Made by a program: the position numbers and the translations under genes. A DNA stretch of 63,441 nucleotides, filler included, from Thermodesulfobacteriota bacterium (lineage in GTDB: Bacteria; DASVDK01), in NCBI GenBank assembly GCA_036381125.1. It is 5 parts of 5 records of this genome, joined end to end, with 100 filler letters (N's around TTAATTAATTAA, not from the genome) between each part and the next. Parts side by side here need not be neighbours in the genome. Positions count along the whole stretch, not along the records: positions 60,523 to 63,441 come from DASVDK010000293.1; 4 more parts are not named here. One strand, given 5' to 3'. The stretch's first letter is position 1; each line of letters opens with the position of its first letter. Below the pieces are notes generated by a model, which saw only the letters and a list, made by a program, of their open reading frames with translations, had not been told where the DNA came from and searched no databases. This document shows, piece by piece, positions 1 through 63,441 of this stretch.

Positions 1-578
1 AGGTAGAGGGCCTCCCACATGCGCGAGAGGTAGGTGCCGCTCGGGATGTCGAGGAGCCCGACGGCGACGACGTAGCCGCCCAGGATCCCGATCACGTCGC
101 AGATCACGGTGAGCAGCGGGACCATCGCCACGCCGGCCACGATCCGCGGCGTCACCAGGTAGTTGACCGGCGACACGGCCATGGTGGCGAGGGCGTCGAT
201 CTGCTCGGTGATCCGCATGGTGCCGAGTTCGGCGGCCATGGCGCTGCCCGCCCGCGCCGCCACCATGAGGCTCGTCAGGACCGGCCCCAGCTCGCGCGTC
301 ATGCTGAGCGCCACCGCGACGCTCACGAGCGACTCGGCGGTGAAGAGGCGGAAGGCGTGGAAGGACTGGAGGGCCAGCACCGCGCCGGTGAAGCCGCCCG
401 TCAGGATCACCACGAAGAGCGACTGCACCCCCACGAACTCGGCCTGTTTGAGCATCACGCCGATCCGGAACGGGGGCCGGACGAGCCAGCCGAACGCGTC
501 GAACAGGAGGAGCGCGATCCGGCCGACGTCCTCGATCGCGACGATGACCCCGCGGCCGAGCCGCTCGATCAGGACCAT
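1..578 (-). CDS. mlaE: MlaE family ABC transporter permease (3' end runs off window)
   Basis: Manual translation MVLIERLGRG...RELGPVLTSLMVAARAGSAMAAELGTMRITEQIDALATMAVSPVNYLVTPR is the MlaE signature; ATG overlaps alr stop (TGATG). Confidence 0.9.
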   Translation of the reverse strand, partial: MVLIERLGRGVIVAIEDVGRIALLLFDAFGWLVRPPFRIGVMLKQAEFVGVQSLFVVILTGGFTGAVLALQSFHAFRLFTAESLVSVAVALSMTRELGPVLTSLMVAARAGSAMAAELGTMRITEQIDALATMAVSPVNYLVTPRIVAGVAMVPLLTVICDVIGILGGYVVAVGLLDIPSGTYLSRMWEALY

Positions 579-1765
579 CAGCGCCGGCCCAGGTAGCGCC
601 GCGGGACCCGGGGCCCCACCCCGCAGAAGAGCGCGTAGGCGACGGTGCCGGCCAGCGCCGCCACCTCCTCGGCCGCCAGCGAGACGTCGCCCTGGCGCCC
701 GAACCAGAGCACGGGATCGCCGATGCGGACCTCCGGAAGGTCCGTCACGTCGAGCATCGTCCAGTCCATGCAGACCCGTCCGGCGATCGGCGCGCGGCGC
801 CCGCCGACGAGCGCCGCCCCCACGCCCGAAAGCTGCCGCGGCAGCCCGTCCGCGTAGCCGGTCGGGACCACGGCGACGCGCGTCGGGCGGGTGGCCCGAA
901 AGGTGCGGCCGTACGACACCGTGTCGCCCGGCGCCAGGTCGCGCAGCCCCGTCACCGCCGAGAGGAGCGACATCACCGGCTCGACCAGCGACGGCTCCGG
1001 CGAGTGGGCCCCGTAGAGGGCGATGCCGGCGCGCACCATCGTGCACGCCGGCCAGGCGTCGACGAGCCCGGCCGAGTTGTCGACGTGCCGGTGGACCGGG
1101 GCGTGTCCGAGGGCCCTGACGCGGGCGAGCGCCTCGTCGAGCGCCGCGCGCTGGCCGGCCGTGAAGCGGGCCTCGGTCGGGTCGTCGGCCGCGGCGAGGT
1201 GGCTCATGAGCCCCTCGACGACGACGTTCGGCCGGTGGCGCTCGAGGCGCTCCATGAAGCGCGGCAGCTCCGAGGGGGCCAGGCCGAGGCGATGCATCCC
1301 GGTGTCCACCTTGACGTGGACCGGCACCGGTCGACCCCGGCGGGCGCCGGCCGCGGCGAGGCGCGCCAGCACGCAGGCCGCCGGGTCGGTCGCCTCGGCC
1401 CCCGGGCCGTCGGCCGGCAGCGAGTGGACGACCGGCGTGAGGTCCGCCGCCACGGCCGCCTCGACCTCGTCCGGGTAGAGCCCCCCCAGGACGAGGATCG
1501 GCCCGGTGTCGCCCGCCTGCCGCAGGCGGAGGCCCTCGTCGGCGGTGGCAACGCCGAGCCAGGGGGCGCCCGCCTCTCGCGCGGCACGCGCCACCTCCGC
1601 GGCCCCGTGGCCGTAGGCATCGGCCTTCACCACCGCCATGACCGGGCGGGACGCCCGACGCGCGAGCGCGCGCAGGTTGCGGCCGAGGGCCGCGAGGTCG
1701 ATCTCGGCCCTGGTCGGCCGTCCGCCCAGCACGGCGGCCGCGGCGCCCGCGTCCCCGATCCGCAT
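578..1765 (-). CDS. alr: Alanine racemase
   Basis: AVVKADAYGHG PLP-lysine motif, HVKVDTGMHRLG, GYADG, GRVCMD. Confidence 0.95.
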   Translation of the reverse strand: MRIGDAGAAAAVLGGRPTRAEIDLAALGRNLRALARRASRPVMAVVKADAYGHGAAEVARAAREAGAPWLGVATADEGLRLRQAGDTGPILVLGGLYPDEVEAAVAADLTPVVHSLPADGPGAEATDPAACVLARLAAAGARRGRPVPVHVKVDTGMHRLGLAPSELPRFMERLERHRPNVVVEGLMSHLAAADDPTEARFTAGQRAALDEALARVRALGHAPVHRHVDNSAGLVDAWPACTMVRAGIALYGAHSPEPSLVEPVMSLLSAVTGLRDLAPGDTVSYGRTFRATRPTRVAVVPTGYADGLPRQLSGVGAALVGGRRAPIAGRVCMDWTMLDVTDLPEVRIGDPVLWFGRQGDVSLAAEEVAALAGTVAYALFCGVGPRVPRRYLGRR

Positions 1766-1773
1766 AGGCCGCT

Positions 1774-1802
1774 AATCTAGCCCAGCGCCCCCTCGAACGC
1801 AA
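1774..1802 (-). promoter_or_regulatory. Putative sigma70 promoter for alr (near-leaderless)
   Basis: Minus strand TTGCGT-N17-TAGATT, 8 nt before the ATG, no SD. Confidence 0.45.
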
Positions 1803-1894
1803 AGCGAGAGCGGCCATGATCCACGGGATATCTTGCACTTATCGCCGTCGGGCCGCCGGCGCGCGCCGCAGCGGCGCGCGCCGGGGGCTTCGGC

Positions 1895-1920
1895 TGTCAC
1901 AGGACGCCGCGTCGGACGTC
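1895..1920 (+). promoter_or_regulatory. ECF41-type promoter upstream of the sigma gene
   Basis: TGTCACA-N15-CGTC; ECF41 consensus is TGTCACA-N16-CGTC. Confidence 0.55.
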
Positions 1921-1956
1921 TTCGATCCGGGCGCGGACCAAGGGGCGCAAGCGCGC

Positions 1957-2538
1957 ATGGAAGGCTTCGAGGCGTATCGTGACCGCCTGCTCGGGGCGGC
2001 CTACCGCATGCTCGGCTCCCGCGCCGAGGCCGAGGACGTCGTGCAGGAAGCCTACCTGCGCTGGCACCAGGCCGATCGCGAGGCGATCCGCAACCCCGAG
2101 GCCTGGCTCGTGACGGCCGTCACCCGGCTCGCCATCGATCGCCTGCGCGCCCTCCTCGGGCTCTTCGCCCCCGACGCCGCCTGGACCGCCGACGGCGGCG
2201 GCCGCGTGCCCGCGAGCCGCCGGGTGATCGTCGGCGCCGAGCGGATCGCGAGGCTCCTCCTCGGGCTCGGCAAGTCGTTCTATCGGGGCGAGGTCACCCG
2301 GGAGGTCGTGACCATCAACGGCGAGGCCGGGCTCGTCGTCCGGGTCGACGGCCGCATCAGGTCGACGATCTCCATCGCCACCGATGGGGAGCGGATCCTG
2401 GCGGGGTACACGGTCGTCAACCCCGACAAGCTGCCGCGCCCCTTCCCCGACGGCCGGCTCGGGAGGGGGACCGAACTCGAGCAGCCCGCCGCCGGGGAGA
2501 GCGGCCCGCCGCCGGGGATGGAAAATGGAAAGACCTGA
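1957..2538 (+). CDS. ECF41 (SigJ-like) sigma factor with in-frame loss of linker and sigma4; possible pseudogene
   Basis: Sigma2 (AYRMLGSRAEAEDVVQEAYLRW...AWLVTAVTRLAIDRLR) joined directly to the SnoaL-like extension (DGGG, NPDKL); no WLPEP or sigma4 HTH. Confidence 0.8.
   Translation: MEGFEAYRDRLLGAAYRMLGSRAEAEDVVQEAYLRWHQADREAIRNPEAWLVTAVTRLAIDRLRALLGLFAPDAAWTADGGGRVPASRRVIVGAERIARLLLGLGKSFYRGEVTREVVTINGEAGLVVRVDGRIRSTISIATDGERILAGYTVVNPDKLPRPFPDGRLGRGTELEQPAAGESGPPPGMENGKT
2479..2518 (+). repeat. Tandem 20-bp duplication
   Basis: GAGCAGCCCGCCGCCGGGGA then GAGCGGCCCGCCGCCGGGGA (19/20 identical). Confidence 0.8.
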
Positions 2539-2567
2539 CCCCGTGGAAAATGGAAAGACCTGACCCC
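2519..2567 (+). repeat. Two tandem copies of a 24-bp REP-like repeat
   Basis: TGGAAAATGGAAAGACCTGACCCC at 2519-2542 and 2544-2567; identical copy at 36944-36967. Confidence 0.9.
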
Positions 2568-2577
2568 CGGCTGCGGA

Positions 2578-2604
2578 TGTCACATCGCGCCCCCCGCCCG
2601 CGTC
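2578..2604 (+). promoter_or_regulatory. ECF41-dependent promoter of the CMD gene
   Basis: Exact TGTCACA-N16-CGTC upstream of a CMD/AhpD gene, the classic ECF41 target. Confidence 0.75.
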
Positions 2605-2638
2605 TTCCGGGTGAATGACCACAGGGAGGAATCCAACC

Positions 2639-3115
2639 GTGACCCCACGCATCGACCTGAGCAAGTACCACTCGACGGGCCTCGTCCGCGCCATGCTGGC
2701 GCTGCAGCGCGAGGTGGAGGCGAGCGGCCTCGAGCACCGGCTGCTCGAGCTCGTCAAGATCCGGGCCTCGCAGATGAACGGCTGCGCCTACTGCATCGAC
2801 ATGCACACCAAGGACGCCCGGGCGCAGGGCGAGACGGAGCAGCGGATCTACGCCCTCGACGCCTGGCGCGAGACCCCCTTCTTCACCGACCGGGAACGGG
2901 CGGCGCTCGCCTGGACCGAGGCGGTCACGAACCTCGCCGACGGTCACGTCCCGGACGAGGTGTACGAGGAGGCTCGCCGGCACTTCAACGAGCCCGAACT
3001 CGTGGCCCTCACCTTCGCCGTCGTGGCGATCAACGGCTGGAACCGCCTGTCGATCCCCTTCCGAAAGGTCCCCGGCAGCTACCAGCCGCGCACGGCGGCC
3101 GCCACCTCCGCCTGA
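2639..3115 (+). CDS. Carboxymuconolactone decarboxylase/AhpD family protein
   Basis: ELVKIRASQMNGCAYCIDMH, ERAALAWTEAVT, AINGWNR; GTG start after GGAGG. Confidence 0.9.
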   Translation: MTPRIDLSKYHSTGLVRAMLALQREVEASGLEHRLLELVKIRASQMNGCAYCIDMHTKDARAQGETEQRIYALDAWRETPFFTDRERAALAWTEAVTNLADGHVPDEVYEEARRHFNEPELVALTFAVVAINGWNRLSIPFRKVPGSYQPRTAAATSA

Positions 3116-3176
3116 GGCGTCGCGCGAGGGGTGTCGTCCGGCTGCGGCTCGCCCACGGCGGCGGGTGACGGTCGGG

Positions 3177-3205
3177 TTGACACCCCCTCGCGCGAGCGCT
3201 AGCCT
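3177..3205 (+). promoter_or_regulatory. Sigma70 promoter of thi operon
   Basis: TTGACA-N17-TAGCCT just upstream of the riboswitch. Confidence 0.7.
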
Positions 3206-3216
3206 TTCGGCACATA

Positions 3217-3322
3217 TCGCTGGGGGAGTGCTCGCGGCCCGAGGCGGCCGCCCGCGCTGAGAGTCCCGCGGAGGGACGACCCTTCGAACCTGATCCGGGT
3301 CATGCCGGCGTAGGGAAGCGAC
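3217..3322 (+). promoter_or_regulatory. TPP riboswitch (THI element)
   Basis: GGGGAGTGC...CTGAGA...GACCCTTCGAACCTGATCCGGGTCATGCCGGCGTAGGGAAG upstream of thiS. Confidence 0.95.
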
Positions 3323-3341
3323 CTGAATCCAGTGTGGAATC

Positions 3342-3372
3342 AAGCCGTGTCCCAGCCGGGCACGGCTTTTTT
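3342..3372 (+). terminator. Intrinsic terminator (riboswitch expression platform)
   Basis: AAGCCGTGTCCC-AGCC-GGGCACGGCTT hairpin followed by T-tract. Confidence 0.8.
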
Positions 3373-3388
3373 CGTTGGAGCCGCTCGC

Positions 3389-3595
3389 GTGGCGCTGACC
3401 ATCACTCTGAACGGCGAGCCGTACACCCTCGAGGGGCCGGCCACCCTCGCCGCGCTCCTCGAACGGCTCGAGATCCACCCGCAGACCGTCGCGGTGGAGC
3501 TGAACCAGGACATCGTCCGGCGCGACCGCCTGGCCGAGACGCCGCTTGCCGAGGGGGACAGGGTCGAGGTCGTGCGGATGATCGGCGGAGGCTAG
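3389..3595 (+). CDS. thiS: Sulfur carrier protein ThiS
   Basis: ITLNGE...VAVELNQDIV...GDRVEVVRMIGGG with C-terminal GG; precedes thiG. Confidence 0.9.
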   Translation: MALTITLNGEPYTLEGPATLAALLERLEIHPQTVAVELNQDIVRRDRLAETPLAEGDRVEVVRMIGGG

Positions 3596-3598
3596 ACC

Positions 3599-4372
3599 AT
3601 GAACGACACCTTCCGCCTGGCCGGCCGCGAGTACCGCTCGCGCCTCATCGTCGGCACCGGCAAGTACGCCACCATGGAGCAGATGGTCGAGGCGCTCGAC
3701 GCGTCGGGCACCGAGATCGTCACCGTGGCGATCCGGCGCGTGAACCTCGCCGACCGCTCCCGGAAGTCGCTGCTCGACTACCTCGACCTCTCGCGGTACA
3801 CGCTCCTGCCGAACACCGCCGGCTGCTACACGGCCGAGGAGGCGGTGCGCGTGGCGCGCCTCGCGCGGGAGGCGACCGGATCGAGCCTCGTCAAGCTCGA
3901 GGTCATCGGCGACCAGCGCACCCTCTTCCCCGACAACGAGCAGACCCTCGTCGCCGCACGGCAGCTCGTGCAGGAAGGCTTCACGGTCCTTCCCTACTGC
4001 ATCGACGACCCGATCGTCTGCCGGAAGCTCGAGGAGATCGGCTGCGCCGCCGTCATGCCGCTCGCGGCGCCCATCGGATCCGGCCTCGGCATCAGGAACC
4101 CGCACAACATCCGGATCATCCTCGAGTTCGCGAAGGTGCCGGTCATCGTGGACGCCGGCGTCGGCCAGGCGTCCGACGCCGCCTACGCCATGGAGCTCGG
4201 CGTCGACGCCGTCCTCATGAACACCGCCATCGCCGGCGCGAAGGAGCCGGTCCTCATGGCCGAGGCCATGAAGGCGGCCGTCGAGGCGGGACGCAAGTCG
4301 TTCCTCGCCGGGCGGATCCCGCGCAAGCTCTACGCCCAGGCGTCGAGCCCCATCGAGGGGATGATCGAGTAG
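3599..4372 (+). CDS. thiG: Thiazole synthase
   Basis: [43 protein letters not shown]. Confidence 0.97.
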
Positions 4373-4383
4373 ACTGACGGGAT

Positions 4384-5049
4384 ATGCCCCGGCTCGACTT
4401 CCGGCTCTACCTCGTGACCGACCGGAAGGCCGCGGAGGCGGCCGGTCGAACCCTTCCGGCCGTCCTCGGCGCCGCGCTCGCCCGGGCCGCCGCGCGGGGC
4501 GTGCGCGTCGGCGTGCAACTCAGGGAGAAGGACCTCGACGGCGGGCCGCTCCTGGCCCTGGCCCGCGAGGCCCGCGCCGTCACGCGCGACCACGGCGCCC
4601 GCCTCCTCGTGAACGACCGGCTCGACGTGGCGGTCGCGGCCGAGGCCGACGGCGTGCACCTGCCGGCGCGCGGGCTGCCCCCCGACGCGGCCCGCAAGCT
4701 CCTCGCCGCCACGGGCCTCATCGGCGTCTCGACCCACTCGGCCGCCGAGGCGGCGGCCGCGCGCGACCGGGGCGCCGACTTCGTGGTGCTCGGTCCGGTG
4801 TACGAGCCTGCGTCCAAGCGGGCCGCCGGCCCGCCGCTCGGCGTGGCGGCCCTCGCCGGCGCGGTGGGCGAGGCCGGCCTGCCGGTGCTGGCGCTGGGCG
4901 GGCTCACGCCCGAGCGGGTGGCGGAGGTCGTGCAGGCCGGCGCGCACGGCGTCGCCTGCATCGGCGCCGTCATGGGCGCGTCCGACCCGGCCGCGGCGGT
5001 CGACCGCTTCCTCGACGCGCTCGAGGCGCACACCGGGGCCCCGGCATGA
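4384..5049 (+). CDS. thiE: Thiamine-phosphate synthase family (ThiE/TenI)
   Basis: LYLVTD, VQLREK, VNDRLDVA, GVHL, GVSTHS, ALGG. Confidence 0.85.
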   Translation: MPRLDFRLYLVTDRKAAEAAGRTLPAVLGAALARAAARGVRVGVQLREKDLDGGPLLALAREARAVTRDHGARLLVNDRLDVAVAAEADGVHLPARGLPPDAARKLLAATGLIGVSTHSAAEAAAARDRGADFVVLGPVYEPASKRAAGPPLGVAALAGAVGEAGLPVLALGGLTPERVAEVVQAGAHGVACIGAVMGASDPAAAVDRFLDALEAHTGAPA

Positions 5050-5243
5050 CCGCGCGACCCCTTCTCGTCTGCCGCGCCTGCGGCTACTCCGGCAAGATGA
5101 CCCCCTTCGGCCGCCAGCCGAAGCAGCTCCTCTTCCGCGCCTGCCTCTGGCTCCTCGTCCTGCTCCCCGGCTACCTCTACGACTTCGCGATCAGGGACCG
5201 CTACATCTGCAAGCGGTGCAAGGCCGAGGTGTACGCGCGCTGA
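5046..5243 (+). CDS. Small CxxC-hydrophobic-CxxC (LITAF-like zinc ribbon) protein
   Basis: CRAC, hydrophobic LLFRACLWLLVLLPGYLY, CKRC; ATGA overlap with thiE. Confidence 0.65.
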   Translation: MTARPLLVCRACGYSGKMTPFGRQPKQLLFRACLWLLVLLPGYLYDFAIRDRYICKRCKAEVYAR

Positions 5244-5246
5244 GTC

Positions 5247-5885
5247 TCAGTCCCGAAGGGCGCGGCGCGCCTCGCGACCGAGCGCTCGGGCGACGGCGCG
5301 GAAGAACGGCCGGCCCCACAGGCCGACCGACAGCGCCGCGCCGAAGAGCACCACGGCGTCGATGCTCTCCCGCCCTTCGCGCGTCCAGTACACGTCCTCG
5401 AGGCGCAGCCAGAGCGCGAACTCGTCCAGCGTGAGGGCCGCCCCGATGCCGTAGAGGGCGGCCGTGAGCTTCGACGTCCGCGGCGACGAGCCGTCCGCGC
5501 CGGTCCCCACCTGGACGAGCCAGCAGTACCCGACGGCGAGCAACAGCAGGATTCCCCAGACCAGGTGGTGCACGTGGGTGCCGCCGACGGCGAGGTCCCG
5601 GAAGGGACCGACCTGGTCGCGGATGGCGTGGGTGATGCCCCGGACGGTGCCGAAGGCGACGAAGAAGCCGAGAGACGCCAGGAAGAGTCGCTCCCGGCGC
5701 TGATCGCGGAAGTACTGCCGGTAGTAGGCCGCGGGCGACCCGGGTAATCGCACGGCAAGGTAGCCGAGCATCAGGCCCACGCCCGCGGCGATCAGGCACG
5801 TCGCCGCCGCCACGATCCAGAAGGGGTTCGTCGTCCGCTCCCTCCGACCTGCCGCGGGCTCGACGGCCGGACCGACCGGCAACAC
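5247..5885 (-). CDS. Hypothetical multi-pass membrane protein (start uncertain)
   Basis: Several TM segments, HVHHLVWGILLL and GAALTLDEFALWLRLEDVYW motifs. Confidence 0.7.
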   Translation of the reverse strand: MLPVGPAVEPAAGRRERTTNPFWIVAAATCLIAAGVGLMLGYLAVRLPGSPAAYYRQYFRDQRRERLFLASLGFFVAFGTVRGITHAIRDQVGPFRDLAVGGTHVHHLVWGILLLLAVGYCWLVQVGTGADGSSPRTSKLTAALYGIGAALTLDEFALWLRLEDVYWTREGRESIDAVVLFGAALSVGLWGRPFFRAVARALGREARRALRD

Positions 5886-6065
5886 GATCCCGACGACCTG
5901 TCCTTGAGGATACGTCCTCCGCGCGACTCGCGCGCGACCGGCCTCGTTGTCGACGACCGCCGCGGTATCCCATCGCGGGGCCACCTGGGGCGTCCCCGCC
6001 ACAGGCCCCGAGGGTCCGGGCGCCGCAACGGGGCCTCCGCACAGCGCTTTTCCCGGCAGGCCGCA

Positions 6066-6081
6066 CGGCACGGGCCTTGCG
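6066..6081 (+). promoter_or_regulatory. Candidate sigma54 (-24/-12) promoter for efflux operon
   Basis: CGGCACG-GGCC-TTGCG, GG-N10-GC spacing. Confidence 0.4.
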
Positions 6082-6178
6082 AACGCCTCGCGCGAGAGAG
6101 GCGCCGCATGAGGACCCTGGACGTGGCGAGCCGCCGGCGGCGCGGCCCGGCGGCACCGGAAGCGGGCCGAGTGCCGAC

Positions 6179-7651
6179 GTGATCCGCACAGCAGGGCTCG
6201 GCCTCGTCGCAGCCGTCGGCGTCGCGGCCGCCGGCTGCGCCGCGGTCGGGCCCGACTACGCGCCGCCGGAGCCGGCCGTCCCTTCGGTCTGGCACGCCGA
6301 GCTCGCGCCGGGCGTGTCGACGGCGGTCGAGGAGCCGGAGGCGCTCGGCCGCTGGTGGGCAACCCTGGACGATCCGGTGCTGACGCGGCTCGTCGAGCGA
6401 GCCGTGGCGGGCAACCTCGAGCTGAAGCGGGCGCAGGCGCGCGTCCGCGAGGCGCGGGCGCGCCGCCGCCAGGTCGCGGCCGACTATCTCCCGAGCCTCG
6501 ACGCGAGCGCGTCGGTCAACCGCCAGCGCTCGAGCGAGGAGACCGGCGCGGGCGGTGCGAGCGGCCCCGGCTTCGCGATCGGCCCGGACACGACGCGGAC
6601 GCTCTACTCGACCGGCTTCGACGCGAGCTGGGAGCTCGACCTCTTCGGCGGCTCCCGGCGCGCCGTCGAGGCGGCGACCGCCAGCCTGCAGGCGAGCCAG
6701 GAGGACCTGCGGCACACGCTGGTGAGCCTCCTGTCGGAGGTCGGGCAGAACTACGTCGACGTGCGGACCACGCAGGCGCGGATCGCGATCGCCGAACGGA
6801 ACCTCGACGTGCAGCGGGAGACCTACGAGATCGCGCGCTTCCGCTTCGAGGCCGGCCTGGTCACGCAGCTCGACGTCGAGCAGGCCCGGTACAACCTGGA
6901 GCAGACGAGCGCCGCGATCCCGGCGCTCCGGATCCAGCTCGCCGAGGCGCGGCACCGGCTCGCGGTCCTCCTGGGGGACCAGCCGGGCTCCCTCGACGCG
7001 GAGCTGGCCGCCGCGGCGGCGGTCCCCGACGTGCCGGCCGGCGTGGCGATCGGCGTCCCGGCGGGCGTGCTGCGCCGCCGGCCCGACGTGCGGCGCGCGG
7101 AGCGCGAGCTGGCCGCACAGACGGCCCGGGTCGGCGTCGCGACCGCCGAGCTCTACCCCGCCTTCTCCCTGATCGGGTCGATCGGGCTCGAGGCGCTGTC
7201 CCTCTCGAACCTCTTCACGGCCTCCGCGCGAACGGCCGCCCTGGGCGCGACCGGGCTCTGGACGGTGTTCGACGCCGGCCGCCTTCGCGCGAACGTCCGG
7301 ATCGAGTCGGCGCTCCAGGAGCAGGCCCTGCTCGCGTACGAGTCCGCCGTGCGAACGGCGCTGGAGGAGACCGAGAACGCGCTGGTGGCGTTCGCGGAGG
7401 AACAGGCGCGCCGCTCGGCCCTGCGCGCAGGGACCGCGGCGGCCGAGCGCGCCGCCACGCTCGCGCGGCAGCAGTACGAATCGGGGCTCCTGGACTTCCA
7501 GCAGGTCCTGGACGCCCAGCGGACGCTCCTGTCGCTCCAGGACCAGCTCGCGGCGAGCGAGGGGGCGGTCGTCTCGAACCTGATCGCCCTCTACAAGGCG
7601 CTCGGCGGCGGCTGGACGCCGGGCGCGGCCGGATCGGACGGTACGCCATGA
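6179..7651 (+). CDS. Efflux outer-membrane factor lipoprotein (NodT/TolC family)
   Basis: Lipobox AAGC then VGPDY, SWELDLFG, LRRRPDVRRAER, LYKALGGGW. Confidence 0.92.
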   Translation: MIRTAGLGLVAAVGVAAAGCAAVGPDYAPPEPAVPSVWHAELAPGVSTAVEEPEALGRWWATLDDPVLTRLVERAVAGNLELKRAQARVREARARRRQVAADYLPSLDASASVNRQRSSEETGAGGASGPGFAIGPDTTRTLYSTGFDASWELDLFGGSRRAVEAATASLQASQEDLRHTLVSLLSEVGQNYVDVRTTQARIAIAERNLDVQRETYEIARFRFEAGLVTQLDVEQARYNLEQTSAAIPALRIQLAEARHRLAVLLGDQPGSLDAELAAAAAVPDVPAGVAIGVPAGVLRRRPDVRRAERELAAQTARVGVATAELYPAFSLIGSIGLEALSLSNLFTASARTAALGATGLWTVFDAGRLRANVRIESALQEQALLAYESAVRTALEETENALVAFAEEQARRSALRAGTAAAERAATLARQQYESGLLDFQQVLDAQRTLLSLQDQLAASEGAVVSNLIALYKALGGGWTPGAAGSDGTP

Positions 7652-8943
7652 CGGACCCGGGGACGGCACCTCGACGCGACGTCGCCGCCGCGCTCGGCCT
7701 CGACGGCTCGTCCCGCCGCCGCTCCCGTCTCGCGCGGTGGGCGGTCCGGGGCGCGGTCGTCGCGGCGCTCGCGATCGCCGTCCTCGCCTGGCTCACGTGG
7801 GACCGGGGCGAGGCGGTGCGATACGAGACCGCCCCGGTGCAGCGAGGCAACCTCACCGTGACGGTCACGGCGACCGGGACCCTCGAGCCGACCAACCAGG
7901 TGGACGTCGGCATCGAGGTGTCCGGCACGATCCGGAGCGTCGAGGTCGACTACAACGATCGGGTGGAGGTCGGTCAGGTCCTGGCGCGACTGGACACCGC
8001 CAGGCTCGAGGCGCAGGTTCAGCAGTCGGAGGCGGCGCTCGCGTCGGCGCGGGCCAGGGTGCTCCAGGCGCAGGCGAGCGTCGAGGAGGCGAAGGCGCGG
8101 TTGTCGCGGCTCGCGCGCGTCCGTGAGCTCAGCGGCGGCCGGGTCCCCTCGCAGGACGAGATGGACTCGGCCAGGGCCAACCTCGCCCGCGCCCGGGCCG
8201 ACGAGGCGAGCGCGAAGGCGGCGGTCGCCCAGGCTCGGGCCACGCTCGACGCCGATCGCACGAACCTCGAGAAGGCCGTCATCCGCTCGCCGATCGACGG
8301 CGTGGTGCTCGCGCGCGCGGTCGAGCCGGGCCAGACGGTCGCCGCCACGTTCCAGGCGCCGGTGCTGTTCGTCCTCGCGGAGGACCTGGCGCAGATGGAG
8401 CTCCACGTCGACGTCGACGAGGCGGACATCGGTCAGGTGCGGGCGGGGCAGGAGGCCACGTTCACCGTCGACGCCTATCCGGACCGCACGTTCCCCGCGC
8501 GGATCACGCGGGTGAACTACGGGTCGGAAACGTCGGAAGGGGTCGTCACCTACCCGGCGGTGCTGGCGGTGGACAACGCCGACCTCACCCTTCGGCCCGG
8601 CATGACGGCGACCGCGACCATCACGGTCGACCACGTCGAGAACGCCCTCCTCGTGCCGAACGCGGCGCTCCGGTTCGCACCCCCCGCGGCGCGGACGGGC
8701 GAGCCGCCGGGCGACGGCGGGTTGATCGGCCGACTCCTGCCGCGGCCGCCCCGCTCGGGCGCGCGGCGGCCGGCCGAACCGGAGGGCGCGGCCGGGCGGC
8801 GCCGCGTCTTCGCGCTCCGCGACGGGCGGCTCGAGGAGATCCCCGTCTCCATCGGCGCGACGGACGGCGTCTCGTCCCAGGTGATTGCCGGCGCGCTCGA
8901 GCCCGGCATGGTCGTGGTCGTCGACGCCGTCGCCGCGGAGTGA
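7648..8943 (+). CDS. Periplasmic adaptor subunit (MacA/HlyD family)
   Basis: VTATGTLEP, VDYNDRVEVGQVLARLD, IRSPIDGVV, LRPGMTATA; ATGA overlap. Confidence 0.92.
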   Translation: MTDPGTAPRRDVAAALGLDGSSRRRSRLARWAVRGAVVAALAIAVLAWLTWDRGEAVRYETAPVQRGNLTVTVTATGTLEPTNQVDVGIEVSGTIRSVEVDYNDRVEVGQVLARLDTARLEAQVQQSEAALASARARVLQAQASVEEAKARLSRLARVRELSGGRVPSQDEMDSARANLARARADEASAKAAVAQARATLDADRTNLEKAVIRSPIDGVVLARAVEPGQTVAATFQAPVLFVLAEDLAQMELHVDVDEADIGQVRAGQEATFTVDAYPDRTFPARITRVNYGSETSEGVVTYPAVLAVDNADLTLRPGMTATATITVDHVENALLVPNAALRFAPPAARTGEPPGDGGLIGRLLPRPPRSGARRPAEPEGAAGRRRVFALRDGRLEEIPVSIGATDGVSSQVIAGALEPGMVVVVDAVAAE

Positions 8944-8946
8944 GGG

Positions 8947-9642
8947 ATGGCGCCCCTGATCCGGCTCCTGGGCGTCACCAAGGTCTACGGGACCGGCGCC
9001 GCCGCGGTCCACGCGCTGCGCGGGGTCGACCTCGACATCGACGAGGGGGAGTTCGTCGCGGTGATGGGGGCGAGCGGGTCGGGCAAGAGCACCTGCCTGA
9101 ACGTCGTCGGCTGCCTCGACACCCCCACCGGCGGGAGCTACCGCTTCGGCGGCGTCGAGGTCGGCTCGCTCACCCGCGACCAGCGCGCGCTCCTGCGGCG
9201 CGAGTTCCTCGGCTTCGTCTTCCAGGGCTTCAACCTGCTCCCCCGCACCTCGGCGCTGGAGAACGTGGAGCTGCCGCTGATCTATCGCCGCCTCCCCGCG
9301 GCCGACCGGCACGGCCTGGCGCGACGGGCGCTCGCGGCGGTCGGGCTCACGGGGTGGGAGGCGCACACGCCGGGCGAGCTGTCCGGCGGCCAGCAGCAGC
9401 GCGTCGCCATCGCCCGCGCCATGGTGACCCGGCCCGCCGTGCTGCTGGCCGACGAGCCGACCGGCAACCTCGACTCGGCGCGCAGCCGGGAGATCATGGA
9501 ACTCTTGACCGGGTTCAACCGCGACGAGGGGATCACGATCGTCATGGTGACCCACGGGCCCGACATGGCCGCGTATGCGAGCCGCATCGTCCGCTTCCGG
9601 GACGGCCTGGTCGAGGCGGACGAGCGGCGGCGGGCGGCCTGA
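8947..9642 (+). CDS. ABC ATP-binding protein (MacB/LolD-like)
   Basis: GASGSGKST, LSGGQQQRVAIARA, LLADEPTGNLD. Confidence 0.95.
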   Translation: MAPLIRLLGVTKVYGTGAAAVHALRGVDLDIDEGEFVAVMGASGSGKSTCLNVVGCLDTPTGGSYRFGGVEVGSLTRDQRALLRREFLGFVFQGFNLLPRTSALENVELPLIYRRLPAADRHGLARRALAAVGLTGWEAHTPGELSGGQQQRVAIARAMVTRPAVLLADEPTGNLDSARSREIMELLTGFNRDEGITIVMVTHGPDMAAYASRIVRFRDGLVEADERRRAA

Positions 9643-10847
9643 TGCTCTGGAGCGCGATCATGCTCGCCCTGCGGGCGATCCGCCGGAGCGCCATGCGGTC
9701 CTTCCTGACCGTGCTCGGCATCGTCATCGGCGTGGCCGCCGTGATCGTCATGGTGACCCTCGGCAGCGGCGCCACCGTCCGGGTCACGGAGCAGGTGGCG
9801 AGCCTCGGCAGCAACCTGCTCATGGTCACCCCCGGCCAGCGGAGAGGCCCGGGCCAGTCCTCCGGCGCGGCGCCGTTCCGGGTGGCGGACGCGGAGGCGA
9901 TCGCGCGGGACGTCCCCGGCGTCGCGGCCGTCGCTCCCGCCGCGAGCCGGTCGGCGACGGCGATCTACGCGAACGAGAACTGGTCCACGCTCGTGACCGG
10001 CAGCACGGAGCAGTACTTCACGGTTCGCAACTGGACCCTCGAGGAGGGTCGGAGCTTCACGCCGGGCGAGGCGCGGACCGGCGCCTCGGTCTGCGTCCTC
10101 GGCGCGACGGTGCGCGCCCGGCTCTTCGGCGCCGAGAACCCGGTCGGCAGCCGGGTCCGGGTCGGCACGCTCTCGTGCGAGGTGATCGGCCTCCTCGAGG
10201 CCAAGGGCCAGTCGACGATGGGCACCGACCAGGACGACCTGGTCGTCGTCCCCCTGCGCACGTTCCAGCGGCGCATCGCCGGCAACGAGGACGTCAACAT
10301 CATCCAGGTCTCGGTCAGGGAGGGGGTCTCGACCGAGCGTGTCCAGGGGGACATCGAGCGGCTCTTGCGGGCGCGCCGCCACATCTCGGCCGGCGAGGAG
10401 GACGACTTCAGCGTGCTGGACATGCGGGAGATCGCCAGCATGCTGTCGGGGACCACGCAGGTGCTGACCGCCCTGCTGGGGGCCGTCGCCGCGGTGAGCC
10501 TCCTGGTCGGCGGCATCGGCATCATGAACATCATGCTCGTGTCGGTGACCGAGCGGACGCGCGAGATCGGCATCCGGCTCGCCGTCGGCGCCCTCGAGCG
10601 CGACGTCCTCCTGCAGTTCCTCGTCGAGGCGGTGACGCTCTCCTCCCTCGGCGGCCTGATCGGCATCACCCTCGCCCTCGCCGCCTCGGTCGCCCTGAGC
10701 GGCGCGCTCGGCGTCCCCTTCGTCTTCGATCCGGGCATCGTGACGATCGCCTTCCTCTTCTCGGCGGCCGTCGGCGTGGTCTTCGGCTACTTCCCGGCCC
10801 GGAAGGCCGCGCGCCTCGACCCCATCGAGGCGCTGCGCCACGAGTAG
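9642..10847 (+). CDS. ABC permease (MacB/FtsX family)
   Basis: RSFLTVLGIVIGVAAVI, GGIGIMNIMLVSVTERTREIGIR, LDPIEALRHE. Confidence 0.95.
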   Translation: MLWSAIMLALRAIRRSAMRSFLTVLGIVIGVAAVIVMVTLGSGATVRVTEQVASLGSNLLMVTPGQRRGPGQSSGAAPFRVADAEAIARDVPGVAAVAPAASRSATAIYANENWSTLVTGSTEQYFTVRNWTLEEGRSFTPGEARTGASVCVLGATVRARLFGAENPVGSRVRVGTLSCEVIGLLEAKGQSTMGTDQDDLVVVPLRTFQRRIAGNEDVNIIQVSVREGVSTERVQGDIERLLRARRHISAGEEDDFSVLDMREIASMLSGTTQVLTALLGAVAAVSLLVGGIGIMNIMLVSVTERTREIGIRLAVGALERDVLLQFLVEAVTLSSLGGLIGITLALAASVALSGALGVPFVFDPGIVTIAFLFSAAVGVVFGYFPARKAARLDPIEALRHE

Positions 10848-10855
10848 CGGGCGCC

Positions 10856-12055
10856 TCAGGAGGCCGGCACGATCCTGTAGACGGTCCCGCCCGAGGAGAG
10901 GACGTAGAGTTCGCCAGAGGCGTCCTCGCCGAAGCTCGGGACGCGGCCGCCCGGAGCGAGGGTCGGCCAGACGTGCGGATCGGCGGCCCTCCCGCCGGCG
11001 TACCGGAAGCTCCTGACCCAGCCGGCGCAGTAGTCGGCGTAGAAGTAGGTGCCTTCCAGGTCGGGGATCGCGGAGCCCCGGTAGACGTAGCCTCCCGTCA
11101 CGGAGCAGGCCCCGTCCCGATGCGTCGCGTACTCGAGGACGGGGAGCGTGTAGCCGCGGCCGCGGCACCCGGCCGAGCGGCGGCAGAGCGTCCCTTCCAT
11201 CGCCGCCCAGCCGTAGTTCAGACCGGCCGCGGTGCCGGGGGCGACATCGATCTCCTCGCGCGCCCCCTGGCCGACGTCCCCGATGTAGAGGTCGCCGGTT
11301 GCGCGGTCGAAGCTGAACCGCCAGGGGTTGCGCAGGCCGATGGCCCAGATCTCCGGCTGCGCGTCGGCCCGCCCCACGAACGGGTTGTCCGGCGGCACGG
11401 CGTACGGCGTCCCGCGTTCGGGGTCGGCCCGGTCGACGTCGATCCGGAGCATGGCGCCGAGAAGAGTCGCGGGGTTCTGACCGTGGCCATGGGGGTCATC
11501 GCCGCTGCCGCCGTCGCCGAGGCCGATATAGAGGTAGCCGTCCGGCCCGAAGGCAAGGTGGCCGCCGTTGTGGTTGCCGTAGGGCTGGTCCACCGTGAGG
11601 ATCGGGGTCCGGCTCGCCGGATCGGCCTCGTTGGGGCGATCGGCGAAGGCCTCGTACCGGACGACCTGGGTATCCCCCTCGGCGTCCGTGTAGTTGACGA
11701 AGAAGCGGCGGTTCTCCGCGTACTTCGGATGGAAGGCCAGGCCGAGGAGCCCCTGCTCGCCGCCCCTGGAGACCAGGGCCGAGACGTCGAGGAACGGCGT
11801 CGGCAGCAGGCGCCCGTTCTCGACGATCCGGATCGTGCCGCCCTTCTCGACGATGAACAGGCGGCTCGCATCCTCGGGCGGCGCCGTGAGGAGCACCGGG
11901 AAGTCCAGGCCGGAGGCGACCGCCTCGAGCCGGACCGGCACGTCCCCGGGCGTCCCGGGGGCGCCGGGGCCGCTGGCGTCGCTGCCGTCGCCGCCGCAGG
12001 CGAAGGTGACGAGGAGGATCGAGGTCGGCAGGAGGCGTCGCCGGGCGCCCATCAT
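10856..12055 (-). CDS. PQQ-dependent glucose/sorbosone dehydrogenase family lipoprotein
   Basis: GEQGLLGLAFHP, NHNGGHLAFGPDGYLY, GLRNPWRFSFD; N-terminal lipobox-like FACG. Confidence 0.9.
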   Translation of the reverse strand: MMGARRRLLPTSILLVTFACGGDGSDASGPGAPGTPGDVPVRLEAVASGLDFPVLLTAPPEDASRLFIVEKGGTIRIVENGRLLPTPFLDVSALVSRGGEQGLLGLAFHPKYAENRRFFVNYTDAEGDTQVVRYEAFADRPNEADPASRTPILTVDQPYGNHNGGHLAFGPDGYLYIGLGDGGSGDDPHGHGQNPATLLGAMLRIDVDRADPERGTPYAVPPDNPFVGRADAQPEIWAIGLRNPWRFSFDRATGDLYIGDVGQGAREEIDVAPGTAAGLNYGWAAMEGTLCRRSAGCRGRGYTLPVLEYATHRDGACSVTGGYVYRGSAIPDLEGTYFYADYCAGWVRSFRYAGGRAADPHVWPTLAPGGRVPSFGEDASGELYVLSSGGTVYRIVPAS

Positions 12056-12468
12056 CACTCCCCCATCGCCTTGATGACGACACGCTTCGGCCGCCGCCCG
12101 TCGAACTCGGCGTAGTAGATCTGCTGCCACGGCCCGAGGTCGAGCGCGCCCTTCGTGATCGGCACGATCACCTCGTGGTGGACGAGCAGCGACTTCAGGT
12201 GGGCGTCGCCGTTGGTCTCGCCGGTTCGATGGTGCCGGTAGTCCTCGCGGAAGGGTGCCAGGCGCTCGAGCCACTCGTCGATGTCGGCGATCAGGCCCTC
12301 CTCGGCGTCGTTCACGTAGACGCCGGCCGTGATGTGCATGGCCGACACGAGGACCAGCCCCTCGGCGATGCCGCTCGCCCGGACGACCTCGGCAACGCGG
12401 TCCGTGATGTTGATGTACTCCCGGCGGGACCTGGTCTCGAACGTGAGGTACTCGGTGCGGGTCTTCAC
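12055..12468 (-). CDS. yjbQ: YjbQ family (UPF0047) protein
   Basis: [32 protein letters not shown]. Confidence 0.92.
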
Positions 12469-12510
12469 GGCGGCCTCCTCGGGGGCGCGGTGGGGGTGCC
12501 GCTGGGACGG

Positions 12511-12540
12511 TTGACGCTCCCCGAGGGACCAGGGTATACT
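12511..12540 (+). promoter_or_regulatory. Sigma70 promoter of tRNA-Thr
   Basis: TTGACG-N18-TATACT. Confidence 0.65.
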
Positions 12541-12571
12541 CTGCGGTCTCGTCTGACCAGCCTACCGGCGA

Positions 12572-12646
12572 GCCGAGCTAGCTCAGTGGTAGAGCAGCCG
12601 ATTCGTAATCGGCAGGTCGTGGGTTCAAATCCCACGCTCGGCTCCA
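12572..12646 (+). tRNA. tRNA-Thr (anticodon CGT)
   Basis: Acceptor stem GCCGAGC/GCTCGGC, anticodon arm GCCGA-TTCGTAA-TCGGC, GTTCAAATC T-loop, encoded CCA. Confidence 0.97.
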
Positions 12647-12859
12647 CGAACTCCGCGGACGTCCCGACCTCGTCCTGCGACCCGAACGCGATTGGTGCCG
12701 AACTGGCACCGCGGTGCCGCGGGCGCACCCTCGTCGAGCACGTCCATCGCGCGCCGAGAGCCGCAGGGCGTTTCGATCGGCAGAGGCTCGGGTTCGGAAA
12801 CGAGAGCCTCGACCTCGAGCAGGTCCGGACCGGCGAGCCAGCCCTTTCGCTCAGCCGAT

Positions 12860-14032
12860 TCAGAAGGCAACCACCGGAAAGTCCGGCGGCACTCCAAGAT
12901 ACACTTGCCCGAAGGTTCCATACCGCGCCTCGGAGGCGAAGACGTGATGTCTCATGGTCTGGACGTCCCGAAAGCACCGTTCCAACGGGCTGGTGGCTCG
13001 AAACGCGGTCGTTCCCGCGATGCCACACGCGAGATCCACTGCCTGTACCGCGCTGCTCATCGCGTGGGTCATGGCAAGCAACAGGTCCGCTCTCTGCTTC
13101 AGCGAGTGGGTCCCACCGTCGAGGCATCTCTGCCACGCTTCGCTCACCGTGTCGAACAGCAGTAACCGACCTGAACGCAGGACCGCTTCCGCCTTCCCCA
13201 ACTGGACCTGTGCCGACGAGCGTTCTCTCAAGAGGCTCCTCGAAGCCACCGGAGCCTTGGTCGCCGCGAGCTCGGTCACCTCGTCGAGAGCCCTGCGCGC
13301 AACCCCCAGCATCGGCGTCGGGATGCCGGTCGCAGCAACGCCCACGAGCGGGAGTCGATACAGCGGCCCCCGATAGTGGGCCCCCGGCTCGAATTCCGGC
13401 ACCATCGGAAACGTCCGCGATCTGGGCACGTACACGTCGATCACCGATATGTCGTGGCTGCCCGTGCCTCGCATCCCCATGACATGCCAGGTGTCGAGTA
13501 TCTGGCAACTCTCTCTGGGGAAATAGACCATCACCGTCTCCGGCTCGCCTTCGGACTGCCGGTCAGCGTCCACCAGGGCGGTCGACGAGATCCAGTCGGC
13601 GTCATGGCAATTGCTGACGAACGGCGCTCGACCGGAGATCCGGTATCCGCCGTCGGCCGACGTGGCGTTCAGTGGGCGGCCGAACTGGGCGGCGATCAGA
13701 ATGTCCGCGCCACGGCTGTAGATCTCTTCTGCTCCCTCGTCGGGGAGACGTGCACACAGACAAGCCCAGTCCAGAGGGTTCTCCAGGGTCCAGCCGGCGG
13801 CAGAGTCGTGACGGCTGATCTCTTCGACGACGAGTGCGCGGGTGACGGGGTCCGTCTCCAGTCCTCCGAGAGACCGGGGGGTCGACATTCGCAGGAGACC
13901 GGTCTCGCGCAAGGCATTCAGGACTGGCCGGGACAGGCGCCGTTCCCGCTCGGCTTCCGGGTTGTGTTTCCGGATGATTGGCGCGATGTCCCGCGCCGCG
14001 TCGACGAGCGATGTGTCTGCTTCCCGATGCAT
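12860..14032 (-). CDS. Acyl-CoA dehydrogenase-fold flavin-dependent monooxygenase (HsaA-like)
   Basis: AERERRL, DTWHVMGMRGTGSHD, LERCFRDV. Confidence 0.85.
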   Translation of the reverse strand: MHREADTSLVDAARDIAPIIRKHNPEAERERRLSRPVLNALRETGLLRMSTPRSLGGLETDPVTRALVVEEISRHDSAAGWTLENPLDWACLCARLPDEGAEEIYSRGADILIAAQFGRPLNATSADGGYRISGRAPFVSNCHDADWISSTALVDADRQSEGEPETVMVYFPRESCQILDTWHVMGMRGTGSHDISVIDVYVPRSRTFPMVPEFEPGAHYRGPLYRLPLVGVAATGIPTPMLGVARRALDEVTELAATKAPVASRSLLRERSSAQVQLGKAEAVLRSGRLLLFDTVSEAWQRCLDGGTHSLKQRADLLLAMTHAMSSAVQAVDLACGIAGTTAFRATSPLERCFRDVQTMRHHVFASEARYGTFGQVYLGVPPDFPVVAF

Positions 14033-14116
14033 GGCCTTCTCCTGCGCCGGGCCCTTGTTCGAGGGTTCCCACCGGCAAGCGCTCTGCGCGCCCTCGAGAA
14101 TCGAGGAACTCGGAGA

Positions 14117-15505
14117 TCATGTTCGGCTCCGCTTCGCCGGAGCGATGTTCTGGTTGATGCGGAAGAGGTTGTCCGGGTCATAGGCCGCCTTCACGGCCGC
14201 GAGCCGCTCGTAGTTGACGCCGTAGTTTGCGGCCGCCCGGTGATCGTCGTCGCCGGACATGAAGTTGACGTAGCCACCGTCGCTGCCCGAGTGAGGATGA
14301 ATGGCTGCGTAGTAGTCCTTCACCCACCTGATGTTGACCTCGTTGTCCGCAGGGTCGGACCAGATTCCCGCAATCACCGAGGCGAAGTTCTTGTCTCGGT
14401 GTCCGAAGGCGGTCTCGTCGGCGCCGACGCGCCGAGCCGCACCGTTGATCGGATGGAGGTGCATGGACGAGCTCACGTGCGGCGTCTTCCGGCCATGCGT
14501 GACGTGAGCGGCGATCGCCTCGTCCGTGAGCCTGGTGAGGAAGTCTGCTTTCCAGTAGTGTTGCATGCCCTTCGGGACGAGTCCGTCGAAGGCGCTGTTG
14601 AGGGCCGGGAACGGCACGACCTTGACGTTCTCCGCTTTCACTTCGGCAACGTCGCGGAGGGGCCGGAGTATCGTGTCGGCCTCCTCGTGTGGGCCGTTCC
14701 AGCAGGTGACCAGTACACAGAACAGATCCCCGACGCGGTCCTCGGGGACGAACGGCACGGGCGGAGCTATCTGCCAGCCGAAGAAGCATCCGAGCTGCTC
14801 GGGCGCATCGGCGATGAACTCGCGGTAGCACTCCAGGACCGCGGCGGCGTCGTCGAACTCGTAGAACAACGGGCCGCCCACGATGTCGCCGACCTCGTGC
14901 AGCCGAAACTCGAAGCTGGTGACGACGCCGAAGTTCCCGCCGCCGCCGCGCAAGGCCCAGAACAGGTCTTCGTGCTGGTAATCGCTTGCCGTGACCTGCC
15001 GGCCATCGGCGAGTACGACGTCGGCCGACAGCAGGTTGTCGATGGACAGCCCGACGCCGCGCGTCAGGTAGCCGATGCCGCCACCCAGCGTCAGGCCGCC
15101 CACCCCGGTCGTCGAGATGATCCCGCCGGGCGCGGCCAGGCCGAACGGGTAGGTCGCATGGTCGACATCACCCCACGTTGCACCGCCCCCGACCCGGACG
15201 GCCTTCTTGACCGGGTCGACCCGCACGTTCCTCATCGGCGACAGGTCGATGACCAGACCATCGTCCACCGTGCCGAATCCGGGAACGCTGTGGCCGCCGC
15301 CGCGAATCGCCAGGGCGAATCCGCCGTCGCGGCCGGCCGCGACCGCGGCCATCACGTCGGCCGAATCCATGCACTGGATGACGGCGCGGGGCCTGCGGTC
15401 GTGCATGCCGTTGTAGACGGCGCGAGCGCCGTCGTAGTCGGGATCCGACGGGGTGATGACGCGACCCCGCACCGCCTCGGTCATGGCTTTGATCGTGTCG
15501 CGCAT
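14117..15505 (-). CDS. FAD-binding oxidoreductase (BBE/6-HDNO-like)
   Basis: RGGGHSVPG, TTGVGGLTLGGGIG, DLFWALRGGGGNFGVVT, YDPDNLFRINQNI. Confidence 0.93.
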   Translation of the reverse strand: MRDTIKAMTEAVRGRVITPSDPDYDGARAVYNGMHDRRPRAVIQCMDSADVMAAVAAGRDGGFALAIRGGGHSVPGFGTVDDGLVIDLSPMRNVRVDPVKKAVRVGGGATWGDVDHATYPFGLAAPGGIISTTGVGGLTLGGGIGYLTRGVGLSIDNLLSADVVLADGRQVTASDYQHEDLFWALRGGGGNFGVVTSFEFRLHEVGDIVGGPLFYEFDDAAAVLECYREFIADAPEQLGCFFGWQIAPPVPFVPEDRVGDLFCVLVTCWNGPHEEADTILRPLRDVAEVKAENVKVVPFPALNSAFDGLVPKGMQHYWKADFLTRLTDEAIAAHVTHGRKTPHVSSSMHLHPINGAARRVGADETAFGHRDKNFASVIAGIWSDPADNEVNIRWVKDYYAAIHPHSGSDGGYVNFMSGDDDHRAAANYGVNYERLAAVKAAYDPDNLFRINQNIAPAKRSRT

Positions 15506-15568
15506 GGTGCGCTCCTCCGCCTGGTTTCCCCGAGGATACGCACCCTGGCGTTCCCGAAGCGTTCCCTC

Positions 15569-18500
15569 TCAACGGGACTCGTTCAGCAGGCGAGTTGCAG
15601 CTCGGAACGCCGGGAGATCATGACCCGACGGAATGGTCTCGACGAGACGCCCGAGTTGCTCGCGTACTGTCCGATCCGGAAATCGACTGGCCAGCGAATG
15701 GAGCGCCCGAAGCCCCAACCACTCCGCCCCCTGGGCGCCGGCGGTCTCGACGGCGCGACGTAGTGAAGCGGCGGCGGCTTCGGTTTCTCCGCCGCGATGA
15801 GCCAGCTCACCATCGACGCGCCACAGCTCGGCCTCGAGATAACGCTGGTTGTGGCCGTGCGACCACGAGAGCCCCTCGCGGGCGGCGGCTCGTCCCTGGT
15901 GGCACTCGCCGGCCATGGCACGAGCCCGGGCGAGAAGAAGGAGTGTGTAGGTGAGGTGGAGGGTCTCGTCATCGGTACGCGAGCGCTCCACTGACCGCAG
16001 GATCTTCTCGATGCCTCCAGGCGATCCCTCGCAGACGTCCAGCCATCCCCGAAGGGCCTCTGCAACGATCATGAGGTAGGGCATCGGAAGACGCTCCCAC
16101 AGACGCTCGGCGTGCCCGACGAGCTCGGCGAGGCGGGCGAGGTCTTCGGACTCGGCCGCGATGATCGCCGCGTACGTGACGACGTACCACAGCGTCATGA
16201 GATGATCGAGATCAACGGCCAACTCGAGAGCCGATCGAGCTGCCTCGCCGGCCCGGCCGGCATCTCCGCTCCAGAGCTCGACCCAGGCCAGCCGTACGAG
16301 GCATACCGCCTTCGGGTCCTGGGCGTACAACGCCAGGTGCTGGTCGCGATGGGACACGTCATAGGCGTCGATGGCGCCAGCCAGATAGTGCCGGGCCATG
16401 GCCAGATCGCCCCGCCAGAAGGCGCTCACGCCGAGGAGGTATCGGCCCTCCGTCCCGGCGATCGGGTCGTGGCTCTCGTGATCGAGGAGGGCCTGGCCGA
16501 GTTCACGGCAATCGTCGAAGCGGCAGCCCTGCAGCCGGGCGAGGCCGAGACCGCGGAGAATCGGTGGATCCACGGGTCGGTTGAGCTTGCGGCAGAGCGA
16601 AAGGGCTCGTTCGTAGAGATGGTGCGCACCCTTCGAGCCGTAGCCCTCGAGGGCCACGAGGGGTGATCCGAGGGCGATCCGGATGTCCAGCTCGAGCGCA
16701 TCGCGGTCGGCCGACGTTGGCACCTCCGCGAGCAGCGAGAGCGCTCTCCGAAACATGGTCACGGCTTCATCGAGGGCCGACACCGCCACCGCTCTGGCGC
16801 CTGCCACGCGGTAGGCGTCGATGGCCGGCTCGACCATACCGGCCTGGTCGTAGTGTGCGGCCAGTTGCGGGGCGGCCGCGTCGATGTCGTGGTGGAACTC
16901 GATCGCGATCGCCTCGGCGACGGCGCGGTGGAGTCGACGTCGACGAGCCGGACTCACCATCTCCAGGGCGACCGCCCGAAGCTTGTCGTGACTGAAGTCG
17001 TACGTGAGCCGCTGATCGCGAATGATCCGCCGCCGCCAGAGTTCGTCGACATGATCGACGAGCTCGTGCTCACCGAGCCCGGTGGCCGAGGCCATCAGAC
17101 CGACCGAGAAGGGCCGACCGATGACCGCCGCGACCTCGGCCAGTCGCCGGGCGCCCTCGGGTAGTCGGCTCAATCGGGCGTGCAACACCGCCCGCATCGT
17201 CGGCGTGAGCACGGCCTGACTGCGATCAGAGGAGATCCCGGCTCGAAGCACTTCGATGACGAAGAGCGGGTTGCCTCTGGTCTCGCCCCAGAGTCGTGCC
17301 GCCGGTTCCGGATCAATCGTGTCGGTCGAGCGTATCCGAGCGGCGAGCATCGCCGTGGTGGCTTCGTCGAGCGGGTCGAGGGGGACGATGCTCACTGCCC
17401 GGTCGTGGCCGAGAGCATCGATGAGCTTGCCAAGGGGGTGCTGTTCCGGGAGCTCCTCCGAGCGGACAGTACAGACGAAGAGGACCGGCGCCGTCCGTTC
17501 GGAACGGACAACGAAACCGATCAACTCGATGGTCTCGGCGTCGCACCACTGCAGGTCGTCGATGATCAGCAAACGCGGACGGTCGGCGACGACGATGGCC
17601 CGGCTCACGGCGTCGAACAACCGCTGGCGCTGAGCCAGGTCGCCAGTCCGGCTCCGTCCAGACGGCGGGGACGCGTCGAGGAGTTCGGGCAGGAGGCGGG
17701 CGAGCTCGGTCCTCCAGGCCGTGTCGAGCGTGTCGATGTGGCTCCGGAGCGCCTTCGATCGGAGGAGGTCGACCACGGGACCCCAGGGCAGTCTGCCCGC
17801 AGCCTCGTACGCACGAGCCGAAGCCACCACGTGCCCCTCTGCTCGAACCCGGCGGCCGAGCTCGTGTGCGAGACGGGTCTTTCCGATCCCAGGCTCGCCG
17901 GTGACCAGCACGAGATGTGCCCCACGCTTCCGCACCGTGTTCCATGCCTCGGCAAGCTGGTTCAACTCGAGGCCGCGGCCCACGAACGGCGATTCGGCGA
18001 GGGGCGCCGGGTCCTCGCCCTGCACGTCGCCCTGTACGTCGTCGTGGCCGAGTGAGCCGGCCCGTAGCCGCTCGTACACGGCCACGATGGCCTCGCCGGG
18101 TGCCGCCGCAAGCTCGCGCTCGAGCACCTCGGCGAACCGGTGGTACGCGCGTAGCGCCGCGGCTCTGTTGCCGAGCGCGAGATGTGCTTCCATCTGAACG
18201 CGAACGGCCGCCTCGTCGGCAGGCTCGAGGTCGATGGTGCGTTGGGCGTACCTGATCGCGGCTTCGTGGTCGCCTCGGCCCGCAGCCTCCCGTGCCAGCC
18301 GCGTGAACGCCCCGTACGCCTCGGCTCGAAGCTTCGTTCGCGCGTCCAGGACCCAGGCGTCATAACAGGCTGGAAGGAAATCGCCCGAGTAGAGGCGCGC
18401 GGCGCGGTCGACATCACCGGCCGCCAGGGCATCTCGGAACCTCAGCACGTCGACGTCGGCTGGCCCGGTCGGAATCCACCGCACGATGTCGTCGTCGATC

Positions 18501-18787
18501 TCGACGAACTCACCGGCGTCGGGAAGGGCATGACGGAAGTCGTGGAGCAGCTTTCTGAGATTGGTCCGCGCCTGATGCTCGTCGGAGTCTGGCCAGAGCT
18601 CGAACGCGAGTCGCGAGCGGTGCTGCAGGTCTCTGCGCAACGCGATCAACGCCAGAAACCGATGCAAGCGAAGAGCGTCGAAGGCGCGAAGACGCCGGCC
18701 GTCCAGGATGATCTCGACTCCACCGAGAAGTCGGACCTCCAACCGGGCTGGAGGTTCGCCGCCGCTCCCGCTCGCGTCACTCGGCAT
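15569..18787 (-). CDS. SARP/BTAD + AAA ATPase + TPR transcriptional regulator (start may be upstream)
   Basis: VRLLGG wHTH start, BTAD (LYSGDFLP), FVGR..EL, GEPGIGKT, IIDDLQW, GNPLFVIE. Confidence 0.9.
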   Translation of the reverse strand: MPSDASGSGGEPPARLEVRLLGGVEIILDGRRLRAFDALRLHRFLALIALRRDLQHRSRLAFELWPDSDEHQARTNLRKLLHDFRHALPDAGEFVEIDDDIVRWIPTGPADVDVLRFRDALAAGDVDRAARLYSGDFLPACYDAWVLDARTKLRAEAYGAFTRLAREAAGRGDHEAAIRYAQRTIDLEPADEAAVRVQMEAHLALGNRAAALRAYHRFAEVLERELAAAPGEAIVAVYERLRAGSLGHDDVQGDVQGEDPAPLAESPFVGRGLELNQLAEAWNTVRKRGAHLVLVTGEPGIGKTRLAHELGRRVRAEGHVVASARAYEAAGRLPWGPVVDLLRSKALRSHIDTLDTAWRTELARLLPELLDASPPSGRSRTGDLAQRQRLFDAVSRAIVVADRPRLLIIDDLQWCDAETIELIGFVVRSERTAPVLFVCTVRSEELPEQHPLGKLIDALGHDRAVSIVPLDPLDEATTAMLAARIRSTDTIDPEPAARLWGETRGNPLFVIEVLRAGISSDRSQAVLTPTMRAVLHARLSRLPEGARRLAEVAAVIGRPFSVGLMASATGLGEHELVDHVDELWRRRIIRDQRLTYDFSHDKLRAVALEMVSPARRRRLHRAVAEAIAIEFHHDIDAAAPQLAAHYDQAGMVEPAIDAYRVAGARAVAVSALDEAVTMFRRALSLLAEVPTSADRDALELDIRIALGSPLVALEGYGSKGAHHLYERALSLCRKLNRPVDPPILRGLGLARLQGCRFDDCRELGQALLDHESHDPIAGTEGRYLLGVSAFWRGDLAMARHYLAGAIDAYDVSHRDQHLALYAQDPKAVCLVRLAWVELWSGDAGRAGEAARSALELAVDLDHLMTLWYVVTYAAIIAAESEDLARLAELVGHAERLWERLPMPYLMIVAEALRGWLDVCEGSPGGIEKILRSVERSRTDDETLHLTYTLLLLARARAMAGECHQGRAAAREGLSWSHGHNQRYLEAELWRVDGELAHRGGETEAAAASLRRAVETAGAQGAEWLGLRALHSLASRFPDRTVREQLGRLVETIPSGHDLPAFRAATRLLNESR

Positions 18788-19326
18788 ATGGCCGCTCTGG
18801 TTCTCGTTCAGGACTCGATCATGGTCGGCGCCCGGCCGGCCCGGCCGAGGCCGATTCGGCGCGGATGGTGTCCGTCGTCTCGGGCGTTGGGCGTCCCGTA
18901 GCTCCCGGTGCCCGATCGTCTCCACTGGTCAGCGTACCTCGCCCGGTGCTGGCCGGGCCCTGAAGGAGACCTCCTCGCAGCTCGCCGCCAGAGGCTCCGC
19001 GTTATCGATCATTCGACGGAGCGAGCCCACGAGCGTCGGCGGCGCGGAGCCTGCGCGGTCGGACACACTGCGGGCACGGGACTCGCGACACGGACGGGCA
19101 CGCGGAAGACGATGACCCGACTGCGCAGGAACGAGGGAACGGCGGTCGGGCCGCCGTGATAACGAGGGATTGCTCTGTCCGGGCGCACCCGAGATACGTT
19201 CCTGGAGCCTCGTTGCAGGCGGCAGACTTCCGGGTCGACCCGGGGTATCATCGCGGTTGCGGTCGGGCAGGAGATGCCGAGCCGTTGCTCGCCTCGCACT
19301 CGGCCAGGACGGTGAAGAAGATCAAG

Positions 19327-21063
19327 ATGGCGAAGAAGACGGATCACGGCCTCACACCGCCCGCGTCCGTGCAGACCGAGGCCCAGACTCCCGGCGCAGC
19401 CGCGCAACGTCCCGTGGACGACCGACCGCCGGCGGCCGGCTTCCGGCAGTCGCCCGCTCGAACCTCGGTGGAGGTGCGCCCCGACGAGGGCTGGTTCCGG
19501 CTCCTCGTCGAGCGGATACGGGACTACGCCATCTTCCTGCTCGACCCCGAGGGGCGGGTCGCCACCTGGAACGCCGGGGCCGAGCGGATCAAGGGCTATC
19601 GGGCCGACGAGATCATCGGTCGCCACTTCTCGTGCCTCTACCTGCCCGACGACGTCGAGGCCGGCAAGCCGGGGGCCATGCTGGAGGCGGCAGCCCGCGA
19701 CGGGCGGGTGGAGGACGAGGGCTGGCGGCTGCGCAAGGACGGGTCCGTCTTCTGGGCCAGCGTGGTCATCACGCCGCTGCGCGATCAGGACGGCCGGCTC
19801 CTCGGCTTCGGCAAGGTCACCCGCGACCTGACCGAGCGCCGGAGGAAGGAGGCCGAGGTCCGGGCCGCCAACGTCGAGCTCGCCCGGCGGGCCGACGATC
19901 TGACGGCGGCCAATCGGCAGCTCGAGACCTTGAGCCTGCTCGTCTCGAGCGTCGTCGACTACGCGATCTTCGTCCTCGACCCGGCCGGTCGAGTCGTCAC
20001 CTGGAACATCGGGGCCGAGCGGATCAAGGGCTACCGGGCCGACGAGATCATCGGCCGGCACTTCTCCCGCTTCTACCCGCCGGAGGACGTCGAGGCGGGC
20101 AAGCCGGCGATGGAGCTGCGCGAGGCGTCCGCGCACGGCAGCTTCGAGGACGAGGGGTGGCGCGTCCGCAAGGACGGCAGCCGCTTCTGGGCCAACGTCG
20201 TGATCACCGCCCTGCGCGACGCCGAGGGGCGCCCCGTCGGGTTCGCCAAGGTCACCCGTGACCTCACGGAGCGCAAGCAGGCCGAGGAGCATCGCATCCA
20301 GCTCGCCATCGAGCGGAAGGCCCGCTCGGAAGCCGAGGCGGCCGTGCAGATGCGCGACGAGTTCCTCTCGATCGCCTCGCACGAGCTGAAGACGCCGCTG
20401 ACCCCCCTGCTGCTCCAGATGCAGATCCTCCTGCGGGGCCTGCGGGCGGAGGGGCTCGCGAGCTACTCACCCGAGCGGCTCGTCTCGATCATCGAGAGCG
20501 CCGAACGGCAGGCCCGCCGGTTCGCCGCGCTCGTCGAGCAGCTCCTCGAGGTCTCCCGCATCGCGGCCGGGCGGCTGGAGCTCGAGCCGGAGGAGGTGGA
20601 CCTCGCCGAGGTCGCGCGAAGCGTCGCCCTCCGCTTCGACGCCGAGATCGCCCGCTCAGGCTCGCCGTTCACGCTCGCGCTCGACGGCCCGGTGATCGGT
20701 CGCTGGGACCGCCTACGGCTCGAGCAGGTGATCGTCAACCTCCTCTCGAACGCGATCAAGTACGGCGCCGGCCAGCCGATCGAGCTGCGCGTCGACCGGC
20801 AGGACGAGACGGCGCGGCTCGTCGTGCGGGACCGGGGAATCGGGATCGACCCCGCGGACCAGGAGCGGATCTTCAGGCGCTTCGAGCGGGCCGCTCCCTC
20901 CCGGGCCTACGCGGGGCTCGGGATGGGCCTCTACGTCGTCCGGCAGATCGTCGAGGCCCACGGGGGATCGGTGCGCGTCGCGAGCGCGCCCGGCGCCGGC
21001 ACGGCCTTCACGGTGGAGCTACCCCGAGACGGAGCCGAGCCGGCGGCGGCCGTCGCATCCTGA
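19327..21063 (+). CDS. PAS-PAS sensor histidine kinase (start uncertain)
   Basis: Two DYAIF..WN.GAERIKGY PAS repeats, ASHELKTPL H-box, NLLSNAIKY, GLGMGLY. Confidence 0.93.
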   Translation: MAKKTDHGLTPPASVQTEAQTPGAAAQRPVDDRPPAAGFRQSPARTSVEVRPDEGWFRLLVERIRDYAIFLLDPEGRVATWNAGAERIKGYRADEIIGRHFSCLYLPDDVEAGKPGAMLEAAARDGRVEDEGWRLRKDGSVFWASVVITPLRDQDGRLLGFGKVTRDLTERRRKEAEVRAANVELARRADDLTAANRQLETLSLLVSSVVDYAIFVLDPAGRVVTWNIGAERIKGYRADEIIGRHFSRFYPPEDVEAGKPAMELREASAHGSFEDEGWRVRKDGSRFWANVVITALRDAEGRPVGFAKVTRDLTERKQAEEHRIQLAIERKARSEAEAAVQMRDEFLSIASHELKTPLTPLLLQMQILLRGLRAEGLASYSPERLVSIIESAERQARRFAALVEQLLEVSRIAAGRLELEPEEVDLAEVARSVALRFDAEIARSGSPFTLALDGPVIGRWDRLRLEQVIVNLLSNAIKYGAGQPIELRVDRQDETARLVVRDRGIGIDPADQERIFRRFERAAPSRAYAGLGMGLYVVRQIVEAHGGSVRVASAPGAGTAFTVELPRDGAEPAAAVAS

Positions 21064-21072
21064 GGAAACAAC

Positions 21073-21447
21073 ATGGCATCGGCCCACCACGCCGGCCGGA
21101 GCGTTCTCGTCGTCGAGGACGATCCCGACATCCAGCAGACGCTGGCCTTCGCGCTCCAGATGGCCGGCTACACGGTCACCCTGGCCGGCGACGGCGCCGA
21201 GGCGATGCGCCACATGCGCTCGGCCCTCCCCTGCCTGGTCCTCCTCGACCTCGTGATGCCGGTGATGGACGGCTGGCAGTTCCGGGCCGCGCAGCAACAG
21301 GACCCGACCCTGGCCGCCGTTCCCGTCGTCGTCCTCTCGGCCGACGGCCGGGTCCGCCAGAAGGCCACCACGCTCGGCGTCGCCGGCTACCTCGAGAAGC
21401 CGATCGACCTCGACGCGCTCCTCGCCGCCGTCCGGCGCCACTGCTAG
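21073..21447 (+). CDS. Single-domain response regulator
   Basis: VLVVEDD, LLDLVMPVMDG, EKPID. Confidence 0.92.
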   Translation: MASAHHAGRSVLVVEDDPDIQQTLAFALQMAGYTVTLAGDGAEAMRHMRSALPCLVLLDLVMPVMDGWQFRAAQQQDPTLAAVPVVVLSADGRVRQKATTLGVAGYLEKPIDLDALLAAVRRHC

Positions 21448-21449
21448 CG

Positions 21450-22500
21450 ACCGCGATCGGGCCCGCCTGGTGCAGGGCTCTGCCGGGCCTGCGAGGCGCG
21501 CCCGGCACGGGCCGCCCGCGGCCAACGGACCCATCGCTCCGATCCCCTACCCGGACGATCACGTCCTCGCGGTGCCGGCCCCCACGGACGAGCGCACGGC
21601 GCCGGCGGCGGACGTCCTCCGCGCCCACGGCGGCCGCTTCGTCGACTTCTTCATCTCCCTGATGTTCTCGTTGCACGTCGGCATGCCGTTCCTCCTGCGC
21701 GGGTGACGCCTGCGCTTCTGCACGAGCGGCCGCGGCCGCCTGATGTGCTGCGTGGTCGTCGTCGATCACGGTGCCGAGGCGCCCGCGTCGCGCTCGCCCT
21801 GGAGGCCCCGGCACGCGAAGCAGGCGGTGCCCGGCTCGCCCGGTCCGCCGCCGACCGCGATGAGCTGGCCTCTCGACAGCCACCCGCCGAGCCCGCCTCC
21901 ACCCGTTGGCGGCACGAGGTCGAGCGTCGCTCTGCGCGGACGCCGGCTCGGCACCTGCCGACCCTTCGGGCGGCGGCCGGGGAGCCGTCGTCCGATCGCT
22001 GCGTCGCGCCGGCGGTCGGAATCATCGGGGATCGGGCTCACATCCTCTCGTGCACGGCGCTCGTCCCTGATCTCGGCAGCCTTCCGACCGTCGTGCTGGC
22101 GCTCGACGCGCTCGCCATGGCGGTTCCCGGCATCGCCGAGGCGCTGGCCACGGCCGCCATGCCGGGGGTCGACGTGAGGGCCATGGTGCGCGCGCCCCTC
22201 GGGGAACCGGCTGCCCGACCGGGGGGCGGACTTCGAGTCGGTTCGGGGACTCGGTGGCCAGGCCCTTCGCCCCGTGCTGTGAGGCGCGAGCGCAGGGGAC
22301 TGTCCCGGCCCGGATGCGAGGGCAGCCGACGTTACCGGGACACGGCAGGAGTCGTGCGTGGCCTGGTCGCCCTGCCGCAGCCGAGGCAGGAGAACTCGAG
22401 GCACCTGGCGACGGCGGCGGATCGCTGCGCGTCAATCAAGCCGTGCCGCCGAAGACGCTCGGGACCGTGCGGGGCGCGCCAGGGGGCTGCCCTCCTCCTC
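21450..22500 (+). pseudogene. Degenerate gene fragments (incl. membrane-protein remnants)
   Basis: Short protein-like stretches (YPDDHVLAV...VLRAHGGRFVDFF; LPTVVLALDALAMAVPGIAEALA) without coherent starts or full ORFs. Confidence 0.35.
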
Positions 22501-22565
22501 GACCCCCTGGCCGGGTTCGTCGCCCGCAGTCGCACCGGTCGATGGCGCACGAGGGAGACCGAGCC

Positions 22566-23525
22566 ATGCGCAGGCAGGTGGAGTCGATCCGAACGGCCGG
22601 TGCGGGCGGGGCCTGGCCTGCCCTCCCCCTCGCGGCCTGGCGCGACACCTACGAGACGTTGCGCCGCTGGGCCCAGCTCGTCGGCAAGACGCGGCTCGCC
22701 CTGGCGCCCCGCGAGAACCACTGGTGGCACACCGCGCTCTACCCGACCGCGCGCGGCCTCACGACGTCGCCCATGCCATACGGCAACCGGACGCTCGAGG
22801 TCGACTTCGACTTCGTGGACCACAACCTGATCATCCGGACCGGCGACGGCGCGACCCGCGCGCTCGCGCTGGCTCCGCGCTCGGTGGCGGACTTCTACCG
22901 CGAGTACGTGAGCATCCTCGACTCCCTCGGGCTCCACGTCCCGCTCTGGCCCGTCCCGGTGGAGATCGACGACGCGACCCCGCTCGACACGGACCGGGTT
23001 CACGCGTCGTACGACGCCGACGCCGCACACCGGTTCTGGCTCGCGCTGGCGCAGGCCACCCGCGTGCTGCGGGAGTTCCGTGGCCGGTTCCTCGGCAAGT
23101 CCAGCCCGGTGCACTTCTTCTGGGGCAGCTTCGACCTGGCCTGCACCCGCTTCTCGGGCCGCCGGGCGCCGACGCACCCGGGCGGCGTCCCGAACCTCGC
23201 CGACCGCGTGACGCGCGAGGCGTACTCGCACGAGTGCACGAGCGCGGGGTGGTGGCCGGGAGGCGGGCCGGTGCAGGAGCCCGCGTTCTACGCGTACGCC
23301 TACCCCGAGCCGGGGGGCTTCGCCGACGCGCCGGTGCGCCCGGCGGCGGCGAGCTACCACGCGGGGCTGCGCGAGTTCGTCCTGCCGTACGACGCGGTGC
23401 GCACCGCCGATCGGCCGGAGGAGGCGGCGCTCGACTTCTTTCAGAGTACCTACGAGGCGGCCGCGGACCTCGCGGGCTGGGACCGCGCCGCGCTCGAGCC
23501 GCCCGACGCGCGAGCGAGCGCCTAG
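22566..23525 (+). CDS. DUF5996 family protein
   Basis: QLVGKTRLAL..NHWWH, RFLGKSSPVHFFWGSFDLACTRFSG, FYAYAYPEP; SD GAGGGAG. Confidence 0.85.
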   Translation: MRRQVESIRTAGAGGAWPALPLAAWRDTYETLRRWAQLVGKTRLALAPRENHWWHTALYPTARGLTTSPMPYGNRTLEVDFDFVDHNLIIRTGDGATRALALAPRSVADFYREYVSILDSLGLHVPLWPVPVEIDDATPLDTDRVHASYDADAAHRFWLALAQATRVLREFRGRFLGKSSPVHFFWGSFDLACTRFSGRRAPTHPGGVPNLADRVTREAYSHECTSAGWWPGGGPVQEPAFYAYAYPEPGGFADAPVRPAAASYHAGLREFVLPYDAVRTADRPEEAALDFFQSTYEAAADLAGWDRAALEPPDARASA

Positions 23526-23534
23526 GAGGCCACG

Positions 23535-23852
23535 ATGACGACCAGATGCACGCACCTCGACCACGTCCGCGCCGTCGGTCCCCGTACCCCCGAGGGGTGC
23601 GAGGAGTGCCTGGCGACCGGCGGCCGGTGGGTGCACCTCAGGCTCTGCCTCGAGTGCGGACACGTGGGGTGCTGCGACCAGTCGCCGGGCAGGCACGCGA
23701 CGGCGCACTTCCACCGGGACGGGCATCCGGTCATGCGGAGCTTCGAGCCGGGCGAGGACTGGGGTTGGTGCTATGTCGACGGGCTCTTCATCGAGCCGGC
23801 GCCGCGCGCTCGGCAACCGCGGCCCGACGAGCGGCGCAGCCGGGCGCGGTAG
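23535..23852 (+). CDS. UBP-type zinc finger protein
   Basis: CTH, CEEC, WVHLRLCLECGHVGCCD, HATAH, WGWCYVD. Confidence 0.9.
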   Translation: MTTRCTHLDHVRAVGPRTPEGCEECLATGGRWVHLRLCLECGHVGCCDQSPGRHATAHFHRDGHPVMRSFEPGEDWGWCYVDGLFIEPAPRARQPRPDERRSRAR

Positions 23853-23965
23853 AGGGGCCAGGAAGACGGGTGACGTGCGCGAGGGGGGCATGGGGCACAA
23901 GGGAGTCGACCGCTACGTGACGGGACTCGAGCCGATCGAGGGGCTCCCGCTCGACCCGAGCTGAG

Positions 23966-25828
23966 ATGGCTGCCAGGCGACCGGTCAAGCTCGACCCCCC
24001 GGTAGACCTCGCCCGCGACCACGTCCTCGGCAACCCGGGCGCCGAGATCACCCTGGTCGAGTACGGCAGCTACGCGTGCCCCTTCTGCCATGCCGCCCAC
24101 GACGTCATCGCCGCGCTGCGGGACCGGTTCGGGGACCGGATGCGGTACGTCTTCCGTCACCTGCCGATCCCCGAAAGCCCGTATGCCGTGCCAGCGGCCG
24201 AGCTTGCCGAGTACGCGGCCGATACGCGGGGGACGTTCTGGGAGGTGCACGACGCCCTGATGAAGCGGGGGCCGGACTTCGCTCCGGGCGACCTCGAGGA
24301 GATCGCGTCGGCGTTCGACCTGCCGCCGCCCGGCGACGGAGACGGGGCCGCGTTGGCGGCCGCGTCCTCGAGAGTCCGGGAGGACACCGAGAGCGCGCGG
24401 CGGAGCGGCGCGCTCGTCACGCCGACCTTCTACATCAACGACCGGCGCTACGAGGGCGCCTGGGACGAGAGCTCGCTGGCCGAGGCGATGCTCGGCTCGC
24501 TCGGCCACCGGCTGCACACCGCGACGCTGGACTTCGTCCGGTGGGGGCCGTCCGCGGGGCTCCTCCTCCTGCTGATGACGCTGCTCGCGGTCGTGCTGAC
24601 GAACTCGCCGGTCGGCGCGGCGTTCGAGGCGTGGTGGCACGAGCCGTTCGGGTTCCTGTTCGGCGGCGGCGGTTACACGCTGCCGGTCGTCGACTGGGTG
24701 AACCACGGGCTCCTGACCGTCTTCTTCCTCGTGGTGGGGCTCGAGATCAAGCGGGAGTTCACCGTGGGGCGCCTCGCGACGCGGCGCGCAGCGGCGCTGC
24801 CGATCGCCGCGTCGCTCGGGGGCATCGTCGCACCGGCGCTGCTCTACCTCCTCGTGGTCCCGCCGGGCCCGCTCGTCCACGGCTGGGGCGCGACCATCTC
24901 GACGGACACCGCCTTCGCCGTCGCGCTCATCGCCATGCTCGGCGCCCGGGTCCCGGTGGACCTGCGGGTCTTCCTCACCGCCGCGGTCATCGTCGACGAC
25001 CTGGTTGCCATCGCCGTCGTGGCGGTGGCGTACTCCGGCGCGCTCGACATGGGCTACCTGGCGGCGTCCGTTGCCGTCATCGGATCCATGGCAGCCCTCA
25101 ACCGTGGAGGGATCCACAGGCCCCTTCCCTACGCGGGCCTGGGTCTCCTCCTCTGGATCTGCCTGCACGCGGCGGGGCTGCACGCCACGCTGGCCGGCGT
25201 GGTCCTCGCGGCGGCGACGCCGACCCGTCCCCCGCCGAACCTCCGCGCCCTGCTGGACCAGGCGCGGACGGTCGTGGAGGCGTCGACGAGCCGCGGCGGG
25301 GACGCCGTGATGCGGCACGGGCTCTCGCGGCCGGCACTGGAGGCGCTGGACGCGATCCACGATCGGATCGAGTCGCCCGCGGACAAGCTCCTCCGGTCGC
25401 TGGAGCCCTGGTCGAGCTACGCCGTCCTGCCGGTCTTCGCCCTCGCCAACGCCGGGGTCGCCTGGTCGTCGGACATCGTCGAGGGGCACGGCCGGCTGAC
25501 GCTGGCCGTCATCCTGGGGCTCGTCCTCGGCAAGCCGCTCGGGATCCTGCTGGGCGCCCGGCTGGCCGTACGCCTGGGGGTGGCCGAGAAGCCGGAGGCG
25601 TATACCTGGCGGCAACTGGCCGGCGCCGGCGCGCTCGGCGGGATCGGGTTCACGATGTCCCTCTTCATCGCCGGGCAGGCCTTCGCCTCCTCGGCCGACT
25701 TCACCGCCACCAAGATCGCCATCTTCGCCGCGTCGCTGATCGCCGGCGTCCTGGGGACGCTGATCCTGTGGCGGCCGGTCGAGATCGGTTCGCCGGCGGC
25801 CGAGGACACGCCGGCGCCGCGGCGGTAG
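23966..25828 (+). CDS. nhaA: Na+/H+ antiporter NhaA with N-terminal DsbA/thioredoxin domain
   Basis: [10 protein letters not shown] and TPTFYIN; NhaA motifs [34 protein letters not shown]. Confidence 0.92.
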
Positions 25829-25850
25829 GCTACTGGGCTGGGAGGGCACG

Positions 25851-27212
25851 ATGCGGCAAGCCGTTCCCCGGGTCTTCATCGTCGGCGCAGGCTTTGGCGG
25901 CCTCGAGGCGGCCAAGGCGCTGGCCGACGCGCCGGTCGAGGTCGTCGTCGTCGACCGCCGCAACCACCACGTGTTCCAGCCGCTCCTCTACCAGGTGGCC
26001 ACGGCGGCCCTGTCGCCGGCCGACATCAGCGCGCCGATCCGGGCGATCCTGCGCGACCAGGCGAACTGTCAGGTGGTGCTGGCCGAGGTCACGGGTGTCG
26101 ACGTGGCCGGCCGTCGCCTCGTGGTGGCCGGCGGCCACATCGGGTACGACTACCTCATCCTCGCCGCCGGCGCGACGCACGCGTACTTCGGGCACGACGA
26201 CTGGGCGCCGATCGCGCCGGGGCTCAAGACCCTCGAGGACGCGACCGAGCTGCGCCGGCGGATTCTGCTCGCCTTCGAGTCGGCCGAGTACGAGGGGAGC
26301 GAGGAGGCCCGCCGGTCGGTGCTGACGTTCGGCATCGTCGGCGCGGGACCGACCGGCGTCGAGCTCGCCGGCGCGATCAAGGAGATCGCGGGACACACGA
26401 TCCCCGGGGACTATCGCCACATCGACACGCGGGCGACCCGCGTGATCCTCTTCGAGGGGAGCGATCGGGTGCTGCCGACGTTCGCGCCGGAACTCTCCGC
26501 GCGCGCGCAGCGCGACCTCGAGCGCATGGGCGTGGAGGTCCGCCTCAACTCCATGGTGACCAGGGTCACGCGCGAGGGGATTCACGTCGGCAGCGAGTTC
26601 ATCCCCGTGCGCAACGTCTTCTGGGCGGCGGGCGTGAAGGCGAACCCCCTCGGGAAGTCGCTCGGGGTCCCGCTCGATCGAGCGGGTCGGGTGATCGTCG
26701 GCCCCGACCTGACGATCCCCGGCCACCCCGAGGTCTTCGTCGTCGGCGACATGGCGGCGGCCAAGTCGGCCGACACCGGCAGGCCGGTGCCCGGCATGGC
26801 GCCGGGCGCCATCCAGATGGGCCGTTACGCGGGCGAGACGATCGCGCGCGAGGCGAGCGGGCGATCCACGGTCGCCGACCGCCGCCCCTTCGTCTTCCAC
26901 GACAAGGGCTCCATGGCGGTCATCGGCAAGGCCAAGGCCGTCGCGCAGATCGGCCGGTTCCGGCTCGGAGGCTTCGTCGCCTGGCTCCTCTGGGGCGGGG
27001 TGCACATCACCTACCTCGTCGGCTTCCGCAATCGCGTGATGGTCCTCCTGAGCTGGTTCTGGAACTGGCTCCTGAACGCGCGGGACGCCCGCCTGATCAC
27101 CGGCGACGCGCAGCTCGACATCCGGATCCCGCGGTCGGACGAGTTCGTCCCCGGCAGCGCCCGGCGCGCCGCGCCGCGGCGCGCCGGCGGCGCGCGCCCG
27201 CAACCCGACTGA
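25851..27212 (+). CDS. ndh: Type II NADH dehydrogenase
   Basis: GAGFGG, FQPLLYQVAT, GAGPTGVELAG, WAAGV, DKGSMAVIG. Confidence 0.9.
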   Translation: MRQAVPRVFIVGAGFGGLEAAKALADAPVEVVVVDRRNHHVFQPLLYQVATAALSPADISAPIRAILRDQANCQVVLAEVTGVDVAGRRLVVAGGHIGYDYLILAAGATHAYFGHDDWAPIAPGLKTLEDATELRRRILLAFESAEYEGSEEARRSVLTFGIVGAGPTGVELAGAIKEIAGHTIPGDYRHIDTRATRVILFEGSDRVLPTFAPELSARAQRDLERMGVEVRLNSMVTRVTREGIHVGSEFIPVRNVFWAAGVKANPLGKSLGVPLDRAGRVIVGPDLTIPGHPEVFVVGDMAAAKSADTGRPVPGMAPGAIQMGRYAGETIAREASGRSTVADRRPFVFHDKGSMAVIGKAKAVAQIGRFRLGGFVAWLLWGGVHITYLVGFRNRVMVLLSWFWNWLLNARDARLITGDAQLDIRIPRSDEFVPGSARRAAPRRAGGARPQPD

Positions 27213-27219
27213 TCGGCCG

Positions 27220-28023
27220 TCAGCCGATCCGCACGCCGAGCATGGAGACCGAGCCGCCGTCGAAGCCCTCGACCGGGAAGGTCACCGGCTCGCCCGGCTC
27301 GGCCAGGGCAAGGACGTAGAGCAGCGGCAGGTAGTGGTCGGGCGTCGGCACGGCGAGCGCGGCGTCCGCCCCCAACCCTTCGTAGGCCACGACCGTCTCG
27401 TGCTCGCCCGCGCGGATCGCCTCCCGCACGCGCCCCTCGAACCGCACCGCCCAGTCGTACGGGTCGATCGGATGCCGCCCCCACGAGTAGGCGTGGAGGT
27501 TGTGCACCACGTTGCCGGACCCGAGCACGAGCACCCCCTCGTCGCGCAGCGGCCGCAGGCGGCCGGCCAGCGCGTAGTGCTCGTGTGCGGTCAGGGTCTC
27601 GTCGAGGCCGAACTGGACGACCGGGACGGTGGCGTCCGGGAAGAGGTGGACCAGCAGCGACCAGGTCCCGTGGTCGAGCCCCCATCCCCCCCGGTCCAGG
27701 GCGACCGGCGTCGGGGCGAGCAGGTCCCGCACCCGGGCGGCGAGGGCCGGCGACCCTGGCGCCGGGTACTGCACCTCGTACAGGGCGCGCGGGAAGCCGC
27801 CGAAGTCGTGGATCGTGCGCGGCCGCTCCTCGGCGGTGACGCGGCTGCCCGGGACGTACCAGTGAGCCGAGACGGCCAGGATGGCGCGCGGGCGTGGCAG
27901 GTCTGCGGCGATCCGCGCCCACGCCTCGGTGCAGGCGTTCCGCTCGAGGGCGTTCAGGGGGGTGCCGTGGCCGAGGAAGAGGGCCGGCATGCGAGCCGCG
28001 CCGCCGTCGGCGCGTGTGGTCAT
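27220..28023 (-). CDS. ygiD: 4,5-DOPA extradiol dioxygenase (LigB family)
   Basis: PALFLGHG.P, VSAHW, GLDHGTW, GSGNVVHNL, PTPDHYLPL. Confidence 0.9.
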   Translation of the reverse strand: MTTRADGGAARMPALFLGHGTPLNALERNACTEAWARIAADLPRPRAILAVSAHWYVPGSRVTAEERPRTIHDFGGFPRALYEVQYPAPGSPALAARVRDLLAPTPVALDRGGWGLDHGTWSLLVHLFPDATVPVVQFGLDETLTAHEHYALAGRLRPLRDEGVLVLGSGNVVHNLHAYSWGRHPIDPYDWAVRFEGRVREAIRAGEHETVVAYEGLGADAALAVPTPDHYLPLLYVLALAEPGEPVTFPVEGFDGGSVSMLGVRIG

Positions 28024-28237
28024 GATGTCACCTCTCCGGTCCCCGGCCCCGCGAGGGCGCCGGACCGTCCCGCCGGCCGGACCCGAAGACTGTAGCTCGG
28101 CGCAGCGTGCGCGGCGCCATCCGGCCGGCGCCGACCTCGCCGAGGTCGCCCCCCAGTCCCGGCAGGGCCTGGATCTGCCCCCAGAGGGCCGGCAGCATGA
28201 CGCGACGCTCTCGGTGCCGTGGACTTCCCCTTTCCGG

Positions 28238-30592
28238 CTACTCCCTGACGAGCGCCGCGTTCAACCGCTCCTCGGCGGAGATGTCGGCATCGCTGTCGGG
28301 CGCGCCCTCCGGGATCTCGATCTCGACCCAGTTCACCTCACCAGTGAACTCGTGTACGGTGTGGTCGCGGGTCACCGGCGAGCCGCCGTCGCGGCCGATC
28401 TCGAGCGGCTCGTCGCTGGCGAACGGGAGCGGCTGCGTCCGCCCCACGCGCCCCTCCCCGACCGGCCGGTCGTCGACGAAGAGGCGGACGGTCCCGCCCT
28501 TCGCCGGGCCGCCGCCGTCGTAGTCGAAGTCCATCCGGACGCGGTGCGTGCCTTCCGGCAGCGGCTCGGCCCCCTCGACGTAGAAGAGGTCGATGCCGTA
28601 GAAGTTGTAGCAGTACTTGAGGCGACCGCCCTTCGCGTAGAGGGACCAGCCGCCCGGGAGGCCGCCCTGGGTCACGATCACCCCCTCGCAGCCGCCGGCC
28701 GGCACGACGACCTCGGCCGCCACGCGGTGCGACTTGTTCTTGATGCTGATCACCGAGAACGCGTTCAGCCGGCCGAGGTCCGGGTAGAGCCGCTGACGCC
28801 GTCCACGGGCGAGGACCGGACGCCCGGCGGTGTCCGGATCGGCTCGCTCGGCGCCCCGGTCGTCGAGCGGCAGGACGTTGTGCCTGGCCGCCTCGATGAG
28901 GAAGAGGCGCTTGAGCTCGCGCAGCTTCTCGGGCTCCTGCCGGGCGAGGTCGCGCGCCTGGGTCCAGTCGGTGTTCGTGTCGTACAGCTCCCAGACGTCG
29001 TCCTCGAAGTCGCGCCGCGGCCAGCCGGGGACCGGCGGGGTGTGCGCCGTGACCGCCGTCCAGCCCCGGTGGTAGATGCCGCGGTTGCCGAGGATCTCGA
29101 AGTACTGCGTCTCGTGCCGGTCGGGCGCGCCGGTGTCGTCGAAGCTGTACGCCATGCTCACCCCCTCGATCGGCTGCTGATCGACGCCGTGGACGATCAG
29201 CGGGTGCGGGAGGCCCGCGACCTCGAGGAAGGTCGGCGCCACGTCGATCACGTGGTGGAACTGGCGGCGCATCTCGCCGCGGGCCTTTATCACGCGCGGC
29301 CAGTGGACGATCAGCCCGTTGCGCGTCCCGCCCCAGTGCGAGGCGACCCGCTTCGTCCACTGGTACGGGGTGTCCATGGCGTGCGCCCAGCCGAGCGAGT
29401 ACTGGGGGTACGAATCGGGCGTGCCGAACGAGTCGAGACGCTCGCGGAGGAACTCGGGCGTCTCGACGTCGACCATCCCGGTCATCGTCAGTGACTCGTT
29501 CCACGTCCCGTTGATGGTCCCCTCCCCGGAGGCGCCGTTGTCGCCGGTGATGACGTAGATCAGGGTGTCGTCGAGCGCGCCGAGCCTCTCGATGGCGTCG
29601 ACCACCCGGCCGATGCAGGAGTCGGTGTGCTCGAGGAACGCGGCGTAGAGCTCCATCTGGCGGGCCAGCACCGGCTTCATCTCGTCGGGGACGTCGCGCC
29701 AGGCCGGGATGCCCTGCGGGCGGGGCGTCAGCTCGCAGTCGGGCGGAACGATGCCGAGCTGCTTCTGTCGCGCGAACGTCTCCTCGCGCACCACGTCCCA
29801 GCCCCTGTCGAACGCGCCGCGATAGCGGTCGCGCCAGCCGCCCGGGACGTGGATGGGCGCGTGCGTGGCGCCCGGCACGAAGTAGAGGAAGAACGGCCTG
29901 TCCGGCACGAGCCCCCGCTGCTGGCCGAGCCAGCGGCACGCCCTCGTCGCGAGGTCCTCGGTGAGGTGGTATCCCTCCTCCGGCGTCCTGTCCGGCTCGA
30001 CGGGGTTCGTGCCCTCCGTGAGGCTCGGGTAGAACTGGCTCGTCTCGCCGCCGATGAAGCCGTAGAAGTACTCGAAGCCGCTGCCGGTCGGCCAGCGGTC
30101 GAAGGGGCCCATCGGGCCCCACTCCCACGTCGGCGCCTCGTGGCACTTGCCGAACTGCGCCGTGGAGTACCCGTTCAGCCGCAGCACCTCGGCGATCGTC
30201 GCCGCCGTGTTCGGCCGGCGCGAGGTATAGCCCGGTGCCGCCGTGGCCATGTCGGAGACGAGACCCATCCCCACCGAGTGGTGATTGCGGCCCGTCAGGA
30301 GCGCCTGCCGCGTCGGGGAGCACAGCGCCGTCGTGTGGAACCGGGTGTAACGCAGGCCATCGGCCGCGAGCCGTTCGAACGTCGGCGTCCGGCACGGGCC
30401 TCCGAACGCGCTGTTCGATCCGAAGCCTGCGTCGTCGAGCAGGACGAGGAAGACGTTCGGCGCGCCCGCCGGCGGGCGCAGCGGCTCGATCGGCTCGTAC
30501 CTGGCATGCGGGTCCCTGGCGTCGTACGTCGTCGGGCCGGCGTACGGGCGGTCCGGGATCGGAAGGACCTCGCGCGGGATAGTGCTGGCCAC
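28238..30592 (-). CDS. Arylsulfatase with C-terminal LamG-like domain
   Basis: LLDDAGFG, CSPTRQALLTGR formylglycine motif, GDNG; GTG start after AAGGAGG. Confidence 0.92.
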   Translation of the reverse strand: MASTIPREVLPIPDRPYAGPTTYDARDPHARYEPIEPLRPPAGAPNVFLVLLDDAGFGSNSAFGGPCRTPTFERLAADGLRYTRFHTTALCSPTRQALLTGRNHHSVGMGLVSDMATAAPGYTSRRPNTAATIAEVLRLNGYSTAQFGKCHEAPTWEWGPMGPFDRWPTGSGFEYFYGFIGGETSQFYPSLTEGTNPVEPDRTPEEGYHLTEDLATRACRWLGQQRGLVPDRPFFLYFVPGATHAPIHVPGGWRDRYRGAFDRGWDVVREETFARQKQLGIVPPDCELTPRPQGIPAWRDVPDEMKPVLARQMELYAAFLEHTDSCIGRVVDAIERLGALDDTLIYVITGDNGASGEGTINGTWNESLTMTGMVDVETPEFLRERLDSFGTPDSYPQYSLGWAHAMDTPYQWTKRVASHWGGTRNGLIVHWPRVIKARGEMRRQFHHVIDVAPTFLEVAGLPHPLIVHGVDQQPIEGVSMAYSFDDTGAPDRHETQYFEILGNRGIYHRGWTAVTAHTPPVPGWPRRDFEDDVWELYDTNTDWTQARDLARQEPEKLRELKRLFLIEAARHNVLPLDDRGAERADPDTAGRPVLARGRRQRLYPDLGRLNAFSVISIKNKSHRVAAEVVVPAGGCEGVIVTQGGLPGGWSLYAKGGRLKYCYNFYGIDLFYVEGAEPLPEGTHRVRMDFDYDGGGPAKGGTVRLFVDDRPVGEGRVGRTQPLPFASDEPLEIGRDGGSPVTRDHTVHEFTGEVNWVEIEIPEGAPDSDADISAEERLNAALVRE

Positions 30593-30719
30593 GGCTGGCC
30601 TCCTTGCATCGGGGCAATGACGCGCATCGCAGGGCGCGCGCCGAGCACCCGTCCGGAACCGGCGGGTTGCGGCCGTCCGTTCGACGACGCACGACTCGCC
30701 GATCGAGAGGATGTTCCCG

Positions 30720-31205
30720 CCCACGAGCCCACGTTGATGCCGAGCAGCCCGGTGACGAGCGGTCTACGCCGCCCGCCGGCCCGCGGCGCGCCTGCCGGCC
30801 TCCGTTGCCGCGCGTCCTGCCGCCCGCCTGCGCAGCCACCACGCCGCCGGGAAGAGAATGGCGAAGCCCACCAGGGACGAGACGACGACCATGCCTTGCC
30901 CATGATCGGCTCGAGGCGCCCCGCCCAGCCCGGGGACCGTGCCCTGACGAACAGGCCGACGGCGAACGGCAGGAGCATCGCGAGGACGAGCGGCCTGCCG
31001 ATGGCGCCCGCGCTCACGGCGACGTCGGGCACCGCCAGCGGCACGACGAGGGGCATGTACACGATGGTGACCGGCAACGGGAGCACGAGCAGGGTGGCGG
31101 CGAGCGCCAGGTCGCCCTCGGCCGCCTCGGTCAGCTTGATCAGGAACGGCGCGCCGGCCGCCGTCGCGATCAGGATCAGGCCGACCTCGATGAGCGGACC
31201 TCTCA
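30720..31205 (-). pseudogene. Bile acid:sodium symporter family fragment
   Basis: GLILIATAAGAPFLIKL...GDLALAA..TIVYMPLVVP; lacks N-terminus and breaks down after IMGKA. Confidence 0.6.
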
Positions 31206-31265
31206 TGAGCGGGCGTGCGACGAGCATGCCCCGATCGAGGAATCCGCGCGGGCGGCGGCCGGCAT

Positions 31266-31914
31266 CTATCGCCCCCGACCGACACTCCGGGGTCGCCTCG
31301 TGATGTCGATGTCGGCCGCCCCCTCTTCGCCCGAGAGACACGCTTCCTCGACCTGGATCGTCGAGAAGTACACGTCGAAGCGGCGCCTCAGCCGTCGGTC
31401 GCCTCGCGCAGGGCCCGCTCGCCGTCTTCCGCGAAGCGCCGAACGCAGACGTGTCCGGAAAAGAGGGTGCGCCCCGAGGTCAGGCTCCAGGCGTGGACGT
31501 GGTGGACGTCCGTGACGCCCTCGAGGCTCCGCAGGGCCTCGATCGCCCCGTCGAGGTCGAAGTCCCTCGGCGTCCCCTGCAGGAGGATCCGCAGGGCCGA
31601 GCGGAGGATGCTCCACGAGGCCCAGAAGAGCGCGAGGCCGAAGGCCATGCCGAGGAGGGGGTCGATCGCGAGGAAGCCGGTTAGCCGGATCACCACCGCC
31701 GAGACGACGATGATCAGGCTGCCGACGAAGGTCTGGACGATGTGCCAGAAGGCCCCCTTCATGTTCAGGTTGCCCTTCTGGCGCTCGTAGAGGAGCCGGA
31801 AGGCGATCAGCTCCGTGGCGATCCCGCCGAAGGCCGTGTACAGCATCACCGTCGTCGGCAGCTCGATCGGCGCTCTCAGGCGCATGGCGCCCATCCAGAG
31901 CACGTACGCCGCCA
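31266..31914 (-). pseudogene. Cation diffusion facilitator (CzcD-like), 5'-partial, frameshift near 31392
   Basis: NLNMKGAFWH, IDPLLG, LLQGTP, DVHHVHAWSLTSG; C-terminus (FDVYFSTIQVE) continues in another frame. Confidence 0.75.
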
Positions 31915-32014
31915 NNNNNNNNNNNNNNNNNNNNNNNNNNNNNNNNNNNNNNNNNNNNTTAATTAATTAANNNNNNNNNNNNNNNNNNNNNNNNNNNNNN
32001 NNNNNNNNNNNNNN
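31915..32014. other. Artificial contig linker
   Basis: N-run containing TTAATTAATTAA (stops in all six frames). Confidence 0.99.
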
Positions 32015-33283
32015 GGCACGCAGCTGGCCATCAAGGAGATCAACGAGGGCAAGACGCTGGCCGGCGGCGTGCAGGGTCCAGGCGGCCCCGGCGTCTTCGC
32101 GAAGCTCGCGGCCGAGCCGCCGACCGAGAACATCAAGCAGACCGTGAGCCGGGGCGGCAACCCGACGAAGGACGACGTCGTCTGGGACGAGGCGGACGAC
32201 TACCTCGTCGACTCGGGCGAGAAGGGGGTCCTCGGCCGCCAGATCACGCTCGTCGCCCCCGACCCGCAGTCCGACAACCAGCAGTTCCAGGCCCTGTCGC
32301 GGCGCCTGATCCTCGACGAGAAGGTCGACGTGGTCATGGCGGGGTTCGCCAGCGCCGAGCGCGAGGCGATCCGCCCGATCATGAACCAGAACAAGATGCT
32401 CTACTTCTACAACAACCAGTACGAGGGGGGCGTCGCCGACAAGTACACGTTCTGCACGGGCGCGCTCCCCGAGCAGCAGATCGTCCCGGTCATGCAGTAC
32501 ATGGTGCGGACGTTCGGCAAGCGGATCTACACGCTGGCGGCCGACTACAACTTCGGCCAGCTCTCGGCCGCCTGGACGCGCGCCTTCGCCCCCATCCTCG
32601 GCGCCGAGGTCATCGGCGAGGAGTTCATCCCGCTCTCGGTCTCGCAGTTCAGCTCGAGCATCGCGCGCATCCAGCAGGCGAAGCCCGACTGGCTCATGAT
32701 GTACATCACGGGGCAGAACCATTCGAACTACTACCCACAGGCCAACGCCGCCGGCATCAAGCTGCCGATGGGCTCGAGCATCAACATCGCCCAGGGCTAC
32801 GAGCACCGGCGCTTCAAGGCGCCGGCCCTCGCGCGCTTCCACGTGACCGCGAGCTACATGGAGGAGATCCCGACTCCGCGCAACCGGAAATTCGTCGAGC
32901 GGTGGCGCCAGATGTTCCCCGACGAGCCCTACCTCGCGATGGAAGGGCACAGCGCGTACGTCGCGACCCACCTCTACGCCAAGGCGGTGCGGCTCGCCGG
33001 CTCGACGGACAAGGAGGCCGTCATCGCCGCGCTCGAGTCCGGCATCGGCGTGGAGGCGCCGGCCGGCTGGGTGTTCATGGACCCCGCCACCCACTCGCTG
33101 AGCCAGTACATCCGGCTTGCCCGCTGCGACGAGAGCCACAACATCACGTTCGTGACCGAGTGGCCCTACATCGAGCCGTGGTGGACGCGCCGCCTCGGCG
33201 TCAACCTCGTCCGGCGCCCGGAGTCGAAGCAGTACATCCCGGACGAGGACCCGTTCTTCAAGAAGTTCCTGAAGAAGGCCTGA
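32015..33283 (+). CDS. Urea/amide ABC substrate-binding protein (UrtA/AmiC family), 5'-partial
   Basis: LAIKEIN, SAEREAIRP, YNNQYEGG, ADYNFGQ. Confidence 0.85.
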   Translation, partial: GTQLAIKEINEGKTLAGGVQGPGGPGVFAKLAAEPPTENIKQTVSRGGNPTKDDVVWDEADDYLVDSGEKGVLGRQITLVAPDPQSDNQQFQALSRRLILDEKVDVVMAGFASAEREAIRPIMNQNKMLYFYNNQYEGGVADKYTFCTGALPEQQIVPVMQYMVRTFGKRIYTLAADYNFGQLSAAWTRAFAPILGAEVIGEEFIPLSVSQFSSSIARIQQAKPDWLMMYITGQNHSNYYPQANAAGIKLPMGSSINIAQGYEHRRFKAPALARFHVTASYMEEIPTPRNRKFVERWRQMFPDEPYLAMEGHSAYVATHLYAKAVRLAGSTDKEAVIAALESGIGVEAPAGWVFMDPATHSLSQYIRLARCDESHNITFVTEWPYIEPWWTRRLGVNLVRRPESKQYIPDEDPFFKKFLKKA

Positions 33284-33353
33284 GAACCTTCACAGCGCGA
33301 GCCGGCGACCCTCGGCGGCGGCCGAGCGCCGCCGGCTCGGAGGCCGCGGTCGC

Positions 33354-34253
33354 ATGAGCCTGCCGCAGGTGGTGAGCCTGCTCTACCAGTACGCCGACAG
33401 CATGGCCCTCCTGCTGCTGGCGGCCCTCGGGTTGATGATCATCCTCGGCGTCGTCGACGTGATCAACCTCGCCCACGGCGAGCTGATCATGATGGGCGCC
33501 TACGTCACGACGCTCGCCTACAACCGCGCGGGGCTGCCCCTGCCGGTCTGCGTCGTCGCGGCGGCCGTCGGCGTCGGCCTCTTCGGCCTCCTCCTCGAGC
33601 GGACGGTCATCCGACGGTTCTACCGGGACCGGATCGGGGCGCTGGTGGCGACCTGGGGGGTGAGCCTCATCCTCAGCCAGGGGGCGCTGCTCGTCTTCGG
33701 CCCCTCGATGGCGTCGGTCCCCCTGCCCGCCTGGACGCTCTCGTACGGCGGGTACTCGTTCGGCGGCTACCGGCTCCTCCTCTTCGGCGTGGCGGTGCTC
33801 GTCGTCGTCGCCGCCTGGTGGGTCCTCTACCGCACCCGGCTCGGCATCCGGACCCGCGCGACCATGCAGAACGCCGAGGTGGCGCGGGCCCTGGGCGTGG
33901 ATACCCGCCGCGTCTACCTCGGCACCTTCGGCGTCGGTGCGGCCCTCGCCGGGCTCACCGGCGCGCTCTATGCGCCGACGACCACCATCGTGCCCCTCAT
34001 GGGCACGACCTTCGTCGACGTCGCGTTCATCACCGTCGTCGTGGGCGGCGGCGCCAACCCGGTGGCGGGCGCCATCCTGAGCGCCGCCCTCCTCTCCCTC
34101 GTCGCCACGCCGCTCGCGAGCGTCTGGGGGACCTTCATCGGGCGCATCGGGCTGCTCGTCGCGGCGCTCGTCGTCATCCGGTTCCTGCCGCGCGGGCTCT
34201 CGGGCTACCTCCAGGACCGGGAGCGGCGCCGGATGGCGCGAGCGGCGGCCTGA
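33354..34253 (+). CDS. HAAT-family ABC permease (UrtB/LivH-like)
   Basis: VINLAHGELIMMGAY, RTRLGIRTRA, FITVVVGG. Confidence 0.9.
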   Translation: MSLPQVVSLLYQYADSMALLLLAALGLMIILGVVDVINLAHGELIMMGAYVTTLAYNRAGLPLPVCVVAAAVGVGLFGLLLERTVIRRFYRDRIGALVATWGVSLILSQGALLVFGPSMASVPLPAWTLSYGGYSFGGYRLLLFGVAVLVVVAAWWVLYRTRLGIRTRATMQNAEVARALGVDTRRVYLGTFGVGAALAGLTGALYAPTTTIVPLMGTTFVDVAFITVVVGGGANPVAGAILSAALLSLVATPLASVWGTFIGRIGLLVAALVVIRFLPRGLSGYLQDRERRRMARAAA

Positions 34254-34263
34254 GGGGGCGCGG

Positions 34264-35298
34264 GTGCGGGCGTTCTGGCGCCGGCTCGACGGGCCGGCCG
34301 AGATCGGACGGGGGCCGCTCTTCTGGGCGCTGTTCCTGCTGGCGGCCGCGGCGCTCCTGGCCTACCCGGCCGTCGGGTCGGTCTTCGCGATGTCCAACTT
34401 CGCGAACTTCGCGCTGTACGTGCCCATGGGGCTCGGCCTCGGGCTCCTCTGGGGCTACGGCGGCATCCTCAGCTTCGGGCAGGCGGCCTTCTTCGGGATC
34501 GCCGGGTACGTCTACGGAATCATCGCGGGGAACCTCGTCGACAGCCCGTGGGGCACCCTCGCGGCCGCCGTCGGGGGCGTGGCGGCTTCGGTGGTCGTGG
34601 CCGCCGCGTTCGCCTACTTCGTCTTCTACGGCCAGGTCAGCAACTGGATCATCCCGCTGCTCACCCTCGTCCTCTCGCTCATCCTCGAGACGTTCATGGC
34701 CCAGACGGCCGGCTACCAGTGGCGCGTCGGGTCGGTCCTCCTCGGCGGCTACAACGGCATGACCGGCATCCCGTCCCTGGAGATCGCCGGCGTCCAGTTC
34801 GGCGGCGCGGCGCCGGCCTTCTACTTCCTCGTGGTGGGCGTCCTCCTCGCGACCTACGTCGGCCTGCGGCTCTTCGTGAACGCCCACGCCGGCCACGTCG
34901 TGCTCGGCATCCGCGACGACGTCGAGCGGACGCGGCTCCTCGGCTACAACGTCAACCTCGTCCAGGTGGCCGTCTTCACGCTCGCCGCCGGCCTGGCCGG
35001 CGTCTCCGGCGTCCTGTACGTCTCCTGGGGCAACTACGTCAACCCCGCCACGATGGGGCTGCTCTCCGCCACGGTCCCGGTCATCTGGACCGCCGTCGGC
35101 GGCCGGGGCAGCCTCCTGGCCGTGCTGCTCTCGACGCTCGCCCTCCGATGGCTCGCCGACGCCCTCGCCGTGCGGGGGGGCGAGTATGCCTTCCTGATCC
35201 TCGGCGCGCTCCTCCTCGCGACGATGCTCTTCTTCCCGAACGGCATCGTGGTGACGCTGGCGAAGGCCCTCTCGCGCCCCTCGGGGGGGCGGCCGTGA
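34264..35298 (+). CDS. HAAT-family ABC permease (UrtC/LivM-like)
   Basis: WGYGGILSFGQAAFFGIAGY, IRDD.ER..LGY, IWTAVGGRGSL. Confidence 0.9.
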   Translation: MRAFWRRLDGPAEIGRGPLFWALFLLAAAALLAYPAVGSVFAMSNFANFALYVPMGLGLGLLWGYGGILSFGQAAFFGIAGYVYGIIAGNLVDSPWGTLAAAVGGVAASVVVAAAFAYFVFYGQVSNWIIPLLTLVLSLILETFMAQTAGYQWRVGSVLLGGYNGMTGIPSLEIAGVQFGGAAPAFYFLVVGVLLATYVGLRLFVNAHAGHVVLGIRDDVERTRLLGYNVNLVQVAVFTLAAGLAGVSGVLYVSWGNYVNPATMGLLSATVPVIWTAVGGRGSLLAVLLSTLALRWLADALAVRGGEYAFLILGALLLATMLFFPNGIVVTLAKALSRPSGGRP

Positions 35299-36008
35299 AG
35301 GGCGGCGGCCCGATCCTTCGCGTCGAGGACCTCACCAAGGCCTTCGGCGGCGTCCGCGCCGTCGACCACCTCAGCCTCGCCGTGCCGCACGGCGAGCTGC
35401 GGTGCCTGATCGGGCCCAACGGCGCCGGGAAGTCGACCCTGTTCGGTCTGCTCTCGGGCATACACCGGCCCGACGCCGGCCGGATCGACTTCAAGGGCGA
35501 GACCATCACGCACCTGCCGCCGTTCAGGCGGGTCCGCAAGGGCCTCTGCCAGAAGTTCCAGACGACCCGCGTCTACCGCGGCCTCACGGTCGGGCAGAAC
35601 CTGCTCATCGCCCGCGGGCGGCGCGGCGAGACCAACGGGCGGCTCGCCTTCGCGCTCTCGCGCCTGTCGCTCGCCGACCGCACCGAGACGCTCGCCGGCG
35701 CGCTCCCCCACAGCGAGCAGCAGTGGCTCGAGATCTGCCTCGCCCTCGCCACCGAGCCCGACCTCCTCCTGCTCGACGAGCCGACCGCCGGGATGACGCC
35801 GCAGGAGACGAGCCTCACCGCGGACTTCGTCCTCGAGCTGAACCGCCAGGGGGTGACCGTCCTCGTCGTCGAGCACGACATGGCGTTCGTCCGACGGGTC
35901 GCGAGCCGCGTGACGGTTCTGCACTACGGGCGGATCTTCGCCGAGGGGAGCCTCGAGGACATCGAGGCGAACCAGGAGGTGCGGCGCATCTACCTGGGGG
36001 AGGAGTAG
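35295..36008 (+). CDS. ABC ATP-binding protein (UrtD/LivG-like)
   Basis: IGPNGAGKST, QQWLEI, LLDEPTAGM, VVEHDM; GTGA overlap. Confidence 0.92.
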   Translation: MKGGGPILRVEDLTKAFGGVRAVDHLSLAVPHGELRCLIGPNGAGKSTLFGLLSGIHRPDAGRIDFKGETITHLPPFRRVRKGLCQKFQTTRVYRGLTVGQNLLIARGRRGETNGRLAFALSRLSLADRTETLAGALPHSEQQWLEICLALATEPDLLLLDEPTAGMTPQETSLTADFVLELNRQGVTVLVVEHDMAFVRRVASRVTVLHYGRIFAEGSLEDIEANQEVRRIYLGEE

Positions 36009-36010
36009 CG

Positions 36011-36721
36011 ATGGCGACGGCCCTCCTCGAGGTCGAGGACGTCAGGGCCGGCTACGGGAGCGGCGACATCTTGCAGGGCGTGACGCTGCGGATCGAGGCC
36101 GGCGAGACGGTGGCCGTCGTCGGCCGCAACGGGGTCGGCAAGACGACGCTGATGCGCACCCTGATCGGCATCCTCCCGGCGCGCACGGGCGACGTCCGCC
36201 TCGACGGCGAGAGCCTGGTGCGCCTGACCTCCGATCGCTGGGCCGCGCGCGGGATCGGGTACGTGCCCCAGGGACGCGAGATCTTCCCCGAGCTGACCGT
36301 CGAGGAGAACCTGGTCATGGGGGAGACGATCAACCGGGCGAAGGCCCGGCCGCGCTACGACCTGGTCTACGCGTACTTCCCGATCCTCGGCGAGCGGCGC
36401 CGGCAAGTCGCCGGCACGTTCAGCGGCGGGCAGCAGCAGATGCTCGCCATCGCACGCGCGCTCGTGGGCAGCCCGCGCCTCCTCCTCCTGGACGAGCCGT
36501 CCGTCGGGATCCAGCCCTCGATCATCCAGGAGATCGGCCGGGCCCTGAAGCGCCTCCGGGTCGAGGAGCGCCTCACGGTCCTCCTCGTGGAGCAGAACAC
36601 CTCCCTCATCGCGCAGGTGGCCGATCGCGGCTACGCGATGGACAAGGGCCGGATCGTCGCGTCGCTCGGCGGCGACGACCTGCGCGACCGCGAGCGGCTC
36701 GTCCGGTACCTGGCTGTCTAG
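36011..36721 (+). CDS. ABC ATP-binding protein (UrtE/LivF-like)
   Basis: GRNGVGKTT, YVPQGREIFP, LDEPSVGIQPSI. Confidence 0.92.
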   Translation: MATALLEVEDVRAGYGSGDILQGVTLRIEAGETVAVVGRNGVGKTTLMRTLIGILPARTGDVRLDGESLVRLTSDRWAARGIGYVPQGREIFPELTVEENLVMGETINRAKARPRYDLVYAYFPILGERRRQVAGTFSGGQQQMLAIARALVGSPRLLLLDEPSVGIQPSIIQEIGRALKRLRVEERLTVLLVEQNTSLIAQVADRGYAMDKGRIVASLGGDDLRDRERLVRYLAV

Positions 36722-36917
36722 GCTGTCCAGGGTCGCATTCGTGTCGACACCTCGACCCTCGACGCAAGGGGACCGCCTGCCCTGTCTCGCCCTGCGTCGG
36801 TTCCCGACCCAGGGACACACACCGGCGTCGCTCTTCCGGGGCGCGGTACCGCCCGAGGAGTCACCTCATCGCCCACGCTCGGACGATGTGCGGAGTGTCA
36901 ACCCGTGGCAAACGAGC

Positions 36918-36967
36918 GGGGTCAGCCCCCCCGTGTGCCGGTCTGGAAAATGGAAAGACCTGACCCC
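36918..36967 (+). repeat. Third 24-bp REP-like copy within a GGGGTCAG...CTGACCCC inverted pair
   Basis: GGGGTCAG at 36918-36925; TGGAAAATGGAAAGACCTGACCCC at 36944-36967; between convergent genes. Confidence 0.85.
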
Positions 36968-36978
36968 ATCCGGCCCGG

Positions 36979-38229
36979 CTAGACGCCGGCGCGGGCCCGG
37001 TCGCCGAAGGCCGCCGCGAGCCGACGGAGCCGTCCGTGCGCCCCGCCGAGGAGGGGCCCTCGCGTGCGGAGGTGGCGTTTGGGCATCCTGGCGAGGATCG
37101 TGTAGTTGGTGTCCACGACGTTCGCCACGTGCGTGCGGGCCGTCTGCGAGACGAGCTGGTACGCATCCATGAGGGAGAGGCCGCAGTCGGCGGCCACCCA
37201 CCGCACCATCTGGGTGAAGGCGATCCGATAGGCGTCCTCGAGGGGCCGGTAGCTGCCGGCGGTCATGACGTACTCGTCGTCCTCGAGGCGGGGCCACTCG
37301 ACGAACGTGCCCTTGATCACGTCCACGACGAGGCTCACGTGCATCGGCCCCTCGACGGCGACCCCGCAGAGCTCGCCCTCGCTCTGCGCGTAGTGGCCGT
37401 CGCCGATGCTGAAGAGGGCCCCCGGCACGTTGACGCCGAGGTAGAGGGTCGTGCCGGCGCGCGCCTCGGGCGTGTCCATGTTGCCGCCGAAGGACTCGGG
37501 CACGAGCACGTTGCGCGCCTCCATGGCCTTCGGCGCCACGCCGATCGTCCCGAGGAACGGCGTGAGGGGGATCGGCACCTGGTAGTCCGAGTCGTTCGCG
37601 CGGTAGAGGACCGTCCGCTCTCGGCGGTCCACCCGGTAGATCCAGACCCGCTCGGGGAGGGTCGGGTTGAGGAGCTGCGTGTAGTGGGTGGCGGTGAGGC
37701 CGCCGAAGAGGGGGATCGTCGTGCTCGCCCCCTGCTCGCCCGCCGGCTGCACGTCGATCAGGTGGATGGCCAGCGTGTCGCCCACCTCGGCCCCTTCCAC
37801 GTAGAAGGGACCGGTCTGGGGGTTGACGAAGGGGTACGTGAGGACCTTCGAGGGGAGGTCGCCCGGCGTGCGGATGCGGCCGGCGAACGCGTCCTCGGTC
37901 CAGAGCTTGAGGAGGGAGCGAGGCCGGACGTGCATGACCGGCGGCACGCCGCCGAAGGTCCAGGCGTACTGCTCTTCACGGGGCGTGAACGTGACGACCT
38001 CGGCGGCTGCGGCGACGTCCGCCGCCTCGGGCTCGGGCGGCGGGGCGGGTGGGGCCGGCGGGCTCACGCCGGCCACGAGGCCGGTGTCCGGGGTGTTGAG
38101 CCAGGCGTAGGCGTCCCGGCCGCGGCCGAGGGCAGTCGCGGCCTCGAGGAACGCCTCGCGGGAGATCGTGCCGTCGAGGAAGCGGGACTTGAGCGACTCG
38201 AAGCCGACGGCGCTGTCGCGGTCCGGCAT
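36979..38229 (-). CDS. Acetamidase/formamidase family protein with N-terminal extension
   Basis: NPQTGPFYVEGAE.GD, PFLGTIGVAP, GGNMD, GDGHYAQSEGE..G.AVE. Confidence 0.9.
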   Translation of the reverse strand: MPDRDSAVGFESLKSRFLDGTISREAFLEAATALGRGRDAYAWLNTPDTGLVAGVSPPAPPAPPPEPEAADVAAAAEVVTFTPREEQYAWTFGGVPPVMHVRPRSLLKLWTEDAFAGRIRTPGDLPSKVLTYPFVNPQTGPFYVEGAEVGDTLAIHLIDVQPAGEQGASTTIPLFGGLTATHYTQLLNPTLPERVWIYRVDRRERTVLYRANDSDYQVPIPLTPFLGTIGVAPKAMEARNVLVPESFGGNMDTPEARAGTTLYLGVNVPGALFSIGDGHYAQSEGELCGVAVEGPMHVSLVVDVIKGTFVEWPRLEDDEYVMTAGSYRPLEDAYRIAFTQMVRWVAADCGLSLMDAYQLVSQTARTHVANVVDTNYTILARMPKRHLRTRGPLLGGAHGRLRRLAAAFGDRARAGV

Positions 38230-38317
38230 GTCGTGCTCCCGGTTGATCGTCCGCGATGATCTTACCGTCCCGAGACGCACGGTGCGCGGCGTCGCCGGGC
38301 GAGCGAGCGGTCGGCTG

Positions 38318-39556
38318 TCAGCCGTCGGTCACCGCCAGGAGCGCGTCGAGACGCGGCTCGACCACCGGCGGCTCGGGCACGAGCGTGGCGAGCACGGCCG
38401 GGTCCTTGAGCCCGTGGCCGGTCACGAGCGCGACGACGCGGGCCCCCTCCCCGATGGCTCCCCTCCGACGCAGCTCCGCGATGCCGGCCACGCCGGCCGC
38501 GCCGGTCGGCTCGGCCAGGACCCCCTCGTCCCGCGCGAGGTCGCGCGTCGCCTCGAGGATCCGCGCGTCGCTCACCGCCACGGCCGCCCCGCCCGACCGG
38601 CGCGCGGCGGCCAGCGTGAGCGTGCCGTCGTCGGCGTACCCCTGGAGCGGATCGCGGATGCCGCTCGCCACGGTGTCCGGCGTCCCCCACGCCTCCACCT
38701 CGTCGGCGCCGGCCGCGAACGCCCGGGCCACCGGCGCGCACCCCTCCGCCTGGACGGCCACCATCCGGGGCACGCGGTCGGCGAGCCCCAGCGCGCGGAG
38801 CTCCTCGAAGCCCTTGAGCGTCCCGACGAGCAGGGGGCCCGAGCCGACCGGTACCATGACCCAGTCGGGGACCGTCCCGCCGCACTGCCGGAGAAGCTCG
38901 TACGCGACGGTCTTGTTCCCCTCGGTCGGGAAGGCGCTGAGGCAGGTGGTCGTCACGTTGTACCAGCCGGTGTGCCGGGCCAGCTCGGCGGCCAGGGCGT
39001 AGGCCGCGCTGAAGTGCCCCCGGACGGCGACGAGGGTGGCGCCGTACATGGCGATCTGCGCGAGCTTGGCCTTGACGAGCCCCTCGGGCACGAGGACGAC
39101 CGCCGGCAGGCCCGCGCGCGCCGCGTAGGCCGAGACCGCGGCCCCCGCGTTGCCGCTCGAGGCGGTGACGACGCCGCCGACGCCGAGCTCGCGCGCCTTC
39201 GTGAGCGCCACCGAGACCGGCCGGTCCTTGAAGGACCCGGTCGGGTTCGCGGACTCGAGCTTGAGGAGGAGCTCGCCGACGCCGAGCCGCGCGGCCAGGC
39301 GCGGCGCCCGCACGAGCGGCGTCGCCCCCTCGCCGAGGGAGACCGGCGCCACGTTCGCGGCGACGGGGAGGAGCGTTCGCACGCCCCACATGCCGGCCGC
39401 TTCCGCCGTCACCTCGCGCGCGGCGCCGGCCCGCCGCGCCGCCTCCATGTCGTACCGCACGTCGAGGATGCCGCCGCAGGCCGGGCAGCGGTAGCGCTCC
39501 CCGAGGGAGTGCGTTCGCCCGCACCGTACGCATGCCAGACAGGTCGCCGTCGTCAT
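38318..39556 (-). CDS. Threonine synthase-like PLP enzyme
   Basis: CxxC/CxxC N-terminus, SLGEGATPL, NPTGSFKDR, ASSGNAG, EGNKT, TGHGLKDP. Confidence 0.88.
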   Translation of the reverse strand: MTTATCLACVRCGRTHSLGERYRCPACGGILDVRYDMEAARRAGAAREVTAEAAGMWGVRTLLPVAANVAPVSLGEGATPLVRAPRLAARLGVGELLLKLESANPTGSFKDRPVSVALTKARELGVGGVVTASSGNAGAAVSAYAARAGLPAVVLVPEGLVKAKLAQIAMYGATLVAVRGHFSAAYALAAELARHTGWYNVTTTCLSAFPTEGNKTVAYELLRQCGGTVPDWVMVPVGSGPLLVGTLKGFEELRALGLADRVPRMVAVQAEGCAPVARAFAAGADEVEAWGTPDTVASGIRDPLQGYADDGTLTLAAARRSGGAAVAVSDARILEATRDLARDEGVLAEPTGAAGVAGIAELRRRGAIGEGARVVALVTGHGLKDPAVLATLVPEPPVVEPRLDALLAVTDG

Positions 39557-40806
39557 CGTCGCCCCCCACCGAGGTAATCGAACGCCGCGAGCGCGTAGAT
39601 CTTCGCCGCCTGCACGACCGACTCGACGGCGACGTACTCGTTCGGCCCGTGACAGACCGTGAGGAGGCCGGGGCCGAACGAGGGGATCGTGGGGATCCCG
39701 GCGCGCGCGTGGAAGTCGAAGGCGTCGGTGGCGCCGGGGAACCCGCCGAGCGGCGGCGGCTGCCCCAGCACCGTCGAGGCGGCCCGGAGGACCGAGCCGA
39801 CGAGCGGCTCGTCCGGCGGCACCTCCGGGATCGGGGCCTGGTCGTCCGCTCCCGCGGGGAGGTCGCGCACGAGGTCGATCCTGAGCCCCGGGTCCTCGCG
39901 CCGCAGCCGCTCGACGAAGGCGTTCACCTGCCGCCACGCCTCGGCGGCCGTGATCCCGGGAGGCAGCCTGAGATCGGATCGGAACTCCGCCCGACCCGGC
40001 ACGACGCCGTAGAAGACGCCGCCGTCGACGGTGACGCCGATGTTGTGCGTCACCCCGGCGGGATAGTAGGGATGGGGCGGCATCTCGACCCGGAACTCGC
40101 GCGCCATCCGGTCGAGCACCGCGGCCATCTTCTGCACCGCGTTCGTGACCGGCAGCCGGTCCGAGAGGCTGCTGTGGGCCTGCGTGCCGTGGACGCGCGT
40201 CCGGAAGCCGAGCGTGCCGCGCGCGGCGAGGCAGAGCGCCTCCCAGTCGCGCGCCACCCCGCAGGGCTCGCCGACGAGCCCCGCGTCGGCCCGCAGGTCG
40301 GCCTCCTCCGACAGGTACCGCGCCCCGAGCCGGCCGCCGGCCTCCTCGTCCGCCGTGAAGACGAGCAGCAGATCGCCGGCGAGAGGGGCGTCCGCCTCGG
40401 CGAGGACCGCGGCCGCCACCGCCATGGCGGCCACCGCGCCCTTCATGTCGGCCGTGCCGAGGCCGTAGAGACGTCCCTCCTCCAGGACCGGGGTGAAGGG
40501 ATCGGTCCGCCAGAGGTGCGCCGCGTCCTCGCCGACCGGCTTGGTGTCCATGTGGCCGGAGAGCATGAGGACCGGGCCCGGCTTTCGCCCTCGGAGGCGG
40601 ACGACGAGGTTCGGCCGCTCCGGCGCCTTCGCGAGGACCCGCTGGTCGCCGAGCCCGACCGACCGCAGGTAGCCGCCGAGGAGGTCGGCCACCGCCCGCT
40701 CGTCGCCGCCCGGGTTGATGCTCGGCGTCCGGACGAGGCGGTCGAGCAGCGCGAGCAGCTCCTCGCGACGCGCGTCGACCCTCGCGAGGATCGCCTCGGG
40801 CCTCAC
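39553..40806 (-). CDS. M20 family deacylase (ArgE/DapE-like)
   Basis: LSGHMDT, GLGTADMKG, ADEEAGG, HGPNEYV. Confidence 0.9.
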   Translation of the reverse strand: MRPEAILARVDARREELLALLDRLVRTPSINPGGDERAVADLLGGYLRSVGLGDQRVLAKAPERPNLVVRLRGRKPGPVLMLSGHMDTKPVGEDAAHLWRTDPFTPVLEEGRLYGLGTADMKGAVAAMAVAAAVLAEADAPLAGDLLLVFTADEEAGGRLGARYLSEEADLRADAGLVGEPCGVARDWEALCLAARGTLGFRTRVHGTQAHSSLSDRLPVTNAVQKMAAVLDRMAREFRVEMPPHPYYPAGVTHNIGVTVDGGVFYGVVPGRAEFRSDLRLPPGITAAEAWRQVNAFVERLRREDPGLRIDLVRDLPAGADDQAPIPEVPPDEPLVGSVLRAASTVLGQPPPLGGFPGATDAFDFHARAGIPTIPSFGPGLLTVCHGPNEYVAVESVVQAAKIYALAAFDYLGGGRR

Positions 40807-42389
40807 GGCACGCTCCTGCCGGGCCGGCGTCCGGTCGGCTCGCCGTCGCGCAGGACCCACTCGCCGTTCACCATGACGTGCCGCACGCCGACCGGCGCGC
40901 GCGTCGGCTCGTCGTAGGTCGACCGATCGGCGACCCGGTCCGCCTCGAGGAGGACGAGGTCGGCGAAGGCCCCGGGCGCGATGCGGCCGCGCCCCGTGAG
41001 GCCGAACCGCGCGGCCGGCAGGCCGGTCATGAGGTGCACGAGACGCTCGAGCGGCAGCCGGCCCGTCTCCCGTCCCACCCGCAGCACGCGGGGGAAGGCG
41101 CCGTACGTGCGCGGGTGCGGGAACTCGGCCGCCGGGATGGCGTCGCTGCCGATCATGTAGTCGCCCCGCGCGAGGAGGTGCATCAGCTCCGCGTCGAAGC
41201 GCCGCCACCCGTCGTCCATCGGCGGCACGGCGTCGCGGCACCCCACCGCGAGGTCCTCCTCGTCGAGCAGCGCGAGGACCGTCTCGGCCACCGACAGGCC
41301 GCGGTCGCGCGCCGCCTCGTCGATCGTCCGGCCGAGGTACCGCCGGTTGCGGCCGCTCGGGAGGTGGGCCAGCGTCGCGCCGTGCGGGCGTATGGCGTTG
41401 GCCTCGATGCCGGCGAGCATCTCGGCCCGGCGCTCGCCCGAGCGGATCCGGGCGAGGAGCGCGTCCGGCCCCCCCTCGTGCGCGAAGGCCGGCAGGTAGA
41501 TGAGCGCGAAGGTGTTCCCCGAGGGGTACGGGTAGAGCTCGAGCGTGACGTCCACGCCGTCCGCCTTCGCCCGGTCCACCGGCGCGGTGAGCGCGTCGGG
41601 GCTCTCGTAGCGCCACGGCTTGGGGCCGAAGTGGGAGACGTGGACCGCGACCCCGCTCCGCCGGCCGATCTCGAGCGCCTCCTCGAGGCCCGCGAGGAGC
41701 CAGTCGGCCGGCGGGACGTCGAAGACGGTCCGGATGTGCGTGACGTAGGGCCGCCCCGCCTCGGCCGCCACGCGGCAGAGCGCGACCAGCTCGCGCGTAT
41801 CGGCGTACGCGTTCGGAAAGTAGCTGAGGCCGGTCGAGAAGGCGACGGCGCCCTCCTCGAAGCCGCGCTCGAGGAGCGCCCGCGCGCGGCCGAGCGTGGC
41901 GTCGTCGAGCGGCACGTCCCGGAACCCCACCGTCTCGAGCCGCAGCGCCGCGTGCGGGACGGCGTACGCGGTGTTCACCGACGCGCGGCGGTCGAGCGCG
42001 CGCCGGTACTCGGCGACCGACGACCAGCGCGCCTCGACCTCCGGGTTGCCGTTGAGGCCGACGAGGTACCGGCGCAGGAGGTCGAGGTTGGCCGAGCCGA
42101 GCGGCGCGTACGAGAGCCCGTCCTGGCCGAGGATCACCGTCGTCACGCCCTGCCGGAGGGCGCAGGCGTGGACCGGGTCGGCGAAGAGGGAGAGGTCGCC
42201 GTGCATGTGGGTGTCGATGAAGCCGGGCGCGGCGACGAGGCCCGCGGCGTCGACGACGGCCCCGGCCTCCACCCGCTCCCACAGCCCGACGTCGACGATC
42301 CGGTCGTCGCGGACGAGGATGTCGGCCCGGCGGGGCGGCGCCCCCGTCCCGTCGACCACGGTCGCGCCGCGCACGAGGGTCGTCGTCAC
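40803..42389 (-). CDS. N-acyl-D-amino-acid deacylase family protein
   Basis: VVDGTG, APGFIDTHMH, QGVTT.ILGQDG, HPRTYGAFPR, GAFADLV. Confidence 0.9.
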   Translation of the reverse strand: MTTTLVRGATVVDGTGAPPRRADILVRDDRIVDVGLWERVEAGAVVDAAGLVAAPGFIDTHMHGDLSLFADPVHACALRQGVTTVILGQDGLSYAPLGSANLDLLRRYLVGLNGNPEVEARWSSVAEYRRALDRRASVNTAYAVPHAALRLETVGFRDVPLDDATLGRARALLERGFEEGAVAFSTGLSYFPNAYADTRELVALCRVAAEAGRPYVTHIRTVFDVPPADWLLAGLEEALEIGRRSGVAVHVSHFGPKPWRYESPDALTAPVDRAKADGVDVTLELYPYPSGNTFALIYLPAFAHEGGPDALLARIRSGERRAEMLAGIEANAIRPHGATLAHLPSGRNRRYLGRTIDEAARDRGLSVAETVLALLDEEDLAVGCRDAVPPMDDGWRRFDAELMHLLARGDYMIGSDAIPAAEFPHPRTYGAFPRVLRVGRETGRLPLERLVHLMTGLPAARFGLTGRGRIAPGAFADLVLLEADRVADRSTYDEPTRAPVGVRHVMVNGEWVLRDGEPTGRRPGRSVP

Positions 42390-43237
42390 AGGCCCACCGC
42401 CTTGCGCATGTAGGGATCGAGCGAGTCGCGCACGCCGTCTCCGAGGAGGTTGAGCCCGAGCACGGTCCAGAAGATGGCGAGCCCGGGGAAGAGGGTCATC
42501 CAGAGCGCCCGGCCGATGTACGCCCGCCCCTCGCTGAGGATCGTCCCCCAGGTGGGCACCTCGGGCGGGACGCCGATGCCGAGGAAGGAGAGGCTCGCCT
42601 CGCCGAGGATCGCGTAGGCGAAGATGAACGTCCACTGCACGACGATCGGCGAGACGCAGTTCGGCGTCACGTAGCGGGCGATGATGCTCGGGTCGGTCGA
42701 GCCGATGGCCCTGGCCGACTCGACGTAGCTCGCCTCCCGGACGACGAGCACGGCGCTCCGCACGACGCGCGCCATGCGGGGCGCGTAGGTGATGCCGAGC
42801 GCCACGACGATGCCGGTGACGCTCGCACCGAGCATCGCCATGAGCAGGATGGCCAGGACGATGTTCGGGAACGCCATGAACCCGTCCATGAGGCGCATGA
42901 GCGCGTTGTCCAGGCGGGAGTAGTAGCCCCCCACGAGCCCGACGAGGCCGCCCGCCACCAGCGCGAACCCGCTGACGAGGAAGCCGACGAGGAGCGACAC
43001 CCGCGCGCCGTGCACCACGCGAGAGAGCACGTCGCGCCCGAGGTCGTCGGTGCCGAACCAGTGGCCCGCGCTCGGCGCCTGCAGGCGGTTGACCACGTCG
43101 AGGTCGTTCGGTCCCGGGATCGGGAGCCAGGGCGCGGCGAGCGCGACGACGAGCATCACGAGGACCGCGACGCTCCCCGCCAGGCTGCTCGGCCGCCCGC
43201 CGAGGGCCCCCATCGCGGCCGCGGCGCGGCCCCTCAT
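42386..43237 (-). CDS. Peptide ABC permease (DppC/OppC-like)
   Basis: HWFGTDDLGRDVLSR, EASLSFLGIG, NLLGDGVRD.LDP. Confidence 0.92.
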   Translation of the reverse strand: MRGRAAAAMGALGGRPSSLAGSVAVLVMLVVALAAPWLPIPGPNDLDVVNRLQAPSAGHWFGTDDLGRDVLSRVVHGARVSLLVGFLVSGFALVAGGLVGLVGGYYSRLDNALMRLMDGFMAFPNIVLAILLMAMLGASVTGIVVALGITYAPRMARVVRSAVLVVREASYVESARAIGSTDPSIIARYVTPNCVSPIVVQWTFIFAYAILGEASLSFLGIGVPPEVPTWGTILSEGRAYIGRALWMTLFPGLAIFWTVLGLNLLGDGVRDSLDPYMRKAVGL

Positions 43238-44181
43238 CCGTACCTGACGCGCGGGTCGATGTAGACGTAGAGCACGTCGACCAGCAGGTTGAAGAGCACG
43301 TAGGCGATCGCGATGTAGAGGACCACGCCCTGGATCAGGGTGTAGTCGCGCCGCAGCACCGACTCGACGAGGAGGCGCCCGATCCCCGGGATGTTGAACA
43401 CCGTCTCCACCACGATGGCGCCGCCCAGCGCCAGCGCGAAGACGAGGCCGACGACCGTGACGACCGAGACCAGGACGTTGCGGAACGCGTGCTTCGCGAC
43501 GACGCCGAACGCGCCGACCCCCTTGGCCCGCGCCGTGCGGACGTAGTCCTGCGAGAGCACCTCGATCATCGCCCCGCGCGTCATCCGGGCGATGAGGGCC
43601 GACTGGACGAAGCCGACGGCGAAGGCCGGCATGACGAGGCAACGGAGGGCCGCGAGGAGGCCCCCTTCGGCGATCGGCACGTAGCCCGCGACCGGGAACC
43701 AGCGGAGGTCGACGCCGAAGACGACGACGAGGTTCAGGGCGAGCCAGAACTCGGGGATCGAGACGCCCGAGAGGGCGAGGAGCATGAAGAACTGGTCGAC
43801 CAGGCCGCCCTTGCGGACGGCGGAGAGGACGCCGGCCGGGACGCCGATCGCGATCGCCACGGCCACCGCGCCGAAGGTCAGGAGCACCGTCGGCTCGAGC
43901 CGGTCGGCGATGGCCGCGGTCACCGGCCGGTCGAGGAAGAGCGAGCGCCCGAGGTCCCCGGTGAGGGCGCGCCCCACCCAGGCGAGGAACTGGACGTGGA
44001 TCGGCCGGTCGAGCCCGAGGTCGTGCCGCATCGACTCGATCACCTCGGGGCGCGCGTCCGAGCCGAGCATCACGAGCACCGGATCGCCCGGGGCGAGCTG
44101 GACCGCGACGAAGACGATGACCGCGACCAGCGCGACGACGGGCACCGCGGACAGGAGTCGCCGGAGAACGTATCGGGACAT
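43234..44181 (-). CDS. Peptide ABC permease (DppB/OppB-like)
   Basis: APGDP, GDLGRS, DYVRTARAKG, VETVFNIPGIG, IDPRVRY. Confidence 0.93.
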   Translation of the reverse strand: MSRYVLRRLLSAVPVVALVAVIVFVAVQLAPGDPVLVMLGSDARPEVIESMRHDLGLDRPIHVQFLAWVGRALTGDLGRSLFLDRPVTAAIADRLEPTVLLTFGAVAVAIAIGVPAGVLSAVRKGGLVDQFFMLLALSGVSIPEFWLALNLVVVFGVDLRWFPVAGYVPIAEGGLLAALRCLVMPAFAVGFVQSALIARMTRGAMIEVLSQDYVRTARAKGVGAFGVVAKHAFRNVLVSVVTVVGLVFALALGGAIVVETVFNIPGIGRLLVESVLRRDYTLIQGVVLYIAIAYVLFNLLVDVLYVYIDPRVRYG

Positions 44182-44245
44182 GCCGCCCTCGGGTCAGGCG
44201 CGGGGGCCGGCCTCGGCCGGCCCCCGCGACGCAAGTGCGTCGGCC

Positions 44246-44305
44246 CTACCTGGTCCAGGTGTTCCAGAAGGGCATCGTGTAGATCTCCTGCACGCCCTCG
44301 AGCTT
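44246..44305 (-). CDS. C-terminal tail of probable peptide ABC substrate-binding protein (partial)
   Basis: KLEGVQEIYTMPFWNTWTR* upstream of dppB. Confidence 0.55.
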   Translation of the reverse strand, partial: KLEGVQEIYTMPFWNTWTR

Positions 44306-44306
44306 C

Positions 44307-44406
44307 NNNNNNNNNNNNNNNNNNNNNNNNNNNNNNNNNNNNNNNNNNNNTTAATTAATTAANNNNNNNNNNNNNNNNNNNNNNNNNNNNNNNNNNNNNN
44401 NNNNNN
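44307..44406. other. Artificial contig linker
   Basis: N-run with TTAATTAATTAA. Confidence 0.99.
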
Positions 44407-45149
44407 CCGCCGGCATGGCGGAGGAGCTGGCGGCGCTCGACGCCCTCGAGTCGCGCATCGCGGAGGCCGAGCGGATCGCCGCACGGCTCGAGCGCGAGGC
44501 GCGGGCGGAGGCGGAGCGGCTCTCGGGGTCGCGGCGGGAGGCGGCCGGCCGGCTCGCGAGAGAGGTGGAGGCGACGCTCGCCGCCCTCGGCATGTCGCGC
44601 GCCCGCTTCGAGGTCGGCTTCGCGCAGGCCGGTGAGCCCCCCGCGCTCGGACCCCGCGGTCTCGACCGGGTCGAGTTCCTGCTCGCCGCGAACCCCGGCG
44701 AGCCCCCCAGGGCGCTGGCGCGCGTGGCGTCGGGCGGCGAGCTGTCGCGCGTCATGCTGGCGCTGAAGGGGCTCCTCTTCGAGGCGGGCGAGGCGACCGC
44801 GTACGTGTTCGACGAGGTCGATGCCGGCGTGGGGGGCGCCGTGGCCGAGGTGGTGGGGCGGGAGCTGACGCGGCTCGCCTCGAGGGCCCAGGTGCTCTGC
44901 ATCACCCACCTGCCGCAGATCGCCGCCTTCGCCGACCAGCACCTGCGCGTCGTCAAGGCGGTGGAGGGGGGCCGGGCCGTCACGCGCGTGGAGCCGCTCG
45001 ACGCCGAGGCGCGGGTCGAGGAGCTGTCGCGCATGATGGCCGGCCGCGTCATCACCGATGCCGCCCGCGAGCATGCCGCCGCCCTCATCGCCCAGGCCCG
45101 GGGCGCCGCCCGCGAGCGCGCCGGCGGGGTCCGCAGGGCGCGCCGGTGA
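44407..45149 (+). CDS. recN: DNA repair protein RecN, C-terminal part
   Basis: [42 protein letters not shown]. Confidence 0.93.
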
Positions 45150-46498
45150 AGGCCAGGGCGCCGGCCGACATCGTCGCCGCGGTGGCGCGGCGCCTCGCCG
45201 GACGGGGGGCCGCGGCGTTCGAGATCTACTTCGAGTCCGCGCGGTCGATCGAGGTCGAGGTGAAGGGGGGCGAGGTGGAGCGGACGCAGGCGGCGAACGA
45301 GGCGGGCGTCGCGCTGCGCGTGCTCGTCGACGGGCGGGCCGGCTTCGCCTCCACGACCCGGCTCGACGCGACCGGGCTCGAGCGCGCCGTCGACCGCGCG
45401 CTGGCCGGCGCGAAGGTGGCGACCCCGGACCCCACGATGCGCTTCGCGCCCCCCGCGGCGCCCGAGCCGATCGACGCCGAGGACCCCGCGCTCGCCTCGC
45501 GCACCCAGGCCGAGCGGATCGACGCCGCCCGCCGGCTCGAGGCGGCCGCGTTCGCGGCCGATCGGCGCGTCGCGCGCGTCCGGGGCGCCACCTACCGGGA
45601 GGAGTGGCGCGAGGTCTACCTCGCCACCTCCGAGGGCTTCGCGGGCGGACACCGCTCGTCGCGCGTGAGCGCCAGCCTCGAGGCGGCGGCCGAGGAGGGG
45701 GCGCTGGCCGAGGCGGCCTGGGAGTACGCCGTGGCGCCGAGGCTGGACGGCCTCGACGTGGAGGCGGTGGGGCGCGAGGCGGGCCGCCGCGCGGCGGCGC
45801 TCCTCGGCGCCGTCGTCCCGCCCACGGGACGGGGGCCGGCCATCCTCGACCGCGCCGTGGCGTGCGACCTCCTCGAGGTGCTCGCCGAGTCCTTCACGGC
45901 CGACGCGGTCCAGAAGGGACGCTCGCTCCTGGCCGCGCGCCGGGTGGCGCCGGGCGCCCCGCTGCTGTCGCCGCTCCTCACCCTGGTCGACGACGGGCGC
46001 GACACGCGGGCCGGGCGGGGCGCGCCGTTCGACGACGAAGGGGTGCCGACCGGCCGGACGGTGCTCGTCGAGGGGGGCCGCTTCGCCGGCCTGCTCTACG
46101 ACGCGCGGACGGCGGCCCGCGAAGGGCGTCGGTCGACCGGCAACGGCGTACGCGACGGGCTCGCCGGCCCGCCCTCGGTCGGCGTGACCACCATCCGGAT
46201 CGAGCCGGGCCACCTCTCGCCCGAGGCGCTCGCGGCCCGCATGGGCGAGGGGCTGCTCGTGACCGAGGTGCTCGGGATGCACACGGCCGACCCGGTGACC
46301 GGGGACTTCTCCGTCGGGGCGAGCGGGTTCCTCGTCGCCGGCGGCGAGCGGGGGCGGCCGGTGCGCGGCCTCGCCCTCGCCGGCAACCTGGTCGACCTCC
46401 TCGGCCGCGTGACGGCCGTGGGCAACGACGTCCGGGTAGGAGCCTCCACGGCGGCTCCCAGCCTGCTCGTCGACGAGCTGGCGGTCAGCGGAGGGTAG
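45146..46498 (+). CDS. pmbA: TldE/PmbA family protein
   Basis: PFDDEGVP, STGNG, MHTADPVTGDFSVGASGF, V.VSGG end; no HE..GH. Confidence 0.85.
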   Translation: MKARAPADIVAAVARRLAGRGAAAFEIYFESARSIEVEVKGGEVERTQAANEAGVALRVLVDGRAGFASTTRLDATGLERAVDRALAGAKVATPDPTMRFAPPAAPEPIDAEDPALASRTQAERIDAARRLEAAAFAADRRVARVRGATYREEWREVYLATSEGFAGGHRSSRVSASLEAAAEEGALAEAAWEYAVAPRLDGLDVEAVGREAGRRAAALLGAVVPPTGRGPAILDRAVACDLLEVLAESFTADAVQKGRSLLAARRVAPGAPLLSPLLTLVDDGRDTRAGRGAPFDDEGVPTGRTVLVEGGRFAGLLYDARTAAREGRRSTGNGVRDGLAGPPSVGVTTIRIEPGHLSPEALAARMGEGLLVTEVLGMHTADPVTGDFSVGASGFLVAGGERGRPVRGLALAGNLVDLLGRVTAVGNDVRVGASTAAPSLLVDELAVSGG

Positions 46499-46503
46499 AC
46501 GCG

Positions 46504-46866
46504 ATGGGCCTCGACCGGACGGTCATCCGGAGCGCCGGCGGCGGCGAGGAGGGGGGCCGGCTGCCGCGCGACAAGCGGGTCGTGCTCGTCGTCATCGACG
46601 GCCCGAGCCTCGGCCTCGAGCGGGAGGTCGACCACGTCCCGTTCAGCCTCGGCCGGCAGGGCGCCGACCTGACGCTCGCCGACCCCTCCGTCTCGCGGCT
46701 CCACGCCCTGCTCGTCCTCGACGGCGGCCGCTTCGTGCTGCGCGACCAGAACAGCACGAACGGCACCTTCGTCGAGGGCCACCGCGTCGAGCAGGCCGCG
46801 CTCTCGCACGGCGTTCGCTTCCGCCTCGGCGACACGACGCTGCAGTTCGTCCTCGAGAAGCGGTAG
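46504..46866 (+). CDS. FHA domain protein
   Basis: LGR, VSRLHA, DQNSTNGTFV. Confidence 0.9.
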   Translation: MGLDRTVIRSAGGGEEGGRLPRDKRVVLVVIDGPSLGLEREVDHVPFSLGRQGADLTLADPSVSRLHALLVLDGGRFVLRDQNSTNGTFVEGHRVEQAALSHGVRFRLGDTTLQFVLEKR

Positions 46867-47151
46867 GCGCCGGCGGCGCCCCCGGAGCGGGGCCCGGCTC
46901 CTGCCCTCACGCCCCCCCCGGGCCGGTGTCGCGCCGCACCGGAGCCTGCGTGCCGCGCCGTGTAACCGCCTCTGCAAAGGATGCGGGCCCGGCGGCCGCC
47001 GCGCGTCCGGCTCGCCCGCGTATCTCCGCTCCCCATCGGACGCTTCGGCCGCGTCCCGGCCGTCGCATGCCGTTTGCATGGCAGGCAAGACCCGGCGCGC
47101 ACACGGCGGCGAGCCGGGCCCCGAGGCCCGTTCGCAGAGGGACGAGCGACG

Positions 47152-49257
47152 ATGACGATGAGGTTCGGCGTCCGCGGGAAGGTTGTCCTGTCGGCCGGCG
47201 CGATCGTTCTGCTTCTCCTGGTGGTGAGCACGTGGATCAACGTCGTCAGGACGCGTCGCATCATCCTCCAGGGGGTGGAGACGCGCGCCGAGGCGCTCGC
47301 CGGACGCCTGAGGGACCCGATCCAGGGCGTCGCCCAGATCGGGCTCGGGCTCGACGCGCTCGTGTCGTTCTCGGGCGACGCGAGGGTGATGGTGGACCAG
47401 AACCACGGCGTCCTCGAGTCGGTGGCCTTCGTGGACCGCGACGGCGTGATCCGCCTGCACAACGACCACGAGCGGATCGGCTCCGTCGAGACGAACGCGT
47501 CCATCCGCGAGGCGATCGACCGGTTCGAACGCGACCCGGCGGCCGCCTCGGACTTCGACGGGCTCGTCTACTCCGTGCCGGTGCGCGACGGCGAGGACAG
47601 GCTGACGGGCGCGCTGGCGTTCACCTTCTCCAGGCGACTGCTGACCGAGGACCTCTACCGCGCGCTGATCGAGCAGGGCGCGCTGCTGGTCGTCTTCCAG
47701 GTCGTCACGGTGCTCGCGCTCTCGACGCTCCTCGGGCGCACGGTCACCCGGCCGCTCGGCGCGGTCGGCGCCGCCGCCAGGGCGATCGCCGAAGGCCGGC
47801 TCGGCGAGCGGGTGCCGGTGCGCGGTCACGACGAGATCGCCGCGCTCGGCCGCCGGTTCAACGAGATGGCCGACCAGCTCGCCGCCATCATCGACCCGGT
47901 GCAGAGCGCCTCGCGGCAGGTGGGGCTCGCCTCCACGCAGGTGGCCGGCTCCCAGGGGAGCGTGCGGGAGGGGGCGGAGTCGCAGCACCGGTCGCTCGAG
48001 CGGACGGCGGCCGCGCTGGCGGAGCTCGACCGCGCGGCGGCGACCATCCAGGACCGCGTGGAGGCGGTGTCCGAGGCCGCGCAGTCGGCCTCGTCGACGA
48101 GCCTCGAGCTGGGGGCCGCGGCCGAGGAGGTGACGGCGCACGTCGACGCGCTCGCCCAGTCGGTCGAGACGACGACGGCCGGCATCACCCAGATCGCCGC
48201 CTCGCTCCGGCAGGCGGAGGCGACCATCGAGCAGCTCGCTCGGGCCACCGACACCGCGGCCTCGAGCCTGTCCCAGATGGACGCGTCCATCTCGCAGATC
48301 GAGCGGATCGCCGAGAGCGCCGCTTCGGTCTCCGCCCGCGTCGCGAAGGACGCCGAGGGGGGCCGCGACGCCGTCGAGGCGACCGTGGAGGGGATGGAGC
48401 GGATCCGGGCCTCGAGCCAGGCGGCCGCGGAGGTGCTGCGGAGCTTCGACGCGACGGCGGCCGAGATCGGCAAGATCCTCCGGATGATCGACGAGGTGGC
48501 CGACCAGACGAACCTCCTCGCGCTGAACGCCGCCATCATCGCGGCGCAGGCGGGCGAGCAGGGGCGGGGCTTCGCCGTCGTGGCGGGCGAGATCAAGGCG
48601 CTCGCCGACCGCACCGCGGTCTCGACCCGGGAGATCGCCGCGCTCGTCGAGAAGGTCCAGAAGGGCGCGCGCGCCGCGGTGTCGGCCATGGAGGAGGGCG
48701 AGACGGCCATCGCCGAGGGGGTCGCCAGGTCGCGGCGGGCCGGCGAGGCGCTGGCGGAGATCCTCTCCGGCGTCCGGGAGTCGCAGGAGATGGTCGCCCG
48801 GATCGCCCGGGCCACGCAGGAGCACGCCGTCGGCAGCCGCCAGGTGACGCAGTCGGTGGCCCAGATCTCCGACATGACGCGCGAGCTGCGGCAGGCGGCC
48901 GCCGAGCAGGCGAAGAGCGGCGCCGAGGTCGCCCGCGCCGCGGCCGCGATGACCGAGACGAGCCGCATCGTGCGCCGCTCGGCGCACGAGCAGCGCGACG
49001 GCAGCAAGGCGATCGGCCAGGTCATGGAGGGGGTGGCCGACTCGGTGAAGCGCATCGCGCAGGCGACCCAGCAGCAGAAGAACGAGACGCGCGAGATCGT
49101 GGCCACCATGGAGTCGCTCAGGCGGATCGCGGAGGTCACCCTCTCGACCGCGGGCGACATGGACGGCGTCGTCGAGACGCTCACGCGCGAGGCGGCAGCC
49201 CTCGAGGCCTCCCTGAGGAGGTTCCAGCGCGCGGCCTCTGGGACCGCGCAGGCGTAG
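47152..49257 (+). CDS. Methyl-accepting chemotaxis protein
   Basis: Two TM, HAMP (DEIAALGRRFNEM), VADQTNLLALNAAIIAAQAGEQGRGFAVVA. Confidence 0.92.
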   Translation: MTMRFGVRGKVVLSAGAIVLLLLVVSTWINVVRTRRIILQGVETRAEALAGRLRDPIQGVAQIGLGLDALVSFSGDARVMVDQNHGVLESVAFVDRDGVIRLHNDHERIGSVETNASIREAIDRFERDPAAASDFDGLVYSVPVRDGEDRLTGALAFTFSRRLLTEDLYRALIEQGALLVVFQVVTVLALSTLLGRTVTRPLGAVGAAARAIAEGRLGERVPVRGHDEIAALGRRFNEMADQLAAIIDPVQSASRQVGLASTQVAGSQGSVREGAESQHRSLERTAAALAELDRAAATIQDRVEAVSEAAQSASSTSLELGAAAEEVTAHVDALAQSVETTTAGITQIAASLRQAEATIEQLARATDTAASSLSQMDASISQIERIAESAASVSARVAKDAEGGRDAVEATVEGMERIRASSQAAAEVLRSFDATAAEIGKILRMIDEVADQTNLLALNAAIIAAQAGEQGRGFAVVAGEIKALADRTAVSTREIAALVEKVQKGARAAVSAMEEGETAIAEGVARSRRAGEALAEILSGVRESQEMVARIARATQEHAVGSRQVTQSVAQISDMTRELRQAAAEQAKSGAEVARAAAAMTETSRIVRRSAHEQRDGSKAIGQVMEGVADSVKRIAQATQQQKNETREIVATMESLRRIAEVTLSTAGDMDGVVETLTREAAALEASLRRFQRAASGTAQA

Positions 49258-49416
49258 CCCGGGGCCCGGCTCCCGGTTCGGCGCCCGGGCGCGCCGGCGC
49301 GGGGACCCGATTCGCCGACCCGGCTCACCCGACCCGGGCGGGCGCATGCCCCCGAAGCGCCCGCCGATCGAGCCGCCCCTTGACAGCCCGGGTGTGCTAG
49401 CTTAGGTAAGGCGTCC

Positions 49417-50736
49417 ATGGCGACACGGACGTCCGGGATGATCGGCGCGTACCGTCTCCTCGAGGAGATCGGGTCGGGCGGCATGTCGACGATCTACCGG
49501 GGCGAACAGGCCGCGCTCGACCGGCCCGTCGCCATCAAGGAGCTTCGCGCGCCTCTCGCGGCCGACGGGGAGATGGCGCAGCGGTTCGAGCGCGAGGCCA
49601 AGGCGTCGGCCGCCCTGTCGCACCAGAACATCGTCCAGATCTTCGACTTCATCCGGAAGGGCGGCAACGCCTACATCGTCATGGAGTACGTGGACGGCGT
49701 CGACCTCGCGCGCGTGCTGCGCGAGACCGGCCGGCTGCCGGTCCACCTCGCGCTGCCGATCGCGTACCAGGTCTGTCTCGCGCTCGAGCACGCGCACCGC
49801 CGGGGCCTCGTGCACCGCGACGTGAAGCCCTCGAACGTGATGATCTCGACCGAGGGCCGCGTGAAGCTGATGGACTTCGGCATCGCGCACAAGCGGGCGG
49901 AGACGCTGACGCAGCCCGGCTCGTTCCTCGGGACGCCGGCGTACATGTCGCCCGAGCAGGTGGTGGGCGGCGCCGTGGGGCCGGCCTCCGACGTGTTCTC
50001 GTTCGGCATCGTCCTCTACGAGCTGCTCTCGGGGACGCGGCCCTTCGTCGAGGACGCCTCGGGGTCGGTGGGACAGAAGATCGCCGAGGGGCGCTACGTG
50101 GACCCGCGGCGCGCCGCGCCGGCCATGCCGCGCGGGGTGGCGCGGGTGATCCGCACCTGCCTGGCGACGAGGCCGGAGCGGCGCTACGTGGACGCGACGG
50201 CGCTGCGATTCGCGCTCGAGGCGCTCCTGTCGAAGCGGGACCTCACCGGGGCGCGCGAGGCGATCGTCCGGTATCTCGCGGAGCGAGGCATCTTCGACCC
50301 TCGCGCCGCGATCGAGCAGTTGCCCCGGGCGCCGCTCGCGCCGCGCGTCTGGCGGGCCGCGGCGACGGCGGCCAAGCTCGCCGCGACGTCGATCATCGCG
50401 GCGCAGTGGCTCACGTCGGCCACGCTCGGCGTGGCCGGGCCGCTCGGGCTCGAGGCGCCGGGGGCCCGCGCCGCGGCGTCTCGACCGGCGCGCGAGCCCC
50501 GGCCGGTTCCGACGCAGGCGACCCTCGTCGGGCCGCCGGGACACCGGCTCTGGGTCGACGGGCGCCCGGCCGGGCGCCTCGTCGAGCTGCCGGCCGGCCG
50601 GCACGTCGTCGACCTGAGGCCGGACGGTGCGCCGTCGGGCCAGGGGGCCCGGGGGCCTCGACCGACAGCCCCGGAGGTGCCGGGCGGCGAGGCGCCGGGC
50701 GACGAGGCGTCCGCCGTGATCACGGACGCGTGGTAG
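49417..50736 (+). CDS. Hanks-type Ser/Thr protein kinase with PEGA-like tail
   Basis: IGSGGMS, VAIK, HRDVKPSN, DFG, GTPAYMSPE. Confidence 0.93.
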   Translation: MATRTSGMIGAYRLLEEIGSGGMSTIYRGEQAALDRPVAIKELRAPLAADGEMAQRFEREAKASAALSHQNIVQIFDFIRKGGNAYIVMEYVDGVDLARVLRETGRLPVHLALPIAYQVCLALEHAHRRGLVHRDVKPSNVMISTEGRVKLMDFGIAHKRAETLTQPGSFLGTPAYMSPEQVVGGAVGPASDVFSFGIVLYELLSGTRPFVEDASGSVGQKIAEGRYVDPRRAAPAMPRGVARVIRTCLATRPERRYVDATALRFALEALLSKRDLTGAREAIVRYLAERGIFDPRAAIEQLPRAPLAPRVWRAAATAAKLAATSIIAAQWLTSATLGVAGPLGLEAPGARAAASRPAREPRPVPTQATLVGPPGHRLWVDGRPAGRLVELPAGRHVVDLRPDGAPSGQGARGPRPTAPEVPGGEAPGDEASAVITDAW

Positions 50737-50983
50737 GCGTGCAAAAACGCGCGGGCGCACGGACGGCCAGCGTCACTTCGGTGACCGGGCAGGTGATCGG
50801 GCGCACGGCAGCGTGACGGTCGTTCCAGGTACCGTCGGGGCGATCGGCGGCGAGGTGCCTGACAATTCGGGGGGTTCGCTCCCTCGGCCGAACAGCCAGG
50901 GGGCGGATCGGGCCCCTGGCATAGAGGTTGCTCGAACTTCGGGAGCGACATTCCCGGCGGGCCGTACCAGGGAGGGGAACCCG

Positions 50984-51895
50984 GTGGAGAAGACCCGCTA
51001 TTACACGATCCTCGTCATCCCGGGCGCCGCGGCGAAGGTCCGCCGCATCCAGTTCCCGGTGTCCTGGGTGAAGAGGGCCGTGGTTGCCGCCAGCGTCCTC
51101 GGGCTCCTCCTGCTCGGGGTCGGGATCGACTACGTCATCCTGAAGCTCAGGTCCTTCGAGCTCGAGTCCCTCCGGCAGCTCACCGAGACCCAGAAGGCGC
51201 AGCTCACCGCCTTCGAGACGAAGATCGGCGACCTCCAGGCCCGGATGGCGGCCATCCAGACCCTCGACGAGAAGCTCCGCCAGATCACCGGCCTCGAGGA
51301 CCGGGGGCGGGCGAACCGGACGGTCGCGGTCGGCGGCGGCGAGTCGCTCGAGGACCAGCCGCAGGCGCGGCTCGACCGCGGCCGGCAGGCGCTGGCCGAG
51401 CGGATGGCCCGCGACCTCGACGCGCTGGCCGAGAACGCCGAGATGCGCAAGGCGAGCCTCGAGGAGCTCGAGGCGCACCTCGAGGCGCAGCGGGTCCAGC
51501 TCGCGTCGACGCCCTCCATCTGGCCGGTGCGCGGCTGGCTCACCTCGGACTTCGGGCCGCGCCTGAGCCCGTTCACCGAGACCACGCAGATGCACGAGGG
51601 GCTCGACATCGCGGGGCCGATCGGCGCGCCCATCAAGGCGCCGGCCGCGGGCGTGGTGGTCCGCGCGGGCGCCAACGGCTCCTACGGCAACTTCGTGGCC
51701 ATCGACCACGGCTACGGCATCCAGACCCGCTTCGGCCACCTCGACAAGGTCCTCGTGAAGGTCGGCCAGCGGGTGAAGCGGCACCAGCAGGTGGCGACGC
51801 TCGGCAACACCGGCCGCAGCACCGGTCCCCACCTCCACTACGAGGTGCGGGTGAACGGCGTTCCGGTCAACCCCGCCAAGTACATCCTGGACTAG
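50984..51895 (+). CDS. M23 family metallopeptidase
   Basis: TM + coiled coil, [17 protein letters not shown]. Confidence 0.92.
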
Positions 51896-52024
51896 CGGGC
51901 GCAGGCCGTACGGGGAGCGCGATCGAGCCGGCCGACGACCACGCGCCGTGCGGCGCGTGGCGGCCCGGAGCCTCGAGCGCCGCGGCCGGGGCAAGCGGGC
52001 AGGCGCCTCCCACGAGGGAGGTCG

Positions 52025-52054
52025 GGGCCCGGGCATCGCGCCCGGGCCCTTTTT
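52025..52054 (+). terminator. Intrinsic terminator
   Basis: GGGCCCGGGC-ATCGC-GCCCGGGCCC-TTTTT. Confidence 0.8.
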
Positions 52055-52070
52055 CGTGCCCCGGCCCGCC

Positions 52071-52100
52071 TTGCGGGGCCTCCGGCCGAGCGGCTACAAT
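52071..52100 (+). promoter_or_regulatory. Putative sigma70 promoter of secA
   Basis: TTGCGG-N18-TACAAT. Confidence 0.5.
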
Positions 52101-52133
52101 TCGGGGCTTCGAACCCCAAGGAGTTTCCAGTAC

Positions 52134-54881
<2,748 letters not shown>

Positions 54882-54920
54882 GAGGGGCTCTCGGCGGGCC
54901 GCGCGGGCCGGCCCACGCAT

Positions 54921-54949
54921 TTGAAAGTTCGGAGCCGTCGAGGTATAAG
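54921..54949 (+). promoter_or_regulatory. Sigma70 promoter of rpsB operon
   Basis: TTGAAA-N17-TATAAG. Confidence 0.65.
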
Positions 54950-54955
54950 GCCCGG

Positions 54956-55179
54956 ATGCAGTAAATACGCACGCCCTCGGCCGTATACCCCTTCGGTGCC
55001 CCACCCCCTCAACGAGACCGAGACGCGCCAGGGACCCGCCGCCGGAGCCGGCGGGCCCACGAAGCCGCGGTCACCCGTGCCCGGTCGCGGACCGGTAGGA
55101 GGCGAGGCGGGCGGGGTCTCGGGGGTCCCGGGATGGACCCGGGCGGTCAGGGCGGACGACCAACCGACAGGAGCCACAC
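54956..55179 (+). promoter_or_regulatory. Long structured rpsB leader (t44/S2 autoregulatory-like)
   Basis: ~220-nt 5' UTR with ACGCACG...CGGTGC start and GC stems, in the position of the known rpsB leader. Confidence 0.5.
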
Positions 55180-56046
55180 GTGTCCGCTCTCACCATGAAG
55201 GAGCTGCTGGAGGCCGGGGTCCACTTCGGCCACCAGACGAAGCGCTGGAACCCGAAGATGAAGCCGTACATCTTCGGCGCGCGCAACGGCATCTACATCA
55301 TCGACCTGCAGAAGACCGTCCGCATGTACCGCGAGGCGTACGCCTTCGTGCGCGACACCGTGGCGCGCGGCGAGACGGTGCTCTTCGTGGGGACCAAGAA
55401 GCAGGCGCAGGAGCCGATCGCCGAGGAGGCGAAGCGCTGCGGGATGTTCTACGTGAACTCGCGCTGGCTCGGCGGCATGCTGACCAACTTCTCGACCATC
55501 AAGAAGTCGATCGACCGGCTGCGCAAGCTCGAGCAGATGCGCGAGGAGGGGACGTACGACGTCCTGCCCAAGAAGGAGGTCGCGGCCCTCGAGCGCGAGC
55601 GCGAGAAGCTCGAGCGCTCCCTCGGCGGCATCAAGGAGATGACCCGGCTGCCGGGCTGCGTGTTCGTCATCGACACGCGCAAGGAGAAGATCGCCGTCGG
55701 CGAGGCCAAGCGGCTCGGGATCCCGACCGTGGCGGTCGTCGACACCAACTGCGACCCCGACGAGATCGACTACGTCATCCCCGGCAACGACGACGCCATC
55801 CGGGCCATCAAGCTCTTCACCTCGAAGATCGCCGACGCGGTGATCGAAGGGAAGGTCCTCTTCGAGGAGCAGGCGCGTGCAGCCGGCGCCCGGGGCCGGC
55901 GCGACCAGGACGCCGCGGCCGAGCTGGCGGCGATCGCCGAGAAGGAGGCGGGCGAGCGCGAGGGACGGGGCGGCCGCGGGCGTCGCGGCGGGCAGGCCCG
56001 CGACGCCGAGGGCGAGAAGCCGTCGGCCGCGGCGGCCGGAGAGTAG
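55180..56046 (+). CDS. rpsB: 30S ribosomal protein S2
   Basis: [38 protein letters not shown]. Confidence 0.98.
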
Positions 56047-56047
56047 C

Positions 56048-57668
<1,621 letters not shown>

Positions 57669-57768
57669 NNNNNNNNNNNNNNNNNNNNNNNNNNNNNNNN
57701 NNNNNNNNNNNNTTAATTAATTAANNNNNNNNNNNNNNNNNNNNNNNNNNNNNNNNNNNNNNNNNNNN
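57669..57768. other. Artificial contig linker
   Basis: N-run with TTAATTAATTAA. Confidence 0.99.
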
Positions 57769-58922
57769 TGCGCGAAGGGGAGGGTGAGGTCCACCGCCGG
57801 ACCGACGTCGGCGGCGGCAGGGCGTGCGGGGGGGCGGCCGACCGGGACGTCGGTCAGCTCCGAGCCGGCGGTCATGATGACGGCGCGCTCGATGGTGCGC
57901 TCGAGCTCGCGCACGTTGCCGGGCCAGGGGTGGGTGACGAGCGCCCCGAGGGCCGCCGGCGCGATGCCGGTGATCGGCTTCTTGAAGCGCTCGGCGAAGC
58001 GGGCGAGGAAGTGGGCCGCGAGGAGCGGGACGTCCTCGGTCCGCTCGCGCAGCGGCGGGATCCGGACCGCGAGCGCCTTCAGCCGGTAGAAGAGGTCCTC
58101 GCGCAGCCTCCCCTCGCGCACGAGCGTCTCGGGGTCGTGCCGGGTGGCCGCCACGATCCGGACGCTCACCCCTCCCTCCTGCAGGACGCGCACGAGTCCG
58201 TACTGGACGGCCGGACCGGTCACGCCGATCTCGTCGAGGAAGAGCGTGCCGCCCTCGGCGGCGTCGAGCGTGCCGCCGCGACGGAAGAGGTCGCGCTCGA
58301 GGAGCGCGTCGGGGATGGCGCCGCACGAGGCGGCGACGAAGGGCCCGCCGCGCCGATCGCTCCGCTCGTGCAGCTCGCGCGCGACCAGCGCCTTGCCCGT
58401 GCCGGTCTCGCCGATGACGAGCACCGGCGCGTCGACGCCGGCGAGCGTGCGAATCAGGGCGAAGACCTGCTGCATCGCCTGGCTGCGGCCGACGAGGCGT
58501 CCCATCCCCTCGGCGGCCTGCGCCGCGCCGCGCAGCCGCGCGATCTCCTGCCTGAGCGCCGACCGCTCGAGGCAGCGCCGCACGACGAGGTGCAGCATCT
58601 CGACCGATACCGGCTTCTCGAGGAACTCCGCCGCGCCCCCCTTCATCGCCTCGATGGCCCGCTCGATCGTGCCGTAGCCGGTGACGAGGACGACCTCGGC
58701 CGTCGGCTGCTCGACCTTGAGCGTCTTGAGGAAGTCGAGGCCGGACAGCTCCGGCATCATGACGTCGGCCAGGATGGCGTCGTACGTCCGCTGGCGGACG
58801 AGGGCGAGCCCCTCGCGGCCGTCGACCGCCACGTCGACCGCGAGGTCGGGGATCTCCGCGAGCGTCTGGGCGAAGAAGCCCCGGACGAGCGCGTCGTCCT
58901 CGACGACGAGGCAGCGGCGCAT
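57769..58922 (-). CDS. NtrC-like response regulator/AAA+ protein lacking GAFTGA (3'-partial)
   Basis: Receiver (VEDD, ADVMMP, KP), GETGTGK, FLDEIG, REDLFYRL, WPGNVREL. Confidence 0.9.
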
Positions 58923-58929
58923 CGAGCGG

Positions 58930-59850
58930 CTACTCGCCCGCGATGCGCCGCCGCTCGCGCTGGTAGGCGATCTCCTGATCGATGAGCGCGGACAGCTCTT
59001 CGGCGCTCTTGAGGCCGGGGGTGACCCGGCCGTTGATCACCAGCGTCGGCGTCGAGTCGACGCCGATCGCCTGGCCCTCGGCGAAGTCCGCCTGGACCCG
59101 TGCCTTCGGCGCCGGCGAGTCGAGGCACGCCTCGAAGCGCGCGACCGGGAGCCCTTCGGTGCGGGCCCATCGCACGACCCGCCCCCGGTGGTTCTCCGGG
59201 GTGAAGGCGTCCTGCTGGTCGAAGTAGAGGTCGTGGAGCTTCCAGAACGCGGCGTCGCCGCCCACCTGTCGCGCGCACTCGGCCGCGACGGCCGCCGGCT
59301 CGGCCCACGGATGGATCCCTCGCAGCGGGAAGTGCTTGAAGACCCACCGCACGTCGCGCGCCAGGGGGCCGGACGTGATCGCGTCGACGACCGGCGACAT
59401 GCGCCGGCAGTACGGGCACTGGAAGTCGGAGTACTCGACGATCGTCACCGTCGCCTGCGGCTCGCCGCGACCCGGCCGGTCGCGGAGGTCGATCGCGGCG
59501 GCGGTCGCCGCGAAGGGGTCCTGGGCCAGGTCGAGGAACCGCGCGAGCGCGACGTACCGCCCGTCGGTGCTCCGGATGATCTCGATCGTCTGCGCGCGGT
59601 CCCCCTCGCCGACGGTGATCGGCACGGACTCGACGCCCGCCGCCGGTCCGGGCCTCGGCGCGCCGACGGCGACCGTGACGGTGCGCGGCAGGCCGTAGAA
59701 GCGCCGCAGGAACAGCTCGAGCGACACGCTCCGGCCGTCCCGGGCTGTCGGGGCGCCGCCGAGCACGCTCGACGCCAGGACGCCGGCCGCCGCGAGGACG
59801 ACGGCCGCAAGAACGATGGCGGTGGACCGCCGACGGATGGGAATTCGCAC
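58930..59850 (-). CDS. DsbA/thioredoxin family protein with signal anchor
   Basis: EYSDFQCPYC, FKHFPL, STPTLVING. Confidence 0.9.
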   Translation of the reverse strand: MRIPIRRRSTAIVLAAVVLAAAGVLASSVLGGAPTARDGRSVSLELFLRRFYGLPRTVTVAVGAPRPGPAAGVESVPITVGEGDRAQTIEIIRSTDGRYVALARFLDLAQDPFAATAAAIDLRDRPGRGEPQATVTIVEYSDFQCPYCRRMSPVVDAITSGPLARDVRWVFKHFPLRGIHPWAEPAAVAAECARQVGGDAAFWKLHDLYFDQQDAFTPENHRGRVVRWARTEGLPVARFEACLDSPAPKARVQADFAEGQAIGVDSTPTLVINGRVTPGLKSAEELSALIDQEIAYQRERRRIAGE

Positions 59851-59897
59851 GGGATTCCTCCGGGACCGCCCCCCTTAGCATCAGGGGCCCGGTTCTG

Positions 59898-60089
59898 TCA
59901 ACCTCGGTCGGCGTCTTCGGGCTCGGGGGCCTGGATCGGGCAGGCGGGGACGACCTCGCCGAGCGCCTCGGCGACCGGCAGGAGGCCCTCCCAGAGGTCG
60001 CAGATCGTCACCGTGCCGTCGGGGTCGATGAAGATCCGTACCTCGTCGAAGGCCGGCCGCGGCTCCCGGCCGGCGGGTGCGTCAGGCAC
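59898..60089 (-). CDS. Small hypothetical protein
   Basis: EVRIFIDPDGTVTICDLWEGLLPVAEALG; start overlaps upstream stop; GGAGAG SD. Confidence 0.55.
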   Translation of the reverse strand: MPDAPAGREPRPAFDEVRIFIDPDGTVTICDLWEGLLPVAEALGEVVPACPIQAPEPEDADRG

Positions 60090-60422
60090 GGTGCTCTCCC
60101 GTCTCCAGGTGCTGCACGCGGCTCCGGAAGGAGCCGTCGCGGCACTGGCGGGCGTACCGGAGGTGCCGGGCGGCGCGGTCGTCGCCCGGCACGAAGGCGA
60201 GGGCCGCCGAGAAGAAGTCGATGGCGCGCGCGTAGTCGCGCACCCGGTAGGCGGCGAGGCCCGCCTCGAAGGCGGCCTGCCCCCGCGCGGCGGCGAGCGC
60301 GGCGCTGTCGCGGCCGTCGGCGGCCTGCGGCGGCTCGAGCACGGCCGCGCGGCCGAAGGCGACGAGCGCCGCCTCCGCGTCGCCGCGAACGAGCGCCGCC
60401 TCCCCGGCGGCGAAGGCCAGCG
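60082..60422 (-). CDS. TPR-like protein, C-terminal part
   Basis: AFEAGLAAYRVRDYARAIDFFSAALAFVP.D..A TPR pattern. Confidence 0.6.
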
Positions 60423-60522
60423 NNNNNNNNNNNNNNNNNNNNNNNNNNNNNNNNNNNNNNNNNNNNTTAATTAATTAANNNNNNNNNNNNNNNNNNNNNN
60501 NNNNNNNNNNNNNNNNNNNNNN
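60423..60522. other. Artificial contig linker
   Basis: N-run with TTAATTAATTAA. Confidence 0.99.
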
Positions 60523-61721
60523 GAGCCGAGCGCCAGCTCGACCTCCCCATCGTGGAGGACGACGGTCGGGGCCATCATGCTGAACACGCGCAGCCCCGGC
60601 TCGTGGCGGTGGTAGCCGAGCGGGTTGAGGTCCTGCTCGCCGAGCATGTTGTTGAGGTGGAGGCCGGTGCCCGGGATGACGACGCCCGAGCCCGAGCCGT
60701 TCGAGCAGGTGACGCTCGCGCACGCCCCGTCGTCGTCGAGCACGGCGATGTGGGTCGTCGAGCCGAGCCGGCCGGCCTCGTGGTCGAGCGCGGCGGCGGC
60801 GAGGAAGCGCTCGAGGTAGCCCTCGCTGTGGAGCCCTAGGACGAACTCCTCGGTCCGCATCCGGTTCGCGCACGCGCTCGCCTCGACGAACGCGGCCACG
60901 TCGGCGACCGCCCCGCGCCGCTCGAGCAGGCCGAGCGCGTACGCGATGAGGATGCCGCCCGACGACGGCGGCGGGTTGGTGAGCACGCGCCGCCCCCGGT
61001 AGGCGGTCTCGGCGGGGCGCCGCTCGACCGGCTCGTAGGCGGCGAGGTCGGCCTCGCTCACCAGCCCACCGTGCTCGAGCAGCCAGGCGCTCGCGGCGCG
61101 GCCGACGTCGCCGCGGTAGAGGAAGCCCGGGCCCTCCGTCCCGAGCCGCTCGAGCAGGTCGGCGAGCTCGGGCTGGCGGAGCCGCTCGCCCTCGCGCAGC
61201 GGCCGCCCCTCCGGCTCGTACAGCGCGGCGCCCTCGGGCGTGGCGGCGAAGACCGGGCTGAGGATCTGGTGGAGGTACTCCTGCATCCGCGTCAGCGGCA
61301 CGCCCTTGCGTGCGGCCGCCGCGGGCGCGCCGACGAGGTCGGACAGCGACGCGGTGCCGAAGCGCGCGAGCGCCGCGGCGAGCCCGGCGGGCGTCCCGTA
61401 GACGCCGCAGGAGGACGGCCCGACGTGGAAGACCTGCGTGGCGTCCTCGGAGAAGACGACCTCGACCGGCACGAGCGGCGCCGGCGGGGCGACCGCGTCG
61501 CGCCCGGGCGCGGCGACGAAGAAGTCGAGCAGGTGGTCCTCGCCGTCGGCGGTGTGGACGAGCATGAAGCCGCCCGCGCCGAGCCCGGTGAGGGCCGGCT
61601 CGGCGACGAACGACATGAGCACGGCGGCGACCGCGGCGTCGACGGCGTTGCCGCCTTCGCGCAGCACCTGCGCGCCGGCCTCGGCGGTCAGCGGATGGCC
61701 GGCTGCGACCACCCCACCCAT
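60523..61721 (-). CDS. ggt: Gamma-glutamyltransferase family protein (3'-partial)
   Basis: GGNAVDAAVA, TGLGAGGF, PPPSSGG, STTH catalytic Thr, LNNMLGE, SMMAPT. Confidence 0.9.
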
Positions 61722-61727
61722 GTCGTG

Positions 61728-61733
61728 AACCTA
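61728..61733 (-). promoter_or_regulatory. -10 box for a leaderless ggt transcript
   Basis: TAGGTT-N6-ATG, no SD. Confidence 0.5.
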
Positions 61734-61794
61734 CCCGGTGCGGCCCCCTCCGGCGCGGAGGGCGGGGCGCCGGGACGCTCCCCGGCGTCCGGGA

Positions 61795-63264
61795 TTACCG
61801 GCCGCCGGGGATGAACTCCGGAACGGAAAGCTCCTGGAGGCCGTTCGCGGGCTCGCTCCGCTCGCGCTGCGGGGCGCGGCTGACCCGCGGCTCGCGGTCG
61901 GCCTCGCGGGCCGCCACCACCGCCGGAGCCGCCTGACGCTGGGCCGGGCGCTCGCCGTAGCCGGTGGCGACGACGGTGACCCAGACCTGGTCGACGACGT
62001 TCTCGTCGACCATCGCGCCGAAGATGATGTTCGCCTCCGGGTGGGCCGCCTCGCTGACCGCGCGCGCCGCCTCGTTCACCTCCCAGAGCGAGAGGTCGCG
62101 CCCGCCGGTGATCGACAGCAGGATCGACTTCGCCCCGTCGACCGAGGTCTCCAGCAGCGGCGACGCCACGGCGGCCTGGGCCGCCTCGACGGCGCGGTTC
62201 TCGCCGACGCCCATGCCGATGCCGAGCAGCGCGTGGCCGGCCGACGACATGATCGTGCGGACGTCCGCGAAGTCGAGGTTGATGAGCCCCGGCAGCGTGA
62301 TGAGGTCGGAGATGCCCTGCACGCCCTGGCGAAGGACGTCGTCGGCGACGCGGAACGCCTCGACCATCGACGTCTTCTTGTCGAGCACGGTGAGCAGGCG
62401 CGAGTTGGGGATGACGATGAGCGTGTCGACCTCGCCGGAGAGCTCCTCGATGCCGCGCTCGGCCTGATCGGAGCGGCGCGAGCCCTCGAAGGCGAACGGC
62501 TTGGTGACGATGCCCACGGTCAGCGCGCCGAGCTCGCGGGCGATGCGCGCGACGACCGGCGCGGCGCCCGTGCCCGTCCCGCCGCCGGCGCCCGCGGCGA
62601 TGAACACCATGTCGGCGCCCTTGAGCAGCGCCTTGAGCTGGTCGTGGGACTCCATCGCCGCCTCGCGGCCGAGCTGCGGGTTCGAGCCCGAGCCCAGCCC
62701 GCGGGTCAGCTCGGCGCCGATGTGGAGGGTCGTGTCGGCGTTCGAGGTCTGGAGCGACTGGAGGTCGGTGTTGACCGCGATGAAGTCGACGCCCTCGACG
62801 CCGGCCTCGATCATCCGGTTGACCGCGTTGACGCCCGCCCCGCCGACGCCGACGACCTTGAGGATCGGCTGGCCGACCGGCTCGGGGGTGAGCTGGACCT
62901 GCGGCTCCTCGCGCCCGTAGCGCGGCTGCGCGGGCTTGTCGAGGATGTTCTCGGGGATGTCGGCCGAGAAGACCTGGCGGAGGCGCTCCTCGGGCGTGCG
63001 CACCTGCCGCGCCGGGCCGCGCTCGGGCTCGCGCTGCGACGGCGGCGCGGGGCGGAGCTGCTCCTCGGCCGGCGGCGCGGAGGCGGCGGGCGTCTGACGG
63101 CGCACCCCGCCCTCCTGCGGGGGCTTGACGCGCGGGCCGTCCTGCTCGGTGTCGAGCTGCTGCTGGCGCGGAGCCGGGATGTCGCCGAGCCCCTCCTCCT
63201 CCGTCTTGCGGAAGAGCGCCGCGAGCGGACCCTCGCGCATGCTCGCCCGCTTACCGCTTGCCAT
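61795..63264 (-). CDS. ftsZ: Cell division protein FtsZ with ~132-aa N-terminal extension
   Basis: [35 protein letters not shown]-terminal [17 protein letters not shown] before ATG 63264. Confidence 0.95.
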
Positions 63265-63441
63265 TTGCGAGAACCTCCTCAGCCAGCCGTCGGTAGGCGT
63301 AGGCCGCCTTGCCGTCCGGGTCGTACTTGAGCACCGACATGCCCTTCACGGGCGCCTCGGCGAAGCGCACCGTCTTGGTGATGCGCGAGGCGAAGACACG
63401 GTCGCCGACGTTCTCCTCGAGGATCTCGATCGCCTCCTTGG
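63251..63441 (-). CDS. ParA/Soj family ATPase, C-terminal part (5' runs off window)
   Basis: Manual translation ...[48 protein letters not shown]; stop overlaps ftsZ start by 14 nt. Confidence 0.88.

Follow-up and report, generated by a model that had tools for sequence, protein, structure and literature searches.

A translationally coupled parA-ftsZ pair encoding a second FtsZ with a candidate ParA-docking peptide in a class of Actinomycetota

ParA/MinD ATPases are general positioning engines of bacteria and, to our knowledge, every known case in which one of them places the Z-ring has an adaptor that links ATPase and ring, be it MinC, the ParB that serves MipZ, or PomX/PomY. MipZ itself is a ParB-anchored inhibitor, for which no tag on FtsZ is required. 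[quoted passage not shown] An orphan, non-ParB ParA (ParA2/PldP/Rv1708-MSMEG_3743) is described as present in “all actinobacteria” and has been linked to septum placement (excerpts of PMC4255298, 10.1101/2025.07.02.662783 and PMC10482377), and the partners of these orphan actinobacterial ParAs were still called unknown in 2025 in the excerpted text of 10.1101/2025.07.02.662783.

Here we describe a locus in which the gene for an FtsZ2-linked ParA, parAz, overlaps that of a second FtsZ, ftsZ2. Literature searches found no paper describing a parAz-ftsZ2 module.

The parAz-ftsZ2 locus and its conservation

The window, by which we mean the whole stretch of 63,441 nucleotides analysed, consists of MAG contigs chained by N/TTAATTAATTAA spacers, and physical linkage holds only within positions 60523-63441 (contig C293, 2919 bp), where all the features described here lie on the minus strand. 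ftsZ2 (61795..63264, minus strand) is intact and encodes 489 aa from an ATG read as “cat” at 63262-63264, its product being FtsZ by Pfam (Tubulin 1.8e-47, FtsZ_C 2.5e-31). Upstream of it lies the 3' end of parAz (63251..63441, minus strand), cut by the contig end, of which the last 62 residues remain as an open frame (63251..63439, minus strand) that runs open to the window end and closes with TAA (“tta”, 63251-63253). The two genes thus overlap by 14 nt, from the start codon of ftsZ2 to the stop codon of parAz (63251..63264, minus strand, reading ATGGCAAGCGGTAA), an arrangement of translational coupling, and the ftsZ2 Shine-Dalgarno sequence GAGGAGG (“cctcctc”, 63274..63280, minus strand) lies within the parAz coding sequence, 9 nt 5' of the ATG; GGAGG-containing stretches are also found 5' of the ATG in those orthologous loci whose sequence was inspected. 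Directly after ftsZ2 comes ggt (60523..61721, minus strand; PF01019, 2.5e-77), encoding the N-terminal 399 residues of a gamma-glutamyltranspeptidase whose C-terminus is cut by the contig start, and which is probably a syntenic neighbour outside the mechanism proposed below. A sequence-only reading of this DNA had reported a ParA C-terminus stopping inside ftsZ, a Shine-Dalgarno sequence within that upstream frame, a downstream ggt and a position outside the dcw cluster; re-reading of both frames confirmed the first two, the Pfam match bore out the third, and the last holds in that parA and ggt adjoin the gene on either side, the dcw ftsZ being a different gene in the class genomes.

Contig C293 is almost certainly a mis-binned fragment from a member of the Thermoleophilaceae (a soil Thermoleophilia actinobacterium) and foreign to its MAG. 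The MAG's own FtsZ, on contig C336, is 58% identical to FtsZ2 and groups in the tree with that of the sister genome, far from the Actinomycetota; this sister genome has one FtsZ match, and the RpsB encoded in the window shares only 50-55% identity with its Thermoleophilia counterparts, which together make it unlikely that both FtsZs are native to the window's organism.

The parAz-ftsZ2(-ggt) locus is nearly universal in the class to which the closest genomes belong (sampled as 151 genomes, the named records being Thermoleophilaceae and Solirubrobacteraceae) and is restricted to that class within the samples. At least two FtsZ matches were present in 146/151 class genomes, and one ParAz ortholog each in 145/151; the 5 genomes with one or zero FtsZ matches all lack ParAz, and the exception, G167, has two FtsZ matches and no ParAz ortholog at E<=1e-80. 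ParAz orthologs were found in 23 of the 301 genomes of a phylum sample, and all 23 of these belong to the class sample. Wherever the fetched loci included upstream DNA, parAz lay directly 5' of ftsZ2 (40/40 loci, made up of 9/9 from a first set, L063, 20/20 of a long form and 10/10 of a short form), and match coordinates compared by eye gave the same adjacency in 28 further genomes, an apparent exception (G110) being a contig break inside the FtsZ2 linker. The survey of parA-ftsZ neighbourhoods proposed from the sequence alone upholds, at the genomic level, the two-gene module suggested with it: across these 40 loci the pair is conserved and translationally coupled. In 39 of 41 ParA-linked loci, that of the window included, parAz runs 4-29 nt into ftsZ2 (in most cases 14 or 17 nt), and such recurrence means that the overlap is not there by chance. 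At the other 2 loci the automated start pattern failed, although the N-terminal peptide of FtsZ2 is present nonetheless, and at L158 the ftsZ2 start, and hence the overlap, was mis-assigned automatically, the peptide there reading MEKRASMH... The genes further downstream differ between the forms, with ggt 3' of ftsZ2 in 20/20 long-form and 0/10 short-form loci; the short-form loci run queA-tgt-yajC-parAz-ftsZ2-scpA, scpA following ftsZ2 in 10/10 of them.

FtsZ2 and its coupled ATPase

Judged by its conserved residues, ftsZ2 encodes a second FtsZ, paralogous to the product of the dcw ftsZ and catalytically intact. Residues 135-435 (61960..62862, minus strand) form the GTPase core and the C-terminal domain, with Pfam Tubulin at 135-294 and FtsZ_C at 343-435, both well above the Pfam cut-offs (PF00091, 162.6 bits against 33; PF12327, 108.3 bits against 27). 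The core is confidently modelled by AF2, and neither GGGTGTG nor the T7 loop NLDFADV (N-x-D-x-x-D) varies in alignments of 36 and of 51 FtsZ2 sequences, that of the window among them. A C-terminal linker and conserved C-terminal peptide follow (61798..61959, minus strand, the peptide at about 61807-61833), the peptide being kept as DVPEF, DIPSF or PSFL ends across all three FtsZ2 lineages; the dcw paralog ends in LDIPSFLRDR. The ftsZ of this paralog sat within or next to mur/ftsW genes at 14/14 loci examined. A murF-mraY-murD-ftsW-murC context identifies it as the dcw copy, as does murC, which was upstream of it in 10/10 genomes where both copies were looked at. That genomes with a parA-ftsZ pair should be searched for a dcw ftsZ, and that the present gene might be a second, specialised FtsZ, had both been put forward from the sequence alone; the 10/10 genomes with a dcw copy after murC and the 146 with at least two matches agree with this, so that module and second FtsZ, offered as alternatives, both hold at the genomic level. 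As the class retains its dcw copy, we reject the notion that FtsZ2 is a sole FtsZ relocated from the dcw cluster. FtsZ2 forms one clade (99 SH-aLRT; 79/92 in a second tree) nested within the Actinomycetota FtsZ clade (100/100), and FtsZ2 and the class's dcw FtsZ form one side of a branch at 61/79 only, which neither establishes nor rejects a duplication in the class stem as the source of FtsZ2. Of the division proteins looked for in 5 genomes, SepF was present in 5/5 and the MinC profile had matches in 0/5.

The 62-aa parAz fragment has no Pfam match by itself, but its identity to residues 194-255 of the full-length ortholog L039:7247-8011 is 95%, and an ortholog scores AAA_31 at 2.7e-60 and CbiA at 3.4e-28, so that the earlier assignment of the upstream gene to the ParA family stands. 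A search of the whole assembly for the N-terminal ~193 residues found only the 62-aa end on C293 and a fragment of another ParA, 45% identical, and the Walker A motif can therefore be read in orthologs only. The sequence-only reading had looked to a full upstream gene with the deviant Walker A KGGVGKT: this assembly does not yield one, while the orthologs do, with KGGVAKTT in its place. ParAz orthologs are 252-267 aa long with an invariant deviant Walker A (NQKGGVAKTT), motif 2 (DxDPQGN) and Walker B, and the ATPase residues K14, K19, D41, D43, N47 and D125 are each kept in 35/35 of them; by these residues ParAz is a complete ATPase.

ParAz is not readily placed among the described types. It is ~42% identical to the parB-linked Soj of the same genomes, which retain a separate rsmG-soj-parB operon, and the gene downstream of parAz is ftsZ2 at every locus, not parB. 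Its C-terminus is without the extra (amphipathic) helix of MinD, and the MinC_C profile was found in 0/5 genomes. The MipZ profile (PF09140) covers only positions 1-137 of 262, at 9.6e-14 compared to 2.7e-60 for AAA_31. In a ParA tree which took in Soj-type ParAs and left out MinD, MipZ and PomZ, the ParAz, scpA-linked and parB-linked ParAs are 3 separate clades with 100% bootstrap each, whose branching order has no firm support (87/69 for an alternative grouping). Of the wider tree once proposed for this ATPase, the Soj-type part was thus realised and gave ParAz a clade of its own.

The N-terminal peptide and arm of FtsZ2

FtsZ2 begins with a peptide (residues 1-24, 63193..63264, minus strand) which we propose as a ParAz-docking/activating tag and which contains, at the extreme N-terminus, the invariant and positively charged stretch of 20 residues. 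Positions M1, R6, S8, M9, G12, L14, L17, F18 and T21 are invariant in the alignments of 36 and of 51 sequences, the peptide was found in 118/120 database homologs, and the positive charges K5, R6, R10, R19 and K20 fall within residues 1-21; AF2 predicts a helix at 13-23 with modest confidence (block pLDDT ~64). It is joined to the core by a P/E/R/A-rich linker (residues 25-134, 62863..63192, minus strand; P 18%, E 15%, R 15%, A 10%) which is predicted to be disordered (pLDDT <50 over residues 27-85) apart from one conserved short helix at ~88-105, the second in FtsZ2 and modelled at 91-99. The distance from peptide to core is 104-190 residues in 118 homologs and only ~20 in the short-form lineage. 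With a basic peptide at the extreme N-terminus, a disordered region and a multimerising domain, FtsZ2 has, in sequence and model, the layout of ParA-activating partners.

The maximum hydrophobic moment of the peptide is 0.47, its mean hydrophobicity is around zero or negative and an acidic run follows it, which together would make it a poor membrane anchor. The likeness of the peptide to the ParB N-termini of the same genomes was seen by eye only, as the peptide HMM retrieved no ParB N-terminus: against 11,280 frames from the loci the best match other than FtsZ2 had E=2.7 with no ParB among the top 25, and near the orphan ParAs of four actinomycete genomes the best E was 1.6 in 727 frames. We therefore dropped the idea that the peptide is derived from ParB and retained the idea that it works like that of ParB.

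A candidate site for such a peptide can be traced on ParAz, which keeps 3 of the 4 M. xanthus ParA residues that hold the central ParB arginine, the fourth being replaced in every sequence. Among 35 ParAz sequences the position of Y81 holds Y 29 times and F 6 times, those of E82 and D110 each hold D in 34, and that of E117 holds A in all 35. The mapping takes PDB chain 8ray to be residues 21-274 of M. xanthus ParA with D60A (offset 19), as read from its DMAPQGN motif. Three residues kept and a fourth uniformly replaced is what a related peptide site would show if its specificity had changed.

How ParAz may act on FtsZ2, and comparison with known systems

We infer direct action of ParAz on FtsZ2, a suggestion for which the invariant, ParA-partner-like N-terminal peptide now provides better motivation, and by analogy with known ParA partners we consider it on balance probable that FtsZ2, through this peptide, is both the cargo and the activator of a nucleoid-bound ParAz. 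ParAz-ATP dimers would occupy the nucleoid as other Soj-type ParAs do, DNA binding being assumed from family membership. The N-terminal peptides displayed on FtsZ2 polymers would bind the ParAz dimer and raise its ATPase activity, in the way that the N-terminal peptides of ParB, PomX, McdB and TlpT act on their own ATPases. FtsZ2 assemblies would then be cargo and activator at once, moved or parked on the nucleoid by the ParA gradient, and FtsZ2 could seed or guide the division ring via co-assembly with the dcw FtsZ and/or via SepF on its C-terminal peptide. As no MinC was found, ParAz-FtsZ2 could be the division-site selector in these genomes.

Three other explanations bear on the same observations. 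ParAz and FtsZ2 might make no direct contact, the peptide being a weak amphipathic anchor to the membrane, a degradation/regulation tag or a docking site of some other division protein, and the overlap serving co-expression of an orphan ParA related to the chromosome or to SMC-ScpAB; the scpA gene 3' of every short-form pair agrees with this, as do the best ParAz match (45-48%), which is the scpA-adjoining ParA in 4/4 actinomycete genomes with at least two ParAs, the report that mycobacterial Rv1708 interacts with ScpA and ParB (PMC10482377, in excerpt) and the modelling of the peptide as a short helix with a hydrophobic face. We nevertheless think it unlikely, given the modest hydrophobic moment, near-zero or negative hydrophobicity and acidic run, which speak against an anchor, and given that peptide, overlap and ParAz are conserved jointly while linker length, downstream gene and C-terminus all vary. 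It is very unlikely that the pair interacts but serves some process other than choice of the vegetative division site, such as a specialised septation, cell shape or a nucleoid-associated filament, with the dcw FtsZ alone dividing the cell. The dcw FtsZ is indeed kept in every genome examined for it, and FtsZ2 has long extra regions including the conserved helix of the linker, but it also keeps the canonical C-terminal peptide for tethers such as SepF, itself present in all five genomes, and all of its GTPase and T7 residues, so that FtsZ2 looks ring-competent.

ParAz might instead bind FtsZ2, at the peptide or the core, and inhibit its polymerisation, a nucleoid- or pole-anchored gradient then dictating where assembly takes place, as with MipZ. 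The evidence of coupling and co-occurrence applies equally here and ParAz has the partial MipZ match described above, but that match falls far below AAA_31 and is restricted to the shared P-loop half, and MipZ has no need of a tag on FtsZ. MipZ is the one known ParA-family protein to contact FtsZ directly (mentioned, too, in PMC10482377, in excerpt), which favours inhibition; a basic N-terminal peptide on a long flexible arm is, in the excerpted account of PMC7993993, the signature of an activator or cargo and not of an inhibitor's target, and we regard this explanation as quite improbable.

Tentatively, and with less confidence than in the cargo-and-activator role of FtsZ2 itself, the analogy may be taken further, to an FtsZ polymer acting as cargo and ATPase activator of a nucleoid-bound ParA in a two-protein, adaptor-free, self-positioning system of a Min-less class, and by extension to FtsZ or an FtsZ-bound protein as the target of the orphan ParAs (PldP/Rv1708). 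If true, this would be the simplest ParA-based Z-ring positioning, with the partner tag carried by FtsZ in a class-wide operon, and the N-terminal activating peptide would prove modular enough for transfer to a cytoskeletal polymer. Testable hypotheses follow for the choice of division site in Min-less Actinomycetota and for the role of orphan actinobacterial ParAs.

To orphans of the ParA2/PldP (C. glutamicum Cg1610) type ParAz may be related by way of scpA, with the scpA-linked ParA as the best ParAz match in 4/4 genomes and scpA synteny in the short form; Cg1610 and Rv1708 presumably adjoin scpA in their own genomes too. The scpA-linked ParAs differ in having Walker A KGGVGKTT compared to KGGVAKTT in ParAz, the latter being shared with PDB 4pfs/5if9 and with the third ParA of one actinomycete, and the organisms with an orphan ParA2/PldP have one FtsZ, without the N-terminal peptide. 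Orthology of ParAz with the scpA-linked ParA is favoured by the reciprocal-type best match and scpA synteny, while the tree order is unsupported and the Walker A differs. With ParA-ParB the likeness lies in the peptide pattern seen by eye and in the three of four arginine-pocket residues of ParAz, whereas FtsZ2 has neither ParB domains nor parS logic and the E117 equivalent is Ala in 35/35 ParAz. MipZ of Caulobacter provides the precedent of a ParA-family ATPase acting directly on FtsZ (mentioned in PMC10482377, in excerpt), the difference being that ParAz matches its profile in the P-loop half only. PpfA-TlpT and McdA-McdB place the tag on the cargo, as proposed here, but their cargoes are chemoreceptor arrays and carboxysomes compared to a cytoskeletal polymer, with no sequence relation. 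In PomXYZ of Myxococcus xanthus, nucleoid-bound PomZ positions a large Z-ring-promoting cargo, and FtsZ2 shares the layout of PomX; the difference is that no PomX/PomY-like adaptor is evident in the parAz-ftsZ2 operon, the peptide being on FtsZ itself, so that where the system of the Myxococcota uses three proteins plus FtsZ, ParAz-FtsZ2 in the Actinomycetota would need two.

The ftsZ2 locus and the source of its contig

The window consists of contigs from a single MAG, joined through N/TTAATTAATTAA spacers, and the ftsZ2 locus lies on a contig of 2919 bp (C293, positions 60523-63441), the window DNA to the left of which has no physical linkage to it. Runs of N around TTAATTAATTAA were seen at 60440-60522, near 57717 and near 60471, and ORFs entering X/N stretches are contig-end artefacts. 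The ftsZ2 gene is on the minus strand (61795-63264, 489 codons, ATG at 63262-63264), gives Pfam matches to Tubulin (1.8e-47) and FtsZ_C (2.5e-31) and is followed downstream by a gamma-glutamyltranspeptidase gene, ggt, which is cut by the contig start. A frame of 62 residues on the same strand (63251-63439) enters from the window end and stops with TAA at 63251-63253, so that this stop and the ftsZ2 start overlap by 14 nt (ATGGCAAGCGGTAA), and a GAGGAGG (63274-63280) that precedes the ATG by 9 nt falls within it. The 62-residue fragment alone had no Pfam match, but it shares 95% identity with the C-terminal end of a ParA of 255 residues from related loci; an ortholog matches AAA_31 (2.7e-60) and carries the deviant Walker A motif NQKGGVAKTT. 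The motif was read in orthologs as the N-terminal part of the window gene, parAz, is missing, the remainder of it having been sought throughout the MAG assembly and found to be absent. The sequence-only reading had described a ParA-family C-terminus, ending at this TAA, that overlaps the ftsZ start by 14 nt and contains the ftsZ Shine-Dalgarno sequence, with ggt downstream, and this was correct in every detail.

A second FtsZ of the assembly (424 aa, 58% identical and without an N-terminal extension) is encoded on a different contig, C336, and followed by a histidine kinase gene. The two FtsZ genes of the MAG differ in ancestry. Comparison with one genome of the same genus and 39 relatives related at domain level only gave a single FtsZ match in the same-genus relative, which was of the C336 type; in a tree of FtsZ proteins the one from C336 forms a pair with this relative (100), placed among other phyla, and the C293 protein is nested in Thermoleophilaceae sequences (96). 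The C293 FtsZ shares 92% identity with a metagenomic protein, 84% with a protein labelled Thermoleophilaceae and 60-71% (best tblastn segment) with 10 full-length loci from named Thermoleophilaceae and Solirubrobacteraceae records, and the RpsB encoded in the window reaches no more than 50-55% identity to those of 5 Thermoleophilia-group genomes. From these comparisons we conclude that C293 is almost certainly a mis-binned Thermoleophilaceae contig, horizontal transfer of the locus into the MAG organism being less likely, and the window copy of the module is a truncated and mis-binned one only. A 3059-bp contig labelled as an uncultured Bifidobacteriaceae MAG also has parAz overlapping a peptide-bearing FtsZ2, by 4 nt (GTGA), and its two proteins sit on long branches within the ParAz and FtsZ2 clades; the contig has probably been mis-binned too, or else it represents a divergent lineage.

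Conservation of the parAz-ftsZ2 module

A scan of a genome collection yielded 80 loci, 10 of which matched the FtsZ2 query from its first residues; these came from Solirubrobacteraceae, Thermoleophilaceae or unclassified actinobacterial MAGs, and a ParA frame ended inside the FtsZ start in all 9 that had upstream DNA. Among 151 genomes sampled evenly from the class Thermoleophilia, FtsZ matches were found in 150 (two in 139, three in 7, one in 4 and none in 1; matches are not copy numbers here, the third match of one genome being a frameshifted gene) and exactly one ParAz ortholog (E<=1e-80) in 145. All 5 genomes with one or no FtsZ match also had no ParAz ortholog, and a single genome of the 151 (G167) had two FtsZ matches and no ortholog at this threshold. 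Across an even phylum sample of 301 genomes, 23 had a ParAz ortholog and all 23 belong to the class sample.

Two forms of the locus were found. Where the linker between the N-terminal peptide and the FtsZ core is long, parAz lay directly upstream and ggt downstream in 20/20 loci fetched. Just upstream of long-form parAz there are one or two divergent genes for ArsA-like P-loop ATPases (PF02374; L033:6024-7226, L042:4982-7098 and L129:5157-6224). Both FtsZ loci were also fetched from 10 genomes whose two matches each stopped short of the N-terminus, and in all of them one copy followed murC and the other followed a ParAz ortholog, with the ftsZ2 start 17 nt before the ParAz stop (44 nt in L158, with the start as assigned). 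These short forms have a short linker and scpA, not ggt, downstream (10/10), in the order queA-tgt-yajC-parAz-ftsZ2-scpA-...-pseudouridine synthase (L142-L160, e.g. L144:2-6499), which resembles the actinomycete parA-scpA neighbourhood with ftsZ2 inserted. The two genes abut on one contig in 28 further genomes (coordinates compared by eye, for part of the rows), and in the sole apparent exception met, G110, the contig breaks off within the linker of FtsZ, the start that encodes the peptide still following parAz. For the other paralog, Pfam matches in 2 genomes confirmed a location in the dcw cluster (murF-mraY-murD-ftsW-murC ... ftsZ). The parA-ftsZ adjacency noted in the window is thus conserved in genomes that also carry a dcw ftsZ, and the suggestion that this could be a second FtsZ outside the dcw cluster is borne out by the two-copy counts and the loci. 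The anatomy, conservation and paralogy of the module are matters of observation, and it is a hallmark of the whole class.

In long-read MAGs dcw ftsZ, rpsB and soj (the parB-linked parA) each appeared split in two frames (G041 C1:2808066-2808549 and C1:3472246-3473083; L117:500-1427), most likely through assembly frameshifts rather than as pseudogenes.

FtsZ2, ParAz and their relatives

FtsZ2 retains all the hallmarks of an active FtsZ. Its GGGTGTG signature and its T7 loop, NLDFADV, do not vary across alignments of 36 and 51 sequences, and the C-terminal peptide is conserved (DVPEF, DIPSF or PSFL, comparable to LDIPSFLRDR of the dcw paralog). At the N-terminus M1, R6, S8, M9, G12, L14, L17, F18 and T21 are invariant (36 and 51 sequences), the short form reading M-A-D-R-P-S-M-K-D-G-L-S-E-L-F-R-R-T. 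Of 120 database homologs, 118 carry the peptide. The linker after it is rich in P/E/R/A and places it 104-190 residues from the core in those 118 and only ~20 residues from it in short forms. An AlphaFold2 model of the window FtsZ2 (51-sequence alignment, mean pLDDT 72.5) has a helix at residues 13-23 (block pLDDT ~64), no structure at 27-85 (pLDDT below 50) and a confident FtsZ core at 135-434. A second conserved linker segment (residues ~88-105, window 62950-63000), found in long forms only, is modelled with a short helix at 91-99 (pLDDT ~74).

ParAz is strongly conserved (mean column identity 73% over 35 sequences). Its catalytic motifs are complete, an Ala is fixed in Walker A (KGGVAKT), and a MinD-type C-terminal extension is absent. 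Class genomes also contain a canonical rsmG-soj-parB operon (ParB profile match in 4/5 genomes), Soj being 41-43% identical to ParAz of the same genomes, and 4/5 reference genomes contain a third, very divergent ParA (L171-L174, G041-G044) with KGGTGKTT, 38-40% identity to ParAz and a branch length of 1.8. The best PDB match of ParAz is 4pfs/5if9 (E ~1e-62), with KGGVAKTT common to both, and this motif is shared by the third ParA of one actinomycete (L166, G198:C3:43157-46903), whose gene closely precedes one for an L,D-transpeptidase (YkuD); this third ParA may represent an orphan family of its own with a link to the cell wall.

In a 107-row FtsZ tree, built without 47 of 154 FtsZ rows (the outgroup was thinned to one in two of its unnamed rows and one in four of its named rows), FtsZ2 formed one clade (99) within the actinobacterial FtsZ clade (99). 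Under a site-heterogeneous model with 38 rows FtsZ2 fell on one side of a branch (79/92), the actinobacterial clade had 100/100 and FtsZ2 grouped weakly with the dcw FtsZ of the class (61/79), which points to a likely duplication of ftsZ no later than the base of the class. FtsZ2-linked, parB-linked and scpA-linked ParAs were three clades, each with 100% bootstrap, the order among them being unsupported. The best ParAz match in actinomycete genomes with at least two ParAs was the scpA-adjacent one (45-48%, versus 39-42% for Soj; 4/4), and this and the parAz-ftsZ2-scpA order point to a scpA-linked ParA, but scpA-linked actinomycete ParAs have KGGVGKTT, unlike ParAz, and KGGVAKTT points to other relatives.

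A candidate positioning mechanism and known systems

Passages of one published account state that a positively charged N-terminal stretch "grafted onto an interaction domain" can yield a ParA/MinD activator and that such an activator belongs to transported cargo (PMC7993993), and a passage of another that M. xanthus ParA holds the central arginine of the ParB peptide by Y81, E82, D110 and E117 (PMC12462528). The FtsZ2 peptide answers to both descriptions. The pocket was mapped by aligning ParAz to PDB chain 8ray, which its DMAPQGN motif and length suggest to be M. xanthus ParA (residues 21-274, D60A). Among the 35 ParAz sequences the equivalent of Y81 is Y in 29 and F in 6, that of E82 is D in 34, that of D110 is D in 34 and that of E117 is A in 35. 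The pocket thus seems largely retained with one fixed change, the pattern that one would predict for a related peptide bound at a changed specificity that avoids cross-talk to ParB. A profile of the FtsZ2 peptide retrieved no ParB N-terminus from the frames of the fetched loci and found nothing in the DNA beside actinomycete orphan ParAs, so that the likeness to ParB N-termini, seen by eye, is regarded as a functional analogy and homology is not claimed.

SepF was found in 5/5 class genomes examined and a MinC profile match in 0/5. The peptide and the pocket, together with the translational coupling of two genes that strictly co-occur and the lack of a MinC match, lead us to propose a positioning mechanism, for which we infer DNA binding, peptide docking, ATPase stimulation, positioning and a link to dcw FtsZ. 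ParAz-ATP dimers bound to the nucleoid would catch FtsZ2 polymers by their flexible N-terminal arms, ATP hydrolysis by ParAz would be stimulated by the peptides, and the resulting depletion gradient would position an FtsZ2 assembly that nucleates or guides the division ring. On balance we lean towards this capture and positioning of FtsZ2 polymers by ParAz via their N-terminal peptides, with FtsZ2 then seeding or guiding the ring.

The two proteins may have no contact at all, the peptide serving another partner or the membrane and ParAz working with ScpAB or the chromosome; a passage of PMC10482377 reports that Rv1708 binds ScpA and ParB, but the hydrophobic moment of the peptide is modest, at most 0.47, which speaks against the membrane part, and we think this explanation improbable. 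It is a little less probable again that the contact exists and is inhibitory, in the manner of MipZ, and quite unlikely that the pair interacts for a process other than the choice of the vegetative division site.

No published description of an FtsZ and ParA module in Thermoleophilia, Conexibacter or Solirubrobacterales was found in full text, subscription journals being outside the coverage, nor was any account of it found in full-text literature on FtsZ paralogs with ParA-like proteins and N-terminal extensions. The module should be of interest to bacterial cell biology, the proposed mechanism coming from sequence and analogy. The orphan actinobacterial ParA2/PldP/Rv1708 proteins may be relatives of ParAz; passages of two reports tie them to septum placement with a "yet-to-be-identified" partner (10.1101/2025.07.02.662783; PMC4255298). 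By analogy we rate the module as belonging with the ParA/MinD positioning systems that use N-terminal activating peptides. In its way of working the closest likeness would be to PomXYZ and the ParB-ParA pair, but parAz-ftsZ2 has no adaptor, carries the tag on FtsZ itself and comes from a different lineage, and so is a member of neither.
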